Positions 1-64,000 of a DNA stretch of 64,000 bases are shown piece by piece; within the stretch, counting starts at the first letter, position 1; each line of letters starts with the position of its first letter. The notes beneath the pieces were generated by a model. That model did not search any database. It saw only the letters and a list, made by a program, of their open reading frames with translations, and was not told where the DNA came from. This DNA comes from Candidatus Cloacimonadales bacterium (lineage in GTDB: Bacteria > Cloacimonadota > Cloacimonadia > Cloacimonadales > JAIOQZ01), in assembly GCA_963674825.1 (NCBI GenBank), contig OY771587.1:1824001-1888000 (forward strand), given 5' to 3'. Position numbers and translations under genes: made by a program.

Positions 1-14
1 TGGACGACCTGCAC

Positions 15-653
15 GTATTCCCCACGCATGTGGGGGTGAACCGGACTCGACCAGCATCATCGAGCTGACTCCCGGGTATTCCCCACGCATGTGGGGGTGA
101 ACCGAAGGACATCAGTCAATTGACTACGATTAGCCCGTATTCCCCACGCATGTGGGGGTGAACCGATAGTACTGGTGACGGCAGATACTCGGTCAGCGTA
201 TTCCCCACGCATGTGGGGGTGAACCGAGGATCAATGATGTACAGTTGGATATAACATTGTATTCCCCACGCATGTGGGGGTGAACCGCCCGTGCCATCGC
301 CGAACGTATTGTTGAGAAGGTATTCCCCACGCATGTGGGGGTGAACCGTATGCGATGCTGGGCATAACATTCAACATGCTGTATTCCCCACGCATGTGGG
401 GGTGAACCGTACACCTCAGGGATGTATCACACACTCGTTCCGTATTCCCCACGCATGTGGGGGTGAACCGACATCATTAGCTACGCAAAGCGTTTGATCA
501 ATGTATTCCCCACGCATGTGGGGGTGAACCGTAGGTTATGGGGATATAGGTTTTGGTACCACCGTATTCCCCACGCATGTGGGGGTGAACCGGCATTCAA
601 GACAGACAAGAAAGGCGGTCTGGAGTATTCCCCACGCATGTGGGGGTGAACCG
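15..653 (+). CRISPR. Type I-E-like CRISPR array 1 (distal end; probably continues upstream of the window): 11 repeats, 10 complete 32-nt spacers
   Basis: Identical 29-nt repeat GTATTCCCCACGCATGTGGGGGTGAACCG at 15, 76, 137, 198, 259, 320, 381, 442, 503, 564 and 625 (61-nt period). The CCCCAC/GTGGGG hairpin and 3' AACCG resemble E. coli-type I-E repeats. Confidence 0.98.
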
Positions 654-837
654 GTTATTACCGCCACGAGCGCCAAAGCCACAATCGGGGTTGTCATTGT
701 GTCATGAATTTTTGTATCCGGCGCAGAATATTGATCGAGTTCAACTCTACTACATCGAGCACGATGGTTTTTCTTGACCGGAAGAGATCATTATATAAAA
801 GTAAAAAAAACTCTTTACTCATAAATGTGGAGAATCG

Positions 838-3333
838 ATGAAAGGTCGTTCTAAGATTCCGGCATATCAAAGCGAATTCCAGAAGATAATCGATCGATGC
901 GACAAGATTGAGAAGAATGATAATGAGGCATGTAAGGCTGAAGCTGCCGAGATGAGCCAGGCTCTCGATATCGCCCGGAAGTGTTCGGATGGGGAGCTCA
1001 CAGCCGAAGCGCTGTTCAGGCTTGCAAGGTGTCATATCAAATCGAAGACATACAATCAAGCGTTGAAACATCTGGCCGAGGTTCTCGAACTGGTAGAAAC
1101 AGAGTTCGACAGCTACGACATTTGTCCGGTACTCGATCAAATCGCTTACTGTCACTGGAGTATGAACGAATTCGATCTCATGCAACAATCGCTGACCCGA
1201 TTATTAGCGCTTCAAAGGGATAGAGACAATCGTCCCGGTATCGCCGACGCACTGCTGAAGATGGGATCCTGCATGCGTTTCCAGAGTAAACTCGAACAGG
1301 GCATCGAGTATTACGAAATGGCGCTGGAAATATTCGTTGAGCTGAATGACGTGTTGAATGTAAACCTTTCTAAAAGCAGTATCGCCAATCTTTTATCTTT
1401 ATCTGGCAAATTCGATCAGGCAATTTCGATAAAAAAAGAAATTATTACCTATTTCGAGTCCGTCCAGGATAAAAAATTACTCGCAAGAGAATATAACATG
1501 CTTTCCGTAATATATATCAAGCTTGACCAGCGTGAATCCGCACTCGAATATTCATTTAAAGCAATACGAATGAGAGAGGAAATTGGCGACAGGTTTGGTC
1601 TGATGTCCTGCTGGATCAATCTTGGTGTGCTGTACAAGTCCTATGGAGACGATGTAAACGCTGAGAAGTACTATCTGAAAGCTCGGGATTATTGTGAGGA
1701 AGTCGGAGACAGACGAAACCTTTCGCTGGTCTGGAACAATCTCGGAATAATTCAGATGGGTCGTAACAATAACCATCAGGCTTTAGAGTGTTTCGAAAAA
1801 TCCCGAGCACTTAAGGAAGAAACAAACGATCTGATTGGTCTGACAGAAACTTTGCAGAATATTGGTCTTATTTATGCTGATAAGCTCCATGATTACGAGA
1901 AAGGGCTCAAGTATTTCGAGAAGGTGAATGAAAACACAGAGAAAACCGGCGACAGATTTCTGCAACTCTACAGCAAACTGCAGGTCATTGATATAAAACT
2001 CCTTCAGGGAAAGATCGATGAGGCTTCTGAATTGTTAGCGGAAACGCAAAAGGCGGTTTTCGAGAATAAATACGACAAGTTATACACGCAGGTGTACAGC
2101 CAGCAAATCATCATTTGCAGCACGCAGGGAAAATTCCTGGATGCCACCAATACCCATCGTCGAATGATCGATGAGATAAAAGTGAAGCAAACCTCGGAGA
2201 TCGCCGAGAAGGTTGCCGAGCTTCACACGAAGTACAATATCGAGAAGAAAGAGAAGGAAGCCGAAATATACCGGCTGAAAAACGTCGAACTGGAGGCCAG
2301 GAACCAGAAGATTGAACTGCAGAAGGTCGAACTGCAGAAGGCACTCGACGATCTTCATCACAGCGAGATACGATATAATTTCGTTACCGAGGAATTGACT
2401 CGCCATATTAAAACCTCGATGATCGGGCAGAGCGAATCGATCCGTAAAATATCTGAGATGATCACAATGGTCGCCCGTTCCGAGAAAACCAATGTCCTGA
2501 TCACCGGCGAAACCGGAACCGGCAAGGAAATCGTCGCCAGAAACATCCACGCGTGCAGCAAACGATCAAGACAGCCATTCTATGCTGTGAATTGCTCGGC
2601 AATACCAGATACCCTGTTCGAAAGCCACTTCTTCGGGCACGAAAAGAACGCCTTCACGGGTGCGACGAGTGACAAGATCGGCTGGTTCGAGATCGCCGAT
2701 AAAAGCACGCTGTTTCTCGACGAGATCGGCACACTATCGCTCGAGCAGCAGGCAAAGCTTCTGCGCTCTCTCGAAGAACGCAAGATCGTCCGGGTCGGCT
2801 CGCTGCGCGAAATACCAATCGATCTGCGCATCGTCAGCGCTACCAACAACAACCTCATGGATAAGATCGATTCCGGGTTGTTCCGTTCCGATCTCTACCA
2901 CAGGCTGGCGATCTTCGTTATCAATATTCCTCCGCTGCGTGAACGAAAAGAGGACATCCCGCTGCTGCTGGAGCACTTTGTCGGGCTAACATCCAGAATG
3001 ATAAACAAGAGAATCAATCGCATCGAGAAAGACATCGCCACCCAACTCATGGATTACGATTTCCCCGGTAACGTTCGCGAACTGAGGAATATGGTCGAAC
3101 GTGCAGTCGTCGTCGCCGACAGCTCGACGCTACGGGTCCGGCATTTTCTAATTCCGTCCGCGACTATCGAAGAAGACGACGTTATACCTCTCGCGGACGC
3201 GGAGAGACAGATGCTTCTGAAAGCGCTTCGCAGAACGAACTTCAACCGTGTTCAGACAGCGAAACTGCTGGATGTTGATCGAAGGGTAATCGAGCGCAAG
3301 ATGAAGAAGTACGGTATCGTGGAAGACAAGTAG
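838..3333 (+). CDS. One-component sigma54-dependent activator (bEBP): N-terminal TPR array, coiled coil, AAA+ domain, Fis-type HTH
   Basis: About 450 aa of TPR-like repeats (e.g. WNNLGIIQ, LQNIGLIY); Walker A GETGTGKE; FFGHEKNAFTGA (GAFTGA variant); Walker B LFLDEI; FRSDLYHRL; FPGNVREL; C-terminal NRVQTAKLLDV HTH. No TM segment and no receiver domain. Confidence 0.93.
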   Translation: MKGRSKIPAYQSEFQKIIDRCDKIEKNDNEACKAEAAEMSQALDIARKCSDGELTAEALFRLARCHIKSKTYNQALKHLAEVLELVETEFDSYDICPVLDQIAYCHWSMNEFDLMQQSLTRLLALQRDRDNRPGIADALLKMGSCMRFQSKLEQGIEYYEMALEIFVELNDVLNVNLSKSSIANLLSLSGKFDQAISIKKEIITYFESVQDKKLLAREYNMLSVIYIKLDQRESALEYSFKAIRMREEIGDRFGLMSCWINLGVLYKSYGDDVNAEKYYLKARDYCEEVGDRRNLSLVWNNLGIIQMGRNNNHQALECFEKSRALKEETNDLIGLTETLQNIGLIYADKLHDYEKGLKYFEKVNENTEKTGDRFLQLYSKLQVIDIKLLQGKIDEASELLAETQKAVFENKYDKLYTQVYSQQIIICSTQGKFLDATNTHRRMIDEIKVKQTSEIAEKVAELHTKYNIEKKEKEAEIYRLKNVELEARNQKIELQKVELQKALDDLHHSEIRYNFVTEELTRHIKTSMIGQSESIRKISEMITMVARSEKTNVLITGETGTGKEIVARNIHACSKRSRQPFYAVNCSAIPDTLFESHFFGHEKNAFTGATSDKIGWFEIADKSTLFLDEIGTLSLEQQAKLLRSLEERKIVRVGSLREIPIDLRIVSATNNNLMDKIDSGLFRSDLYHRLAIFVINIPPLRERKEDIPLLLEHFVGLTSRMINKRINRIEKDIATQLMDYDFPGNVRELRNMVERAVVVADSSTLRVRHFLIPSATIEEDDVIPLADAERQMLLKALRRTNFNRVQTAKLLDVDRRVIERKMKKYGIVEDK

Positions 3334-3357
3334 AAGACAATCCAAGGATATCCAAGC

Positions 3358-3463
3358 TGGTCATTTATGACCATAGACACAACGCATTAATACGTAATCA
3401 ATTAAGGCAACTCTCCCGATATAATTAATTGAATACCGTTCTTCACGTGGTCATTTTTAGCCA
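3358..3463. promoter_or_regulatory. Two putative enhancer (UAS) palindromes for the adjacent bEBP
   Basis: Perfect palindrome TGGTCAT-TT-ATGACCA (3358-3373) and related TGGTCATTTTTAGCCA (3448-3463), 90 nt apart, upstream of a sigma54 promoter. Confidence 0.65.
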
Positions 3464-3516
3464 CATTTCGATTATTTTATTTGAATCGTCCAGGCATGGA
3501 ATGCCGACAAAACACG

Positions 3517-3529
3517 CAATACCTTGATA
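3517..3529. promoter_or_regulatory. Putative IHF-binding site
   Basis: CAATACCTTGATA matches YAANNNNTTGATW exactly and lies between the UAS and the -24/-12 element. Confidence 0.55.
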
Positions 3530-3547
3530 TTAATACATTTATGAAAA

Positions 3548-3563
3548 TGGCACCGTACATGCA
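3548..3563 (+). promoter_or_regulatory. Sigma54 (-24/-12) promoter
   Basis: TGGCACCGTACATGCA: GG(3549-50)-N10-GC(3561-62), close to TGGCAC-N5-TTGC; RBS AGGAG follows before ATG 3587. Confidence 0.8.
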
Positions 3564-3586
3564 ATATTCACGATCAAGGAGTAATC

Positions 3587-3940
3587 ATGAATATCGTACT
3601 GAGCGAAGCATCAAGTTTGAATCCCGGACTGATCGAACAGCTGGCGGCAATCGAAGGCATCAATGCGTATCTTTCCGTTTCCTATAGTGATACCGTAAGA
3701 ATTGTCCGGGAAGTAAAACCGGATATAATCATCATTGACCCGGAAGAAAACAACAGGAATGAATACTCATACAGATTGCTTGATCTGTTTCCCGACCTCA
3801 GGATCATTCTTTACGATACCTCCCGAGAGCACCATTTTGTCGAAATGGGAAAAGATCGTTCGCTGCATACGATTTCAATCAAGAAAATAATGAGCGATTT
3901 GAGCTACTCATTCATCGGTAATATTAGTCTGAACATATAA
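3587..3940 (+). CDS. Small stand-alone degenerate receiver (CheY-like) domain protein, 117 aa
   Basis: RBS AGGAG; beta/alpha pattern with 'KPDIIIID' (beta3 Asp) and 'FPDLRIILY'; lacks the N-terminal acidic pair. Confidence 0.6.
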   Translation: MNIVLSEASSLNPGLIEQLAAIEGINAYLSVSYSDTVRIVREVKPDIIIIDPEENNRNEYSYRLLDLFPDLRIILYDTSREHHFVEMGKDRSLHTISIKKIMSDLSYSFIGNISLNI

Positions 3941-3955
3941 CAAAAGGAGAACTCG

Positions 3956-6900
3956 ATGAAACCAAGGAATTTCATTTTTGTATGGATTGCGCTAATCTGC
4001 ATGGCAATTCCGTTGCATGCGGAATACCCCGGCATCTGTATGAATTTCAGCGGTACCGGACAATACGGACACGGAACCGGTATTCCGACGACCCTGACGT
4101 CTCTGACCATGGAAGCATGGGTCAAGCATTCCGAGATGTCTTCTACCGTTCAGCGTTACCTGACCCTGAAGCCGGAAATGGCGATTATCAGGCTGAACAA
4201 CACGAACGGTCAGCTCCATTTCTATATCAAGCAGTCGAACGGATCACTCACCGCAGTCAGCGCGAATGTCATGACCACCAACGAATGGCTGCATGTCGCC
4301 GGTACCTACGACGGGACGACACTCAACCTGTATCTGAACGGCGAACTGGTTGCAACCAATACAGCTCCTGTCGGTGGTCTCTATACCCCGGACGGCGAGT
4401 TCGATATCAGCGGCAGTGGAGAACGATTGCGTGGCAGTATCGACGACCTCCGCCTCTGGAGTGACGTTCGCACCGGGACTGAGATCAAGGCGAACCGCTT
4501 CAAGCAGCTAACCGGAACGGAATCCGGGCTGGTTTCGTACTGGAAGTTCGACGAAGGAAGCGGAACGATCGCCTATGACTCGGCGGGAAACGCGGACGCA
4601 ACGCTTTTCAATATCACAGAAGACAACTGGATCGATTCCACCGTCCCGACCGTATCCGACGAATCAGGAAACGCCTTGAACCTGTACGACCAGACGCACG
4701 CGGTGGAGATTCAAACGAGGTCCGGATTGCCCATTTATACCAACTGCTCGGATAACGCCTATTCCATCTCCATGTGGATCAAGGGCGACAGCAGCGAGGA
4801 ATACAAGACTATCTACATGGAAGAAAGCACCGTTTATGCGGATTACTCCGCGTTCAACATCACAACGTGGAGTTCCGGCAGAATCTGGATGCATCTCGTT
4901 TCCGACGACAATCAGTCCATTTTGTCCAAGAAATCGGCAGGATCCGTTCTGGACGGGACCTGGCACAATCTCACCTGGGTCGATGACGACGGGGCGGCGG
5001 TGCTCTACATCGACGGGGTCGCCGATGCGATGGATTTCAGCTACACCAGGTCCAACAGCATCGACCTGGATGTGGCACGTCTTGGTCTCCCGGGGACAAC
5101 CAACTTCATCGGAGAAATCGACGAACTGAGATTATGGGACAAGGCGATGAACGAGGACGAGGTATGCGTGAACATGGTCTCGCCACTACAAGGCACCGAG
5201 ACCGACCTTGTCGCCTACTACCAGTTCAACGAAGCGGACGGCGAAGTCATGTACGACGTCGCTCGTGGTAACAACGGGATCATGGGCGGCGCGACAGCCC
5301 TCCATCGAACGGAATCGGATGCCCCGATCGGAACCACGGTGGGCGGTAACATCACATCCAGCACGACCTGGAGCGAGAGCCCGATCTATGTTATCGACGA
5401 TATCACGCTTTATAACGGCGCAACCCTGACGATCGACCCGGGAGTCGAAGTCGTCTTCGCAGGAAGCCACGTGGTCAACGTGTTGGGAAAGATCAGCGCG
5501 TACGGCACCGAGCAGGATTCGATCCTCTTCACGGCACTGAACGAAGATATCGGCTGGAAAGGTATCCGGTATATCAACACGAACGCAGACAGCAGCCGAT
5601 TCGTCCACTGTATCTTCGAGAAAGCAAAAGTATCCGGTACGAGCGATGAAGTCCGCGGAAGTGCCATGGAAATCAAGACCTTCTCGAAAGTGCGGATCGA
5701 CCACTGCGAGTTCCGTTACAACACGAACCTCAGCACCACGAGTGGCGAGGGAGGAACGCTCGCACTGCTTGCTTCCTCAGCGAAGGTCAAGGACACCGTT
5801 TTCCGTAACAACACAAGCACCTACTACGCAGGCGCGCTCTACACCTATTATGGTTCGCCGATGATCGATCGGTGTCAATTTATCGACAATAGCGCCAGCC
5901 ACTATGGCGGAGCCGTCGTCGTTGGGAATTCGGACGGTTGGTTACATAACTGTATTTTCAAGGATAACACCGCAGGAACGACTGGCGGTGCGCTCGACCT
6001 GGGAGGCGAATGCGAAATGTCCGTAGCGAACTGCGTTTTTGACGGAAACCACAGCGATACCCAGGGTGGCGCCATCTATCACAGCGGTAACACCTCGATG
6101 AACCTCAGCAACTGTACAATCATCAACAACTCGGCTGTTAACGGTGGCGGACTCGCGATTGACGGATTGTCCGATATTGCATTCCGCAATAACATCATCA
6201 GGGACAATACCGCTACCACGAGCGGTAACCAGGTGTTTGTCAATAGCTCAAGCGATGTCGATTTTCGCTACTGTGATATCGAGGACGGGCTAAGCGCATT
6301 CGGATACTGCACCGGCGCTACGCTGTCCGGAGAATACCTGTACTGCTTCGATCTCGATCCCGAATGGGAAGAAACGGAAGACGGCTACTGGATAAGCGGG
6401 ATATCGCCTTGTATCAACGCTGGCGATCCGGAGACGTCCCTCAGCGGTTCGGCGCTCCACGATATCAACGGCGATCCGCGCTATTACGATTACACCGGTT
6501 TTTCGGGAAATCTGGGAGAAGCGTTCGATCGCATCGACGTCGGAGCAGTCGAATCCCAGATGGGGCACCTGCTTGTTCCCGACGATACGGTGATCGACAT
6601 AGACCAGTACATCGACGAAAACCTGTACGTGCTCAAGGGGAGGACGCTTAATGTCGATCCGGGCGTGAGGCTTTCCTTCCGTTCCACAGCCCATGCCTAT
6701 ATATACGGTAGCCTGAGCGCCATCGGCGAGCCGGACGATATGATTACATTCACGAGCGCGTCTTCGTCTTCCAGATGGAAGGGATTCACCTTTGGCGAGG
6801 AGGGTGTGGAAACGAATGCGAGCAGTGTGCTCGAGTACTGTATCGTCGAAAACGGGGACATGGGCAGCGGCATGGACGAGCGCGGCGCGAACATCCACGC

Positions 6901-9900
6901 ATGGCGATATGACGACCTGCTGATACGTAATTGTGTTCTGAGGAACGGATATTCCTACTACGGCGGTGCAATGTATGCATATTATTCGAATGTCCGGCTT
7001 ATCGGCTCGGTGATATGCGATAACGAATCGGAAACCAAGGGTCGGGCGCTGTATTTCAATACTTCGCAAGTCGATATCGTCAATTGTACGATCACAGGGA
7101 ATACCGGCTCCGCATCCAGCACCGCGGCGATCTATTTCACCAATACGACCTATCAGCCGACGATCGTCAACTGCATCATCTGGGACAACGGTTCCTCGCC
7201 ACTCTATCCCGGCAGTGGCGCGCTGACCAACGTAACCTTCTGCGACATCGAGGGAACCTACCCCGGCACCAATAACTGTGCGTTCGATCCCAGCTTCAAG
7301 GAAGAAAGCGACACCCCGTACGACATCAACGGCTGGTCGTACTGCCTGAACGCCGGCACGCCCGATGCGGCGGGATTCGACCTCGCAGAAATCGATATCG
7401 CCGGCAATCCGAGAATCTTCCATCATCATGTCGGTACATACGACCGGATCGATATCGGCGCTTACGAGCACCAGGGTTATCTCGCTCCCTGCGATTTCAC
7501 CGCCTCGGACGGTAACAACGATTATCCCGGGTACGTCCAGTTGTTCTGGGACTATAATTCGAATTATAACTACCCTCCGATGGGATTTAAAATCTATCGT
7601 AATGGGATCAACATTACGATCGTCGATAGCGATACGCACGCGTATTCCGATTTCAACGCGCTTCCGGGACAAGTATATTCTTACGCGGTCGAAGCCTACA
7701 ATGGAGAGGAGGCGGGGCTTTCCGCCGAAGACAGCGGCTACCTCAAGCCCAACGGCATCATTTCGGGTACGATTCTGACAGCGAACAACAATCCGGTGCA
7801 GGATATCAAGGTCGTACTGGATCCATCCCCCGGTTACTGTCTGCGCTTTGAAAACAGCCATTCGCCATCTCTTGCGATCGAGGATCCAGGAACCGATATG
7901 CGCTACAACTACACCATCGAGTTCTGGGCGAGAACCCCCCTCAGCAATACGACGCTTCTGAAGAAGGGGATTATTCAGTTTCAGATCAATTCTTCGGGAA
8001 ACGCGGTGGTCACCAACGGCTCCAATTCGCTGACGCAGGCGATCGATTCGGTTAGCGTCGTCGATAACGACTGGCATCACTGGGCGGTAGTCAGCGACTA
8101 CTCCAATTCGTCGTGCTATCTCTATGTCGATGAGTACATCGTCGCCTCTTCAACCTCATTCGCGCTTTGTACGTCTTCCACCGGAAACATCCTCTCGGGA
8201 ACCAGTTTCGACGGCTATCTGGACGATATAAGGCTATGGTCTGCAGCGCGAGATTCGTCCGACATCGTCGATGGAAAGGACATTATCGCGCCCTGCGACG
8301 AGGATGGACTGGACGGTTACTGGACGCTCAACGAGGGAACTGGCACCACGATCTTCGACGCGACCAGCAACGCCCACAACGGTGTCGCGACCAACTGCGA
8401 ATGGTCGGCGCAGGACCCGGATATCCAACTCGGCGCGTTCACCGACGAGTGGGGCGATTACATGATCAACCAAATTCCTTACGGAAGTTCGACTACTTTC
8501 ATTGTTGTACCGACAAAATTGGGACATATCTTCCAGCCGGAGCAGCGATCGGTTACACTAAGCCAGAGTAACATCGCACAGAACGGAATCGACTTCACCG
8601 ACAACTCGATGATACCGATCTCCGGGTATGCCAAATACCAGGGCACAACATGTCCGGTGGAAAACGCCACAGTCTATCTCAACGGCTCTATGGCCCTGCC
8701 GGTGACGATGACGGATGAGGACGGTTATTACGTAATCGAAGTGGAACACGGAACCAACAGCATCATCTCGCTCGAATTCAACGACCACATTTTCAATCGT
8801 TCCTGGGATCTGGGAGTCGTTACCTACCCGAGGACCAACATCAACTTCGAGGACACCTTCAAGACACAGTTCCAGGCGAATGTCGTGGGCGGAACCGACA
8901 GCTATCCCATCGGTGATTTCAATTTGACCATCAATTCGGTGAACGGCTACTACAACCGGGTAGTGACCGGACAGGACTGGTCAATGGGAAGCGTTATCAT
9001 CAACAATCTGCCTCCGCTCGATTTCCATGTAACCGTCGATCCGGGCGATTTCGATCCTTTCGGGCTGGTTCTCGACGAGCAATTCCAGTCCATGAAGACC
9101 CAGGATATCGATCTGACGAACACGGACGAGACGATCGACACGCTCAGCTACGTCTGGCGGGCGCCGCTCAATATCGAAGTCGCCTGGCCCGATACGCTTG
9201 AACTGAAACACTTCGCCGATTATCCCGAGAGCGAATTCTACGTTCTGCCACAGAACGAATGGTGCTCGCTGGTGATCAAGGCCTGCGAGGACTACAGCTA
9301 CGAGGGGCATCCCGACCAGAAGACCTATCTCGTCGAATGCGACCTGACCATCAACGACGAGATTGGCACACAGGGAGAAACAACGGCATCCTTCGACGGC
9401 GAAGCGGAATACACCTATGAATTCGCGCCCTACACGCCCAATATCCAGGGCGGGTATGACAGGCAATACCAGAACATGATCGAGATCACGGTCGAGGATA
9501 CAGCGCACGATCGCTTCGCCACCCAGACCGACTGGGTGCTGACCGAGGGTATCAAGCCATTGGAAAGCACCTACGCGACGACTTCTCCTGAAATTCCCTT
9601 CCTGATCCTGCACGATCCTCCCGGAGATTGCAGCTATGCTTCATTCAACCAATCAAGTTCACATACCATGGGCTTCGGCGTTTCGGTCTGTACCGACATG
9701 GAAGAGAACACATACTCGAAGATTCACCTCGGAGCGGACCTCACGACAGAAGAAGGTCTGCTTTTCAGCGTGGAAAACGAGATCGATATTACCGCAGACA
9801 TGAACATGGGATTTACCATGGGAATGCATCAGGGAACGAGCTTCGAGCAGGAATATACCTTCACGACCAGCGAAGAATACACCACCTCGGAGAGCGATGA

Positions 9901-12900
9901 CATCATCGGCGATTTTGGCGCCGACGTTTTTGTCGGTGGCGCACTGAACTTGATATGGGGCATTACGAAAGTGCTTTCCTGGGATGACGAGGCAAATGAC
10001 GCGATCCTGGAACAAAATGTAATGGTCAGCCCGGATGGCTTCGCAACGGTCTATGTTTACACGGAAAGCCAGATCGAGAACTCCGTGATTCCAAACCTGC
10101 TGACGATCGGCGATACCGAGTCGGCCGATCGCTGGCAATCCTACCTGGACATGAACGAGTATAATAAGGAACATGCACAGTCGAATCCCAATCACCCAAA
10201 CAACATCTCGTTTTGCGCCGGTCCCGCGTACACCTATATGGAAGAGACTTCCACAACGATGTCAACGACGTTCGAATTCGAAATGACCGTAGGCACCGAG
10301 TTTGGAGAAGAATTCGGCATGACGGTTGATGGTGTTGGTGGCGAAACCGGCTACACTTTCTCAACGCAGGTTTCATTTGGCGTTTCCGCCTCAAATACTT
10401 TCGAGACCACAACGACATCCACGTTTGTTCTTGCCGATGACGATGTCGCTTCCGACCTGACCTGGATATCCGACTATTTCACCACCGATATCGGCGTGGA
10501 CCCTGTGTATGGAACGCCTGTTTTCAATCTTGTTTCCGGAGCTTCTTCAGCGCACTGGGAGCCTAATACACAGCCCCGCGATGGCGTTATGTTGACGGCA
10601 AACACATACACCGCCACCGATATTCCATCCGGCGGAACCGCGGCGTTCCTGCTATACCTGAGCAATACCAGCCAGACAGACGAAGCGCGCAGATATTTCC
10701 TCACGGTCCAGCATGGAACCAACCCAGTCGGCGCTACGGTGAAAATCAACGGCGTTTCTCTGGAAGACTGCATGGCATTCGATCTCGATGCGGGTGAAAC
10801 CCGTCAGGCGGTGCTTACCGTGGAACAGGGTGTCGGAGGGTATGAGTTGGAAGGACTCACGCTCGAATTCTATGCCGAGGGAGATCGTGGTTACGACGGC
10901 CCCGAGGGACATTACTTCGATGTGTTCAAATCATTCAATATCTATTGGGAAGCGCCATACAGCAGGGTATCCATTGGTCTTCCGCAAGACAATTGGCTAC
11001 TCAACCAGAATACCGGCGACAGCCTCAGCGTCATGCTGACCGATTACGATCTTACGAAGCCCACCTTCCGTTCGCTCAAGCTCCAGTACAAGCATCCGCA
11101 GGATGTCAACTGGCTGCCGGGATTCGAGATTCCGCGCGATTCGCTGGCATCGCATCCCAATTACATTTTCTACCCCTGGGATGTCAGCGGTATCCCCGAC
11201 GGATTGTACGAGATTCGCGCTGTCGCCACCGACAGCCTGTTGGCGGACTTCAACACGGAGTCTCTCAGCGGCACGATCGATCGGAACGGTCCGGATGTCA
11301 TGGGCGATCCGCAGCCGCTGGACGGCATTCTTGATAACGACGACGAAATATCGATCACGTTCGTCGAAGAGATCGATCCGACCACGGTCAACGTCACGAA
11401 CATCTCCGTCGTAATTGTCGATGTCGGCAACATGGAAGTGGATTGCGAGCTTGATTGCTACGAGAACAAGGTCGCCATCACGCCGCGAATCGCCAACTAC
11501 TGGCTCGAGAATCACACGGTCAGGGTAGAGGTCGCGAATGTTTGCGATATCTACGGCAACCCGATGGAAGAGCCGGTGGACTGGGAATTCTTTGTCAACG
11601 CCAATCCCGTCAACTGGGAGAACGCCAAGATCGAGGTGATCAAGCCGCTGGGCGAGGAACTGATCATTACAACCCGCCTGATCAACAACGGAGGGCAGTT
11701 ATCTTCGTTCACCATCGAAAACCTTCCCGTATGGCTTACGGTCAGCCCGGATTCCGGTCAGCTTCTGCCGCTCGATTCGGAAACCATCACCTTCACCGTG
11801 AGCGATCAGATCGGTTTCGGCACGTACATGGACACGGTATATGCCGACATCCCGTCGCTCGGAACGGAAACGCTCGTATTCGATATCGGCGTCATCGCCG
11901 ATCCTCCCGAATGGTCAACGGTGGCCATTACGGGCTACGATTACTCGATGTCGATTACCGGCAAGATGTCGATCGAAGGTGAGCTTTCCGGTGATCTCAA
12001 CGACGTGATCGGCGCTTTCGTGCAGAATACGTCCGGTCAATACGAGTGTCGCGGGTATGCGCAGACAGAGAAAGTGCCCGGACTAACCGACGCATTCGCC
12101 TTTTTCCTGACCATCCACAGCGACGAGGAATACGGGGAAGATCTTCTGTTCAGAGTTTGGGACGCTTCCGAATGTAAGGAGCATTTCGGTATCGAGGAGA
12201 GTTACACGTTCATCGAGGGGGCGGTATATGGAATGCCGTCATCGCCGGTCGTGGTTCACGCCTCGCCGGAACTGGTTCGGGATATCTCCTGTAGCACCGG
12301 CTGGACATGGCTTTCCACCAACCTCGAGAACCAGGTGTCCATGTCGGTCGATACGCTGCTGGAGAGCCTCACCCCACAGAACGGCGACCTGATCAAGAAT
12401 CAGACAGAATACGCCCAATACGTCGAAGGCTCGGGATGGATCGGCTCTCTGACGGAAATCGCAACCAACGAGATGGTCAAGCTGAAACTGGCTCAATCCG
12501 ATGAACTGACCCTAAACGGACTGCTCGCCGATCCGTACACCTCGCAGATCACCTACGGAAGCGGATGGAACTGGATCGGATACATCCCGCACGTCAGCGT
12601 CAGTGTGACGGAAGCGCTCGCCGATATCGACAATCCGGTCAACGGCGATCTGATCAAGAACCAGCACGGATACGCCCAATACCTGGATGGATATGGATGG
12701 ATCGGATCGCTCCTCTTCATGAATCCGGGCGACGGATACATGCTGCATACCGAGAACGCGGGAACCTTCCATTATCCCGATTACGAACTGACCCGCGGTC
12801 TGGAGACAATATCCGACGGGGATCGGCATATCGCCAGCACCCCCGAAGTTCCGGGTTGGGACATCAATCCGCTCAACTACGAGTATTCTGCCAATATCAC

Positions 12901-13438
12901 GGGCGTGCTGTGGCGGGACAGCGGCTTGTTGCTGGATGATGCACTTGTGATTGGAGCGTTCAGCGGAGATGAATGCCGCGGTATCGCCGGACCGATCGAG
13001 GCCCAAGACCAGTTGATGTATTTCCTTACCATATATTCGAATGACTATCTCGACACAATCACGTTCAAAATCTATAATACGGAAACCGGTGTGGTTACGG
13101 GAATTGAAGAAGAAATCAACTTCATCAGCAACCAGATCATCGGTGATCCGCTCGATCCGTACCACTTCGAATTACCTTCCGGAATTATTCCTGGCCCGCA
13201 AAACCTGAGAATCACCATCGTCGGTAACGTGGCGAACCTCTTATGGAATAGCTGTATCGGAGCGCAGTCTTATCGTGTATATTCCAGCGATGATCCCGAA
13301 ACCGAAGATGAAGACTGGGAACTGGTCGGTAATGTCAATGAGACCTCGTGGCAGGGCGCGATATCCGGAAGCAGACGATATTATCGCGTGACCGCAGTTT
13401 ACGATATCACCAGCCGGGGCGGACAACAGAAACGTTAA
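3956..13438 (+). CDS. Giant secreted multidomain protein (3160 aa): signal peptide, 2 LamG/ConA, right-handed beta-helix regions, FN3, LamG, Ig-like/BACON-like modules, duplicated C-terminal modules, FN3-like terminal domain
   Basis: RBS AAGGAG; signal peptide MKPRNFIFVWIALICMAIPLHA; LamG motifs (WLHVAGTYDG...IDDLRLW, YWKFDEGSG); GGA(I/L)/FxxN beta-helix repeats; IDIGAYE; duplicated GDLIKNQxxYAQY and YxYSxxITG...IGAF...ECRG units. Confidence 0.9.
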   Translation: MKPRNFIFVWIALICMAIPLHAEYPGICMNFSGTGQYGHGTGIPTTLTSLTMEAWVKHSEMSSTVQRYLTLKPEMAIIRLNNTNGQLHFYIKQSNGSLTAVSANVMTTNEWLHVAGTYDGTTLNLYLNGELVATNTAPVGGLYTPDGEFDISGSGERLRGSIDDLRLWSDVRTGTEIKANRFKQLTGTESGLVSYWKFDEGSGTIAYDSAGNADATLFNITEDNWIDSTVPTVSDESGNALNLYDQTHAVEIQTRSGLPIYTNCSDNAYSISMWIKGDSSEEYKTIYMEESTVYADYSAFNITTWSSGRIWMHLVSDDNQSILSKKSAGSVLDGTWHNLTWVDDDGAAVLYIDGVADAMDFSYTRSNSIDLDVARLGLPGTTNFIGEIDELRLWDKAMNEDEVCVNMVSPLQGTETDLVAYYQFNEADGEVMYDVARGNNGIMGGATALHRTESDAPIGTTVGGNITSSTTWSESPIYVIDDITLYNGATLTIDPGVEVVFAGSHVVNVLGKISAYGTEQDSILFTALNEDIGWKGIRYINTNADSSRFVHCIFEKAKVSGTSDEVRGSAMEIKTFSKVRIDHCEFRYNTNLSTTSGEGGTLALLASSAKVKDTVFRNNTSTYYAGALYTYYGSPMIDRCQFIDNSASHYGGAVVVGNSDGWLHNCIFKDNTAGTTGGALDLGGECEMSVANCVFDGNHSDTQGGAIYHSGNTSMNLSNCTIINNSAVNGGGLAIDGLSDIAFRNNIIRDNTATTSGNQVFVNSSSDVDFRYCDIEDGLSAFGYCTGATLSGEYLYCFDLDPEWEETEDGYWISGISPCINAGDPETSLSGSALHDINGDPRYYDYTGFSGNLGEAFDRIDVGAVESQMGHLLVPDDTVIDIDQYIDENLYVLKGRTLNVDPGVRLSFRSTAHAYIYGSLSAIGEPDDMITFTSASSSSRWKGFTFGEEGVETNASSVLEYCIVENGDMGSGMDERGANIHAWRYDDLLIRNCVLRNGYSYYGGAMYAYYSNVRLIGSVICDNESETKGRALYFNTSQVDIVNCTITGNTGSASSTAAIYFTNTTYQPTIVNCIIWDNGSSPLYPGSGALTNVTFCDIEGTYPGTNNCAFDPSFKEESDTPYDINGWSYCLNAGTPDAAGFDLAEIDIAGNPRIFHHHVGTYDRIDIGAYEHQGYLAPCDFTASDGNNDYPGYVQLFWDYNSNYNYPPMGFKIYRNGINITIVDSDTHAYSDFNALPGQVYSYAVEAYNGEEAGLSAEDSGYLKPNGIISGTILTANNNPVQDIKVVLDPSPGYCLRFENSHSPSLAIEDPGTDMRYNYTIEFWARTPLSNTTLLKKGIIQFQINSSGNAVVTNGSNSLTQAIDSVSVVDNDWHHWAVVSDYSNSSCYLYVDEYIVASSTSFALCTSSTGNILSGTSFDGYLDDIRLWSAARDSSDIVDGKDIIAPCDEDGLDGYWTLNEGTGTTIFDATSNAHNGVATNCEWSAQDPDIQLGAFTDEWGDYMINQIPYGSSTTFIVVPTKLGHIFQPEQRSVTLSQSNIAQNGIDFTDNSMIPISGYAKYQGTTCPVENATVYLNGSMALPVTMTDEDGYYVIEVEHGTNSIISLEFNDHIFNRSWDLGVVTYPRTNINFEDTFKTQFQANVVGGTDSYPIGDFNLTINSVNGYYNRVVTGQDWSMGSVIINNLPPLDFHVTVDPGDFDPFGLVLDEQFQSMKTQDIDLTNTDETIDTLSYVWRAPLNIEVAWPDTLELKHFADYPESEFYVLPQNEWCSLVIKACEDYSYEGHPDQKTYLVECDLTINDEIGTQGETTASFDGEAEYTYEFAPYTPNIQGGYDRQYQNMIEITVEDTAHDRFATQTDWVLTEGIKPLESTYATTSPEIPFLILHDPPGDCSYASFNQSSSHTMGFGVSVCTDMEENTYSKIHLGADLTTEEGLLFSVENEIDITADMNMGFTMGMHQGTSFEQEYTFTTSEEYTTSESDDIIGDFGADVFVGGALNLIWGITKVLSWDDEANDAILEQNVMVSPDGFATVYVYTESQIENSVIPNLLTIGDTESADRWQSYLDMNEYNKEHAQSNPNHPNNISFCAGPAYTYMEETSTTMSTTFEFEMTVGTEFGEEFGMTVDGVGGETGYTFSTQVSFGVSASNTFETTTTSTFVLADDDVASDLTWISDYFTTDIGVDPVYGTPVFNLVSGASSAHWEPNTQPRDGVMLTANTYTATDIPSGGTAAFLLYLSNTSQTDEARRYFLTVQHGTNPVGATVKINGVSLEDCMAFDLDAGETRQAVLTVEQGVGGYELEGLTLEFYAEGDRGYDGPEGHYFDVFKSFNIYWEAPYSRVSIGLPQDNWLLNQNTGDSLSVMLTDYDLTKPTFRSLKLQYKHPQDVNWLPGFEIPRDSLASHPNYIFYPWDVSGIPDGLYEIRAVATDSLLADFNTESLSGTIDRNGPDVMGDPQPLDGILDNDDEISITFVEEIDPTTVNVTNISVVIVDVGNMEVDCELDCYENKVAITPRIANYWLENHTVRVEVANVCDIYGNPMEEPVDWEFFVNANPVNWENAKIEVIKPLGEELIITTRLINNGGQLSSFTIENLPVWLTVSPDSGQLLPLDSETITFTVSDQIGFGTYMDTVYADIPSLGTETLVFDIGVIADPPEWSTVAITGYDYSMSITGKMSIEGELSGDLNDVIGAFVQNTSGQYECRGYAQTEKVPGLTDAFAFFLTIHSDEEYGEDLLFRVWDASECKEHFGIEESYTFIEGAVYGMPSSPVVVHASPELVRDISCSTGWTWLSTNLENQVSMSVDTLLESLTPQNGDLIKNQTEYAQYVEGSGWIGSLTEIATNEMVKLKLAQSDELTLNGLLADPYTSQITYGSGWNWIGYIPHVSVSVTEALADIDNPVNGDLIKNQHGYAQYLDGYGWIGSLLFMNPGDGYMLHTENAGTFHYPDYELTRGLETISDGDRHIASTPEVPGWDINPLNYEYSANITGVLWRDSGLLLDDALVIGAFSGDECRGIAGPIEAQDQLMYFLTIYSNDYLDTITFKIYNTETGVVTGIEEEINFISNQIIGDPLDPYHFELPSGIIPGPQNLRITIVGNVANLLWNSCIGAQSYRVYSSDDPETEDEDWELVGNVNETSWQGAISGSRRYYRVTAVYDITSRGGQQKR

Positions 13439-13457
13439 TTTCTCAGTTACTGCCATC

Positions 13458-13486
13458 CGCGGGTATCATCTTGATATCCGCGTTTT
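13458..13486 (+). terminator. Putative intrinsic terminator after giant protein 1
   Basis: Stem CGCGGGTATC / GATATCCGCG (one G-U) followed by TTTT. Confidence 0.6.
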
Positions 13487-13500
13487 CACATCGGGTGAAA

Positions 13501-13672
13501 TGGAAAGACTGCAATCACTGGAAGGAAAAACTGCCGTCACTTGCAACTTGGAAGAGCGACTGCATTGATGTGTTTGATTGGGCGAGAGTTAAGGGCATTT
13601 CCTATCACTTCGACTTGTTGCACGATGGAAAACATGCTGTCACAAAGTGGAAAATGAAGGTGTCACTTTACA
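13501..13672. mobile_element. Orphan transposon-like terminus (IS21/Mu/Tn7-style): four imperfect direct repeats ending in terminal ACA
   Basis: TGGAAAGACTGCAATCAC (13501-18), GGAAAAACTGCCGTCAC (13524-40), TGGAAAACATGCTGTCAC (13626-43) and TGGAAAATGAAGGTGTCAC (13648-66) form two pairs with 22-23-nt period, then TTTACA (5'-TGT on the minus strand) exactly where Cas2 similarity begins. Confidence 0.55.
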
Positions 13673-13845
13673 GCGACCGGCTATGGAAGAAAGTATGCGG
13701 TGGTAGTAAGGGAGGTGCCTGCATGATGTTGTGGTCAACCAACAACGAGCAAGGTTTTCGTGTTGACTTCTGGGGTGCCAATAGTAGAATCGTCACAGAT
13801 TGGGAGGGACTTAAGCTATTGACAAAGCCCTCGAAGCCCGATTAA
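13673..13845 (+). pseudogene. cas2: 3' half of a type I-E cas2 (YgbF-like), 5'-truncated
   Basis: DRLWKKVCGGSKGGACMMLWSTNNEQGFRVDFWGANSRIVTDWEGLKLL matches the I-E Cas2 C-terminal pattern (R.xW..V....G.AxMxWxTNxEQGF.....G...R...DxDGLxL); directly precedes a I-E array; the N-terminal ~40 aa are absent. Confidence 0.8.
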
Positions 13846-13852
13846 ATCAAGA

Positions 13853-14063
13853 GTATTCCCCACGCATGTGGGGGTGAACCGTCCGGGCCGGGAAAGAGCT
13901 GATACTGGCGATGTATTCCCCACGCATGTGGGGGTGAACCGTACGGTCGTCCAATGCCCGCCGCGGCTGTCACGTATTCCCCACGCATGTGGGGGTGAAC
14001 CGCAAACTGCTGCTTGTTCATCATGGAGAATATGGTATTCCCCACGCATGTGGGGGGGAACCG
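13853..14063 (+). CRISPR. CRISPR mini-array 2: 4 repeats, 3 spacers (31, 32, 32 nt); same repeat as array 1
   Basis: Repeats at 13853, 13913, 13974 and 14035; the last is degenerate (GGGGGGGAACCG), marking the trailer end on the + strand. Confidence 0.97.
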
Positions 14064-14086
14064 CTTGAGAAGATTATCGATAATGG

Positions 14087-15094
14087 CTAGTGTCTTTGTT
14101 TTTTGATCTTCGCTTCCAGGGCTTGCAACTCGGCATCGTCTTGCCGGTCGGCTTCTCTGGCTTCGTCAGCTTTTCGCTGCTTATCATAATCCAGATATAG
14201 CGAGGAGGTTTGTTCCTTCATCTGTTCATGACTGATGGAACCTGCGTGTTTGAGGAGCGGAAACCCATTGGACGAGATAATCTGATCCACGTTTTGTTTC
14301 CAGAAGCTCATACGAGTCTCGCGGCGATTCTTGGCACGAAGCTCCGCCGTTTCCAGGAAGATCACGACAAGGCGGTTCAGCGTATCGATTTCGTCTTCGG
14401 TCAGGTAATTCTTGGCGATCAGAATGTCCTGCTTGCGAACCTTATCGCCCTGCCAATGCATAAGTCCGAAGTGTGGGTCGTTCGCATCGGCCCGATCGAT
14501 GATAAGTTCTGCGGCGGTTTGCTGGGTGACGGCAAAGAGGAGCATATTTTGTACGGTGGCGAAAAACTGATGCGTGGCATGGTCTGTCTTGTCATAGTCG
14601 CTACTGAGGGCGAAAAGGTCCCGCACCTTCTGGTAAAAGCGCTTCTCGGAGGCACGAATCTCGCGGATACGTTGCAGCATCTCATCGAAGTAGTCCGGAC
14701 GACCATCCGGGTTCTTGAGCCGCTCGTCGTCCATCACGAAGCCCTTGAGCAGGAATTCTTTCAGAACGGTCGAAGCCCAGCGCCGGAACTGAACGCCGCG
14801 TGGTGAACGCACCCTGTAGCCCACCGCCAGAATAGCGTCCAGGTTATAGAGGTTGATTAGACGCTGTACCTCACGGCTACCCTCGATCTGAACTACCGAG
14901 GATTCCTCGGTAGTTGCCTCTTGATCCAGTTCTCTGTCGTGATATATGTTCTTTAGATGGAGACCAATGTTGTCCACGCTAACATCAAACAATTCCGCCA
15001 TTTCCCGCTGTGTCAACCAGACCGTGTTCTGGTCCGCGCGAAGCTGTATCTGGCTTTTGCCGTCTTCGGTGGTGTAAAGGATCAGGTCGTTCAT
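14087..15094 (-). CDS. RhuM-family (Virulence_RhuM) DNA-binding protein
   Basis: Signatures TVWLTQREMAELF, YNLDAILAVGYRVRSPRGVQFRRWA, GFVMDDERLK, DYFDEMLQRIREIRASEKRFYQKV, AKNYL. Confidence 0.92.
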   Translation of the reverse strand: MNDLILYTTEDGKSQIQLRADQNTVWLTQREMAELFDVSVDNIGLHLKNIYHDRELDQEATTEESSVVQIEGSREVQRLINLYNLDAILAVGYRVRSPRGVQFRRWASTVLKEFLLKGFVMDDERLKNPDGRPDYFDEMLQRIREIRASEKRFYQKVRDLFALSSDYDKTDHATHQFFATVQNMLLFAVTQQTAAELIIDRADANDPHFGLMHWQGDKVRKQDILIAKNYLTEDEIDTLNRLVVIFLETAELRAKNRRETRMSFWKQNVDQIISSNGFPLLKHAGSISHEQMKEQTSSLYLDYDKQRKADEAREADRQDDAELQALEAKIKKQRH

Positions 15095-15575
15095 ACTATC
15101 GGGACACCTTCCTTTGGGATACTGCTATCTCAGTCCGTTCATGATGACGATCAAGTGGAGATACACGGTTTTCCGCAAGTCATTTTTTCTGGAGCGGACA
15201 ATCTCCGCTTCGGGAATGCTCAAAAATGGCTTCGCAATGATCGATGGCGCGACGTGTCTTGATGGCGGTTTTTTGCCCAAGACGTGTAGCCGATACTTGT
15301 GCGGGATTTTATTATATTAATGGATCTTCCGAGTCTAAGGGCGGAAGGCTTCAGGAAGGGCTTCATTCCTGCCGGCCTCTTTTATGAGGCAGGTTTCTTC
15401 TTGAAATGGCCATATCCAGTCGGATATCAATGATTACATCCTTACTCCCTCTCTATTAATCTCTATATCATAGAGATTATGAAGGGGTCGTTTCAAAGCT
15501 TTGTAATTTATCTTGTTGCCATGAAGCGCACCTTTTCCGATAATTGCCCTTGATCACTTACAACGTGGAGGTACC

Positions 15576-17198
15576 ATGGGTAAGACCTGTGTGATTTACG
15601 CACGAACAAGTGCCCGTGATAATGAGGATTCTCTCGACGCTCAAATCGAAAAATGTAACGCGTACGCGAGAAAACGAAATCTCCGTTTCCAGGAGGCGTT
15701 CAGAGATGAATGTTCTGGGTACTCTGCACCTCTGCATCGAAGGCCGGGACTGTTGGCAATGATGGAGTATCTGAGAGGTCATCAGGAAACGAAGATCGTC
15801 CTTGTTCGAGACATTTCCCGCTTGAGCAGGTCTGTCTTGCAGGGATCATACCTCTTGCATTGGCTTCAGCTCCAAGGGGTCGTCATCCATGATGTCGAAA
15901 TGCTTGGGGCTTCCCCAAACGCATCTTTGGAGCCATCAAATTCCTGGACGTACCGGAGGATGTTGCAGAAAAAATTGATCGATGCCGAAGACTATGTCCA
16001 TTCTCATAGAGCGGGTAATAAGGATCGCGAGAGTGACGATAGGCTGTTTACGGGCAAAACGCCTCCATTCGGTTACGAAAATCATCATGGGATATTGACA
16101 AAGCGAAAGGATGCCATTCCGCTCGTTGAAGGAGTCTTTTCCATCGTGATGGATTACCTGAACAGCGAAGGTATGGGAAAGGAGCCAGTCAGCTACAAGA
16201 ATATCTTTGATGGGATCAAAGACAAGGCAGAATTCATAGGGGTGAAACAGAAGATCGCCACAAGAAAGGAGAGTATCACGCTCGAGAGCGATCGAAGCCT
16301 GAAAGGCATGCTCCAGAATCCGTATTACGCCGGTTTCTCATCAAGCAGCACCCATAAGACTAAGCCTCCTGTAAAGCGCTCCCCGAAACCCGAAGATCGC
16401 ATTCACGAGTACTATATCAACGTCGAGGACTATAATCGACTCAATAAGGGATATTGTTCCATCGATTTCCCACAGGTGAAGAAACCGAGTTTAGTATCCC
16501 TTATCACCTGTCAACATTGCGGAGGACACCTTCACAAGAAGGATGATCGTTCTGTATGTCGAGCATGCGGCAAATCTGTTGCCGAGAAAACCCTTGTTGA
16601 GGAGATCGCCGATAATCTTCGGAAGTACTATATAAATATCGATAACAATTTCGTTCGGAACATGCTCTCGTATTTCCGTAAAGATAAACTTGAGAAACTT
16701 CTTCGCAGCATTCAGGAGCAGCTTGAGAGCTATGAAGTGCACTCTGAGGCTGTTATCGAGGATATGTCTCTATCCAGCAGATCGGTCGAAGTTGATGATG
16801 TAGTTATACATCTCCGAAGTGTATGCGATGAAATAGAGAAAATGAAGAGTACCCAATCCAATGAATTGTCGGTGCTTTGGCTTCTGGCATATCATGATGG
16901 GAAAGGGCGAGCCTTCCTCGAGAATTTTGACATCAGCATCATACATGACTTCGACTCCCAAAACCTCGTGCTGACCATGCCTGAAGCGGCTTCGATCGAG
17001 GTGCATGAAAAGGAGCTCCGAAAGGAGGAGCTTACGCAGGAGTTTCATGATTATCAGAACTCCCGAGAGAAAATCAAGAAGATGATCGACGAGGTGCCCG
17101 GAATCAAGGCTGCCCTGAAGTATGATGCCGGCTTCGCGAGCGGGGATTTCTGGGCCGACTACAACGACGCGATCTTTACGCATGATGTCGATACATAA
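15576..17198 (+). CDS. Large serine recombinase (resolvase, recombinase and Zn-ribbon/coiled-coil domains), 540 aa
   Basis: RBS GGAGG; YARTS catalytic Ser; DECSG...RRPGL; DISRLSR; PPFGY; LQNPYYAG; CQHC...CRAC. Confidence 0.9.
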   Translation: MGKTCVIYARTSARDNEDSLDAQIEKCNAYARKRNLRFQEAFRDECSGYSAPLHRRPGLLAMMEYLRGHQETKIVLVRDISRLSRSVLQGSYLLHWLQLQGVVIHDVEMLGASPNASLEPSNSWTYRRMLQKKLIDAEDYVHSHRAGNKDRESDDRLFTGKTPPFGYENHHGILTKRKDAIPLVEGVFSIVMDYLNSEGMGKEPVSYKNIFDGIKDKAEFIGVKQKIATRKESITLESDRSLKGMLQNPYYAGFSSSSTHKTKPPVKRSPKPEDRIHEYYINVEDYNRLNKGYCSIDFPQVKKPSLVSLITCQHCGGHLHKKDDRSVCRACGKSVAEKTLVEEIADNLRKYYINIDNNFVRNMLSYFRKDKLEKLLRSIQEQLESYEVHSEAVIEDMSLSSRSVEVDDVVIHLRSVCDEIEKMKSTQSNELSVLWLLAYHDGKGRAFLENFDISIIHDFDSQNLVLTMPEAASIEVHEKELRKEELTQEFHDYQNSREKIKKMIDEVPGIKAALKYDAGFASGDFWADYNDAIFTHDVDT

Positions 17199-17200
17199 GC

Positions 17201-17307
17201 CGTCCCAAGAGGGGGCAGATATCGCTGAAAATAGCCACATCGTCCCATATACGTCCCAGATATTTCTCCGAAAATGCCATAATTCTTTACTGCCTAACTG
17301 TTTATAA
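17201..17307. repeat. Three CGTCCCA direct repeats plus AT-rich tract; putative integrase arm-type sites of an att site
   Basis: CGTCCCA at 17201, 17241 and 17252 (last two 11 nt apart), then TAACTGTTTATAA (17295-307), just before the tRNA fragment. Confidence 0.45.
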
Positions 17308-17320
17308 CGTATTGGCTAAA

Positions 17321-17368
17321 TGATTCGTAATCAGCAGGTCGGGGGTTCGAATCCCCCTTTTAGCTCCA
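17321..17368 (+). pseudogene. 3' half of tRNA-Thr(CGT); probable att core (attR-like island boundary)
   Basis: TGA-TT-CGT-AA-TCAGC anticodon arm, AGGTC variable loop, GGGGG-TTCGAAT-CCCCC T-arm, TTTTAGC-T-CCA end; no D-arm upstream; follows a recombinase gene. Confidence 0.88.
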
Positions 17369-17377
17369 CGATAAAAT

Positions 17378-17407
17378 AAGGCTCCGAAGCGATTCGGGGC
17401 CTTTTTT
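17378..17407 (+). terminator. Intrinsic terminator downstream of the tRNA-Thr fragment
   Basis: AAGGCTCCGAA-GCGA-TTCGGGGCCTT followed by a T-run. Confidence 0.8.
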
Positions 17408-17455
17408 GCTGCAATCAAATGGTACCACAAACAAAAATCTAATTAATGCTTTCTC

Positions 17456-17499
17456 TGCGATTTCGCATAGCGATTCCGAAGAAACCCTGCGATATCGAA
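17456..17499. promoter_or_regulatory. Putative enhancer sites for module 2
   Basis: Palindrome TGCGA-TT-TCGCA (17456-67), with related AGCGATTCCGAA (17469-80) and TGCGATATCGAA (17488-99), about 90-135 nt upstream of a -24/-12 element. Confidence 0.45.
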
Positions 17500-17589
17500 A
17501 AACTACTCACTCTTCCTGAATCAGCCGGCAGCGTTCATATATGTTTGTGTAATAAGAAAATATGGCTTCTTCGTTTCCTTTGGATCGTT

Positions 17590-17605
17590 TGGCCTCATTC
17601 ATGCG
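17590..17605 (+). promoter_or_regulatory. Sigma54 (-24/-12) promoter of module 2
   Basis: TGGCCTCATTCATGCG: GG(17591-92)-N10-GC(17603-04); same ATGC -12 variant and nearly the same distance to the start codon as the promoter at 3548. Confidence 0.65.
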
Positions 17606-17627
17606 ATACTGCATAGCGGGAGTCATT

Positions 17628-17927
17628 ATGAACGTGCTTATCGTAAATCAGACGCAGCCTCTATACGAGAAATTGAGCCGTATGCTATCCGATCATACCA
17701 TCAATATCTTCAGGGCTGAGACGATCAACCGGATCGCGGAAATCTTGAATCAGAACGAGATCGACCTTGTGCTGATGGAGATCCATTCGCTGTCCGACGT
17801 CGCCCTGCTCGATTTCATCAATCGCAACTATAAGGATATCAACTTACAGCTGATAGCCGATAATGTTACCAACCGCCTTCTGACCACGCTGAAAGAGGGT
17901 AAATACACGATTTTTCAATCCAATTAA
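17628..17927 (+). CDS. Small pseudo-receiver domain protein (99 aa from the likely start MNVLIVNQ)
   Basis: RBS GGGAG before ATG 17628; MNVLIV beta1; 'EIDLVLME' with Glu at the phosphoacceptor position; positional counterpart of 3587-3940. Confidence 0.65.
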   Translation: MNVLIVNQTQPLYEKLSRMLSDHTINIFRAETINRIAEILNQNEIDLVLMEIHSLSDVALLDFINRNYKDINLQLIADNVTNRLLTTLKEGKYTIFQSN

Positions 17928-17938
17928 AGGAGAAAAAT

Positions 17939-20900
17939 ATGAGAAACACATCCATGATTCTTCTCTTGATCTTTCTGATTGCCGGCATCACGATGTTTGC
18001 CGAGAATGGAGGAACCTGCCTCGAATTCGATGGCGTCGATGACTATGTGGCGATTGCACAAAATAGCGGTCTTCCGATTTACGAAAACGGAACTCAGCTT
18101 ACCATCAGTGCATGGGTTAAGGCCACGAATGAACACGACAATCGTGTCTATTCCGAATCCAGTACAGGCGATAACGATCTCCTCTTCTGTCTGGGCTCAT
18201 ACACCGGCGGGTATTTCCGTGTATATATACGCAACGCCTCGGGAACGGTGCTTTGCGAAGCGGTCTCCACCAGCCTTGTATTCGATGAAACCTGGCATCA
18301 CTTCTGTTATACGGATAATAATGGCGATGCTCATCTCTACATCGATGGCGTTGAAGACGCGACCGATTTTTCATACACAAGGCAGACGCTTGACTTCAAC
18401 CGCTCCACCATTGGCGGTATCTATCGCACAGGGCTAACCAACAACATCGAAGGATGCATCGATGAGGTGCATATCTACAATCGTGCGCTTACCTCCAGTG
18501 AAGCAGCGCTGGAAATGTATCTGAGCCTTGACGGAACCGAAACCGGACTGGTCTCGAGCTGGAACTTCAACGATGGCTCTGGAGCTTCACTCAACGATGT
18601 TACGGGCCATAACGACGGGACCCTGTACAACATGGATAATGCCGACTGGGTCGCCAGCGATATTCCTCTCCATCAGGTCGCGAGTGGTTCCTTCACATCA
18701 GATACGATCTGGGCTGCCGACACAGTCTATGTCCAGAATGACGTTACGGTTGAAGATGGTGTTACATTGACGATCAATCCTGGCGTGACAGTCAGCTTCA
18801 CCGGTCGCTATAAGCTGGATATCAGCGGACGATTGCTGGCGATCGGAACGGAGCAGGATTCGATCCGGTTTACCGCTGACGCTTCAACTGGCTGGGGAGC
18901 AATCCGTTTCTATAATACACCAGCCACCAACGACAGCAGCAAGGTTGTTCATTGCGTGCTTGAGAATGGCAAATCCGGAGGAAGCGGCTACGATCTATAC
19001 GGTGGCGCAATGTTTTTCAATAACGTTGATAAAGTACTCGTCAAGGACTGCACTTTCCAGAATAACAATGTCGTCGAAGGCGGAGATGGTGGGGCGATTG
19101 CTCTTCGCTATAGCGTTCCTGCAATCTATAACTGCGTCTTCAAGAATAACATGGCGAACGGAGAAGGTGGCGCACTCTTTTTTCATGAATCACAAGCTGA
19201 CGTTGTAAACTGTCTGTTCCAGAACAATAGCACCACATCATGGGGTGGCGCGGTTAGCCTGATTTATTCATCCGGTGGATCGTTTACAAACTGCTTATTC
19301 GATGGAAATCACACGACATCCAATGGAGGGGCGATTCGCTCAACCTGCTCAATTACCGTGCTGAACTGTACGTTTGTAGAGAATCAGGCAGACATGGGCG
19401 GTGCGCTGAGCTTCTCATCCGGGATGGGAGGAACAATACGGAACTCCATTCTATGGGGAAACAGCGCCAATACAGGTAATCAGGTTTGCGTAAGCGGTAC
19501 AGTCAATACAGATTTCCATTACTGCGATATCGAAGGCGGAACGGATGGCTTCGGATACAATACCGGCGCTACCTGGACCGGTGATTTCAACAACAGTTTT
19601 GTTCTACAGCCGAATTTCAGGGGAACAGGAGACGATCCCTGGAAGCTTTCTACCAATTCACCCTGTATCAACTCGGGTGATCCAGCTACATCGATGTCCG
19701 GTATTGCGCTCAATGCGCTGGACGGCTATGGAAGATTCTACGAAGACACATCAGTAACCGGCTGCCTGGCCGAAGCGCTTGGTCGAGTTGATCTTGGTCC
19801 ATACGAAAACCCATCGATCAACAATCTTCCTGACGGTACCGTCATCGACGAAGATCAGAACTTAGTCGGAAGGTACTATATCTATCCGGGATTCACCACA
19901 ATCATCGAGCCGGGGGTTACCCTCGAGCTTGCAACCAATGCGGAATTCATCGTTTATGGCAATATCATCGCCGATGGTACTGCTGATCAGCCAATTACGT
20001 TTACTCATGCTTCCGAGTATGACGACTGGTGTGGACTCATCTTCCGCGATGTCATGCCGGATATCGCAACTGCATCGCATTTCGAGTATTGTACCATCGA
20101 GTATTCGACAGGCGATAACTATGTCAGCTATCCCGATTTCCTCACCGGTAGCTACCTCTCTTACAGCGATGGTGGAATCATTTACGCCGAAGATTACGAA
20201 GATCTTACCTTCGTCAATTGCCGCCTTCGCTATGGCGCTTCGGATGATGATGGCGGTGCGTTGTACCTTGATAACACCAATCTCAGCATGACCGGCTGCG
20301 TTCTGACCAATAACTACTGCGATGACGATGGTGGTGCGATCTACAGTACAGGTTCGGAGGTCAGTCTCATCAACTGTACGATCGCTGATAACAACAACAT
20401 CGGTACTGGGGGAGCTCTCTACTTCTCAACCTACAATCCTCAACCGATTATCACAAACTGTATTATCTGGGGAAATCACAGCAGTGCGATTGTACCCGGA
20501 AGCGGTACCCTGACAGAGGTAACCTATTCCAATATTCAAACCGTCTTTTTCGGTACTGGAAACACCTGCGTCGATCCCGGCTTCGAAGGAAGCGGAGAAC
20601 ATCCGTACGCGCTTCACGCAGATTCCTACTGCATCAACATGGGAACGCCAAGCACTTCCGGGCTCGACCTCCCAGCAAATGATGTACAGGGGAATCCGCG
20701 TATTCATGCGCACACATACTCAACATCCGATCGGATCGATATCGGCGCATACGAGTATCCGGGATACTTGGCACCGGCGAACTTCACGGCTTCGGACGGC
20801 TCCAATGAATATTCCGGATACGTGCAGTTATTCTGGGAATACAATGCGGGTTACGATCCCGAGCCCTCCGGATACCGCGTATTTCGAAACGATGTGAGCA

Positions 20901-23900
20901 TTACCACTCTTCCGGGACAGACGACCTCCTACTCCGATTACACTGCCATACCGGGTGAATTCTATACTTACTACATTCAGGCATACAACGGTAGTGAAAT
21001 CGGTAACTCGGACACCGACAGCGGCTATCTCAAGCCCAATGGCGTGATCTCGGGTACGGTTACGACTGCAAACGACAATCCGGTTTCCTCCGTACAGGTC
21101 TCGCTCAATCCTTCACCCGGATACTGCCTGCAATTCGAGGATACCGATAATTCGCTTATGACCATTACCGACCCCGAAATGGATATGAACTACAACTACA
21201 CTGTCGAATTCTGGGTTCGCACACCTCTCGGTAGCCAGACCGTTCTGTCGAGAGGCAATTTTGTGTTCGCGATCAACTCGTCGGGCAACATGACCTTCAC
21301 CAACGGTATCAATACTCTGACGCAGGCTGCCGATTCGGTGGATGTAACGGATAACGCATGGCACCACGTTGCGCTGGTCAACGACTACACGAACACAGTG
21401 GTGACCATGTATCTGGACGAATATGAAGTGGCATTTTCGACGACTTGGACACTGGGCGCTGGATCGCCCGGCGATATCGTCAGCGGCCCTGACTTCGAGG
21501 GTTACCTGGATGATATTCGGTTTTGGTCGTCAGCGCGAACGGAAGATGAAGTAGTGAGTAACATGAACATCATCGCGCCGGTTGATGAAGACGCGCTGGA
21601 AGGTTACTGGACGCTCAACGAAGGAGCCGGAACTGTATTCTTTGACGGCACCAGCAATGCGCATAACGGTGTGATTGTCGATGGTGATTGGTCGGACGCG
21701 GATCCTGGAATCGAGTTAGGTGCGTTGACCAACGATTGGGGTGAATACATCATCAGCCAGATACCTTACGGAACGCAGACGACTTTCACGGTGACACCCT
21801 ACAAAGTTGGGCATATTTTCCAACCGGAGCAGCGTTCCGTTACCCTCAGCGAAAGCAATATTGCGCAAAACGACATCAATTTCACCGATAACTCGATGAT
21901 CCCGATTACCGGTAGAGTCGTCTATCAAGGCACATCCTGCCCAGTAGAGGGTGCGACTATCGAGCTCAACGGCGAAACGGCGGTACCACTCATAACCACC
22001 GACGAGGATGGATACTACAACCTCGAAGTTGAGCACGGCGAAAACTGTATCGTGTCGGTAAGCTACAACGATCATCCCTTCAATCGCACTTGGGATCTCG
22101 GGCTTGTTACCTATCCTCGCACGAACATCAATTTCGAGGACACGTTCAAGACCAATTTCTGGCTGGAAGTCGTGGGTGGCGAAGACTCCTATCCGATCGG
22201 TGAATTTGATGTGACGGTACAGTCTACGAATGGCTGTTACCTTGATGAGATCACCGACGGAAGCTGGGGCTCCGGTGGAATCATGATCGATAACGTTCCA
22301 CCGCTTGATTTCAATATTACCATAGATCCAGCCGGTGACGACCCCTTTTCGCTGGCGATTGACGAGCAGTTCCAGAACATGAAAACGCAGGCGATCGACA
22401 TGACGTCTCCAGGGGATGATCTGGACACGTTGCGATTCGAATGGCGCGCACCGCTCGAAATCGAAGTTGCGTGGCCTGATACGCTCGATCTGCATCATTT
22501 CACCGAATATCCCGAAAACGAATTCTACGTCCTTGGGCAGAATGTCTGGTATAGCGTGACGATAAAGGCATTCGAAGATTACAGTTATGATGGGCATGAG
22601 GATCAGGTGACATGGCTCAGCGATTGCGATCTCAATATCTTCGACGATATCGGAACGCAGGGCGAGACCAACACCAATTTTAATGGTGAGACGGAATATA
22701 CTTACATATTTGCGCCATACCTGCCCAATATCCTGACAGGGTATAGCAGGCAGTATCAGAACATGCTTCAGTTCAGCGTCGAAGATACAAACCTCAATCG
22801 TGTTGCAACCCAATCAGACTGGGCGCTGACAGAAGGTGTCAGGCCTACGGAATCTACCTATGCGACCACCTCGCCGGAGATTCCGTTCCTGATCCTGCAC
22901 GATCCTCCTGGAGACGGCAGCCACAGCACATTCTCGCAAAGCAGTAGTCACACGATTGCGATGCAGGCGTCGGTTTGTACGAACATGGAGCACAATGTCT
23001 ATATGAACATCCATCTCGGGCCCGAGTTCAAGTGGGAGACGGGATGCGCGGTTATGAGTGTGGAGCATGAGGTCAGCCTCACGGACGACCTTTCGTTCGG
23101 ATTCACGATGGGAACTTCGCAGACAGAGAGCATGGAGCAACAGCTCACATTCACGACCAACACCTCCTACTCGACATCCAGCGACAGCCAGGTTATCGGC
23201 GATGGTTCCGATCTGTTTGTCGGCGGCGCGGTCAACCTGATTTGGGGTGTTACCAACGAGATTGCCTGGGATGATCTTGAAGAAACGGTTGTCATCGATA
23301 CAAGCGTGATGGTTGTGCCTGATGGATTCGCCACGGTTTACATGTACACAGATCTTCAGATTCGCGAGACTGTCATTCCTAATCTTGAAGCGATTGGCGA
23401 TACCGAAAGCGCGGCTCTATGGCAGAGCTACCTCGAGAAGAATGAAGACAATAAGAACAATGCGCAGCCCAACCCGAATCACCCGAACAACCTCTCATTC
23501 AATGCCGGCGCAGGCTATAGCTTCGAAGAATCCTGTCAGTCGAGCGAGACGCAGTCGATCGTGTTTAGCAGCACAGTCAGCGGTGGATTTGGCGTTGAAA
23601 TCGGGGGGACGGTTGACGGTATCGGCGGTGAAACGGGGTATAAATTCAATGCCGCACTCACGATCGGGCATACGGAAAGTGAAACCAATTCCACGACCAC
23701 AACAACCGGCTTCACGCTTGCAGATAACGATGAAACCTCTTTCCTGAACTGGCAGGCCGACTACTTCACGCTCGATGTTCTGGTCGATCCGGTCTATGGA
23801 ACGCCGGTTTTCGATTTGATTTCAGGTGCGAGTTCGAACCCGTGGGAACCCAACACACAGCCGAGAGACGGAGTCTCGTTCTCGGCCAACACCTATACGC

Positions 23901-26728
23901 AAAACGGGTTACTTGAAGGCGAAGAAGCGGCTTTCATACTGACACTCGGTAATACCAGCCAGACCGGCGAAGATCGCAGATACTACCTGGAAGTCATGCA
24001 AAGCACTAATCAAAATGGTGCTGAGATCAAGATCAACGGTGTTCCGCTCGAAGGTCGGATGGCGTTCGATGTTCCGGGAGGAAGTGCGGTGCAGGCCATA
24101 ATGACCGTAGGTCAGGGTCCCGATGAATATATATACAATAATATCGGCATGACCTTTTATGCCGAGGGAGATCGCGGACGCGACGGCCCGGAAGGCCACT
24201 TTTTCTGGCTGGAAAAATACTTCAATGTGTCATGGGAAGCGCCCTACAGCCGTGTAGCTATCAATTCACCCCAAGATGGCTGGATTCTCAATCAGGAATC
24301 CGGTGACAGCCTTCTCGTAATGCTGACCGATTACGATCTCGATAAACCCGATTTCAATTCGCTCTTGTTCCAATATAAGCATCCTTCCGACGTCGATTGG
24401 ATGCCGGGATTCGAGATTCCGCGGGATTCACTCTCATCGGTTATTCACTACATCGAGTATCCGTGGGATATCTCTGGAATATCGGATGGAATATGGCAAA
24501 TTCGAGCCGGGACAACCGACAACGTGCAGGACAACTACTATACCGACGCACTTACTGGTGTTATTGACCGACATGGACCGCATGTTCTCGAGCCGCCTCA
24601 ACCGTCTGATGGAATCCTGGCGTTTTGGGATGTAATATCCGTGATGTTCAACGAAAAAATAGATCCTCTATCTGTTCTCTACGAGAATATAGAGGTTGAA
24701 GCCCTGGATACGGGCTTGATCATCGATTGCGAAATTGAAACCTTTGAAAACCGGATTGTTCTTACCCCAAACATTGCCAATTTCTGGATGGAGAATAAAA
24801 CCATTCGCGTGACTGTCGATGGCGTGGAAGACCTTTATGGAAATCCCATCGACGAGCCAGTCGTGTGGGAATTCTTTGTGAATGCCAACCCGGTTGGATG
24901 GGATGTTACCAAACTCGAAGTGATCAAGCCGCTTGGCGATGAGATGACGCTTACAGCCGATCTGATTAATACCGGAGGACAGATATCTTCCTTCACGATC
25001 GAAAACATACCGTTGTGGCTTGCCGTCAATCCGGTTTCAGGAACGCTGCTTCCGCTGGATTCGGAGACGATAACCCTCACCATCAGCGACCAGTTGGGGT
25101 TCGGAACCTATCTTGATACCCTGTATGCGAACATCCCGGGCTTGGGTATGGAGCCGCTCGTCATCGAAATCGGTGTTTTGGCCAATCCTCCAGAATGGTC
25201 AACCCAACCGGTGGGAGCATACGATTATTCTATGTCGATTACCGGTCAGATGTCTATCGAGGGTGAAGTATCTCAGGATGCTGGCGATGTCATCGGTGCG
25301 TTTGTCATCGATGGTCAGGGCGATTACGTATGCCGCGGTTTCGCACAAACCGAACTTGTACCTTACCTGACCAGCACCTACGCGTTCTTCCTCACGGTGC
25401 AGAGCTATGTTGAATATGGCGAAGATCTCATATTCCGTATCTGGGACGACTCTGAATGCAAAGAGCATATCGGAATCACCGAGAACTTCACCTTCTTGGA
25501 AGGAGCCGTGTACGGCACGCCGGTGACTCCGACCGTTGTTCACGCCGAACCCGAACTGGTTCGCGAAATCTCCTGCAATCAGGGATGGACATGGTTCTCT
25601 ACCAACCTCGAAGACCAGACGTCCATGTCTGTGAACGATCTGCTGGCGAATCTCAATCCTACCACTGGGGACCTGATCAAGAATCAGACCGAGTACGCGC
25701 AGTATGTCGAAGGCAGCGGTTGGACCGGATCGCTGACCGAAATAACAACCGACGAGATGTTCAAAATCAAGCTAACTACTGCGGATCATCTGCTCATGAG
25801 CGGCCTGCTGGAAGATCCTTACGCGACCACCATCACCTACGGAAGCGGCTGGAATTGGATTGGCTATATCCCGCACGTCAGCGTTAGCGTCGGAGAATCT
25901 CTTGCGGACATCGAAAACCTCACGACGGGTGACCTGATCAAGAATCAGCAGGGATTCGCGCAGTACATCGAAGGTTACGGCTGGGTCGGATCGCTTCTGT
26001 TCATGAATCCAGGCGACGGATATATGCTCAACACCCAGAACGCCGGTACCTTCCACTACCCCGATTACGATCTGACGCGTGGACTGGGCAGCAGACTGGA
26101 CGACGAACGCGTGATCGCCGAGATTCCCTCTGTGCCTGGCTGGGAACTCGATCCGCTCGATTATGAGTACTCCGCAAACATCACCGGCTGTCTGTGGCAG
26201 GACGGAGTGGAATTGCTCGATTCAAACCTGGTAATCGGTGCATTCGATGGAACGGAATGTCGTGGTATCGCATCAGCAATCGAGGTGCAAGGCAGCAACC
26301 TGTATTTCCTCACGGTTTACTCCAACGACTATATTGACGAACTGACATTCTTCACTTACAACCAATCCAACGGTGAGTATGTTGATCTGGATGAGGAGAT
26401 TACGATCGTGAGTAATCAAATCATCGGGGATCCGGTAAATCCTCACCAATTCGATATGCCGACTGGACAGTTGAACGTACCGCAGAATCTCCGAATCACA
26501 ATATCGGATGGTGCTGTCAACCTCACTTGGTATGCCGTGGCCGGAGCTGCTTCGTACAATATCTATTCCTGTGATGACCCCGCGGCTGAGGATGAAAGCT
26601 GGAATATGGAAGCATCCGTTTCCGAAACTTCGTGGAGCCAGGCATTGCCTGCGGGAAATAGATACTATCGTGTAACTGCGAGCTCAGAATCCGTGAGATT
26701 GTTCACACCACTATCCCGAAAGGAATAA
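17939..26728 (+). CDS. Giant secreted multidomain protein (2929 aa), full-length paralog of 3956-13438 with one fewer N-terminal LamG
   Basis: RBS AAGGAG; signal peptide; colinear near-identical blocks with paralog 1 (DSGYLKPNG, GHIFQPEQRSVTLS, TTSPEIPFLILHDPPGD, WEFFVNANPV, YGSGWNWIGYIPHVSVSV). Confidence 0.92.
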   Translation: MRNTSMILLLIFLIAGITMFAENGGTCLEFDGVDDYVAIAQNSGLPIYENGTQLTISAWVKATNEHDNRVYSESSTGDNDLLFCLGSYTGGYFRVYIRNASGTVLCEAVSTSLVFDETWHHFCYTDNNGDAHLYIDGVEDATDFSYTRQTLDFNRSTIGGIYRTGLTNNIEGCIDEVHIYNRALTSSEAALEMYLSLDGTETGLVSSWNFNDGSGASLNDVTGHNDGTLYNMDNADWVASDIPLHQVASGSFTSDTIWAADTVYVQNDVTVEDGVTLTINPGVTVSFTGRYKLDISGRLLAIGTEQDSIRFTADASTGWGAIRFYNTPATNDSSKVVHCVLENGKSGGSGYDLYGGAMFFNNVDKVLVKDCTFQNNNVVEGGDGGAIALRYSVPAIYNCVFKNNMANGEGGALFFHESQADVVNCLFQNNSTTSWGGAVSLIYSSGGSFTNCLFDGNHTTSNGGAIRSTCSITVLNCTFVENQADMGGALSFSSGMGGTIRNSILWGNSANTGNQVCVSGTVNTDFHYCDIEGGTDGFGYNTGATWTGDFNNSFVLQPNFRGTGDDPWKLSTNSPCINSGDPATSMSGIALNALDGYGRFYEDTSVTGCLAEALGRVDLGPYENPSINNLPDGTVIDEDQNLVGRYYIYPGFTTIIEPGVTLELATNAEFIVYGNIIADGTADQPITFTHASEYDDWCGLIFRDVMPDIATASHFEYCTIEYSTGDNYVSYPDFLTGSYLSYSDGGIIYAEDYEDLTFVNCRLRYGASDDDGGALYLDNTNLSMTGCVLTNNYCDDDGGAIYSTGSEVSLINCTIADNNNIGTGGALYFSTYNPQPIITNCIIWGNHSSAIVPGSGTLTEVTYSNIQTVFFGTGNTCVDPGFEGSGEHPYALHADSYCINMGTPSTSGLDLPANDVQGNPRIHAHTYSTSDRIDIGAYEYPGYLAPANFTASDGSNEYSGYVQLFWEYNAGYDPEPSGYRVFRNDVSITTLPGQTTSYSDYTAIPGEFYTYYIQAYNGSEIGNSDTDSGYLKPNGVISGTVTTANDNPVSSVQVSLNPSPGYCLQFEDTDNSLMTITDPEMDMNYNYTVEFWVRTPLGSQTVLSRGNFVFAINSSGNMTFTNGINTLTQAADSVDVTDNAWHHVALVNDYTNTVVTMYLDEYEVAFSTTWTLGAGSPGDIVSGPDFEGYLDDIRFWSSARTEDEVVSNMNIIAPVDEDALEGYWTLNEGAGTVFFDGTSNAHNGVIVDGDWSDADPGIELGALTNDWGEYIISQIPYGTQTTFTVTPYKVGHIFQPEQRSVTLSESNIAQNDINFTDNSMIPITGRVVYQGTSCPVEGATIELNGETAVPLITTDEDGYYNLEVEHGENCIVSVSYNDHPFNRTWDLGLVTYPRTNINFEDTFKTNFWLEVVGGEDSYPIGEFDVTVQSTNGCYLDEITDGSWGSGGIMIDNVPPLDFNITIDPAGDDPFSLAIDEQFQNMKTQAIDMTSPGDDLDTLRFEWRAPLEIEVAWPDTLDLHHFTEYPENEFYVLGQNVWYSVTIKAFEDYSYDGHEDQVTWLSDCDLNIFDDIGTQGETNTNFNGETEYTYIFAPYLPNILTGYSRQYQNMLQFSVEDTNLNRVATQSDWALTEGVRPTESTYATTSPEIPFLILHDPPGDGSHSTFSQSSSHTIAMQASVCTNMEHNVYMNIHLGPEFKWETGCAVMSVEHEVSLTDDLSFGFTMGTSQTESMEQQLTFTTNTSYSTSSDSQVIGDGSDLFVGGAVNLIWGVTNEIAWDDLEETVVIDTSVMVVPDGFATVYMYTDLQIRETVIPNLEAIGDTESAALWQSYLEKNEDNKNNAQPNPNHPNNLSFNAGAGYSFEESCQSSETQSIVFSSTVSGGFGVEIGGTVDGIGGETGYKFNAALTIGHTESETNSTTTTTGFTLADNDETSFLNWQADYFTLDVLVDPVYGTPVFDLISGASSNPWEPNTQPRDGVSFSANTYTQNGLLEGEEAAFILTLGNTSQTGEDRRYYLEVMQSTNQNGAEIKINGVPLEGRMAFDVPGGSAVQAIMTVGQGPDEYIYNNIGMTFYAEGDRGRDGPEGHFFWLEKYFNVSWEAPYSRVAINSPQDGWILNQESGDSLLVMLTDYDLDKPDFNSLLFQYKHPSDVDWMPGFEIPRDSLSSVIHYIEYPWDISGISDGIWQIRAGTTDNVQDNYYTDALTGVIDRHGPHVLEPPQPSDGILAFWDVISVMFNEKIDPLSVLYENIEVEALDTGLIIDCEIETFENRIVLTPNIANFWMENKTIRVTVDGVEDLYGNPIDEPVVWEFFVNANPVGWDVTKLEVIKPLGDEMTLTADLINTGGQISSFTIENIPLWLAVNPVSGTLLPLDSETITLTISDQLGFGTYLDTLYANIPGLGMEPLVIEIGVLANPPEWSTQPVGAYDYSMSITGQMSIEGEVSQDAGDVIGAFVIDGQGDYVCRGFAQTELVPYLTSTYAFFLTVQSYVEYGEDLIFRIWDDSECKEHIGITENFTFLEGAVYGTPVTPTVVHAEPELVREISCNQGWTWFSTNLEDQTSMSVNDLLANLNPTTGDLIKNQTEYAQYVEGSGWTGSLTEITTDEMFKIKLTTADHLLMSGLLEDPYATTITYGSGWNWIGYIPHVSVSVGESLADIENLTTGDLIKNQQGFAQYIEGYGWVGSLLFMNPGDGYMLNTQNAGTFHYPDYDLTRGLGSRLDDERVIAEIPSVPGWELDPLDYEYSANITGCLWQDGVELLDSNLVIGAFDGTECRGIASAIEVQGSNLYFLTVYSNDYIDELTFFTYNQSNGEYVDLDEEITIVSNQIIGDPVNPHQFDMPTGQLNVPQNLRITISDGAVNLTWYAVAGAASYNIYSCDDPAAEDESWNMEASVSETSWSQALPAGNRYYRVTASSESVRLFTPLSRKE

Positions 26729-26743
26729 CACGCTAATGCACTG

Positions 26744-26776
26744 AAAACCCGTGGGGATATCCTCACGGGTTTTTTT
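26744..26776 (+). terminator. Intrinsic terminator after giant protein 2
   Basis: AAAACCCGTGGGG-ATAT-CCTCACGGGTTTTTTT. Confidence 0.85.
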
Positions 26777-26836
26777 CTGGACAGTGATAGGATAGAATCA
26801 CATGGTTGCCGGTATTATGGAGCACGAGGATCGCTT

Positions 26837-28969
26837 ATGGAAGAAACAACCAATTTGAAGGAGCTTGTCAATCAGGCATCAAATCTTCGGATGGATGGCA
26901 AGATTCCTGAAGCATTGGAAATCCTTCAAAAGCTAAGAGAGACAAGAGAACAATATTCGGGAGATAAAACTCTAATATCCGTGTACACGCTGAGTTCTCT
27001 TTGTTTTCTTCGTCAAAACCAAAAAACAGAATCAATGGAAAGCGCTCTCAAGGGATACGAGCTTGCCTGTGAAATGGACCATCCCCGAGGGAAGGCATTG
27101 TCGCTGTTTTCGATTGGTAGCTGTCATCTTTCCATGAGGCAATTCAAATTGGCGGAAGAAACAGCCCTTGAAATGTTGCGAATCTCACAAGATATCCAAG
27201 ATGATAAAATGATTGTCGATGCAATCAATTTGGCGGCCGGCGCTTACTATCATCAAGGCGACCGTCTTAAAGCGCTCGAGTACTGGCTACGGTTCATTGA
27301 AAAAGTGAAGAAGCAGAAACCTACCTGGATGAATTTTCATCGCCTGGCATCTGTCATGAGTAACCTGCTTGGTCTATATAGTGATTTCGGGGACTTAGAG
27401 AAAGCATTGGAGTACGGCTTTCAAAGCTACAAGATATGCAAGGAGCAGAACAGTGTCTATTCGTTGGTTGGCTTGACGAATAATCTGGGGTTACTTTTCT
27501 TCAAATTACATGATCATGTACAGAGCCTCCGATATTATCGTGAAACGCTATCATTGTGCCGCAAGCTGGACACGCCTGACATACGAGCAAAAGTATATGA
27601 TAATATCGGTTTACTATACAAGAATGCGAAACGTCCGATTCGCGCCTTGCAATATTTCCATCGTTCTCTTGATCTGAAGATTAGCCAGAATGACAAAATG
27701 TTGCTACCCACGCTATACCAGAATATGGCTCTTCTGTACGAGGAAAACTTCGAGCAGTTCGATAACGCATTGGAACTATATGGATTAGCGCTGGAAACTG
27801 CTTCGGAAATGGAGTCGGACGATCAGCGAGCGAATATTTCATTGTATTATGGGGTGTGTCTCACCAAGCAAAAGCAATTCGATAAGGCTTTTCCGTGTAT
27901 TATGCAAGCGCTCGAATACTTTAGGAAAGATGGTAATCTACACCGTGAAATGGAAACCATCCTGGCTCTTTCAAAGTATTGGGAGGCGTGCGGCGATTAC
28001 AAAAAGGCATACGAGGTATTTTCCGAGTGGCATGACCTAAGCAAGCGTCAATTTGATGCCGATAAGGCCCGGTCGATCGCTCTGCTACAGGTTCAGCACA
28101 ATATGGAGCAGAAAGAACGGGAAGCGCAGCTGGCAAAAAAGGACGCTGAAATTTATCGACTCAAGACGGAAGAACTGGAGAAGCGCGTTCAGGAAGAAGT
28201 CATGCGCCACCAGCAACAGCAACAGATCATCGTTCAAAAATCGAAGCTGGAATCATTAGGCCAACTTGCTGCCGGTATCGCACATGAGGTCAATCAGCCA
28301 CTCACACGTATCATGATGGGACTGGATAACGTGCTTTTCACGCATCGACGTGGCAAACTGGACGATGATTTCGTCGTGATGAAGACAAACCAGTTCCTCA
28401 AGGAGAGCGAGCGAATCAGGCTTATCATCGATCATATCAAAACCTTCAGTCGAGATGATCAACTTACAACCTACGATATGGTCGATCTCAACGAGGTGAT
28501 CGAGAAATCATTGCTATTATTCAACGAGCAATATCGCAAGCACGGCGTGGAACTCCAGCTCGATCTTCAGCCTGGATTACCGACAATTATCGGGCATCCG
28601 TTCAAGCTCGAACAAGTGCTTCTCAACCTGATAACCAATGCAAGGGATGCGGTTGACGAACAAATGACGCTTACAGGGAATCCTGATTATCACAAGCGAA
28701 TTATAATCAGGACACATAATGATCTGAATAAGGTAGTTCTTCGTGTGGAAGATAACGGAACGGGTATCAAACCAGAGTATATCGATAAAATCTTCGAGCC
28801 ATTTTTCACGCGAAAAAAGGACGGAAAGGGGACTGGACTCGGGCTCCCTGTATGCTATGGGATTGTCAAAGATTTCGATGGCGACATCGAAGTAGAGAGC
28901 CAGCCGGGGATTAATACAATCATGACAGTATCTTTTCCAGCGGTTTCGTTGGCAAAGCAGGGTTTATAA
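26837..28969 (+). CDS. Cytoplasmic TPR-repeat sensor histidine kinase (NtrB-like kinase core)
   Basis: TPR repeats; AEIYRLK coiled-coil linker; H-box LGQLAAGIAHEVNQPL; N-box EQVLLNLITNARDA; G1 DNGTGI; F IFEPFF; G2 GTGLGL. Confidence 0.93.
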   Translation: MEETTNLKELVNQASNLRMDGKIPEALEILQKLRETREQYSGDKTLISVYTLSSLCFLRQNQKTESMESALKGYELACEMDHPRGKALSLFSIGSCHLSMRQFKLAEETALEMLRISQDIQDDKMIVDAINLAAGAYYHQGDRLKALEYWLRFIEKVKKQKPTWMNFHRLASVMSNLLGLYSDFGDLEKALEYGFQSYKICKEQNSVYSLVGLTNNLGLLFFKLHDHVQSLRYYRETLSLCRKLDTPDIRAKVYDNIGLLYKNAKRPIRALQYFHRSLDLKISQNDKMLLPTLYQNMALLYEENFEQFDNALELYGLALETASEMESDDQRANISLYYGVCLTKQKQFDKAFPCIMQALEYFRKDGNLHREMETILALSKYWEACGDYKKAYEVFSEWHDLSKRQFDADKARSIALLQVQHNMEQKEREAQLAKKDAEIYRLKTEELEKRVQEEVMRHQQQQQIIVQKSKLESLGQLAAGIAHEVNQPLTRIMMGLDNVLFTHRRGKLDDDFVVMKTNQFLKESERIRLIIDHIKTFSRDDQLTTYDMVDLNEVIEKSLLLFNEQYRKHGVELQLDLQPGLPTIIGHPFKLEQVLLNLITNARDAVDEQMTLTGNPDYHKRIIIRTHNDLNKVVLRVEDNGTGIKPEYIDKIFEPFFTRKKDGKGTGLGLPVCYGIVKDFDGDIEVESQPGINTIMTVSFPAVSLAKQGL

Positions 28970-30336
28970 TGGAGACACTTTCGATTTTGATTATCGACGA
29001 TGAAGAGGGAATTCGCCAGGAGATCGGTTATTATCTGGAGCAGAACGATTTTCGTATCTATTCCGCAGAATCACGCGCAGCAGCGATGGAAATCTTCGAA
29101 CGGAATCCGATCGATATCGCGATTCTGGACATCAATCTGGGAGCGGATAATGGCCTGGATATCCTCAGGGAGATCAGGCAGCGGTGGGGCGATACACAGG
29201 TTATCATGATCACCGCCTTCGGTAGCGAGGAGACAATTTTGGAAGCGTTGCGAGCCGGCGCGTTCGACTTCTTCCACAAGCCATTCCGGTTGATCGACCT
29301 CGAAACCACCATTCGGCGCACATCTCGCTTTATCGAGCTCGAAAAACGCTGCGCTCGTATCGAGAAAGACAATGACATCCTCCAGACACAACTCAGACGA
29401 ACATACGGACACCCGATCATTGGCGATGGCCAGCATATCCAGGAAGTTAAAGCTCTGATTGGCAAAGTTGCATCGACACCGTCAACTTCTGTGCTCGTTA
29501 CCGGGGAAAGCGGTACTGGTAAGGAATTGATTGCTCACAGTATTCATCTCCTCAGTAATCGCAAGAACCAGCTCTTTTATCCGATCAATTGCTCCTCGAT
29601 TCCCGAACACCTCTTCGAAAGCGAACTTTTCGGGCATGTCAGGGGTGCTTTCACGGGGGCTGACCATGATAAAATCGGCTGGATTCAGGCTGCCAGTCAT
29701 GGCACGCTGGTGCTGGATGAGATTGCCGATATGCCGTTGACAATGCAGACGAAGCTTCTTCGGGTTCTGGAAACAGGAACTGTGACGCCCGTCGGTGCGC
29801 GGAAGGAAATCCCGGTCGATGTGCGCTTCATCGCACTCACTAACCGTAATTTGCAGGCGATGGTACAGGAAGGTTCTTTCAGGCTGGATCTCTATTACCG
29901 CTTGAATCGGTTTCAAATCCATCTCAAGCCACTCCGGGAGAGGGCAGATGACCTCCCACAGCTTATAGAGTACTACCTCGACTACTTCCTGAAAAAGCTT
30001 CGCAAACCAATCTGCAAAATCGATACTTATGCCCGTCAGAGCCTTATCGAGTATACTTACCCGGGCAATGTACGGGAGCTTCGGAACATTCTTGAGCGAG
30101 CTGTAATTCTTTGCGATGGTGTGATTTCACGGAAACACCTCACGCTGTCTGGAGAGTTTCCTCAAGAACCACGATCTACATCGACTCTGAATGACAACCT
30201 CGATTTGGAGCAGTTGGAAAAAAACGCAATCTGTGAAGCGTTGAAACGAACGGGCAACAATAAATCACAAGCAGCCAGATTGCTGAATATAACTTGGTTC
30301 GCTCTCGATAGACGCATGAAAAAATACGGTTTGTAA
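28969..30336 (+). CDS. NtrC-family sigma54-dependent response regulator (REC-AAA+-HTH)
   Basis: IIDDE, AILDINL, MITAF, FFHKPF receiver motifs; GESGTGKE; LFGHVRGAFTGA; LVLDEI; YPGNVREL; NNKSQAARLLNI; start overlaps the kinase stop codon. Confidence 0.95.
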   Translation: METLSILIIDDEEGIRQEIGYYLEQNDFRIYSAESRAAAMEIFERNPIDIAILDINLGADNGLDILREIRQRWGDTQVIMITAFGSEETILEALRAGAFDFFHKPFRLIDLETTIRRTSRFIELEKRCARIEKDNDILQTQLRRTYGHPIIGDGQHIQEVKALIGKVASTPSTSVLVTGESGTGKELIAHSIHLLSNRKNQLFYPINCSSIPEHLFESELFGHVRGAFTGADHDKIGWIQAASHGTLVLDEIADMPLTMQTKLLRVLETGTVTPVGARKEIPVDVRFIALTNRNLQAMVQEGSFRLDLYYRLNRFQIHLKPLRERADDLPQLIEYYLDYFLKKLRKPICKIDTYARQSLIEYTYPGNVRELRNILERAVILCDGVISRKHLTLSGEFPQEPRSTSTLNDNLDLEQLEKNAICEALKRTGNNKSQAARLLNITWFALDRRMKKYGL

Positions 30337-30468
30337 TTCACTAATGTTGTGATTCATCCAAAAATATATTTACATTTCTGAAATAAAATATACTATTGAA
30401 CTGTGTTCGAAATTGTGATATGGCTCAACCTTTTCCAGCTTGTCCCATAAAGGACGACGGAGGGAATT

Positions 30469-31092
30469 ATGAAAAAGATTGTTTTCAGCACGATTTTTAT
30501 GTTTATCGCTGTCCTGATGTTTTCTCAGGCACCGCACCTTATAGTGGGTTGTCTCTATTACAATGATGGTACGCCAATGCAAGATATCGGAATATCCTTT
30601 TCTGCGGATAATCCGTTCCTGATGGGGCCATACTACTACCACTGCCCGGGCTATGCAGATACAGCGACCGGAAGTTACTACAACACATCAGATGGAACTA
30701 TCTCCATCCAGCTTTCCGTATTGCCGGTGAGCTTTTCTGGGCAGACGATTCACGTTACTATAATCGATAACATCACGGGAGAACATTATCAGGACAACAT
30801 TGTGCGAAGCGCCGGCGCAATGACGGAGATAGGTACTGTGATTGCTCCTTACCCGCCACCGGGTGCTCCACAACCTCCTGCAAATCTTACGATCTATATG
30901 TTTTCTGATAGTGCGTCACTCTTCTGGGATCGAGATTACTACGCTTCGCGTTACAAAGTGTATGGATCTGATACCCCATACGACGGCTATACGCTGTACG
31001 CCGAAGTTGAAGAGACACAGTGCGAAGTCACAGGGATCAACACCAGCGGAATGCAGTACTTTTATGTTACTACAGTGATTGATTCGGAATGA
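30469..31092 (+). CDS. Small secreted protein with Pro-rich linker and the same C-terminal FN3-like domain as the two giant proteins
   Basis: RBS GGAGG; signal peptide MKKIVFSTIFMFIAVLMFS; PYPPPGAPQP linker; PANLTI...LFW...YKVYGSDTP...YFYVTTV. Confidence 0.8.
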   Translation: MKKIVFSTIFMFIAVLMFSQAPHLIVGCLYYNDGTPMQDIGISFSADNPFLMGPYYYHCPGYADTATGSYYNTSDGTISIQLSVLPVSFSGQTIHVTIIDNITGEHYQDNIVRSAGAMTEIGTVIAPYPPPGAPQPPANLTIYMFSDSASLFWDRDYYASRYKVYGSDTPYDGYTLYAEVEETQCEVTGINTSGMQYFYVTTVIDSE

Positions 31093-31313
31093 TATACTAA
31101 CGATTTTCGAAAAAATGAGGCCCTATTGCTTTTTTTATCGATATTTACGGGGATGTGCAGTGCATCCTGCCTGGTACGCAGTCGATAACCATTGATAAAG
31201 TCCGCTTCCGGTTCTAACGAGAATACGGTGATTTCATGGTCGCGAATCATAAAGTCAAGCTGGATAGGTTTGATATCTCCGCTGTCGGTTAGAAATTCTA
31301 AGCTGTACCGTTA

Positions 31314-32717
31314 TTATCCACCGATAATCTGCACCGATTGCTCGATCAACCCACTGAGAAACGCCGGCATACATAGTGCCGCGATACCTGATACGAGCAA
31401 CAACATAGGGATAATCCACTGGTACGCGGGTAGCGACATCCGTTTCTCTGCATCATCGTGTCCCATTGTCATACGCAGACTCACTCGAACCATACCGAAC
31501 ACCACAACCGTCAGGAGGATCAGCAGAAGGGCCAGTTGCCATATAAATCCTCCTCCGACCATACCGAGAGCGAGCTGGAATTCGCTGAGAAAGAGCGGTG
31601 ACGGTGGAAGCGCAGAAAGCATCAGGAACGCTGCCAGCCAGAGCCATCCGGTACGCGGATCACGCTCCAGAAGTCCTTTAACTTCACGAGTATCTTTTGT
31701 GCCATAAAGGCGCAGGACGTTTCCGGTAATCAGAAAGAAAGCGCCTTTGATCAGGGAATGCCCCAGCAAGTGGACAAACATGGCGTTGAGCGCCATCCCA
31801 CCTACGCCGAGAGCAATGGCTACAATTCCCATGTTTTCGATCGAGGAATAGGCCAGAATGCGCTTGTAGTTATGGATGCGGACAATGAACACTGCTGCGA
31901 TGAATACGGACAGGAGTCCCATGAGGAGCAGTAGATTTTGTGCCAGCGGCATCAAGTCAGCGATCTTCATGACCGGCATCATGCGCAGGATGGGAACCAG
32001 TGCGGTGTTCAGGAGCGCTCCTGAAAGCAATGCAGACACAGGCGCTGGTGCTTCCGAATGTGCGTCGGGGAGCCAGGCGTGAACGGGAGCGAGCCCGAGC
32101 TTGGTTCCGAAGCCGATAAGCAGGAACACGAAGGAAATCTTCAGCCAGAAGGGTGAAAGTTCACTTGCGTGAGTCGCCAGCCAGGAGAAGGTCAGAGACG
32201 ATTCCGGAGGCATTGCGACAAACAGAAGTAGAATGCCCACGAACGCCAGCGCGATACCGATCGAGCATATGAAGATGTATTTCCACGATGCTTCCAGCGA
32301 ATGGCGCGTCTGGTCGTAGTTGATCAGCAGCGCGGAAGCGAGGGTTGTTGTTTCGATGAAAACCCACAGCAGTCCGAGGTTATCGGCGAAGAATGCGCCA
32401 TCCATGGAGAACACGAACATCATCAGCGCGGTAGCCGTAAGTGTATGGTGCTTTCTGCCAGGATGGGTCAGAAAACCAACTCCGTAGATAGCTGTCGCCA
32501 AATAGAGCACGGAAAGGATTAAATAAAAGAAGAGACCAAGCGCATCGACGGTAAAGTAGCGGATTGCCCATGGAAAACCGGGCTGAAAGAAAAAGACCGG
32601 GACCATCGCCAGATGCACAATCGCGTGCAGAATCATCAGGATGTTGTTCAACTTCGGATTGCGTATCCACCATGCGATGATGGTGAAAAGAACGGGTAAT
32701 ATGAGGATGATAGGCAT
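31314..32717 (-). CDS. hyfF: Hydrogenase-4 subunit F-like antiporter-type membrane subunit (Ehr complex)
   Basis: LWVFIETTTL, EASWKYIFICSIGI, GFGTKLGLAPVHAWLPDAHSEAPAPVSALLSG, KRILAYSSIEN. Confidence 0.88.
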   Translation of the reverse strand: MPIILILPVLFTIIAWWIRNPKLNNILMILHAIVHLAMVPVFFFQPGFPWAIRYFTVDALGLFFYLILSVLYLATAIYGVGFLTHPGRKHHTLTATALMMFVFSMDGAFFADNLGLLWVFIETTTLASALLINYDQTRHSLEASWKYIFICSIGIALAFVGILLLFVAMPPESSLTFSWLATHASELSPFWLKISFVFLLIGFGTKLGLAPVHAWLPDAHSEAPAPVSALLSGALLNTALVPILRMMPVMKIADLMPLAQNLLLLMGLLSVFIAAVFIVRIHNYKRILAYSSIENMGIVAIALGVGGMALNAMFVHLLGHSLIKGAFFLITGNVLRLYGTKDTREVKGLLERDPRTGWLWLAAFLMLSALPPSPLFLSEFQLALGMVGGGFIWQLALLLILLTVVVFGMVRVSLRMTMGHDDAEKRMSLPAYQWIIPMLLLVSGIAALCMPAFLSGLIEQSVQIIGG

Positions 32718-32719
32718 AA

Positions 32720-33358
32720 TCAGTCCTTCAGATCCGACAGCGTGTCGATGTCTTCTTCGTCGAATGTTGATTTGATCTTATTGATGAAAAGCCCCGCTAC
32801 CAGAATGGAAAGCAGGATATCCAGCGATACGCCCAGGCTGACGATATAGGGCATCTCGCGAGAGGCAGCCAGCGAGAGGAGGAATATTCCGTTCTCGAGG
32901 ATCAGATAGCCCATCAGGTGGGTGATCAGTTTCTTGTTTGTGATAATGATGAAGAGCCCCTTGAGGATCGACGAAAAGGCGATACCGAAGAGCAGCGGCT
33001 CGACGTTGGGCGAGTTCTTGCCTGACCATAGCGCCATCAAAAAGCCAAAGGCGAAAATCAGCGTCATCGTGAAGAGTGAGAAGAAGTTGGAGACTTTAGG
33101 TTCCACTTCGCGTACGATATTGTTACGGCGAATCATATCCGAAAGCAGATAGGGGATCAGAATCGCTTTGAAAACCAGCGTTTCAAGCGCTACGAATGCG
33201 AGCTGAAGCCAGTTGAATTCCGTGATATTGGCCATAGTGAGCAGGAAGAGGATCACGCCCTGCACTGCCAGCACACGGATAAGCTTACCGAGCATGTTGG
33301 TCGTGGATGCGGCGAGGAGTGTCACGCCGAAGAGAATTACCAGAATATCCGACATCAT
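32720..33358 (-). CDS. hyfE: Hydrogenase-4 subunit E-like membrane subunit
   Basis: Hydrophobic 212 aa; LAVQG, KAILIP, GYLILENGI; position between hyfC and hyfF. Confidence 0.85.
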   Translation of the reverse strand: MMSDILVILFGVTLLAASTTNMLGKLIRVLAVQGVILFLLTMANITEFNWLQLAFVALETLVFKAILIPYLLSDMIRRNNIVREVEPKVSNFFSLFTMTLIFAFGFLMALWSGKNSPNVEPLLFGIAFSSILKGLFIIITNKKLITHLMGYLILENGIFLLSLAASREMPYIVSLGVSLDILLSILVAGLFINKIKSTFDEEDIDTLSDLKD

Positions 33359-34272
33359 GCACCTCCGATGCCGAGAACGATCAGTGCGGTAAGCGCTAGA
33401 AGCGCTACCGAAAGCGGAACAAAAACCAACTCGGGATTACGTGTCATACGTACGCGGGGTAAGATGGATTCAACCAATCCCAAGAAGATCGCCTGTATGA
33501 TCATGATACCGACATAAAGCGCGGTTACTGCCGCGATTCCCAGTCCCCACGGAATCAGGAAATAAGCGATCAGCGATGCGAAAAGGGTCATCTTCAGCGC
33601 ATTGGCATAGAGTACGAAGCCGAAGTTCGGACCGGAGTGATCCAGCACCATCACCTCGTGTACCATGGTGAGTTCCAGATGGGTTGTTGGGTCGTCGAAT
33701 GGAACGCGCGATCCTTCCACAAGTAGCATGATGAACAGCGCGATCACGGTGAGAGCGGAGATCATCAGCGACCACTGGCTGGAAAGCTTGACCGTGTGCA
33801 TGGATATCAATTCGCTCAGGGTTCCAGCACCGGAGACGTAAATCAGGGACGCGACAATCAGGAAGAAGGCCGGCTCCAGAAACGTTGTGAACGACATCTC
33901 GCGGCTGGCGCCCATTCCTTCGAAAGCCGAGCCGGTATCCAGTGCTGCCAGTACCGCGACGAACTTGGCCAGTCCCATCAGATACAGGAAAAGGACGAAA
34001 TCGCCATGGAAGCTGATGAGCGCCCGGTATTGCCCGAATGGAATCAGGAGAGCGGCAGCGAGAATCGCAGCCAGCGACAGTGCGCCGGAGATGTCGAAGA
34101 TGAAGCTCGTCGTGCGGCTCGTCACTTCGTTCTTGCGCATCAGCCGGAAGAAATCGACATACGGCTGCCAAACTGGAGCACCACGGCGTCCAGCCCAAAT
34201 GGCTTTGGTTTTATTCACGATGCCAACGAAAAGGAGGGGCATCAGCAGGATGAATAGTATGTTTACGATCAT
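33355..34272 (-). CDS. hyfC: HyfC/HycD/NuoH-like membrane subunit
   Basis: GRRGAPVWQPY, LAALDTGSAFEGMGASRE, RVPFDDPTTHLELTMVHEVMVLDHSG. Confidence 0.9.
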   Translation of the reverse strand: MIVNILFILLMPLLFVGIVNKTKAIWAGRRGAPVWQPYVDFFRLMRKNEVTSRTTSFIFDISGALSLAAILAAALLIPFGQYRALISFHGDFVLFLYLMGLAKFVAVLAALDTGSAFEGMGASREMSFTTFLEPAFFLIVASLIYVSGAGTLSELISMHTVKLSSQWSLMISALTVIALFIMLLVEGSRVPFDDPTTHLELTMVHEVMVLDHSGPNFGFVLYANALKMTLFASLIAYFLIPWGLGIAAVTALYVGIMIIQAIFLGLVESILPRVRMTRNPELVFVPLSVALLALTALIVLGIGGA

Positions 34273-36203
34273 GATTCCCCCACGATCACCCAGATGAGAA
34301 CTGCCACCAGGAAGACAAGTCCGTAGGTGATGTAAACTTGTGTTCTACCGCTCTGGACACCCGCGAAGAGGTCGAGGAAGCGGTGAACGGAACGAACGAC
34401 TGGTGCAATCAAACTCTTTTGTACCCGGTCTCTGGCTTCGCGAACGAACGAAAGTCGGGTCGGGAAATAGCTGCTGTCAAAGTCGATCTCGCGTTGCTTA
34501 CCGGTGAACATATTCATGATGGGTTCAACCGGATGGACAAACGAGGTGCCTGTGTATTGCATCTTCGCAGATGGCTTTTCGTAGCCGCAGCCCCAGGTGG
34601 ATTCTCTCGGTGCGCGAACGCGACGGCGACGCCACAGGAACAACAACAGAAAGAACCCGATCGTGATCACCATTACCAACCGGAAAGGTTGAAAGCGTTG
34701 CAGCAGTGAAATGAAGTCAATGTCTGAGCCAGTCATCGAAGCAGGTAGAAATCCATGAAGCCAGGCGAGCATATAATCGCCTGCCATGCCACCGATAAGG
34801 CAGAGTCCGGCGAGAATGGAAGGCACGATCCACAAACCGCGTGTAGCTTCCTTCGCATGCGCAGCTTTTTCCGTGCGAGGTTCGCCCAGGAATGCCAGAC
34901 CGTACATCCTGGCGAAAGCGAAAAGGGCGATCGATGCTACGTAGGCGAGCCCGGAAAGGCCAATGATGGCAGCAATATTGAATCCGACATCATGCACCCG
35001 GAAGCCTTTGAGGATGGTCAGAAACACGAGAAATTCAGAGACAAAGCCGTTCATAATGGGCAGTCCCGCGATAGCCAACGAACCGGCGAAGAATAGCCCT
35101 CCCGTGACAGGCATGCGTTTCTGCAAACCTCCAAGGCGGTTGATATCGCGCTCATGTGCTTGATGCTGAACGTTGCCCGATAGGTAGAAGAGCATCGGCT
35201 TGAAAAGCGAATGGTTGATGCTGTGCAGGAGCGCGCCCAGGATACCGAACAGCGTGATGGCGGGAACATCGAGTTTTTGACCAAGCCAGGCAAAGGTGAT
35301 CCCCAGCCCGATAATGCCGATATTTTCGATGCTCGACCATGCCAGAATGCGCTTGATATCGGTTTCAGCCAGCGCATGAAACACGCCGGTGAGGGCGGTT
35401 ATCAGCGCGATGATGCCAAAGACGTAGAGGCTCTCGATGGAAGGCTGGAAGCAAAGCAAGATCATCAGGATGCCGTAGATACCGGTTTTAGTCAGCAGTC
35501 CCGACATCATCCCCGAAACGTGACTTGGGGCCATTGGATGCGCGACTGGCAACCACGAATGGAAGGGGAAGAATCCTGCTTTAAACGCGAACCCAACCAT
35601 GAGCATGAAAGCGGTGAATGCAGGGAGATTAGCCCAGTCGTCGAAACGAAGACTGGCGGTATTCGAGTAAGCAAGAGCAATGCCTGTCAACAGCACTGCC
35701 GCACCGGCTTGCATGAAAATCAAATAGTATTTGGCGGCCTTCCAGGTGGGTTCATCGCGCTCCACCAGAATAGCGAAGAAGGATGAGAATCCCATCAGTT
35801 CCCACGCGAAAAAGAGCATCAGCGCGTCGCGTGCAAGGACGGTAAGATGCAGGCTGATTACCAGCAGCGCCAGGAAGAAACCGTGAGAGCGAATGCCCTC
35901 TTTGTGATCCTTCAGATAAGCGTATCCGTGTGCCAGGCCGAAAATACAACCAGCGGATAGCAGGATCAGGAAGATGGAGGAGAGCCAGGTCAGGCCCAGT
36001 TCCACAACGAAACTTCCAAGCCGGAATGTGGATAGGGTAAGGACTCCATCGCCGGAAGGGTGCCACAAGATAGCTATGGATCCGAGAAATCCCGCTCCTA
36101 GCATGGCCAGAAGCGTGAATATTTTACGCCAGCCCAGCATGGATGCTGGAAGCGAGGCAATAAGAAGCAAAATACCGATAATGAAGGTGGTGTGCGGGGT
36201 CAT
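34269..36203 (-). CDS. hyfB: HyfB/HycC-like antiporter-type membrane subunit (likely start MTPHTT at 36203)
   Basis: RBS GGAGG and ATGA overlap with the upstream gene; AWELMG, KAGFFPFHSWLPVAHPMAPSHVSGMMSG, KRILAWSSIENIG, TWGCGY. Confidence 0.88.
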   Translation of the reverse strand: MTPHTTFIIGILLLIASLPASMLGWRKIFTLLAMLGAGFLGSIAILWHPSGDGVLTLSTFRLGSFVVELGLTWLSSIFLILLSAGCIFGLAHGYAYLKDHKEGIRSHGFFLALLVISLHLTVLARDALMLFFAWELMGFSSFFAILVERDEPTWKAAKYYLIFMQAGAAVLLTGIALAYSNTASLRFDDWANLPAFTAFMLMVGFAFKAGFFPFHSWLPVAHPMAPSHVSGMMSGLLTKTGIYGILMILLCFQPSIESLYVFGIIALITALTGVFHALAETDIKRILAWSSIENIGIIGLGITFAWLGQKLDVPAITLFGILGALLHSINHSLFKPMLFYLSGNVQHQAHERDINRLGGLQKRMPVTGGLFFAGSLAIAGLPIMNGFVSEFLVFLTILKGFRVHDVGFNIAAIIGLSGLAYVASIALFAFARMYGLAFLGEPRTEKAAHAKEATRGLWIVPSILAGLCLIGGMAGDYMLAWLHGFLPASMTGSDIDFISLLQRFQPFRLVMVITIGFFLLLFLWRRRRVRAPRESTWGCGYEKPSAKMQYTGTSFVHPVEPIMNMFTGKQREIDFDSSYFPTRLSFVREARDRVQKSLIAPVVRSVHRFLDLFAGVQSGRTQVYITYGLVFLVAVLIWVIVGES

Positions 36204-36982
36204 TTTCTCCTCCCCATTAACGCCGTGATGCCGTGGACGATGGTCAGCGGATGGACCGGGCATCCCGGGAGATAGAGGATAGCATTGACTTTCTCCAGAA
36301 ATCTGCGTTGAAGAGCCGGTGCTTCGGTAAAGAGCCCACCGCTGATAGCGCATGCTCCTGCGAGGATAAGGATTCGCGGTGCGGGGACTGCTGCCCAAGT
36401 CTCTTCCAGGGCGTATGCCATATTCTGCGTGATCGGGCCGGTAATCACTACCGCGTCTGCGTGACGTGGCGATGCAACAATGTCTATCCCGTAGCGATTG
36501 ATGTCGAAGTTCACGTTAGTGGAGGCGTTCAGCTCGAGTTCGCATGCCGCGCAGCCACCCGCGGAAACTGAGCGGAGCTTGAAAGAGCGTCCGTACAGCC
36601 GCTTGATATCGGGTGTGGATGTGATGGATGATTCCGAATAAACTTCGGGCGTGAGCGTACCATCCAGAATCAATGTCTCGCGTCTGGAAGCTCCCATCTT
36701 GAACGAGTTGGAGAAGGTAAAAGTATCCGGGAAGTTACGCTGACAGACGCCGCAGAAAACGCAGCGTCCCAGGTCGAGCGTGCTCTCGTCGATCGCGCCG
36801 GTAGGGCAGCTTTTACGAGCTTCGTTCCAGCTTGCGTCGTCCTGCTTTTGGAATGTCGGGAATCCCGGGAAGGAGGGGTCCGTCTTCGCCTTGAGCGGAT
36901 CGGGAATAGCCTGATCTCCGTGGCGGATCCTTGCTTTTATCAGATCGATCATGGTCAATCCGGTCATTGGTTTGTGTTTCAT
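36200..36982 (-). CDS. Ferredoxin-like + NuoB/HycG-like small subunit fusion (EhrS-like)
   Basis: RBS GGAGG before ATG 36982; CPTGAI and CVFCGVC; SAGGCAACE, SPRHAD, GACAISGG, PGCP. Confidence 0.85.
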   Translation of the reverse strand: MKHKPMTGLTMIDLIKARIRHGDQAIPDPLKAKTDPSFPGFPTFQKQDDASWNEARKSCPTGAIDESTLDLGRCVFCGVCQRNFPDTFTFSNSFKMGASRRETLILDGTLTPEVYSESSITSTPDIKRLYGRSFKLRSVSAGGCAACELELNASTNVNFDINRYGIDIVASPRHADAVVITGPITQNMAYALEETWAAVPAPRILILAGACAISGGLFTEAPALQRRFLEKVNAILYLPGCPVHPLTIVHGITALMGRRK

Positions 36983-36998
36983 TCGCATTCCTCCCACA

Positions 36999-38441
36999 TC
37001 ATAGGTCGTTTCCACAGTATGAGAGGTTAAAGCTTTTATTGCAGACTGGGAAATCGGAAATCCCGTTATTGCGTACAGCGAGCGCCAGCGCCATCCAGTT
37101 GTGGAATGATGGATCGTAAATCCGGTACGATACGGTTGCACCTTGCTTGTCAGTGCGGATCAGATGCACAATCTCACCTCGCCAGCCTTCGACGATCGAA
37201 GCCCCGATGACATCGTGTTTCGGTTCTGGAAGTTCAGGGGTGTGGGCTGGAGTATCGGGGAGGTCGGAAAGTAGCTGAGTGCAGAAATCGATGGATTGCA
37301 GGCACTCTTTATATCGCAGGAAAGCGCGTGCGTAGACGTCTCCCTGCGGCAATACGACTGAATCGGGGAAAGACTCGTACGGTGCGAACGGATACGCCTT
37401 GCGTGCATCGCGAAGAACTCCGCCGCTTCGTGCTGCCATGCCCACGAAATGGAGATCGCGGATCGAATCGGACGAGACATGCCCGGTTCCATCGAAACGA
37501 GAGAGTACGCCGGAATCATTGAACAGCGCTGTTCCCATGACGCGGATATCTTCGCGTATGGTGGCGAGCAGCTTGATCATGTATTTGTTCTTCTCGTTGC
37601 TGATGCCGTAATTAATGCCACCCGGACAGAGCCAGCGCTTCCCGAAACGACTTCCGCAGACATGCAGCGACAGGTTGATCACCTTGGTTCGAACGGCGGC
37701 GAAGTAATTCAATCCTGTAAGATGAGCGATGTCGCCAGCCAGGGCCGAGAGATCGGCCAGATGCATGGCTGTGCGCTCCATCTCCAGCGCGGTAGCCCGA
37801 ACACGCTGAACTTCATCCGGAACCTCCACGCCGCAGAGCGCTTCAACCGCACGGCAATAGGCCAGCCCGTGCCCGATAGCTGTATCTCCGGCGATGGCTT
37901 CGGCTAAATGTATCTTGCCGCGAATGTCTCCGGCTTCGAGCAGCTTGCGGATTCCGCGATGCTGATATCCAAGCTGGATCTCCAGATGATGGACATCTTC
38001 ACCTTCACACAGGAAGCGGAATTGCCCCGGCTCGATAACACCGGCGTGCACAGGCCCTACGGCCACTTCATGCATCGATTCGGATTGCGCTGTAAGGAAC
38101 GGATGATCCTTGAGGATCAATTCGGGATGGTCGTGTGGATATCGAACCGGCTTCAACCATGGATGCGATTCCGGGATCAGCCCGGTCTCTTCCCAAAGCT
38201 CGCGTTCGTACATATGAAACTCGCTCGATAGCGCTATCAGGCTGGGATACGATTTCCCCTCCGGAAAAGTAAAACGCATCAGATCGAGCTTGTGCGTGTT
38301 ATCGTTGCCCATCAGGCAAACAAGGCTCCTATCGGCGTCAGCATAGAATGCGAGTGGCCGGTAGCCATTTTCGAGGGCGCGTCGGATACTGCCATGCAGA
38401 TCGGTCTTCGCCTCTGGTGTAGCAAACAGGAATGGATTCAT
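36999..38441 (-). CDS. NuoC/D (HycE-like) large subunit lacking NiFe ligands (EhrL-like)
   Basis: VGPVHAGVIEPGQFRF, LGYQHRG, EGWRGE, DPSFHNW; AEAIAGD in place of RxCGxC and DFPVCNKSFNLSYCG in place of DPCxxC. Confidence 0.88.
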   Translation of the reverse strand: MNPFLFATPEAKTDLHGSIRRALENGYRPLAFYADADRSLVCLMGNDNTHKLDLMRFTFPEGKSYPSLIALSSEFHMYERELWEETGLIPESHPWLKPVRYPHDHPELILKDHPFLTAQSESMHEVAVGPVHAGVIEPGQFRFLCEGEDVHHLEIQLGYQHRGIRKLLEAGDIRGKIHLAEAIAGDTAIGHGLAYCRAVEALCGVEVPDEVQRVRATALEMERTAMHLADLSALAGDIAHLTGLNYFAAVRTKVINLSLHVCGSRFGKRWLCPGGINYGISNEKNKYMIKLLATIREDIRVMGTALFNDSGVLSRFDGTGHVSSDSIRDLHFVGMAARSGGVLRDARKAYPFAPYESFPDSVVLPQGDVYARAFLRYKECLQSIDFCTQLLSDLPDTPAHTPELPEPKHDVIGASIVEGWRGEIVHLIRTDKQGATVSYRIYDPSFHNWMALALAVRNNGISDFPVCNKSFNLSYCGNDL

Positions 38442-38594
38442 TTTACTCCCGTTACGTCAAATATTCCGCGAAAATGAAATGCTCCATTTTCGTCTCCCCG
38501 GCGCCCATCTTCTGCGCGCGTTTTCAATGTCAAGAAGTTTACATGTCAGAAATAGATGATAATTGTATGAAATTTATTCATGTATTGGTCAAGC

Positions 38595-38633
38595 AAAAAG
38601 AAAAGCCTGCTCCAGCGAACCGGAACAGGCTTT
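38595..38633 (-). terminator. Intrinsic terminator after the C25 peptidase
   Basis: AAAGCCTG...CAGGCTTT inverted repeat with an A-run on the + strand (U-tract on minus). Confidence 0.65.
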
Positions 38634-38650
38634 ATGATCGTATAGTTAGC

Positions 38651-41600
38651 TTATTTCATCATCAGCATTTTACGGATGGAATCCGTATCGCCGATGCGGG
38701 TTTTATAGAAATAAACACCGCTGGAAACGTTGCGACCGTAGTTGTCGTCACCGTTCCATACGACATTGTGCATACCGGAATCGAGCCGGTCATTGAGGAG
38801 CGTCTTAACCTTTTGTCCCTTGATATTATAGATATCGATGGTGACAGGTGTATTAGGGCTCTTCACTGAGAAGTTGATCGTGGTGGTCGGGTTGAACGGG
38901 TTCGGGCTGTTGCCGAAAACCTTATCCGTGAACACCGGTGGTTCTTCTTCCGCTTCCATTCCACTGGTGATCGCCGCCATAGGCAGAAGTGCCAGCGTAT
39001 TGAACGGGTCGTTGCTGGTGAGTTCCGCGTATGCGGAGAAGTCGCCTTCCTCGGATGGAGCGAAGGTGATCTGGAAAGTCGCCATACCCATCGGGACGAC
39101 GCTGAAGCTGACCAGATTGCGTTCTGCGCGCATAGCCGAACCATTGCGTGAAGTCTGGGTGATGCTGAACGCTTCAGGCACTTCGATCGTACCGATCAGA
39201 TCGACTTCACCGACGTTGAAGAGGCTAAGTGAGCGAGAACTGGATTCGCCAACTTCAACCACACCGAAATCGAGCTGTGAGCTACCCAGCATGAGTCCGG
39301 GAACTTCTTCCGCTGCGAAAGCAGGGAAGGATATATTGTCGATCCAGGCGCAGTCGGAGCCGTCATCCATATAGACGTCTTTGCTGTAGGTCCAGGTGAA
39401 GGTGTGGATACCGGCATCGACAGCGTACGCTGACAGAGACCACGCGACTTCGCCATCCCAGCGTCCCATTTCTTCGCCGTCGATAGCAAAGAACATGAAG
39501 TCATAGTTATTGGCGGAGTCATCTTCGCAGGAGACCTTCTTGTAGAAGCTGACAGTACCGTCCATGAGGACGTTGAGCGTAACTTCGAGGGTGGTTTCCT
39601 GGTTGCCGTTGATATTGCCCGAACGAGCGCTGTACTGGCCTTCATAAGATTCGCTGGCAGTAATGAACCAATCGGCATTACCGGATGAATCCCATTCGTA
39701 TCCGCTGAAATCGCCATTCTCGAATCCTTCCAGAATCTCGCCGATCATGACGATGAACGAATCGTTGAACTCGATTCCGTTATCGCCGTCGATTTCGACG
39801 GTGAAGAGTCCGAGATAACCTTCGGTCGCATTTTCGCTTACTGTAACCGGAAGCGTGATATAATCCTGCGCTCCGGGCGTGAGTTGCGTGATTGTTCCGC
39901 TGTTGTTGTCGAATGAAATGATAGGATTGACGGTGACTATCTCGAGGTTGAGGTTGTTGGCTGTTGCACCGCCGTCGTTGGTGACATAGAGTCTAAGTTC
40001 GGCAGTTTCACCCGGTTCGAGAACCCCGTCGTTATCGTCATCGACTTCAACGCCTGTGAACATGAGTTCCGGTGCGTAGGCAATGCCGTTCATCTGTACA
40101 GTCCAGTTATTATCACCAGCTGAGATAAGTCCGCTGAGATTGAACTCGAATCCATTTGGGACGTTCTGCGACACGGTGAAGCTGAAGGCGTCCTCGAGGG
40201 TGACGCTTTCGCCGGCAGCCATATTCCCGATGGTCTCGGTGTTGTCGGTCAGCTCGATGTGCTGGCCCATGTAGGAGAGGCTCATCGAAGCATCGGACGC
40301 AGCCTGCTGCCCCATGTTCAGTAGGGTGACGGAGACAGAGACTTCTTCGCCAAATTCGATCACGTTATCGTCGCCTGCATCGAACGTAAAACCATCGATA
40401 ATGATGAACGGTTCGTCGGAGGCAACGATTGGGATCTGACCCTGGTGGATCAGGTAGTTATGAGCAGAGATGGTAATGTCGATCATGCCTGTGTTTTCAA
40501 GCGGTGAGCTGAAGTTGATGGTAGCGTTACCGTTTGCATCGGCGATCTGTGTGTCGATCGGTTCTCCATCCAGCGAAACACCGATCATTGCGCCAGCGAT
40601 ACCGGTCTGAACTTCAAATTGCATTGCACTGATGGGAATTCCGCTAGGATAGACAGGGTTCATGGTTTCGGCTTCGGCAGTCCAAAGCTCCAGTGTGGGA
40701 TCGCCAAAAACATTCAGTTCGTACACCGTCCAGCGGAACCAGGCATCGTTAACGCTCTGGTTAGCGCCGTCGATCTTGGAATCGTTGTTGGCGTCGGAAA
40801 CACGGTAGATCTCTTCAGCGAAAAGCGCGTCGTAGAACTGACGATCGAGGTACTGCGAGCTGGCGTTGGTTCCACCCGGCATGTACCAGCCATAGCGGGA
40901 ATTGCCCACATACACGGCGCATCCGTTGGCAATGGTGGTGAATTTTTCAGCGATACTATCGTTATAATCGAACGATGCCGAGTAACAACCCTGGGAATAG
41001 ATCTGGAAGTAGTTGTGGGTGATACCGTTAGCGGTAAGGTTGTTGTTGGTGACATCGCTGAGATAGAATTTCATGTTGTAGTCGGTGTTGGAGTGACCGA
41101 GGTGGTTGATCAGGTTAAGGCCGCCGTTCATCGCGTTCTGCAGATCGCTGCGTGACCAGTAACCATCGCGTTCGTAGAGTGTGTCAATGTTGAAGTTATC
41201 GGAGATGCCGGTAGTCGAGTATCCGTCATAAGTACCGCCATTGACTATTTGATCCTTGTAGTTGCCACCATAGGTGTATGGGTTGTCGTTGAGCTCTTCG
41301 CCGACCATCAGTGCGTTATCAAGCTCGTCCACAACCGGGTTGAGCTGATACATCACCTGTTTGTGCACGGCAGCGTCAAATTCGCTGTCGTTCTGCGCAG
41401 AGATACGGGCAACTGCCACTTCTGGTAAAAAGTCGGCTTCGTCTACTTCGCCCCAGTAGTTATCGTTATCGGTATTCCAGTCCGGACCAGTACCTACGCC
41501 ATTACGATCGAGCGCAGAGTAATAGAGATCGGACGGGATGGCTGTATCGGTTGTGCTTCCTGCCTGGACATAGAATCCACGATAGGGGACGATATTGACA

Positions 41601-42460
41601 TCGCCACCAAGCAGGAAGTAGCTTGAGCTGTATTCTTCGTAGCAGTACTCGATAAAGTTACGGATTTTGTCACCATTATCGACGCCATCGTAGGTACTGT
41701 AAATTTCGTCAACAGTCATTACGATAGGATTGAACCCCTGCTCACTCTTTAGTTCGATGAGCGGTTCAAAATTATCGACATAGTCTTCATCGGTGATGAT
41801 AACCAGAAGGTGCACTTCGGTGCGGTCGCGGGTCTGCATCGGGTATTGCATCAGCATGTGCTGATTCTGAACCATGCTGGATACGAACTTCTGAGTCTGC
41901 TCGTCCGCGCGGAAGAAATGATCGAAGGCATCTTGTGCCTGTTGATCATGGCTGGTCTCGATACGAACAGTCATGTCGGGATAATAGACAATCCGTTGTT
42001 CCGATGCGATATACTGAACCGGATAGACATTCACCAGCGCGATGGAGTGACCACGATAGTATTGCGTGGAGAGTCCTTCATAGAGGCTGGATGGGTAGGC
42101 CTCAGCGGAAGCGTATTGTGCGGCGTTTGGTTGAGTGAACGTCGCGGTATCACTTTGGCTGATCGGAACGGGGGTCTGGCAGGGATAGAGCATGAATTGG
42201 CCATCTATCTCCACGGGTTCGCCTGTTTCGATCACAACCGAGATCGCTTTCTCTCCTGGAGGAATAAGCAAGGATACCGGCAGCGATGGAAGCTGAGGCA
42301 TGCCCGGTTTGGTTAGATAAATTCCACCGTCGATCTGTACTCGCTGGTACGAATCGATACGGAGAATGTCGGGTCGTTGATTTTGGATTGGCTGCTCGAC
42401 TACCGTCGCGAAAAGCGGCAGCGTGGCTATGAGCAGGATCAATATGATGCTTTTTCTCAT
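38651..42460 (-). CDS. Gingipain-like C25 cysteine peptidase: signal, propeptide, catalytic domain, Ig-like repeats, FlgD-Ig/T9SS-type C-terminal domain
   Basis: Propeptide PGMPQLP...LLIPPG; YFLLGGD, SDLYY, VARI; catalytic NHLGHS and QGCYS; VFGDP; C-terminal NSPNPFNPTTTINF...IYNIKGQKV...SSGVYFY...RKMLMMK. Confidence 0.92.
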   Translation of the reverse strand: MRKSIILILLIATLPLFATVVEQPIQNQRPDILRIDSYQRVQIDGGIYLTKPGMPQLPSLPVSLLIPPGEKAISVVIETGEPVEIDGQFMLYPCQTPVPISQSDTATFTQPNAAQYASAEAYPSSLYEGLSTQYYRGHSIALVNVYPVQYIASEQRIVYYPDMTVRIETSHDQQAQDAFDHFFRADEQTQKFVSSMVQNQHMLMQYPMQTRDRTEVHLLVIITDEDYVDNFEPLIELKSEQGFNPIVMTVDEIYSTYDGVDNGDKIRNFIEYCYEEYSSSYFLLGGDVNIVPYRGFYVQAGSTTDTAIPSDLYYSALDRNGVGTGPDWNTDNDNYWGEVDEADFLPEVAVARISAQNDSEFDAAVHKQVMYQLNPVVDELDNALMVGEELNDNPYTYGGNYKDQIVNGGTYDGYSTTGISDNFNIDTLYERDGYWSRSDLQNAMNGGLNLINHLGHSNTDYNMKFYLSDVTNNNLTANGITHNYFQIYSQGCYSASFDYNDSIAEKFTTIANGCAVYVGNSRYGWYMPGGTNASSQYLDRQFYDALFAEEIYRVSDANNDSKIDGANQSVNDAWFRWTVYELNVFGDPTLELWTAEAETMNPVYPSGIPISAMQFEVQTGIAGAMIGVSLDGEPIDTQIADANGNATINFSSPLENTGMIDITISAHNYLIHQGQIPIVASDEPFIIIDGFTFDAGDDNVIEFGEEVSVSVTLLNMGQQAASDASMSLSYMGQHIELTDNTETIGNMAAGESVTLEDAFSFTVSQNVPNGFEFNLSGLISAGDNNWTVQMNGIAYAPELMFTGVEVDDDNDGVLEPGETAELRLYVTNDGGATANNLNLEIVTVNPIISFDNNSGTITQLTPGAQDYITLPVTVSENATEGYLGLFTVEIDGDNGIEFNDSFIVMIGEILEGFENGDFSGYEWDSSGNADWFITASESYEGQYSARSGNINGNQETTLEVTLNVLMDGTVSFYKKVSCEDDSANNYDFMFFAIDGEEMGRWDGEVAWSLSAYAVDAGIHTFTWTYSKDVYMDDGSDCAWIDNISFPAFAAEEVPGLMLGSSQLDFGVVEVGESSSRSLSLFNVGEVDLIGTIEVPEAFSITQTSRNGSAMRAERNLVSFSVVPMGMATFQITFAPSEEGDFSAYAELTSNDPFNTLALLPMAAITSGMEAEEEPPVFTDKVFGNSPNPFNPTTTINFSVKSPNTPVTIDIYNIKGQKVKTLLNDRLDSGMHNVVWNGDDNYGRNVSSGVYFYKTRIGDTDSIRKMLMMK

Positions 42461-42554
42461 GGGACCTTCCTTTGTGTATTCTTCTTCTATACTTCTTCTT
42501 CTACGTAATTAATATAGATCATGCAAGATTCGTTCCTCTGAAGGCAGTTTCAGT

Positions 42555-42583
42555 TTGACAGCCGAACGCATAGCTATTATCAT
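42555..42583 (+). promoter_or_regulatory. Sigma70-type promoter of mntP, probably giving a leaderless mRNA
   Basis: TTGACA (42555-60), 17 nt, TATCAT (42578-83); ATG is the 7th base after the -10; no SD. Confidence 0.65.
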
Positions 42584-42589
42584 GCTCTT

Positions 42590-43150
42590 ATGAGCTTGAT
42601 AACGATGTTTATTATCGCTTTGGGACTTTCGATGGATGCGTTTGCGGTATCCATGAGTAACGGTCTGTCTTTGAAGTGCTTTCGGATCCGCTCCGCGACG
42701 ATTATAGCAATATTCTATGGCGGATTCCAGGCCTTGATGCCCGTTCTGGGCTGGCTTGCAGGACGGGGACTTCAGAGCATTCTGAGCCGCTTTGCCCCCT
42801 GGATTGCTTTCGGATTGCTTCTGTTCATCGGCGCGAAGATGATCTACGAGGCGCACTTCCTGAAAGAGGAAGAATCAAAGAGCTGCAATCCCGAAAAGTT
42901 GCTTGTAGTCTTTACCCTGGCGATCGCCACGAGTATCGATGCGCTTGCTGTAGGATTCAGCCTGGCGATGCTGGACCAATCGATATTGGTTCCGATTCTG
43001 ATCATTGGACTGGTGACATTCGTCCTTTCATACCTTGGCGTGTGGTTGGGTAATCGATTTGGAAGCAGGTTCGGAAACAAGATCGAGATACTCGGCGGTG
43101 TGATCCTGATCGGCATCGGTGTCAAGATACTGCTTCAGGCAATCTTGTAA
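42590..43150 (+). CDS. mntP: Manganese efflux pump MntP
   Basis: ALGLSMDAFAVS, GGFQALMP, AIATSIDALAVG, EILGGVILIGIG. Confidence 0.93.
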   Translation: MSLITMFIIALGLSMDAFAVSMSNGLSLKCFRIRSATIIAIFYGGFQALMPVLGWLAGRGLQSILSRFAPWIAFGLLLFIGAKMIYEAHFLKEEESKSCNPEKLLVVFTLAIATSIDALAVGFSLAMLDQSILVPILIIGLVTFVLSYLGVWLGNRFGSRFGNKIEILGGVILIGIGVKILLQAIL

Positions 43151-43156
43151 CCCTTA

Positions 43157-44215
43157 TTACCGCTTCTCGTAATTCTTCTCGATCCAGTTCTTGTATTCAC
43201 CTGTGCGGATATTATCGATCCACTGCGTGTTCTGCAGGTACCATCTAACCGTGTTCTTCATCCCTTCGCGGAAATCGACCGACGGCTCCCAGTCAAGCTC
43301 TCTCTTGATCTTCGCACAATCAATCGCGTATCGCTGATCGTGTCCGGGCCTGTCTTTAACGAAGGTAATCAGTTTCTTGTAAGTATCCGGGGCGAGCTGC
43401 TTCTCTTCGGCGACAAGTTCGCAAAGGATATGCACCAGATCGAGGTTTTTTTTCTCGCTGTTTCCGCCGATGTTGTAGGTCTCGCCGCGTCTGCCACGCT
43501 GCGCGACTTCCCAGATAGCTACACAGTGATCGCGTACGAAGAGCCAGTCACGCACATTGGAGCCATCGCCGTAAACGGGAAGTGGTTTGCCTTCGAGCAT
43601 ATTCATGATCATCAGCGGGATCAGCTTCTCTGGGAACTGGTATGGGCCGTAATTATTGGAGCAATTGGAAAGGGTGATGGGTAGTCCATAGGTGTGGAAA
43701 TAGGCTTTTACAAGGTGGTCGGACGACGCTTTTGAGGCGGAGTATGGGCTGCGCGGATCGTACGCGGTATCCTCTCGGAAGAGACCGGTATCGCCCAGGC
43801 TGCCGTAAACTTCATCGGTGGATACATGATGGAAGACCACATCGTCGCGATCTTTCCAGATGCTTCGAGCGGCTTCAAGCAGGTTGAAGGTTCCGTTGAT
43901 GTTGGTAGTGATAAAATCCTTGGGACCGAAGATGGAGCGATCGACATGGGTTTCGGCAGCGAAGTGGATAACGGTATCGGGCTGGTATTGCTCGAACACC
44001 TGCATGACCTTCTCGCTGTCCGCGATATCGACCTTTTCGAACCGGTAACGTTCCGGGAAGCGCTCTGCGATCTCGGAAAGGTTCAGTGGGTTTCCGGCGT
44101 AGGTGAGTTTATCGAGGTTGAGTATTGTGCCGTTGAAATCCGATAAGCTGAAAAGATAATGGATAAAATTTGAACCGATGAAACCGGCGCCGCCGGTGAT
44201 GAGGATCTTCTTCAA
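43157..44215 (-). CDS. rfbB: dTDP-glucose 4,6-dehydratase (likely TTG start at 44215)
   Basis: RBS GGAGG; ITGGAGFIGSN, DKLTYAGN, HFAAETHVDRSI, STDEVYG, YSASK, DRPGHDQRY. Confidence 0.95.
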   Translation of the reverse strand: MKKILITGGAGFIGSNFIHYLFSLSDFNGTILNLDKLTYAGNPLNLSEIAERFPERYRFEKVDIADSEKVMQVFEQYQPDTVIHFAAETHVDRSIFGPKDFITTNINGTFNLLEAARSIWKDRDDVVFHHVSTDEVYGSLGDTGLFREDTAYDPRSPYSASKASSDHLVKAYFHTYGLPITLSNCSNNYGPYQFPEKLIPLMIMNMLEGKPLPVYGDGSNVRDWLFVRDHCVAIWEVAQRGRRGETYNIGGNSEKKNLDLVHILCELVAEEKQLAPDTYKKLITFVKDRPGHDQRYAIDCAKIKRELDWEPSVDFREGMKNTVRWYLQNTQWIDNIRTGEYKNWIEKNYEKR

Positions 44216-44229
44216 AACAGCCTCCCTTG

Positions 44230-45300
44230 CTACTTGAATCGCAGCTGGTAGTCCGGGTCCTTCGTCATGATCTGCCCGCTGGCAGGATAGTTTTCGATAA
44301 ACCACACCAGAAAAGCCGTAACGTCGATCTTGTCCGCGTAAAGCTTCTGTACTTTCTGGCGGAATTCCGCTTTGCTTTTTGGATTGGTAACGACATCCAG
44401 CGCTTTCTCTAGAACACCTTCAGACGAACGATAGTTCCATATCAAGCCGTAGCCTTTCTCCAGGTCGTCGCAATAGCTTGAGTAGATCGAGTTTACGTAA
44501 AACGCCGGCGTTCCCATGCAGCCGCATTCGGAGGCCATCGAAGCGCCTTCGCCGATGTAGAGGGAACTGTAGTAGAGCGCATCGTGCATCATGTGCGGTG
44601 GAATCTTGATTCGATAGGGTTCGTACTCGGGCGGCAGGTCTGCTTCGCTACTGATGAATACCTTCGCATGCTTCGAAAGTTCCTGGATCAGTTGTGGTTT
44701 ATGCTTGTCCAGGATACCTGATTGTCCTGAATCGTGCGTCGCCTGCCAGGAGACGAATCGCAGGATAACGAAGGGCGTGTTTTCATCGACACCGAGGATA
44801 TCGAGAACAGCGGGATCGGGCTTGAAGTGACTGGGATGTATAAACGCCAGTTCATGCGTACCGTGGTAGCGAATTTGCTTCAAACCGTGGTCACGATGGT
44901 AACTGATCGGGGTAAGAACATACTCGGTTACGGGCATATACAGCTTGATCTGCTCCATATTACCAGTATCTTCCAGAGCAATGTGTGGTTTCCGGTAAAG
45001 GAAAGCGGTGTGCGCTGCATATATTGAACCCATGCTGAGAAACAGATCCGGCTTGAACTTCAGGGCCGTCATGTACAGCATTGTAACATATTTCGCCAGT
45101 CCCCAGATTTTGCCGAATTTGCTGCGATAGCGATTTCCGAAGCATGAATAATCAAGGTTGAATGCCTTGAGAAGGTCTTCAGCAACTTCCTTTTTGCGCG
45201 TGGTGAAAAACAGCTTGTGGCCCCGATCTTTCATCCGGTCAGCAAAGTGGTGGAACAGGTGAACCTGAGCAGGATGCGTTATATCGATCAGAATACGCAC
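44230..45300 (-). CDS. DUF354-family glycosyltransferase-like protein
   Basis: ILIDITHPAQVHLF, YHGTHELAFIHP, LRFVSWQATHD, IGEGASMASE...GTPA. Confidence 0.8.
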   Translation of the reverse strand: MRILIDITHPAQVHLFHHFADRMKDRGHKLFFTTRKKEVAEDLLKAFNLDYSCFGNRYRSKFGKIWGLAKYVTMLYMTALKFKPDLFLSMGSIYAAHTAFLYRKPHIALEDTGNMEQIKLYMPVTEYVLTPISYHRDHGLKQIRYHGTHELAFIHPSHFKPDPAVLDILGVDENTPFVILRFVSWQATHDSGQSGILDKHKPQLIQELSKHAKVFISSEADLPPEYEPYRIKIPPHMMHDALYYSSLYIGEGASMASECGCMGTPAFYVNSIYSSYCDDLEKGYGLIWNYRSSEGVLEKALDVVTNPKSKAEFRQKVQKLYADKIDVTAFLVWFIENYPASGQIMTKDPDYQLRFK

Positions 45301-45309
45301 AGTTTCCTC

Positions 45310-46320
45310 CTAACCCGCATAGCGATACAGAAGTTCTCCAACGATTCGGCAAACGATTGGCGGTGATGACGTTATCACTTTGTGCACCAGACTCATTCTT
45401 CCGGCCTTTCCAAACGAGACGGAGCCCGAAAGGTACGTGTACGTGACATCACTCTCGATCGCTCCCCAGTTGGATTTGAATCGTCGCAATCCTTCATTGT
45501 CCTTTTCGGAAATTCCATAGTCAAGGAACTTGAAGCCATCGTCAAGCGCACGCTTGATTACTTCCCAGAAGAGGATATTGTTGGGACGTAGATTAAGCGC
45601 ATCTCGATGGGAAGCCCCGTATTTATAGACAAGCGTATCTTTGTGCCTCAGGAAGATTGCCGCGGATATCGGCCTTCCCTCGTAAATTGCCAGCGCAATG
45701 AACCCATTGCCGGTTTGCATGAACGCCTTGTGGAGCTGCTTGAAGAAACCTCGTGGCTGTACAGGAAGTCCGTGGAATTTTCTTGTTTCAAGATGGAAAT
45801 CATAGAAGAAATCCATTGCTTTCTCATCCGTATGAATTTGAACGGATAAACCTTCTTTCTCGGCTTTTCGCACACCTCTACGGATTTGAGAATTTGCGTT
45901 GCCGAACAATGTATCGGCGTCTCCGGCCAATTCCAGTACATGCTTGACGTAGCCCTTGTGCAGTCGAGATTCCTCAATGCCGGGAAGCTGACTTCGGGTC
46001 TCGATCTTCGAATAGGACCGACTGTATTTCTCCTGGATGTTCTGCACGAGTATGTCCAGTACGGTGTCGTCATCAGCCAGAGGATTGACATCATCCGAAA
46101 ACGGAAGGCTGACAAGCTTCTTCTTGCCTTTAATGGTCCTGGTGACAAGAAACGGGATAGCAGCCTTAATCCGATCACCTTCGACAATCGCCGGGATAAT
46201 GGGTTTGAATCCATATTGGCGAACCATCAATTCAATCCATCGTCTATCATGGAACACGCAGCTATCGGGATGCTGATCGACGTATTCCTGCCATTGTGGC
46301 AGCGTCAGTTCATGAATCAT
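45310..46320 (-). CDS. FemAB-like GNAT (peptidyl/acyl transferase) protein
   Basis: LVSLPFSD, IRRGVRKAEKEGL, YKYGAS, LRPNNILFWEVI, GLRRFKSNWGA. Confidence 0.85.
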   Translation of the reverse strand: MIHELTLPQWQEYVDQHPDSCVFHDRRWIELMVRQYGFKPIIPAIVEGDRIKAAIPFLVTRTIKGKKKLVSLPFSDDVNPLADDDTVLDILVQNIQEKYSRSYSKIETRSQLPGIEESRLHKGYVKHVLELAGDADTLFGNANSQIRRGVRKAEKEGLSVQIHTDEKAMDFFYDFHLETRKFHGLPVQPRGFFKQLHKAFMQTGNGFIALAIYEGRPISAAIFLRHKDTLVYKYGASHRDALNLRPNNILFWEVIKRALDDGFKFLDYGISEKDNEGLRRFKSNWGAIESDVTYTYLSGSVSFGKAGRMSLVHKVITSSPPIVCRIVGELLYRYAG

Positions 46321-47110
46321 TAATCTCTCCGATCGAATCCTGCTTCTTCATCACAACAAGCTTGATTAGATTCTTAAACGATTGCCAGAGCGACAGTTTG
46401 TGCCACTTCAGCAGGTTGTCTGTCCAGTTGTGCGGATGGATGTTAAGCATTATACGGTTCGGCATTTTACCTGTCTTGATCAGGCTCATAATCTTCGGTA
46501 TTGATCGGACATCCAGATCGAACATTTCTCCGATCCAATCGCGGCGATTGGTTTTCGGATTGTTCCAGCTTCTGCCGGCGTCGGTAAGGTAGAAGAATTT
46601 CTCCAATCGCTCATCGAAATAGGGTTCGGCGATAATACCATAGTGCTTGAATTCGGGTTTTTCGCGATTCCACAACTTTCGGTTGTCCCATTTGGAGTAG
46701 GGAATTCCGTGCATGCATGCGGTTGTAATCTGGTCGATTCCGCGAAGTCGTTCTAAATTCTGTCCAAACGCCTGAATCGCTCGTTTTTTATCGCCGTTGC
46801 AGATTGCGTAATCTTCATAATGATAACCGAGTTCATGCCCAAGATGCACAATTTCATGCAGGATGTCCGGACGATAAACCTGCGGAACAATGCGGGAATA
46901 GAAGGATGAGCGAACACCCAAGCTCTTCTCGAGCCTGGCCATCTCCAGCGCACCTGGCGCATCGCGATCGATGTCATGTCGAAGGATCAGAACGCGCTCG
47001 GGAAGCGCTTCCTCATTCATGGGATAGGTTCTGTAGGGCATGATTACAAAATCGGCCTCAAGAAAAGCTTCCAGAAGTTTTCGATAGGATTGCAGGGTAA
47101 ATTCTTTCAT
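46310..47110 (-). CDS. Polysaccharide deacetylase-like protein
   Basis: LILRHDID, GHELGYHYE, CMHG, YLTDAGRSW, NIHPHNW. Confidence 0.7.
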   Translation of the reverse strand: MKEFTLQSYRKLLEAFLEADFVIMPYRTYPMNEEALPERVLILRHDIDRDAPGALEMARLEKSLGVRSSFYSRIVPQVYRPDILHEIVHLGHELGYHYEDYAICNGDKKRAIQAFGQNLERLRGIDQITTACMHGIPYSKWDNRKLWNREKPEFKHYGIIAEPYFDERLEKFFYLTDAGRSWNNPKTNRRDWIGEMFDLDVRSIPKIMSLIKTGKMPNRIMLNIHPHNWTDNLLKWHKLSLWQSFKNLIKLVVMKKQDSIGEINDS

Positions 47111-47115
47111 AGGTT

Positions 47116-48045
47116 TTATTTCTTACCACGAATCGCCGCATCGTAGATATCGATAAGGCGTTGGGCTATAATCTTGTCATCGAGGTTGCGCACTTTTTCA
47201 CGACCATTGGTCTTGCCATAGTTTACTGCTTCCGGGAGTGCTTTTGCGATATCTTTGGCGTCGGTGACAAGCCAGCAGCCATCGCAACCTTCGATTCGCT
47301 CTTTGACATCTCCCACATCCGTGCTGACGATGGGAAGGTTGCAGTAGAGGGCTTCTTTGATCACATTGGGAGAGCCTTCATACCTCGAAGAGAGTAGAAG
47401 CGCATCAGCAGCGTACATATAGACCGGGATCTGATCGTGAGGGACGCCATTGACAACGTACATAACGATCGATTTATCCTCGATCATCTCCATTGCCTCA
47501 CAAGCCATCTTGTACCGTTTGTGATATTCACGTTCCGGATTCGATACCCAGATCGCATATTTTTTGTTTGGCTCAAATCCCACTTGTTTCCGGGCTTCTT
47601 CACGGGGGATATCCTTGAAGCGATTGAAATTTAGACCATTGGGTACGACAATGGCATCCAAGCCGGTTTTCTTCCGCATGTACTCGGATTTCACGATGAT
47701 CCGGGTTGCAAAGCGGCTGTGTGTGGCATGAAGAAGTTTTGCGGGAAGCCCTGTAAGCTCTATATCGGTTCCCATAAGCGAGGATACAAGCGGTTTACAG
47801 CCAGCCATCATTGCTGTATAGGAACTGTAAGAATAATGGGCATGGAAGCAGTCGTACTTGTTATTCTTCAGGTGTTTACGTAAAAGAATGGCGTGCTGGA
47901 GATAGGCTTTGGGTCCTTTTCCCTTGATTGGGAAGCAGTCCACCTGAACTCCCGCTCGAATAAGCGAAGTTACCTGATTATACACCAGCGAGCTCATCCC
48001 GTTGGCAGTGTTGGCGTTTCCGGATCCGATAAATAATACTTTCAT
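47116..48045 (-). CDS. GT4-family glycosyltransferase
   Basis: HAHY, VVPNG, SSRYEGSPNVIKEA (EX7E), PIVSTDVGDV. Confidence 0.9.
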   Translation of the reverse strand: MKVLFIGSGNANTANGMSSLVYNQVTSLIRAGVQVDCFPIKGKGPKAYLQHAILLRKHLKNNKYDCFHAHYSYSSYTAMMAGCKPLVSSLMGTDIELTGLPAKLLHATHSRFATRIIVKSEYMRKKTGLDAIVVPNGLNFNRFKDIPREEARKQVGFEPNKKYAIWVSNPEREYHKRYKMACEAMEMIEDKSIVMYVVNGVPHDQIPVYMYAADALLLSSRYEGSPNVIKEALYCNLPIVSTDVGDVKERIEGCDGCWLVTDAKDIAKALPEAVNYGKTNGREKVRNLDDKIIAQRLIDIYDAAIRGKK

Positions 48046-49778
48046 AAGGCTTGATTATACCAGAATCCCCAAGAGGATATCTTTGCGAAAAGGCGCTGTT
48101 GTGTTTGCCATTCTCCGCTGGAGATTGCTTCCTGTGTTTTATTGAAGTCCAGGTATGGATTACGGCATTGCTGAAGATAGAGCTCGAAAAACCGCAATGC
48201 GTTTCCTTTGGAGTCAAATGTGTTTTCCGGTTTTCGAAGATGCCGTCTGATATACGGTGCAACAATTGTCATGAGCCCAATGGGCGTAAGAACCGTCTTG
48301 GGGGCGTAACCTCTACCTGTCTTTATGTCAGACAGGATCGGGCTATTCTTCTTGATGATATAAGCGTAGGGAATCTGTCCTTTTTTGCGCAGAAACGGAT
48401 TGCTGGCAAACACTCTCTGATACGCAGAAGAGTAGACCGTCTGGTTAATCGTTCGAATCAGGTCTATATCGATGTAAGCCGAACGATTCTCAGCGTAATG
48501 ACTATCCGCTTTCATCTCGGTTCCGAAGTATTTTCGGAAAGATTCGGTCATCTGAAGAAGATAGAATCTCTTGGAATGACTGTAGCGTTTCAGCGGTTGC
48601 CAGATATATTTCTCAAAACTTTCCAACAGGCGATCTTTTAAATCAACTGGCGGGTTGAGCAGCGGAATCGTATCCGTCATGGTGTCGATGTATTTAGAAA
48701 ACTCGGGACGAAAATCATCCGCTTGCAACAGCTTCGCCATCAATGGTGATACAATACAACCCGTGATGTGAATTGCACGAAAAAGCTCGCTACCACAGTT
48801 ACCGCTCAGAACAACATCAACCTCTTTCCCAATATCCTGAAACGCCATCATATAATGAGCGCGCTCATATGTTGCAAGGCCATCGCTTCTAAGAATAATA
48901 TCCTTTGCTGCCTGCTCGAATTTTGTTTCGTGATAACTTGAATCAATAATGAATCTGCGATGCGTCATACCCATCTGAGAAGCGATCTCGCTTGCGACCA
49001 TCATATCGGTAACTTCCGGTGTCCCGAAAGTATAAAGTAGCAGATTGCGTGTGTCTTCAATTACAGAAAGAACGGTTCTACCGTCAAATCCGCCGGTAAG
49101 CGAAAGCGCTGTCCTGTCATGATCCGGCTTTGCCCGGGCCACAGCCTGCTTGAAAGACTTCTCGATCATGTCGAGCGCTTTGCGGCCCGAAACGGGATGG
49201 TCTGTGAAGAGTGTGTCGGGGTCGAAGTAGCAATGTTTCGAAAGCTTGTCACTTTCGAGCTCCAGATAATGCCCCGGATCGAGCAAGTGAACATCCTGGA
49301 AAAAGGTATTTTCACCCAGTGGATGATTGAATATCAGGAACTCTACGAGTGCGGTGTAATTGATCGATGGCGGATTCGATAGAATCTTCGGGAACCATGC
49401 CAGCGAGGAGGAGACAATGCAGTAGTCATCGTTGTCCAACCAGTAGAGTGGTTTGATACCAAGGTGGTCATGTGCGAAAACGACGCGATTCTTAATGCTA
49501 TCGATAATGAAGAGGTTGAACCAGCCGCGGATTTTCTCGAAGAGTGGCTCTAGTCCATGGCGATACGCTTCTACAAGCTGGGTATCATCAAGGAACATAC
49601 TTCCTTCGATGCCATAGATGATTCCATGGCTTTCAAAAGTGCGAACCTGCTTCTCCGTTCCGAAAATTAGAGCTGTTGTCCGGCCGGATTCTATCTTGTG
49701 ATATGGCTGGTTGATCGAGCTTACATCGAGATCACCGGAAGAGCCTTTCCGATGGATAACCAGAAAGCCGAGCATCAA
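48042..49778 (-). CDS. Asparagine-synthetase-related protein (no N-terminal Cys)
   Basis: DHLGIKPLYW, LSLTGGFDGR PP-loop-like motif, LSGNCGSELFR. Confidence 0.75.
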   Translation of the reverse strand: MMLGFLVIHRKGSSGDLDVSSINQPYHKIESGRTTALIFGTEKQVRTFESHGIIYGIEGSMFLDDTQLVEAYRHGLEPLFEKIRGWFNLFIIDSIKNRVVFAHDHLGIKPLYWLDNDDYCIVSSSLAWFPKILSNPPSINYTALVEFLIFNHPLGENTFFQDVHLLDPGHYLELESDKLSKHCYFDPDTLFTDHPVSGRKALDMIEKSFKQAVARAKPDHDRTALSLTGGFDGRTVLSVIEDTRNLLLYTFGTPEVTDMMVASEIASQMGMTHRRFIIDSSYHETKFEQAAKDIILRSDGLATYERAHYMMAFQDIGKEVDVVLSGNCGSELFRAIHITGCIVSPLMAKLLQADDFRPEFSKYIDTMTDTIPLLNPPVDLKDRLLESFEKYIWQPLKRYSHSKRFYLLQMTESFRKYFGTEMKADSHYAENRSAYIDIDLIRTINQTVYSSAYQRVFASNPFLRKKGQIPYAYIIKKNSPILSDIKTGRGYAPKTVLTPIGLMTIVAPYIRRHLRKPENTFDSKGNALRFFELYLQQCRNPYLDFNKTQEAISSGEWQTQQRLFAKISSWGFWYNQAL

Positions 49779-50707
49779 TACCCCATCGACTTGATGATTT
49801 TTCGCAGTCCGTCCTCGAAGGTGGTTTTCACTTCGAACTTGAGAATGTGTCTGGCTTTCTCGATCGACGCCAGCGAGTGCTTCACATCGCCAAGGCGCTC
49901 ATCGGCAAACTTCGGTTCGACATTGGTTCCGAGGATTTTGTTGATGAGGTTCACCAGGTCAAGCAGGGTGTAGCGCTCGTTACAGGCGATATTGAACACC
50001 TCTCCGGCAGCGCTTTCAGCTTCACAGGCGAGGAGGTTCGCATTCACGTTGTTCTCGACGTAGGTGAAGTCACGAGATTGCAAACCGTCACCGTATATGA
50101 TCGGTGATTCACCCTTGTAGATCATATTGATAAACTTCGGGATCACGGCACTGTATTGCGATGTCGGATCCTGGTTGGGTCCAAAGACGTTGAAATAGCG
50201 TAACGAGACGGTTTCGAGACCATAGATCTGATAGAACACCTGACAATACCGTTCGCCGGCATACTTGGTCACCGCATAGGGCGACATCGGTGAGACAGGC
50301 ATGGTTTCTTCTTTGGGGAGCCTTTCACTGTTGCCATAAACCGATGATGACGAAGCGAACACTACGCGCTTAACGCCAAATTCCTTTGCTGCTTCCAGCA
50401 CGTTCAGCGTACCGGAGATATTCACTTCGTTAGACGTGATCGGATCATTGATCGACCGCGGTACCGAAGGCAGCGCGCCCTGATGCAGGATGAAATCGAC
50501 ACCTTTGACGGCATCTCGTACGATATGGAAACTGCGTAGATCGCCTTCGAAGAGTTCAAACTTCGGATGCTTACGGAAGGGGAGAAGATTTTCCCGCTTT
50601 CCGGTTGAGAAGTTATCGAGAACGCGTGCAGTGTGACCACGTTCAAGGATTTCCTTAACGAGATTCGAGCCGATGAACCCCGCTCCGCCTGTAACCAAGT
50701 ATATCAT
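49775..50707 (-). CDS. NAD-dependent nucleotide-sugar 4-epimerase (WbpP/TviC-like SDR)
   Basis: VTGGAGFIGS, HQGALPSVPRS, YAVTK, LRYFNVFGPNQDP, GDVKHSLA. Confidence 0.9.
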   Translation of the reverse strand: MIYLVTGGAGFIGSNLVKEILERGHTARVLDNFSTGKRENLLPFRKHPKFELFEGDLRSFHIVRDAVKGVDFILHQGALPSVPRSINDPITSNEVNISGTLNVLEAAKEFGVKRVVFASSSSVYGNSERLPKEETMPVSPMSPYAVTKYAGERYCQVFYQIYGLETVSLRYFNVFGPNQDPTSQYSAVIPKFINMIYKGESPIIYGDGLQSRDFTYVENNVNANLLACEAESAAGEVFNIACNERYTLLDLVNLINKILGTNVEPKFADERLGDVKHSLASIEKARHILKFEVKTTFEDGLRKIIKSMGY

Positions 50708-50741
50708 AGTCGCCTCTGTATATTGCTCGTTTATCTGTTAT

Positions 50742-52448
50742 TTATTCAGTTAGAGAATGCTTCAATTGACTGTCGGATTCAAATAGATGAAGCATCTCCA
50801 CAATAATCCAAACTCTCAAAATGAGGGTGTTTCTGTCAATCTGTATCGGAAAAAAAGTATTACGTATCTGTTTGGCAAATTGCGGTATGAGTGGCTTGAG
50901 CAGTGCCTTAAGGCTCCTCTTCGACTTTGCCTTGGATGTGCCAGATGCTTGCGTCCACTTTAGAACATCGCGCAGCATCTTCTCTGGCAATTCCGGGTGT
51001 GGCGTGATGTTTTCCAGCCTCGAACGGATGTAACTCCGTGTCTCCTTCTCCGCCATGATGCCGGCCTGATTCTGGATCGCGCTGTAGCGTGCATAGGGGA
51101 CTTTCGGCGAGATAGCGTTCACGATTTCCTTGAAGAGCTTCTTCTCGGTCCGGTTTTTGTCACGCATGGTTCGGACAAAGTGGATGATGCTGTTGTCCAG
51201 AAGTGGATTATCGATTTCCACAAACGTGAATTTTATATCCGATAGCGCGGCGAGTACCGTGGGGGCCCGGAAGGTATGATAGAGCCTGTCCCTCCAGGTT
51301 GCCAGCGATTCTTTGCTCCGTCGCTCAAGGTCATTGGGAAATTGCCGCTTGTCGCAGCTCCAGGTCTCGAGGATCTGGTCATCCTCGAATGGTACGATCC
51401 CGATTGACTTCAGAACCATCCTCCGGCTCCAGGCTGTACCCCAACCGAAGCCTTCCTCTCCACGAACAACCTGCTGGATGTTCATGCTGTGGAGCTTGTT
51501 CCAGATATACATCCCGTCCCAGTAGCCGCCGATATTATCGATGCGTCCCTCGGAGCAGGTCAGAAAGCGAGTGAGTTTCGTTTCAGGTGATAGCTCGGGA
51601 GCCTCCGTTTTCAGAAACTGGTGATTTACGCCCAGCTCTTTCGCCAGCTTCACTGCAATCCAGGCGTCACTGTAGGGTAGAGAAAGCGCTTCCTCGACGC
51701 CCCATGTGATGGTGTGAATCTTGGATTGGTCGATCAGCTTGCGTAGCATGCAGACAATCGCCCGGCTGTCGTACCCACCGGATAGCGGGATGACGACATT
51801 CGCGCCGTCTGTCGGGATTCCACTTACAGCCTGATCAAGGAGCACGCGTAATTCTTTTTTTGTTTGCTTCTTCGAGCGTTTTAACGGTTTGAAGATGGGA
51901 GGATTCTCGTGAACGGTAACGTCCCATGTAGCGCGATCGAGAATTACGCGAGAACCGGGCTTTACCGCCTTCAAGCGCTTGTCCCATGCAATGCCTGGAC
52001 CAGTGTAGCCGGTTATCAGCATCCAGGAGATGGCCTGCCGGTTAACCTCGAAGCCTGGGATGCAGTAGAGCAAAGCGCGTTGCGATGTAGCTGCGATGAA
52101 GGTTTTCGAATCGTGATACCACCAAATGGTTCGTGAACCGGTCGCGTCGGCGACTAGCTCAATGTGGTGTTCATCCTGACGTACGATCGCGAAATTACCA
52201 TCATCTATCGACTTCCCTATTTTATCCCATTCCTTGTTCTGTGTACGTCCAAGTAGTACGGACATTCCACGGATTTCATTTGTGGAAGCGGGGTTGAACA
52301 TGAACAGCTCGGAGCCATCTTTCTCATTATAGAACGATGGACGCGGCTGCAAATTGTCCGGGCATAGCAATCCCTGGAGCTTGCCTGTTCTGGCTTGTAT
52401 GATCGGACTGGATTTATCTCTGGAACACGAAAACAGCAACTTCGCCAT
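50742..52448 (-). CDS. Second asparagine-synthetase-related protein
   Basis: DATGSRTIWW, PLSGGYDSR, VRGEEGFG, NPLLD. Confidence 0.72.
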   Translation of the reverse strand: MAKLLFSCSRDKSSPIIQARTGKLQGLLCPDNLQPRPSFYNEKDGSELFMFNPASTNEIRGMSVLLGRTQNKEWDKIGKSIDDGNFAIVRQDEHHIELVADATGSRTIWWYHDSKTFIAATSQRALLYCIPGFEVNRQAISWMLITGYTGPGIAWDKRLKAVKPGSRVILDRATWDVTVHENPPIFKPLKRSKKQTKKELRVLLDQAVSGIPTDGANVVIPLSGGYDSRAIVCMLRKLIDQSKIHTITWGVEEALSLPYSDAWIAVKLAKELGVNHQFLKTEAPELSPETKLTRFLTCSEGRIDNIGGYWDGMYIWNKLHSMNIQQVVRGEEGFGWGTAWSRRMVLKSIGIVPFEDDQILETWSCDKRQFPNDLERRSKESLATWRDRLYHTFRAPTVLAALSDIKFTFVEIDNPLLDNSIIHFVRTMRDKNRTEKKLFKEIVNAISPKVPYARYSAIQNQAGIMAEKETRSYIRSRLENITPHPELPEKMLRDVLKWTQASGTSKAKSKRSLKALLKPLIPQFAKQIRNTFFPIQIDRNTLILRVWIIVEMLHLFESDSQLKHSLTE

Positions 52449-52558
52449 GAATACCTCATTAAAGGACTTCTCTCAAAATCCCGTACTCTCCATACCATAG
52501 CTGTAATTGATTCCTGTCAAGCTCTTTTGGCTGTTGGGAAGAGGGATGCAAACGGTAG

Positions 52559-52592
52559 AAAAAAGGGGCAATCTCAGTGGATAGCCCCTTTT
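52559..52592 (-). terminator. Intrinsic terminator after the M1 peptidase
   Basis: AAAAAAGGGGC...GCCCCTTTT inverted repeat. Confidence 0.7.
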
Positions 52593-52617
52593 GTTGATTC
52601 GGAGTATTAATACTCTT

Positions 52618-55563
52618 CTATTTCATAAGGATCATTTTGCGCAGAGTGTTCTGTCCCGAAGCATTTAGTCGGCAGAGATAAACTCCGCTACTTACGGGAG
52701 TACCGTTTTTATCCCGACCATCCCACTCAATAGCGTGTTCACCGCCTTGGAACATTCCTTCTGCAAGTGTCGCGATCTTTTGTCCTCGGACGTTGTAGAT
52801 CACCAATTCGACATGGCTCTCCTGCGGCAAATCGAAGCGGATTGTTGTCGATGGATTGAACGGATTGGGATAGTTGCTCAGCGCGATAGACATTGGCGGT
52901 ACGGCTTCATCGCCTTCGGCCTGAATCTCGCCGAAGTCATCCATGACCATCACCATGAACTCTTCCGCTTGCTGATCGGCCATGAAGTAGAGCGGGAAAC
53001 CAAGCAGATAGAGTTTGTAGTCACCATCGAAACGAATCGCACAGGTTTGGTTTTCCCAATCGGGGTTATCCGTTGCGGAATCGTATTGATAGAGGATTTC
53101 AGCGTCGCTGTCAGGCGTAATAGCGCAAACATAAGGGAGGAGATGATTCCAGGTTGCCAGCTCTACTTTGTCCGGGTCAACAGTTAAAGCCGGATAGCCA
53201 CCGTAGGCCAGCGCTCCGGTGAAGTCGGCGGCATTTCCGAACCATGCTTCATCAATCAGGAACGCTGAGCGGAATTCGTTGTCGCTCAAGTTCTCGAGGT
53301 GTCGCCAGGAGGAAAGAAGTATATTTCCACCGGCTGAAAGGTATGCGTAAGAAGTATAGAGGTTACCGTCGAACGGGATGCTGTTGATGTCATCGCAGTA
53401 AATGACAATGGAGGAGTATTTCGCCATTTCACTAAGTGGCACAGCTCCATCCAGATTCGTATCCCACCAGGTAACGGTGTATTCTGACAGCATGTCGTGA
53501 TAGAAGGCATCGACTTCCGCGTCGGTAGGCATGGGCGATGTCTCTGGGTAATCGTCGGTCATATCGATGGCCAGGATACCTTGATCCAGCGTGAATTCCA
53601 CAGCTTCCAGCGAAATCGGGTTGGACATCGGTGTCGTATAGGTGGCATCCTCGCCGCTAACGGCGGAAATCGCGTAGTAATACGTCTGGTTCATCTCGGT
53701 CGTATCATCGATATAGACTCCTGCAGGTGCCGGAGCATTGTTGATAACATTCCAGTCCGTTCCGTTGGTGCTACGGTAGATGTAGTAGCCTGCAGAGTTC
53801 GGATCGAAGAATTCTTGCAGCGCAAGCATAACCGAGCCATCGCGATTGCGAACCGGAGCTTCAAGCTGCGGAAGTTGTTCGTCGAATCCTCCGTCGAGGA
53901 TGCGATTGACAGGATCCCATACCAGACTGTCCAGCTCAGCGCCCATGTTAAGTGTATGATAGCTGTATCCCCCCGGTGCCCATATACGGCCTTCATTGGT
54001 GTTGAGGTGATAAGGGACATAAAGGTCGAAGGGCTCGTCGGTAAGGTTGTAGGAATTCATGGCGACCTTGATGGAGTCGTTAGCGCTCGATGTGTAGTAG
54101 CAATAATCGTAAACAGGTCTGCCGGTCTGGTAGTACCACTGATCGAAATACCAGCCCAGTTCTATGCCGGCAGCTTCTTCCATGTGTGCTTCCAGATCGT
54201 CGTTGACCGCTGTTCCATAGCGCAGGTCAGGATCGCTCGTGTAGCTCGAAACACCCTCGAAGAATACTTCATCACCAAGCATGAAGCGCAGCATATGCAG
54301 CACCCACGCGCCTTTTCCGTACACTACCCAACTCAGGACATGCCCCTGACTACCGTCTGGATCACGTTCGAGCTTATCATCGAGATTATGATCGAACTGC
54401 GTCATGTGATACAGGTACATATCAAAACCGTAAAGGTACTCGGTGTAGAGCGCTTCGGAGAATGTTGCGAAGCCTTCGTTGAGCCAGATATAGGCCCAGG
54501 TATCGCAGGTGATCATGTCACCTGTCCACTGATGCGATAGCTCGTGTAAGACAGTAGAATAGTAAGAAGGATCGGCGATCGGGTCGCCGAAGGTCGTACA
54601 AGTTTGATGCTCCATCGCTCCGCCGAATTGTGGAACAACTGCGTGTCCGTATTTCTCGGCGAGGAAGGGATAGGTTCCGTATTGGGTTGAAAGGAAATCG
54701 ATCATACTGCAGATATCGCTGAACGCGGCTGACTGAACATCGTAATCCTCGGGATAGACGTAATTGGTCACCGGCATCTCTGTTCCTTCGTGCTCGTAGG
54801 TCAGCGTATTAACCGCGTAATTGGTGCAGGCTATGGAAATCAGGTATGTGGCGATAGGGTACGATTCGTGATATTTGATCGTCCTGGTGCCGTCGCCGTT
54901 ATCGGTATCGTCGGTAATGAGTCCGTTCGCTGCCAGCTTGTAATTATCCGGCATTGTGACCCATATATCGACGGAATTGGCCTTGTCGAATGGGTAATCT
55001 TTGCATGGGAACCACTGCGGGGCGCCACGTGGCTGAACGAATGTGAACGCAATCGGTTCGTTTGCGTGCGTAAAAAAGTACAATCCGCCTCCCGCTACAC
55101 CATCAATGACTGGAATTCCCTGATATTGGATACCAATCGTTACAATGTCGCCATTATTAGCTGTCTGCGGCAGGTCGACGGTGAGGCACCGATCTTCGTG
55201 CGTGTAGGTCGCAGTTTGGCCATTAACGCTGAGTCCGGTTATCTGGAGGCTGTCGTCGAAATCGAGTTCGATCGCGTTGACATTGTCTTCCACAACCATT
55301 ACTTCAACGATGTTATCCGCGACAATCGATTCGTTCTCGAAGTCGAGCGTGAGGTTGATTTTGTAATATTGGGCGTCGTAGTTATCCATGGTCCGTAAGT
55401 CGCGCGTTGTGTATTCCTGCCAGTCTCTAGCGAATTGTTGTTTGCTTTCGCAGAGCTGCATGGTGTTTTGCGCGAGACGTTTCACATCGACCGGTGGTTC
55501 GGCCGTAATTGCTATTGTTATAAGAAGAAAGATGACAATACAGATTGCTTGTGTCCTTCTCAT
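52618..55563 (-). CDS. Secreted M1-family zinc aminopeptidase with FN3-like and FlgD-Ig/T9SS-type C-terminal domains
   Basis: Signal peptide; GAMEH, HELSHQW...WLNEGFA (HEXXH-X18-E), VYGKGAWVLHMLR; NYPNPFNPSTTI...RKMILMK. Confidence 0.93.
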   Translation of the reverse strand: MRRTQAICIVIFLLITIAITAEPPVDVKRLAQNTMQLCESKQQFARDWQEYTTRDLRTMDNYDAQYYKINLTLDFENESIVADNIVEVMVVEDNVNAIELDFDDSLQITGLSVNGQTATYTHEDRCLTVDLPQTANNGDIVTIGIQYQGIPVIDGVAGGGLYFFTHANEPIAFTFVQPRGAPQWFPCKDYPFDKANSVDIWVTMPDNYKLAANGLITDDTDNGDGTRTIKYHESYPIATYLISIACTNYAVNTLTYEHEGTEMPVTNYVYPEDYDVQSAAFSDICSMIDFLSTQYGTYPFLAEKYGHAVVPQFGGAMEHQTCTTFGDPIADPSYYSTVLHELSHQWTGDMITCDTWAYIWLNEGFATFSEALYTEYLYGFDMYLYHMTQFDHNLDDKLERDPDGSQGHVLSWVVYGKGAWVLHMLRFMLGDEVFFEGVSSYTSDPDLRYGTAVNDDLEAHMEEAAGIELGWYFDQWYYQTGRPVYDYCYYTSSANDSIKVAMNSYNLTDEPFDLYVPYHLNTNEGRIWAPGGYSYHTLNMGAELDSLVWDPVNRILDGGFDEQLPQLEAPVRNRDGSVMLALQEFFDPNSAGYYIYRSTNGTDWNVINNAPAPAGVYIDDTTEMNQTYYYAISAVSGEDATYTTPMSNPISLEAVEFTLDQGILAIDMTDDYPETSPMPTDAEVDAFYHDMLSEYTVTWWDTNLDGAVPLSEMAKYSSIVIYCDDINSIPFDGNLYTSYAYLSAGGNILLSSWRHLENLSDNEFRSAFLIDEAWFGNAADFTGALAYGGYPALTVDPDKVELATWNHLLPYVCAITPDSDAEILYQYDSATDNPDWENQTCAIRFDGDYKLYLLGFPLYFMADQQAEEFMVMVMDDFGEIQAEGDEAVPPMSIALSNYPNPFNPSTTIRFDLPQESHVELVIYNVRGQKIATLAEGMFQGGEHAIEWDGRDKNGTPVSSGVYLCRLNASGQNTLRKMILMK

Positions 55564-55757
55564 TGTTGCCTCCTGTGCAGTTTTTATTTCAGATTGTTAA
55601 ATTGCATTTCTCATGCCATCCCGTTCGTGATGTTACATTCGATCTTTGCTGAGTGTAAATGTCTTGATGGAAGGACATTTAGGGTTGGGAGCAAGGGGAT
55701 ATTTAAAGCGTTTGGGCTATATCAAATAGATATGGGCAGTACCAATGAGATATGGAT

Positions 55758-56207
55758 TCACGGAGTCTCGGAGCTGGATATTGTGAAGTTTGCACACTCG
55801 CGATAAAGAGGGAGTCGATCGAGCCACATCTGGTGAATCTGCTCTTCAGTCTTGTCCTTGAGCAGAGGACGGTCGGTGTCTTTGATGCGCTGCCAGATGA
55901 GGTTCCATGGCGTATCGATGAAGATAATACGATGCGCATGATTTTTCATAAACTCGCGGTTGCTCTCACGTATGACAATACCACCTCCTGTCGCGCAGAC
56001 GCCGGTTTCGGGTAGTTTCTCCAATATGGCTGATTCAAGATTGCGGAAATAATCCTCGTCTCTTCTGATCATAATCTGGGTGATACTCATGTTGTGAGCA
56101 TCCTCGATCAAGGTGTCTGTATCGAAGAAAGGCAAGCGCATGCTATCCGCCATCTTTTTGCCAAGGGTAGATTTACCGCATCCCATGAATCCGATCAGGA
56201 AGACCAT
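55758..56207 (-). CDS. aroK: Shikimate kinase
   Basis: LIGFMGCGKSTLG, FFDTD, FRNLE, ATGGGIV, RPLL, RLPLY. Confidence 0.93.
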   Translation of the reverse strand: MVFLIGFMGCGKSTLGKKMADSMRLPFFDTDTLIEDAHNMSITQIMIRRDEDYFRNLESAILEKLPETGVCATGGGIVIRESNREFMKNHAHRIIFIDTPWNLIWQRIKDTDRPLLKDKTEEQIHQMWLDRLPLYRECANFTISSSETP

Positions 56208-56218
56208 ATAATCACTCC

Positions 56219-56247
56219 AAAAAAAAAGGGCGGTCGAAAACCGCCCT
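56219..56247 (-). terminator. Intrinsic terminator between rpsA and aroK
   Basis: AGGGCGGT-TTTCG-ACCGCCCT followed by a long T-run on the minus strand. Confidence 0.8.
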
Positions 56248-56261
56248 GTATATCAGTTCAA

Positions 56262-58346
56262 TTATTCTTTTTCTTCTTCGGGTACTTCTTCTGTTGCTTC
56301 TTCTGTCTCGGGCTCTTCAACCACCTCGTCAACTACCTCTTCAATCACCTCTTCAGTAGTTTCTTCCACTTCAGACTCTTCAACCACCTCTTCGATAGTT
56401 TCATCTGCTACGGTTTCTTCATCTTCAACCTCATCGTATTGACTGGCGTCAGGATGATCTTCGTAGTCATCGTAGTGGGTAGGAGCATCATGCTCTTCGA
56501 GTATCGGGGTCTCAGTATCTTCGGTGATTTCTTCACCGTCTTCCTTGGCTTGCTTCGCGCGCTTACGGGCAGCTTTGTTTTCTTCCCGTTTTGCCGCGGC
56601 TTCTTTACGTTCCTGGATGCGAGCTTCGTGCTCACGCAGGAATTCGGCCTTCTCGTCGCGGTTTCTTCCAAAGTAGAACGCCTTTACACTGAGAATGAGA
56701 CGACGATTTTCGGTGTCGAGTTCGATAACCTTCAGCGGCAGTTCCTCACCGATATCAAACGCGAATTGAAGCTTGTCGATGCGCGGAATCGCGAGATGCG
56801 ACATGGGAACGAATCCCTCCACGACCGAGCCGTTCGCGGGAACATCCACCAGGATTCCCTTGGGGATGAGCTTGCTGATTGTACCGGAAATTTCGGTGTT
56901 AACCGGCAGCAGGTGGTCCAGGTTTTCCCATGGATCGGAGTGCATTTGCTTCACGCCGAGAGCGATACGATGCAGCGCTTTGTCGATCGAGAGCACTTTC
57001 GCTTCGATTTCCTGGCCCACGCGATAGACTTCCTTCGGATGGTAAATACGCTTGGTCCAGGAGATGTCTGAGATATGCACCAGGCCGTCGATGTCGTCTT
57101 CGATCTCGACGAATACGCCAAACGGGGTGATACTCTTGATCTTGCGAGTAATCATTGCACCGATGGGGTAGCGTTCGTCGATGGTGAGCCATGGATTGGC
57201 TTCCATCTGCTTCATGCCGAGGGAGATGCGTTGCTCTTCCTTCGATACGGAGAGGACGATCGCGTTGATCGAGTCGCCTGCTTTGACGATCTGATTCGGG
57301 TGATTGATCTTCTTGGTCCATGACATCTCGGAGACGTGTACGAGACCTTCGACACCCGGTTCCAGCTCGATGAATGCACCGTAGTTGGTGATATTGACAA
57401 CCTTACCGGAGACCTTCGTACCCTCGGGGTACTTAGCTTCGATGTTCTCCCATGGATGCGGTACAAGCTGTTTGAGTCCGAGTGAGACGCGGTCGTTGTC
57501 TTCGTCGAATCCGATCACCTTGACTTTGAGTTTATCCCCGATGTTGAGCATTTCGGAAGGATGCTTGATGCGACCGTAGGACATATCGGTGATATGAAGC
57601 AGTCCGTCGATTCCACCCAGGTCGATGAATGCGCCGTAGTCGGTGATATTTTTAACTTCACCATCCAGCTCGGCGTTGACCTGGATCTTTTCGCGCAGCT
57701 CGTCTTTTCTTTTCTCAAGGTCCTGTTCCAGAACCTGTTTGCGAGAGACGATGATGTTGCGGCGGTCTTCATCCAGCTTGATGATCTTGAATTCGCTTTC
57801 TTTGCCGATGAATTGATCCAGATTCGGAATCGGCTTGAGCGAAATCTGTGAACCGGGCAGGAAAGCTTCGAGACCCATGATCTCGGCAATCATTCCGCCC
57901 TTTACGCGACGTTTGAGCAGTCCCTTAACCGTCTGGCGGTTCTTGTACATCTCTTTGAGCTTCTCGAGATGCATGTAGAAATCTGCTTTCTTCTTGGACA
58001 GCTTCAGCTTGCCTTCACCGTCTTCGATCGCGTTGATAAACACATGGACCTTGGTGTAGCGATCCGGCAGATCGGAATTGGAAAATTCACCGATCGGGAT
58101 CGTACCTTCAGATTTGAAGCCGATATCCACAAGGACTTCTTTCTCGTTGATGTCGATGACGATACCTTCGATGATTTGGCCGGGACGTATGTTGTTGAAT
58201 GTCTCTTCATACATCTCCATCATCTTTTCTTCATCGGTCATCGGCTTCTCGGCCTTTGCCTCCGTCGAGACTGTTTCCTGTTGCGTGTCGCTCTGCTCTT
58301 GTGTTTCGACGACTTTTTCGTTTTCGTCATGGTCCAGATACATCAT
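56262..58346 (-). CDS. rpsA: 30S ribosomal protein S1 with long acidic C-terminal tail
   Basis: Six S1-like repeats (VDIGFKSEG, AFLPGSQI, YGAFIDLGGIDGLLHITD, GLVHVSEMSW, etc.). Confidence 0.97.
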   Translation of the reverse strand: MMYLDHDENEKVVETQEQSDTQQETVSTEAKAEKPMTDEEKMMEMYEETFNNIRPGQIIEGIVIDINEKEVLVDIGFKSEGTIPIGEFSNSDLPDRYTKVHVFINAIEDGEGKLKLSKKKADFYMHLEKLKEMYKNRQTVKGLLKRRVKGGMIAEIMGLEAFLPGSQISLKPIPNLDQFIGKESEFKIIKLDEDRRNIIVSRKQVLEQDLEKRKDELREKIQVNAELDGEVKNITDYGAFIDLGGIDGLLHITDMSYGRIKHPSEMLNIGDKLKVKVIGFDEDNDRVSLGLKQLVPHPWENIEAKYPEGTKVSGKVVNITNYGAFIELEPGVEGLVHVSEMSWTKKINHPNQIVKAGDSINAIVLSVSKEEQRISLGMKQMEANPWLTIDERYPIGAMITRKIKSITPFGVFVEIEDDIDGLVHISDISWTKRIYHPKEVYRVGQEIEAKVLSIDKALHRIALGVKQMHSDPWENLDHLLPVNTEISGTISKLIPKGILVDVPANGSVVEGFVPMSHLAIPRIDKLQFAFDIGEELPLKVIELDTENRRLILSVKAFYFGRNRDEKAEFLREHEARIQERKEAAAKREENKAARKRAKQAKEDGEEITEDTETPILEEHDAPTHYDDYEDHPDASQYDEVEDEETVADETIEEVVEESEVEETTEEVIEEVVDEVVEEPETEEATEEVPEEEKE

Positions 58347-59242
58347 TCCTCCTTGTAACCGGGGATATCTTCGACGTTTATAGCCTTCAAATCCCTTGCA
58401 CCTATATTTTCGAGTATTTTATTATAGACATCGATTATAATCCAGTCCGGCGTCGATGCACCGGCGGTTATTCCGATATGCTTCTTCTCTTCGAACCACG
58501 CTGGATCGATCTCCTGCGCAGTTTCGATGTGATACGTGTCCGCCCAGCGTCCGCTGATTAGGGCCAGCATCTTTGTGTTGGAGCTGTTCTTGCCACCGAC
58601 AACTATCATCAGATCACTATGCTTGGCAAGCTGTAGCGTCGAATCCTGACGGATATTCGTCGCGTTGCAGATCGTATTGATCAGATGGATCTCTTCGCAG
58701 TCTGGTATCGCACGACAAACCAGTTCCTGGAATTTTTCCACGGACTGGGTCGTCTGGGAGATGATCCCCAGGCGACGATACATCCTGTTCGGAAACTCGC
58801 TCGCGTTCGCTACGATTTCTGCATCACCGTTCACGTACGATTTTAGCGCGATGACCTCAGGATGCTTCGCGTCTCCAAGGATCATTACATCGAATCCTTC
58901 TCTCTTCAGCTCTTCAGCGTGCCGGAACGTTTTGGAGACGTACGGGCAGGTCGCGTCGATGATTCTGAGATTCTTCGAATGAAGAAGATCCAATGTTTCA
59001 CGTGTAACACCGTGCGAACGGATGATCACGGTAGCGCTGGAAGGGATCTCGTCCACCGAATGGACGTGGTCGATTCCGTGCTCCTTCAATTTTTCCACCA
59101 TTTGCGGATTGTGAATGATCGGCCCCAGCGTAACAATGTTATCGCTTTCGGGGGCGGCTTTCATCGCCATATTTATCGCGCGCTTCACGCCGAAGCAGAA
59201 GCCGCTGTTACGCGCAAGACGAACCTTGACTTCAGAGCGCAT
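58343..59242 (-). CDS. ispH: 4-hydroxy-3-methylbut-2-enyl diphosphate reductase
   Basis: GFCFGVKRA, IIHNP, DATCPYV, HPEV, TICNAT..RQ, SSNT, TAGASTP. Confidence 0.96.
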   Translation of the reverse strand: MRSEVKVRLARNSGFCFGVKRAINMAMKAAPESDNIVTLGPIIHNPQMVEKLKEHGIDHVHSVDEIPSSATVIIRSHGVTRETLDLLHSKNLRIIDATCPYVSKTFRHAEELKREGFDVMILGDAKHPEVIALKSYVNGDAEIVANASEFPNRMYRRLGIISQTTQSVEKFQELVCRAIPDCEEIHLINTICNATNIRQDSTLQLAKHSDLMIVVGGKNSSNTKMLALISGRWADTYHIETAQEIDPAWFEEKKHIGITAGASTPDWIIIDVYNKILENIGARDLKAINVEDIPGYKEE

Positions 59243-59870
59243 TGATCCGCTCCAATATCATGCTCGACAATTCACGATAGCCCTCTTTATCGTCTGAATA
59301 GCCAGAAATTTCCTCCACCGTAATGGGCTTACCCACGATCATGCGGAGTTTGTATCTGCGGAACATGCAGCCCCACAGACGATGCGTGTTTTCAATTCGT
59401 ACCGGTATAACTGGTTTTCCTGAGCGGACAGCCACCATTCCGATACCCGGTCTCGCTTTGAATTGCTTCCGGCTACCTTCTGGAAAGATCAATACCGATC
59501 TGCCCTCATTCAGACGATCAAGAACCGTGTTCATCGAATTCCGGTCGATCATGCCACGCCGTATAGGAATTGCATTCACGTTATGGAAAATCTTGCCGAT
59601 CAACGGATTTTTAAAGATTTCACTCTTCGCAAGGTAACCGATCTCATACGGAAGCATCGAACCGATAAATGGCGGATCAGGATACGCCAGATGATTCGAG
59701 GCGATAATGGCATTCTGCGTATGCAAAAAACGTTCCCTATTTATAACTTTACCACCAAAGATTACAAAAAAGAAGAAACGCATAATCGCTTGAATCGCTG
59801 CGTAGCCAAAGCGCGGTTTTACCACCGTTGGTTGCACGTTGTTGTCGTTCACTTTGTTATCGCTTTTCAC
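59232..59870 (-). CDS. plsC: 1-acyl-sn-glycerol-3-phosphate acyltransferase-like
   Basis: NHLAYPD (HX4D), AKSE, FPEGSR, PVIPV. Confidence 0.85.
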   Translation of the reverse strand: MKSDNKVNDNNVQPTVVKPRFGYAAIQAIMRFFFFVIFGGKVINRERFLHTQNAIIASNHLAYPDPPFIGSMLPYEIGYLAKSEIFKNPLIGKIFHNVNAIPIRRGMIDRNSMNTVLDRLNEGRSVLIFPEGSRKQFKARPGIGMVAVRSGKPVIPVRIENTHRLWGCMFRRYKLRMIVGKPITVEEISGYSDDKEGYRELSSMILERINAL

Positions 59871-60540
59871 AATGATCTTTTATATATTGATAAAGAACTT
59901 TTACCTGTTCCTCGATCGACAGGTTGGTCGTATCGATTGCCACGGCGTCATCAGCCTGCTTCAGCGGTGCGATTGCACGACTGCTGTCGTTCTTGTCACG
60001 CCACCGAAGTTCTTCTTCGATCTTCTCAATGGGCTCGTTCAAGCCCTTATCCTGAAGCTCTCGCCAGCGTCTTTCCGCGCGAACGCGGACATCGGCTGTC
60101 ATAAAGAACTTGAAATCGGCGTCGGGGAACACCACCGTTCCGATATCGCGTCCGTCCATGATTACGCCACCCTTCTCGCCGAGCTTGCGTTGAAGATTCA
60201 CCATCTTCTCCCGCACAATGCCGATTACCGCAATCTCCGAAGCCAGCCGGGAAATATTCTCCTGTCTGATCTCTGAGGTTACGTCAACACCATCGAGCAG
60301 CAAACGGTTTCCTTCCGGATTGTAGCGAATGTCGATCGAGATCGAATCCAGCATCCGGGTCAGGCCGTCGAGATCGTCGAACGGAATTTCACGGTTAAGG
60401 GAGCATAGCGCGCATGCGCGGTACATGGCTCCTGTATCGATATATACATATTCAAGTTTATGGGCAAGTTTCTTCGCGGTGGTACTTTTACCGGAAGAAG
60501 CAGGGCCATCTATTGCGACGATATATTTCTCTTCTATCAT
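59857..60540 (-). CDS. cmk: Cytidylate kinase (likely start MIEEK at 60540)
   Basis: IDGPASSGKST, DTGAMYR, MDGRDIGTVVFP, RDKNDSSRAIAPL. Confidence 0.96.
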   Translation of the reverse strand: MIEEKYIVAIDGPASSGKSTTAKKLAHKLEYVYIDTGAMYRACALCSLNREIPFDDLDGLTRMLDSISIDIRYNPEGNRLLLDGVDVTSEIRQENISRLASEIAVIGIVREKMVNLQRKLGEKGGVIMDGRDIGTVVFPDADFKFFMTADVRVRAERRWRELQDKGLNEPIEKIEEELRWRDKNDSSRAIAPLKQADDAVAIDTTNLSIEEQVKVLYQYIKDHCEKR

Positions 60541-61260
60541 ACCTATTTTTCCAGTAAAAATCAAATTGATTTCCTCGAAAATATTCGTCAATATTTTTTT
60601 ATAATCGATTGCAAAAAGATTTCTTACATACACTCCACCTCAATGATGATGCAATGCGTTCTTGTTTCTATGAGCGGATTTCATCAGTAGGCCAGTTCTG
60701 AAAAAAAATCGCTCTTCTCGTGTCGGTTTTCAATAATACTGTTTAAAGCTCTTAAGGTTTCTGTAATTGGTTTCTGCAGGGGTTGTTGAAATTGAGGTAT
60801 GCGTATGAAGAGAAATCGTGTCTTTGGAAATATCCGCGAAATGAGCTTGCTAGATTATCAAATAAGGGTTCGAGGCTGTATACTGCTTCGCTAAGAAGGA
60901 AAGAATGAACACGCAAAGCAATTTTATCACTACCATGCTAATCACAGTAATCTCCTTAGCCTGTTTTACGCAGGAAAATCCATACCGGGAGGGGTTGATA
61001 TGCCCACCGTGATAATGGAGCTGATGTTTCAGATTGGTAACCTGATAAAGCTGAATATATGTGCTATGAGGATAAGGATGGACAACGGGAAAACTTATCC
61101 AGATGATTCTATTGAGTGTTAATCGTAGCGACAATATTGACTCACTTGGTGATTTCATCGCTTTTCTTCGTATAACTGTCGTTCCGCAAAGCATGCATAT
61201 CATCCTATTCTCGGATATATAGGTTCCATTTGTGCCTTTTGCTAAAATGAAAAATGGGAT

Positions 61261-62496
61261 TTATGCTTGATCACCAAGAAATTTAGATTGCATGCCATAA
61301 GCGGCCAGTAGCGTGAATATGGGTAAAATCGGCAAGCAATAACGCATATAGGCATGAAGCAATCCGTAGAAAATCCACACGGCGAGAACTACGGCCAGAA
61401 TACTATAGTGTATAGGATTCCAGCTCCTTCTGCCTTTCAACAGGATAAACCAGAGAAGAATGAACTGGATAAGGCTAATATAGAATTCCGCCTGTATGGA
61501 TGACAGGGTAAAGAAAAATATCATACCGAAGAATACCTTGTAGAAGATGACTTCCGGGTACTCCTTGAAAAAGCGCATGATCGAGACCATGTTCGACGGA
61601 TGATCGGCTTCGTGGTTAGGCATCCAGTAGCTTTCGTAGAAATCGTATGCTCTGTATTGTGCGGAGATAAGCTCTCCGGGTTGATCGTAGGGCAAGCTGT
61701 CAACGGAGGCGCGTGAGCCTTTGGAAAACTCGAAGTGCTCGACGATCATCTTGATCATATAGCCGTCAATAATGAACATTCTGCTGAAGCGGCTGTGGTT
61801 GTGCTCGGGATTGGAATTGAGCTTGGTGAATGAAACATAACCGACAGCGCTTGAAAAAATGAGTACGAGTGTAAGGATTAATACAGAAAGATTCCGCTTC
61901 CAGAGCCCGTAAAGGGCAAAAGGTAGCGGCATGAGAACCAGGATTGGTTTAAAATTACATGTGATAACCGTAATGACCAGGATTGCGAGATAATGATACC
62001 ACTTACGATTTGCGAGCGCGAGGATAATCTCCAATGTGAGTGCAGCTACAAATGGCATCATGAAGAAGTCTGGAACTGATTGCCCACTCCAGTGCAGGAA
62101 TGGAATATTGGCTATGAGAAGGAATACGCCGAGTAGAAATCGGCGGCTATTCAGCTTGAGTTGCCAGGCAATCAGGTACATTAGAAGTACAGTCAGAGCT
62201 GCGAAAATGATCTTGGTAAACATGTAAATGTAAATATGCAAGCTTTCAGGAAAGAAGTGGTGTGGATAAAACACAAGAATCGACATGAAGCCCACGCCGT
62301 AATTGAAGAAATTTCCTGTTTCGAGCTGCTTCACGGCTGCTGCGCGATAGGTTATGATATCGCCTTTGAAAGTGAAGCTCTGGTAGTCCTTATGTTTATA
62401 CTGACAATACGCATAAGTCGCTGTGTAATATAGCGCATAATATAAAACAATTGCTGTAACTGCAATAATCAATGCTCGTCGGGTAGGCCCCATCAT
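61261..62496 (-). CDS. Polytopic membrane protein, possibly GT-C/ArnT-like
   Basis: RBS GGAG; many hydrophobic segments; GD...Y near the N-terminus, an FKP motif and RYCLPILP near the C-terminus, as in GT-C-like proteins. Confidence 0.55.
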   Translation of the reverse strand: MMGPTRRALIIAVTAIVLYYALYYTATYAYCQYKHKDYQSFTFKGDIITYRAAAVKQLETGNFFNYGVGFMSILVFYPHHFFPESLHIYIYMFTKIIFAALTVLLMYLIAWQLKLNSRRFLLGVFLLIANIPFLHWSGQSVPDFFMMPFVAALTLEIILALANRKWYHYLAILVITVITCNFKPILVLMPLPFALYGLWKRNLSVLILTLVLIFSSAVGYVSFTKLNSNPEHNHSRFSRMFIIDGYMIKMIVEHFEFSKGSRASVDSLPYDQPGELISAQYRAYDFYESYWMPNHEADHPSNMVSIMRFFKEYPEVIFYKVFFGMIFFFTLSSIQAEFYISLIQFILLWFILLKGRRSWNPIHYSILAVVLAVWIFYGLLHAYMRYCLPILPIFTLLAAYGMQSKFLGDQA

Positions 62497-62661
62497 ATTT
62501 CTCCGTTCTGTGATTCGAAACAGCAGAGATACAGGTAGCTGAAGAATGGAATAATACTTTACCTGTAATATTGCCGATTAATATAATTTCTTTTAAAAGG
62601 AACGACGGAAGTGTCAAGTCATTTTTATCAAGCTGATAATGCGTGAGGTTGATTCAAATAA

Positions 62662-62752
62662 TGGCGGAGATGTAGGGATTCGAACCCTAGACCCAGTTTC
62701 CCGGGCACACGATTTCCAATCGTGCTCCTTAAGCCAGCTCGGACACATCTCC
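62662..62752 (-). tRNA. tRNA-Ser(GGA)
   Basis: Minus strand GGAGATG...CACGA-TT-GGA-AA-TCGTG, long variable arm, GGTTCGAATCC, CATCTCC-G-CCA. Confidence 0.96.
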
Positions 62753-62867
62753 GCTTAGGTGATGCAACAAAAATCAGACGGTTTTTTTTGTAAACGATTT
62801 TTTTCAGCTTGTTGAAACAAGCAAAGAGATCTGGTCCAGCTCGACGCAATCAGCAGGGATAACTCAA

Positions 62868-64000
62868 TCAATGCCTGAAATGACGAGTGCCGGTCATGAT
62901 CATCGTGATACCGTATTCGTCGCACGCGTCGATGACCTCTTGGTCACCTTTCGACCCGCCAGGTTGGATCACTGCTTTGATGCCGAGTTCGTGGATGCTG
63001 TCGATGCTATCGCGGAAAGGAAAGAATCCATCGGAACCGCATACCGATCCGTCGAGCGACAGCCCGAATTTCTCTGCCTTGCGGATGGCGATCTCGGTGG
63101 AATCAATACGGCTGGTCTGGCCAATCCCGAGTCCGATAGAGCGATCATCAAGCGTGAAGCAAACGGCATTCGATTTGAGTAAAGCGACCGTCTTCCAGGC
63201 AAATCGCAGAGCCTTCATCTCGGTCTCGTTGGGCTGGCGTTTGGTGACGATTTTCCATTGCGATTCGTCGTCGGGCAGAATGTCTTTCGTCTGGTACAGA
63301 ACGCCGTTCATGCAGCTTACAACCTGGTTAGGCTCGCTGTAGAGCTTCGAGATATCATAGCGGATCAACCGCCGGTTTTTCTTCTTTTTGAGCCGTTCGA
63401 GGGCTTCATTGGTGAAATCGGGTGCGAGGATGATTTCGGTGAACACCTCGTTGATCTTGAGCGCGCCTTCGAGCCCGAGTGTGTCATTGACGATCACGAT
63501 TCCGCCAAAAGGTGATTGCGTATCGGTGGAGAAAGCTTTTTCGTACGCTTCCGCGATGGTTGCAGCGCTGCCGATACCGCATGGATTGGTGTGTTTGAAG
63601 ATGCCGACCGTCTTCAAGTTATCTTCTTCGAGCGGAAATTTTCGGATCATACGTAGCGCGGCATCGATATCGATGTAGTTATTGTATGAAAGTTGCTGGC
63701 CATGAAGTTGCTCGATCGCTGAAAGGTCAGGATCTTCGTAAAGTGCTGCTTTCTGATGCGGGTTCTCGCCGTAGCGGAGGATTTCCTTGAGATGCGCCGT
63801 GGTTTGCAGCGTATCCGGTTGCTCAATGCCATCGATGCGATTGAAATAGCCGCTGATCATGGTATCGTAGCGTGCGGTGTGCGCATAGGCTTTCCCGGCC
63901 AGTTTCTGGCGAGCAGCAAGAGCCTGGTCTTCCGGCAGGTCGAGAATCTCAAGTGCTGTAGGATAGTCGTCGGGGTCGACGACTACAGTGATAAAACGGT
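62868..64000 (-). CDS. purH: Bifunctional AICAR transformylase/IMP cyclohydrolase (5' end beyond the window)
   Basis: LRYGENPHQKA, LSYNN, KHTNPCG, KSNA, GQTSR, SDGFFPFRD, IQPGGS, RHFRH; the frame stays open to the window edge. Confidence 0.96.
   Translation of the reverse strand, partial: RFITVVVDPDDYPTALEILDLPEDQALAARQKLAGKAYAHTARYDTMISGYFNRIDGIEQPDTLQTTAHLKEILRYGENPHQKAALYEDPDLSAIEQLHGQQLSYNNYIDIDAALRMIRKFPLEEDNLKTVGIFKHTNPCGIGSAATIAEAYEKAFSTDTQSPFGGIVIVNDTLGLEGALKINEVFTEIILAPDFTNEALERLKKKKNRRLIRYDISKLYSEPNQVVSCMNGVLYQTKDILPDDESQWKIVTKRQPNETEMKALRFAWKTVALLKSNAVCFTLDDRSIGLGIGQTSRIDSTEIAIRKAEKFGLSLDGSVCGSDGFFPFRDSIDSIHELGIKAVIQPGGSKGDQEVIDACDEYGITMIMTGTRHFRH

Follow-up and report, generated by a model that had tools for sequence, protein, structure and literature searches.

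In the genome of a Candidatus Cloacimonadales bacterium, 173 bp at positions 13500-13672 of the window (the whole stretch of 64,000 nucleotides that was analysed) are probably the solo right end of a family of Mu-like prophages. At 13672/13673 this end is joined directly to the last 56 codons of a second copy of cas2, which heads a CRISPR array of four repeats. The junction is likely to be a scar left when a phage transposed into that gene; the body of the phage and the cas genes upstream in this second copy would have been lost later. The genome under study is referred to below as G000 and its three congeners as G001, G002 and G003; positions of seven digits are those of the G000 genome, and all others are those of the window. 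The features on which the argument draws are as follows.

1..653, + strand: part of CRISPR array 1 that lies in the window; the whole array numbers 18 repeats, the first of them 7 nt beyond the stop codon of the intact cas2, left of the window
3956..13438, + strand: giant ORF of 3160 aa, which ends by the phage-end relic and is 95.5% identical to its counterpart in G002 up to 13319 only
13458..13482, + strand: terminator-like hairpin with an 11-bp stem followed by TTTT (-20.3 kcal/mol, z -4.0)
13500..13672, + strand: probable solo right end (the ‘A-end’) of the Mu-like transposable prophage family, present in repeated copies, with its terminus ...GTGTCACTTTACA at 13672
13502-13518 and 13524-13540, + strand: inner pair of GGAAA-N-RTCAC sites, predicted to bind transposase
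13627-13643 and 13649-13666, + strand: terminal pair of GGAAA-N-RTCAC sites, the outer of which is common to the phage left end
13673..13845, + strand: cas2 fragment (cas2'), the last 56 codons (Asp39-Asp94) and the stop codon, continuing the frame of an ORF open from 13348
13705..13752, + strand: patch of 48 nt that holds all 11 differences from the intact cas2, in nine codons, all synonymous and including a TCC-to-AGT serine switch
13763..13790, + strand: promoter-like site TTGACT-16-TAGAAT within cas2', 63 nt before the first repeat, with the same letters in the intact cas2
13853..14063, + strand: CRISPR array 2, four type I-E repeats of 29 nt with three spacers of 31-32 nt
14087..15094, - strand: gene of the RhuM family, which adjoins the trailer end of array 2
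15576..17198, + strand: large serine recombinase of 540 aa (context only)

The repeated end and its prophage family

The pattern GGAAA-N(3-9)-RTCAC is matched six times in the 64-kb window, both strands counted, against a mean of 2.33 matches in shuffled windows, six or more being reached in one shuffle out of 100. Four such sites are packed into 165 nt (13502-13666), and a repeat search returned them as families of 20 nt and 15 nt with a spacing of 22-23 nt within each pair. The outermost site leads into the terminus ...GTGTCACTTTACA, in which the last base of TTTACA is 13672, and similarity to Cas2e begins at 13673. Four sites in two pairs of about 22 nt, closing on TTTACA and followed at the next base by Cas2, had already been described from the letters of this DNA (the sequence-only reading); both observations were confirmed, the Cas2 similarity being confined to positions 38-86 of the PF09707 profile. 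The right end of Mu (attR) comprises the MuA sites R1-R3, and by analogy the four sites are putative binding sites of the phage transposase. When 13200-14300 was compared with Rfam, the single match fell within the array and was sub-threshold, scoring 17.6 bits where the gathering score is 50. The repeats at 13502-13666 are a phage end and not a regulatory region.

The end is found repeatedly. Using as query the 234 bases that separate the giant ORF from cas2', two further copies were found in G000, at 3314848-3315020 (86%) and 1663147-1663294 (84%); in all three copies similarity is lost exactly at the final base of TTTACA, and the flanks are unrelated. In 41 genomes searched with the end and cas2 together, matches were obtained in nine (G000 counted), including each of the three congeners, which carry several copies each. 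Matches to the A-end finish at positions 190-198 of the query, mostly at 193-195 (which corresponds to 13672), those to cas2 begin at 194-196, and the two are contiguous in G000 alone. A complete terminus is present in ten of 12 aligned copies, in at least seven different flanks, and the other two copies are cut by the end of another element. The exact terminal 36 nt were also met in one IMG/VR contig, followed by a tRNA-like host flank. Sequence comparison has thus shown 13500-13672 to be a precise, multi-copy boundary of a mobile element. Clusters of the motif number four in the whole genome; three are the copies of this end and the fourth, at 3139748-3139871, is not, and none forms a partner cluster in inverted orientation. 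The only left-end relic of the same type in G000 lies at 1669835, about 168 kb away. The 5-mers that flank the G000 pair of ends at 1663147 and 1669835 (GACTG and ACTTC) differ, so that there is no 5-bp duplication.

The identity of the element is given by congener G001, where the same end is the right terminus of a Mu-like prophage of ~34.8 kb. At its far end, on the minus strand, stands a CI-like repressor that combines HTH and peptidase S24 domains, and its transposase (696 aa) matches phrog_310 (2e-92) and the Pfam domain Mu-transpos_C (9.6e-19), with a weak match to rve. The prophage also encodes terminase subunits, a portal protein and a head protease, none of which is present at the window copy, alongside methyltransferases, a beta-helix protein and, ~225 nt before the conserved end, a tail-like ORF of 158 aa. 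Both termini are of the 5'-TG...CA-3' type: the right end finishes in ...TTTACA and the left end of G001 starts with TGTAAG. Over ~27 nt the left terminus, TGTAAGTTGACACC, forms an imperfect inverted repeat with the right terminus, and this repeat takes in the outermost GGAAA..GTCAC site; the right ends and the left ends of G001 and G000 do not differ in 21 of the last 27 aligned columns. One further copy of the GGAAA-N-RTCAC site stands in the intergenic region between repressor and transposase, and the prophage itself has inserted into an earlier copy of this end. The ORFs scanned in the prophage included no MuB-like ATPase. The transposase matched 263 phage records, all at less than 60% identity and mostly from Pseudomonas and Ralstonia phages; among the matches listed are phages of ~35-39 kb in which the matched gene is annotated as ‘transposase’ or ‘transposase A’, the best identities listed being 22-33%.

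Since the end closes the G001 prophage, the description of a transposon-like end fused into cas2 was right: a mobile-element end, with repeated copies that share its boundary, abuts the 3' part of cas2. As to its family, for which IS21, Mu and Tn7-like elements had been put forward, the G001 prophage bears out Mu, and the Tn7-like assignment falls, there being no TnsA-like match in the G000 genome.

No transposase was found near the end in a Pfam scan of four nearby ORFs and the tail of the giant ORF, in agreement with the earlier statement that the window holds none, and the four rve-domain matches of the whole G000 genome all lie outside it. Three of these are Mu-type transposases of prophages. 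A transposase of the G001 type was not found in G000, the best matches being three at 47% identity, nor was a second copy of the phage type represented by the window's end. The relic is probably immobile, since G000 lacks a cognate transposase. Related transposases, at that 47% identity, and a partner-type end exist elsewhere in the genome, and in relatives this sequence does not stand upstream of a short cas2, so that the sequence-only reading is contradicted on neither count. The right ends of the prophages with the 47%-identity transposases have 12 of 13 terminal bases in common with the end studied here, and their subterminal repeats differ. In one of these sister-type prophages, resident at 3775084-3811199, a 4569-aa ORF stops 524 nt short of the right end, which makes the order of giant gene followed by right end native to the phage family; a 244-aa AAA_22 protein follows its transposase. 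Elsewhere, at 1974801 and beside a solitary repeat, ...GTGTCACTTTATA matches the terminus at 12 of 13 bases and has no subterminal sites; it was not counted as an end because several such matches are expected by chance.

The two cas2 copies and the second array

A full-length cas2 stands to the left of the window. In a whole-genome search it was found at G000:C1:1823297-1823554, where PF09707 is matched over its positions 1-86 (113.7 bits), and together with an intact cas1 it occupies G000:C1:1822347-1823578, ~14.1 kb upstream of the fused fragment. It is the last gene of a type I-E operon encoding Cse1, Cas7, a Cas5 of 390 aa with an HNH domain, Cas6e, Cas1 and Cas2; no cas3 was found in this operon among the ORFs scanned. 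Because this full-length gene is present, the piece joined to the phage end is a second, partial copy of cas2. The sequence-only reading had concluded that spacer acquisition was disabled by the insertion, and this does not hold, as intact cas1, full cas2 and an array of 18 repeats are present ~14.1 kb upstream. It had also suggested that a junction of the form cas2 5' half...GCGAC|TGT might be found in the genome: none of the seven GCGACTGTAA sites in G000 fits, and tblastn found no further piece of cas2 in the genome and no second 5' half.

The ORF at 13348-13845 matches PF09707 (Cas2e) over positions 38-86 of 86, at its residues 109-157, that is from 13672 on (E 3e-11; 43.7 bits against a cut-off of 24.7). 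The NCBIfam model TIGR01873, which has a cut-off of 33.15 bits, gives 22.8 bits over its positions 39-87 of 87. Judged by these profiles, in which the full Cas2e domain has about 86 positions, cas2' is a fragment and not a cas2 gene.

Array 2 has a period of 60-61 nt and palindromic repeats that end in ..AACCG. Its repeats are those of array 1, except for one mismatch in the last, degenerate repeat. Throughout the genus, in each of the four genomes, the distance from the cas2 stop codon to the first repeat is 7 nt. In an alignment running from cas2 into the repeat, between two and eight columns per 30 are variable across columns 31-270, one is variable in columns 271-300 and none in 301-321; in columns 1-30, where the cas2 start of G003 is disrupted, 19 are variable. 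The spacing of 7 nt, the promoter-like site and the almost invariant last ~50 columns together place a predicted leader and promoter inside the 3' end of cas2. Such a compact design, with the array only 7 nt behind the gene, would mean that cas2' probably doubles as leader and promoter of array 2. The array is probably still transcribed, and it may possibly acquire spacers by means of Cas1-Cas2 supplied from upstream.

On its other side, array 2 looks like an old array end together with its trailer, because the array of G003 has the same flank: it is followed by a relic of ~75 nt from the 3' end of rhuM. The 20 spacers of G000 and 24 spacers of the congeners were compared with the genome and with the fetched phage loci, and none was found to match cas2 or the phage; the only matches were two of 16-19 nt and one of 16 nt, which is chance level. 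No spacer is common to different genomes among G000 and its congeners.

The two copies of cas2 differ in an unusual way. Over 209 nt, beginning at 13673 and including the whole first repeat, the partial copy departs from the intact one at 11 bases and is identical at the rest. None of 300,000 random placements of 11 differences was clustered as tightly as 48 nt, and nine codon changes made at random would all be synonymous with a probability of ~1e-6. Within the patch, 7 of the 11 states are unique to cas2'; outside it, cas2' has bases of the intact G000 copy that are absent from all three congeners. A patch that is near-saturated at synonymous sites, between flanks that are 100% identical to the intact copy, is not what a simple history of these sequences predicts. 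The simplest reading would be a mosaic, in which gene conversion from the resident copy replaced most of a once-functional, diverged cas2, or acted in the opposite direction. A donor allele was sought with an exact 33-mer, which gave no match in genome_contigs or in metagenome_contigs, and with a degenerate back-translated pattern, which matched only the three congeners when run on genome_contigs and nothing in metagenome_contigs.

History of the junction

To the left of the phage tip lie only the hairpin and the giant ORF. The tip is located just 3' of the terminator-like hairpin of the giant gene (the gap is given as 7 nt), and the earlier observation that the inner side of the end abuts this gene's terminator is borne out by an 11-bp-stem hairpin (13458-13482) behind the stop codon at 13438; a consensus terminator scan passed over the hairpin because only four T follow the stem. 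The giant gene of G002 is 95.5% identical to 5342-13319. Identity between G000 and G002 stops at 13319, inside a C-terminal domain of ~65 aa which is also present in more than 20 other ORFs of G000, including genes of the resident Mu-like prophages, and in the G001 prophage; the 4569-aa ORF of the prophage at 3775084-3811199 is among the carriers. In G002 the order is cas2, three repeats, activator, giant gene, IS and Feo genes, with no phage end of the window's type. As the Feo genes of G000 are found at 1974827, G000 is ~137 kb longer than G002 between the giant gene and Feo. A third relic lies at the right edge of these 137 kb and consists of the last 108 nt of cas6e (92% identical to the resident gene and 84-87% to those of the congeners), the start codon of cas1 and one variant repeat. 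The 137-kb difference and this relic point to larger rearrangements around the locus.

The preferred history is that a Mu-like phage transposed into the cas2 of a second type I-E copy, and that this copy afterwards lost its upstream cas genes together with the body of the phage. The body may have gone when the chromosomal giant gene recombined with a similar cargo gene beside the phage right end, or, as the main alternative, through a deletion mediated by the phage, of the kind seen with DMS3 in P. aeruginosa (PMC11406979). Recombination through the giant gene is plausible because its C-terminal domain is common to phage genes and because a giant cargo ORF stands beside the right end in this family; a sequence witness of the step was not found, 13310-13500 having no significant relative in G000, in the fetched loci or in five relatives (best E 0.1). 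The surviving 3' end of cas2 would serve array 2 as promoter and leader, with Cas proteins coming from the upstream operon. Immunity was probably not lost, since that intact operon supplies the Cas proteins. A fuller version of this history would see in the locus a fossil of phage-driven CRISPR remodelling: a cargo-carrying Mu-like element would have struck the cas2 of a second Cas5-HNH locus, its last cargo gene would have recombined with the giant gene through the C-terminal domain, with deletion of the body along with the front of the locus, the back half of cas2 would have survived because in this genus it also provides the promoter and leader, so that array 2 would be a still-live satellite served in trans, and the synonymous patch would be the last trace of a functional second cas2. 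It is offered as a speculative and rather unlikely account.

The junction could instead have arisen directly, not by insertion and decay, if a resident Mu-like prophage underwent replicative, intramolecular transposition and thereby deleted or rearranged the DNA between itself and its target, as in evolved lysogens of DMS3. This is a possibility to be taken seriously, if still an unlikely one. For DMS3, CRISPR deletions are reported whose boundaries join phage and host DNA, along with large duplications (PMC11406979). The upstream half of the second locus is likewise gone with one phage end at the break, and the relic of cas6e, cas1 and a repeat lies 137 kb to the right, beyond an intervening 137 kb that is absent from G002. 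However, the phage body that such an event should leave behind is missing, so that a further deletion would be needed anyway, G000 holds no second copy of the same phage, and the order of events is not readable from one genome. The account originally given with the sequence-only reading was of a transposon in the genome's own cas2, spacer acquisition being switched off and the body of the element lying to the left of 13672. The junction of end and cas2 is indeed precise, and the family carries cargo, giant ORFs included, directly inside its right end, so that the giant ORF could be former cargo; but the intact cas1, cas2 and array upstream, the lack of a nearby left end, repressor or transposase (the nearest left-end relic being the one ~168 kb away) and the block of array, activator and giant gene in G002, which is the same and has no phage end, make this account very improbable, and with it the claim that the body lies to the left.

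The reading frame that crosses the phage end and enters cas2' (13348-13845, or starting at an in-frame ATG at 13655) might be expressed, giving a truncated C-terminal half of Cas2 with a function of its own, for example in competing for Cas1. This would explain why the nine changed codons are all synonymous, and the frame is open from 13348. An in-frame fusion is nevertheless expected by chance in one case out of three, the same frame is open in the G001 phage end with no cas2 behind it, and gene conversion from a once-functional allele explains the synonymous-only divergence equally well; half a ferredoxin fold is, moreover, presumably unlikely to be stable. Expression of such a product is thus considered highly doubtful. 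A mis-join in the assembly, affecting the second cas2-repeat unit or the junction with a repeated phage end within the single contig, would have repeated partners on both sides, the phage end being present in three copies and the cas2 3' end with its CRISPR repeats in two. Identity among the copies of the phage end is only 84-86%, though, cas2' has its own 11 differences and three spacers of its own, and the rhuM trailer flank matches the flank of the array in G003, and an artefact is accordingly regarded as extremely improbable. As for a transposon that is not a phage, termini of the TGT...ACA type with reiterated sites of ~22 nt are also typical of Tn7-like elements, and both these features and the adjoining CRISPR array would suit a Tn7-like, CRISPR-associated or IS21-type element. 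Set against this are the missing TnsA, the presence of only four rve matches, three of them prophage Mu-type transposases, the G001 copy of the end, which bounds a prophage that encodes terminase, a portal protein and a transposase with Mu-transpos_C, and the position of the array outside the element; such an origin can be all but set aside.

Relation to known systems

The family resembles Mu, D3112, DMS3 and BcepMu in having termini of the TG...CA type and similar sites in a phase of ~22 nt within the last ~175 bp. As judged from G001, it is further like the Mu-like phages in that the opposite end holds a repressor and a DDE transposase with Mu-transpos_C, and in that the element, ~35 kb long, carries virion genes with tail-fibre-like genes by the right end; the seven or more different flanks show that insertion is not site-specific. 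Unlike in Mu, the sequence of the sites is unrelated, the repressor is CI/LexA-like and not Mu c, and the intact copy in G001 has no MuB-like ATPase among the ORFs scanned. The transposase, at less than 60% identity to any phage record matched, sets the family apart from known phages, and in contrast to whole Mu-like phages only 173 bp remain at the present locus, in a Candidatus Cloacimonadales host.

The closest parallel is provided by Pseudomonas aeruginosa PA14, where transposition of the Mu-like phage DMS3 in lysogens is reported to have produced CRISPR-Cas deletions bounded by phage-host junctions (PMC11406979). In both cases the end of a transposable phage bounds a truncated CRISPR-Cas locus with large rearrangements around it, but the PA14 events belong to a 12-day experiment in which the phage was whole and CRISPR was lost (PMC11406979), whereas the locus described here appears to be an old natural relic in which the phage body is gone and an intact CRISPR-Cas copy has been kept. 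A further difference is that no self-targeting spacer against the phage was found among the spacers of G000 and its congeners. The locus may be regarded as a natural counterpart, in an uncultured lineage of anaerobic digesters, to the damage of CRISPR-Cas loci by transposable phages in the laboratory, in a host that kept its immunity because of the intact operon upstream. With a complete cas2 14 kb away the case is a fairly ordinary one; it leaves knowledge of Mu-like phages and of CRISPR unchanged, and its value lies in the annotation and in one more datum on the conflict between phages and CRISPR.

The Cas5-HNH system of this lineage is of biotechnological interest. ‘HNH-Cascade’ is reported as a variant of type I-E with a Cas5-HNH and no Cas3, from Candidatus Cloacimonetes (PMC10910872; PMC11794572). 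The upstream operon of G000, with its HNH-bearing Cas5, is alike, and both arrays use its 29-nt repeat. What G000 has beyond HNH-Cascade is the second, orphan array, headed by half a cas2 and lying 13 kb downstream.

Probable leader and promoter within cas2

Copies of the cas2 3' end with its probable leader region were located at the following positions of G000, the genome that holds the window:

Window 13735-13860: cas2 3' end and probable leader region
G000:C1:1823470-1823600, left of the window: cas2 3' end and probable leader region

Across the genus (four genomes), 7 nt separate the cas2 stop codon from the first CRISPR repeat, and the final ~50 nt are nearly without variation. A promoter-like site, TTGACT-16-TAGAAT, is situated within cas2. 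Judged from these sequence features, the cas2 coding sequence seems to contain both the leader and the promoter of the Cas5-HNH type I-E system.

Surroundings of the cas operon, and damaged CRISPR-Cas DNA elsewhere

Genes were noted at two places in this region:

G000:C1:1796734-1798516 (locus L068, 12734-14516): tyrosine integrase gene with an HTH_17 excisionase-like gene, the cas operon being ~20 kb to their right
Window 14087-17198: RhuM-family gene (E 7.5e-110) and gene for a 540-aa large serine recombinase, directly adjoining the array 2 trailer

The integrase and excisionase-like pair is followed in L068 by a Rad52-like gene, T9SS-tailed secreted proteins and a MoxR-AAA/DUF2201 pair. The cas operon may be located on an island. 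Between the giant gene (a 3160-aa ORF) and the DtxR/FeoA-FeoB genes, G000 carries ~137 kb (window 13439 to G000:C1:1974826) that are absent from this place in the congener G002, where only an IS110-like insertion is found.

A third CRISPR-Cas relic was observed outside the window, ~150.5 kb from its start (G000:C1:1974546-1974703). It consists of a cas6e remnant, the 3'-terminal 108 nt (92% to the resident copy), leading into the cas1 start codon and immediately thereafter one repeat, which carries two loop changes; ~125 nt beyond the relic begins the DNA that in G002 comes after the giant gene. In a further congener, G003, the adaptation module is broken, since cas1 is almost entirely missing, as are the first cas2 codons (L056, G003:C1, reverse strand ~1259-1275), with ~15 nt in place of the ~916 nt found in G000.

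Possible insertion of the phage type at its own ends in congeners

Ends of the Mu-like phage type whose right end is fused to the partial cas2 also occur in congeners. At congener loci L049 (~17998-18003), L050 (~17998-18003 and 7487) and L059 (3147/3148), taken jointly, a left end of the same type starts 0-2 nt past some right ends, and other right ends are interrupted by such a left end at differing inner positions. From these junction sequences, the phage seems to insert inside or adjacent to right ends of its own type that were already present. The GGAAAAACTGCCGTCAC site also occurs as a 24-nt copy in an intact prophage (L059 4383-4407, in congener G001), where it lies between the repressor gene and the early genes, a position from which it might follow that end sites and operator region are recognised by the same protein.

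Mini element, resident prophage and a shared C-terminal domain

At G000:C1:1663147-1669835 (L027 8147-14835), two ends of the same phage type, one right and one left, lie facing one another at a distance of 6.7 kb, and the sole enclosed genes encode a RelA/SpoT-TPR-RyR protein, a NUDIX protein and a DUF4062-AAA-TPR protein. The structure is a mini element carrying defence-like cargo and has neither a transposase nor a target duplication; G002 has its ortholog. The genome also holds a prophage of a sister type:

G000:C1:3775084-3811199 (L069 and beyond): resident Mu-like prophage

It encodes an S24 repressor, a 660-aa Mu-transpos_C transposase and a 244-aa AAA_22 ATPase, followed by CHAT-TPR and CHASE2-cyclase genes and then by a pair of giant ORFs, of 2263 and 4569 aa, which end 524 nt short of the right end.

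Window 13199-13435 encodes a C-terminal domain of ~65 aa (YRVYSS...RYYRVTAV) that recurs at over 20 further positions of G000, forming the terminus of many large secreted-protein ORFs and also of Mu-like prophage genes. The point at which identity between G000 and G002 breaks off, 13319, falls within this domain.
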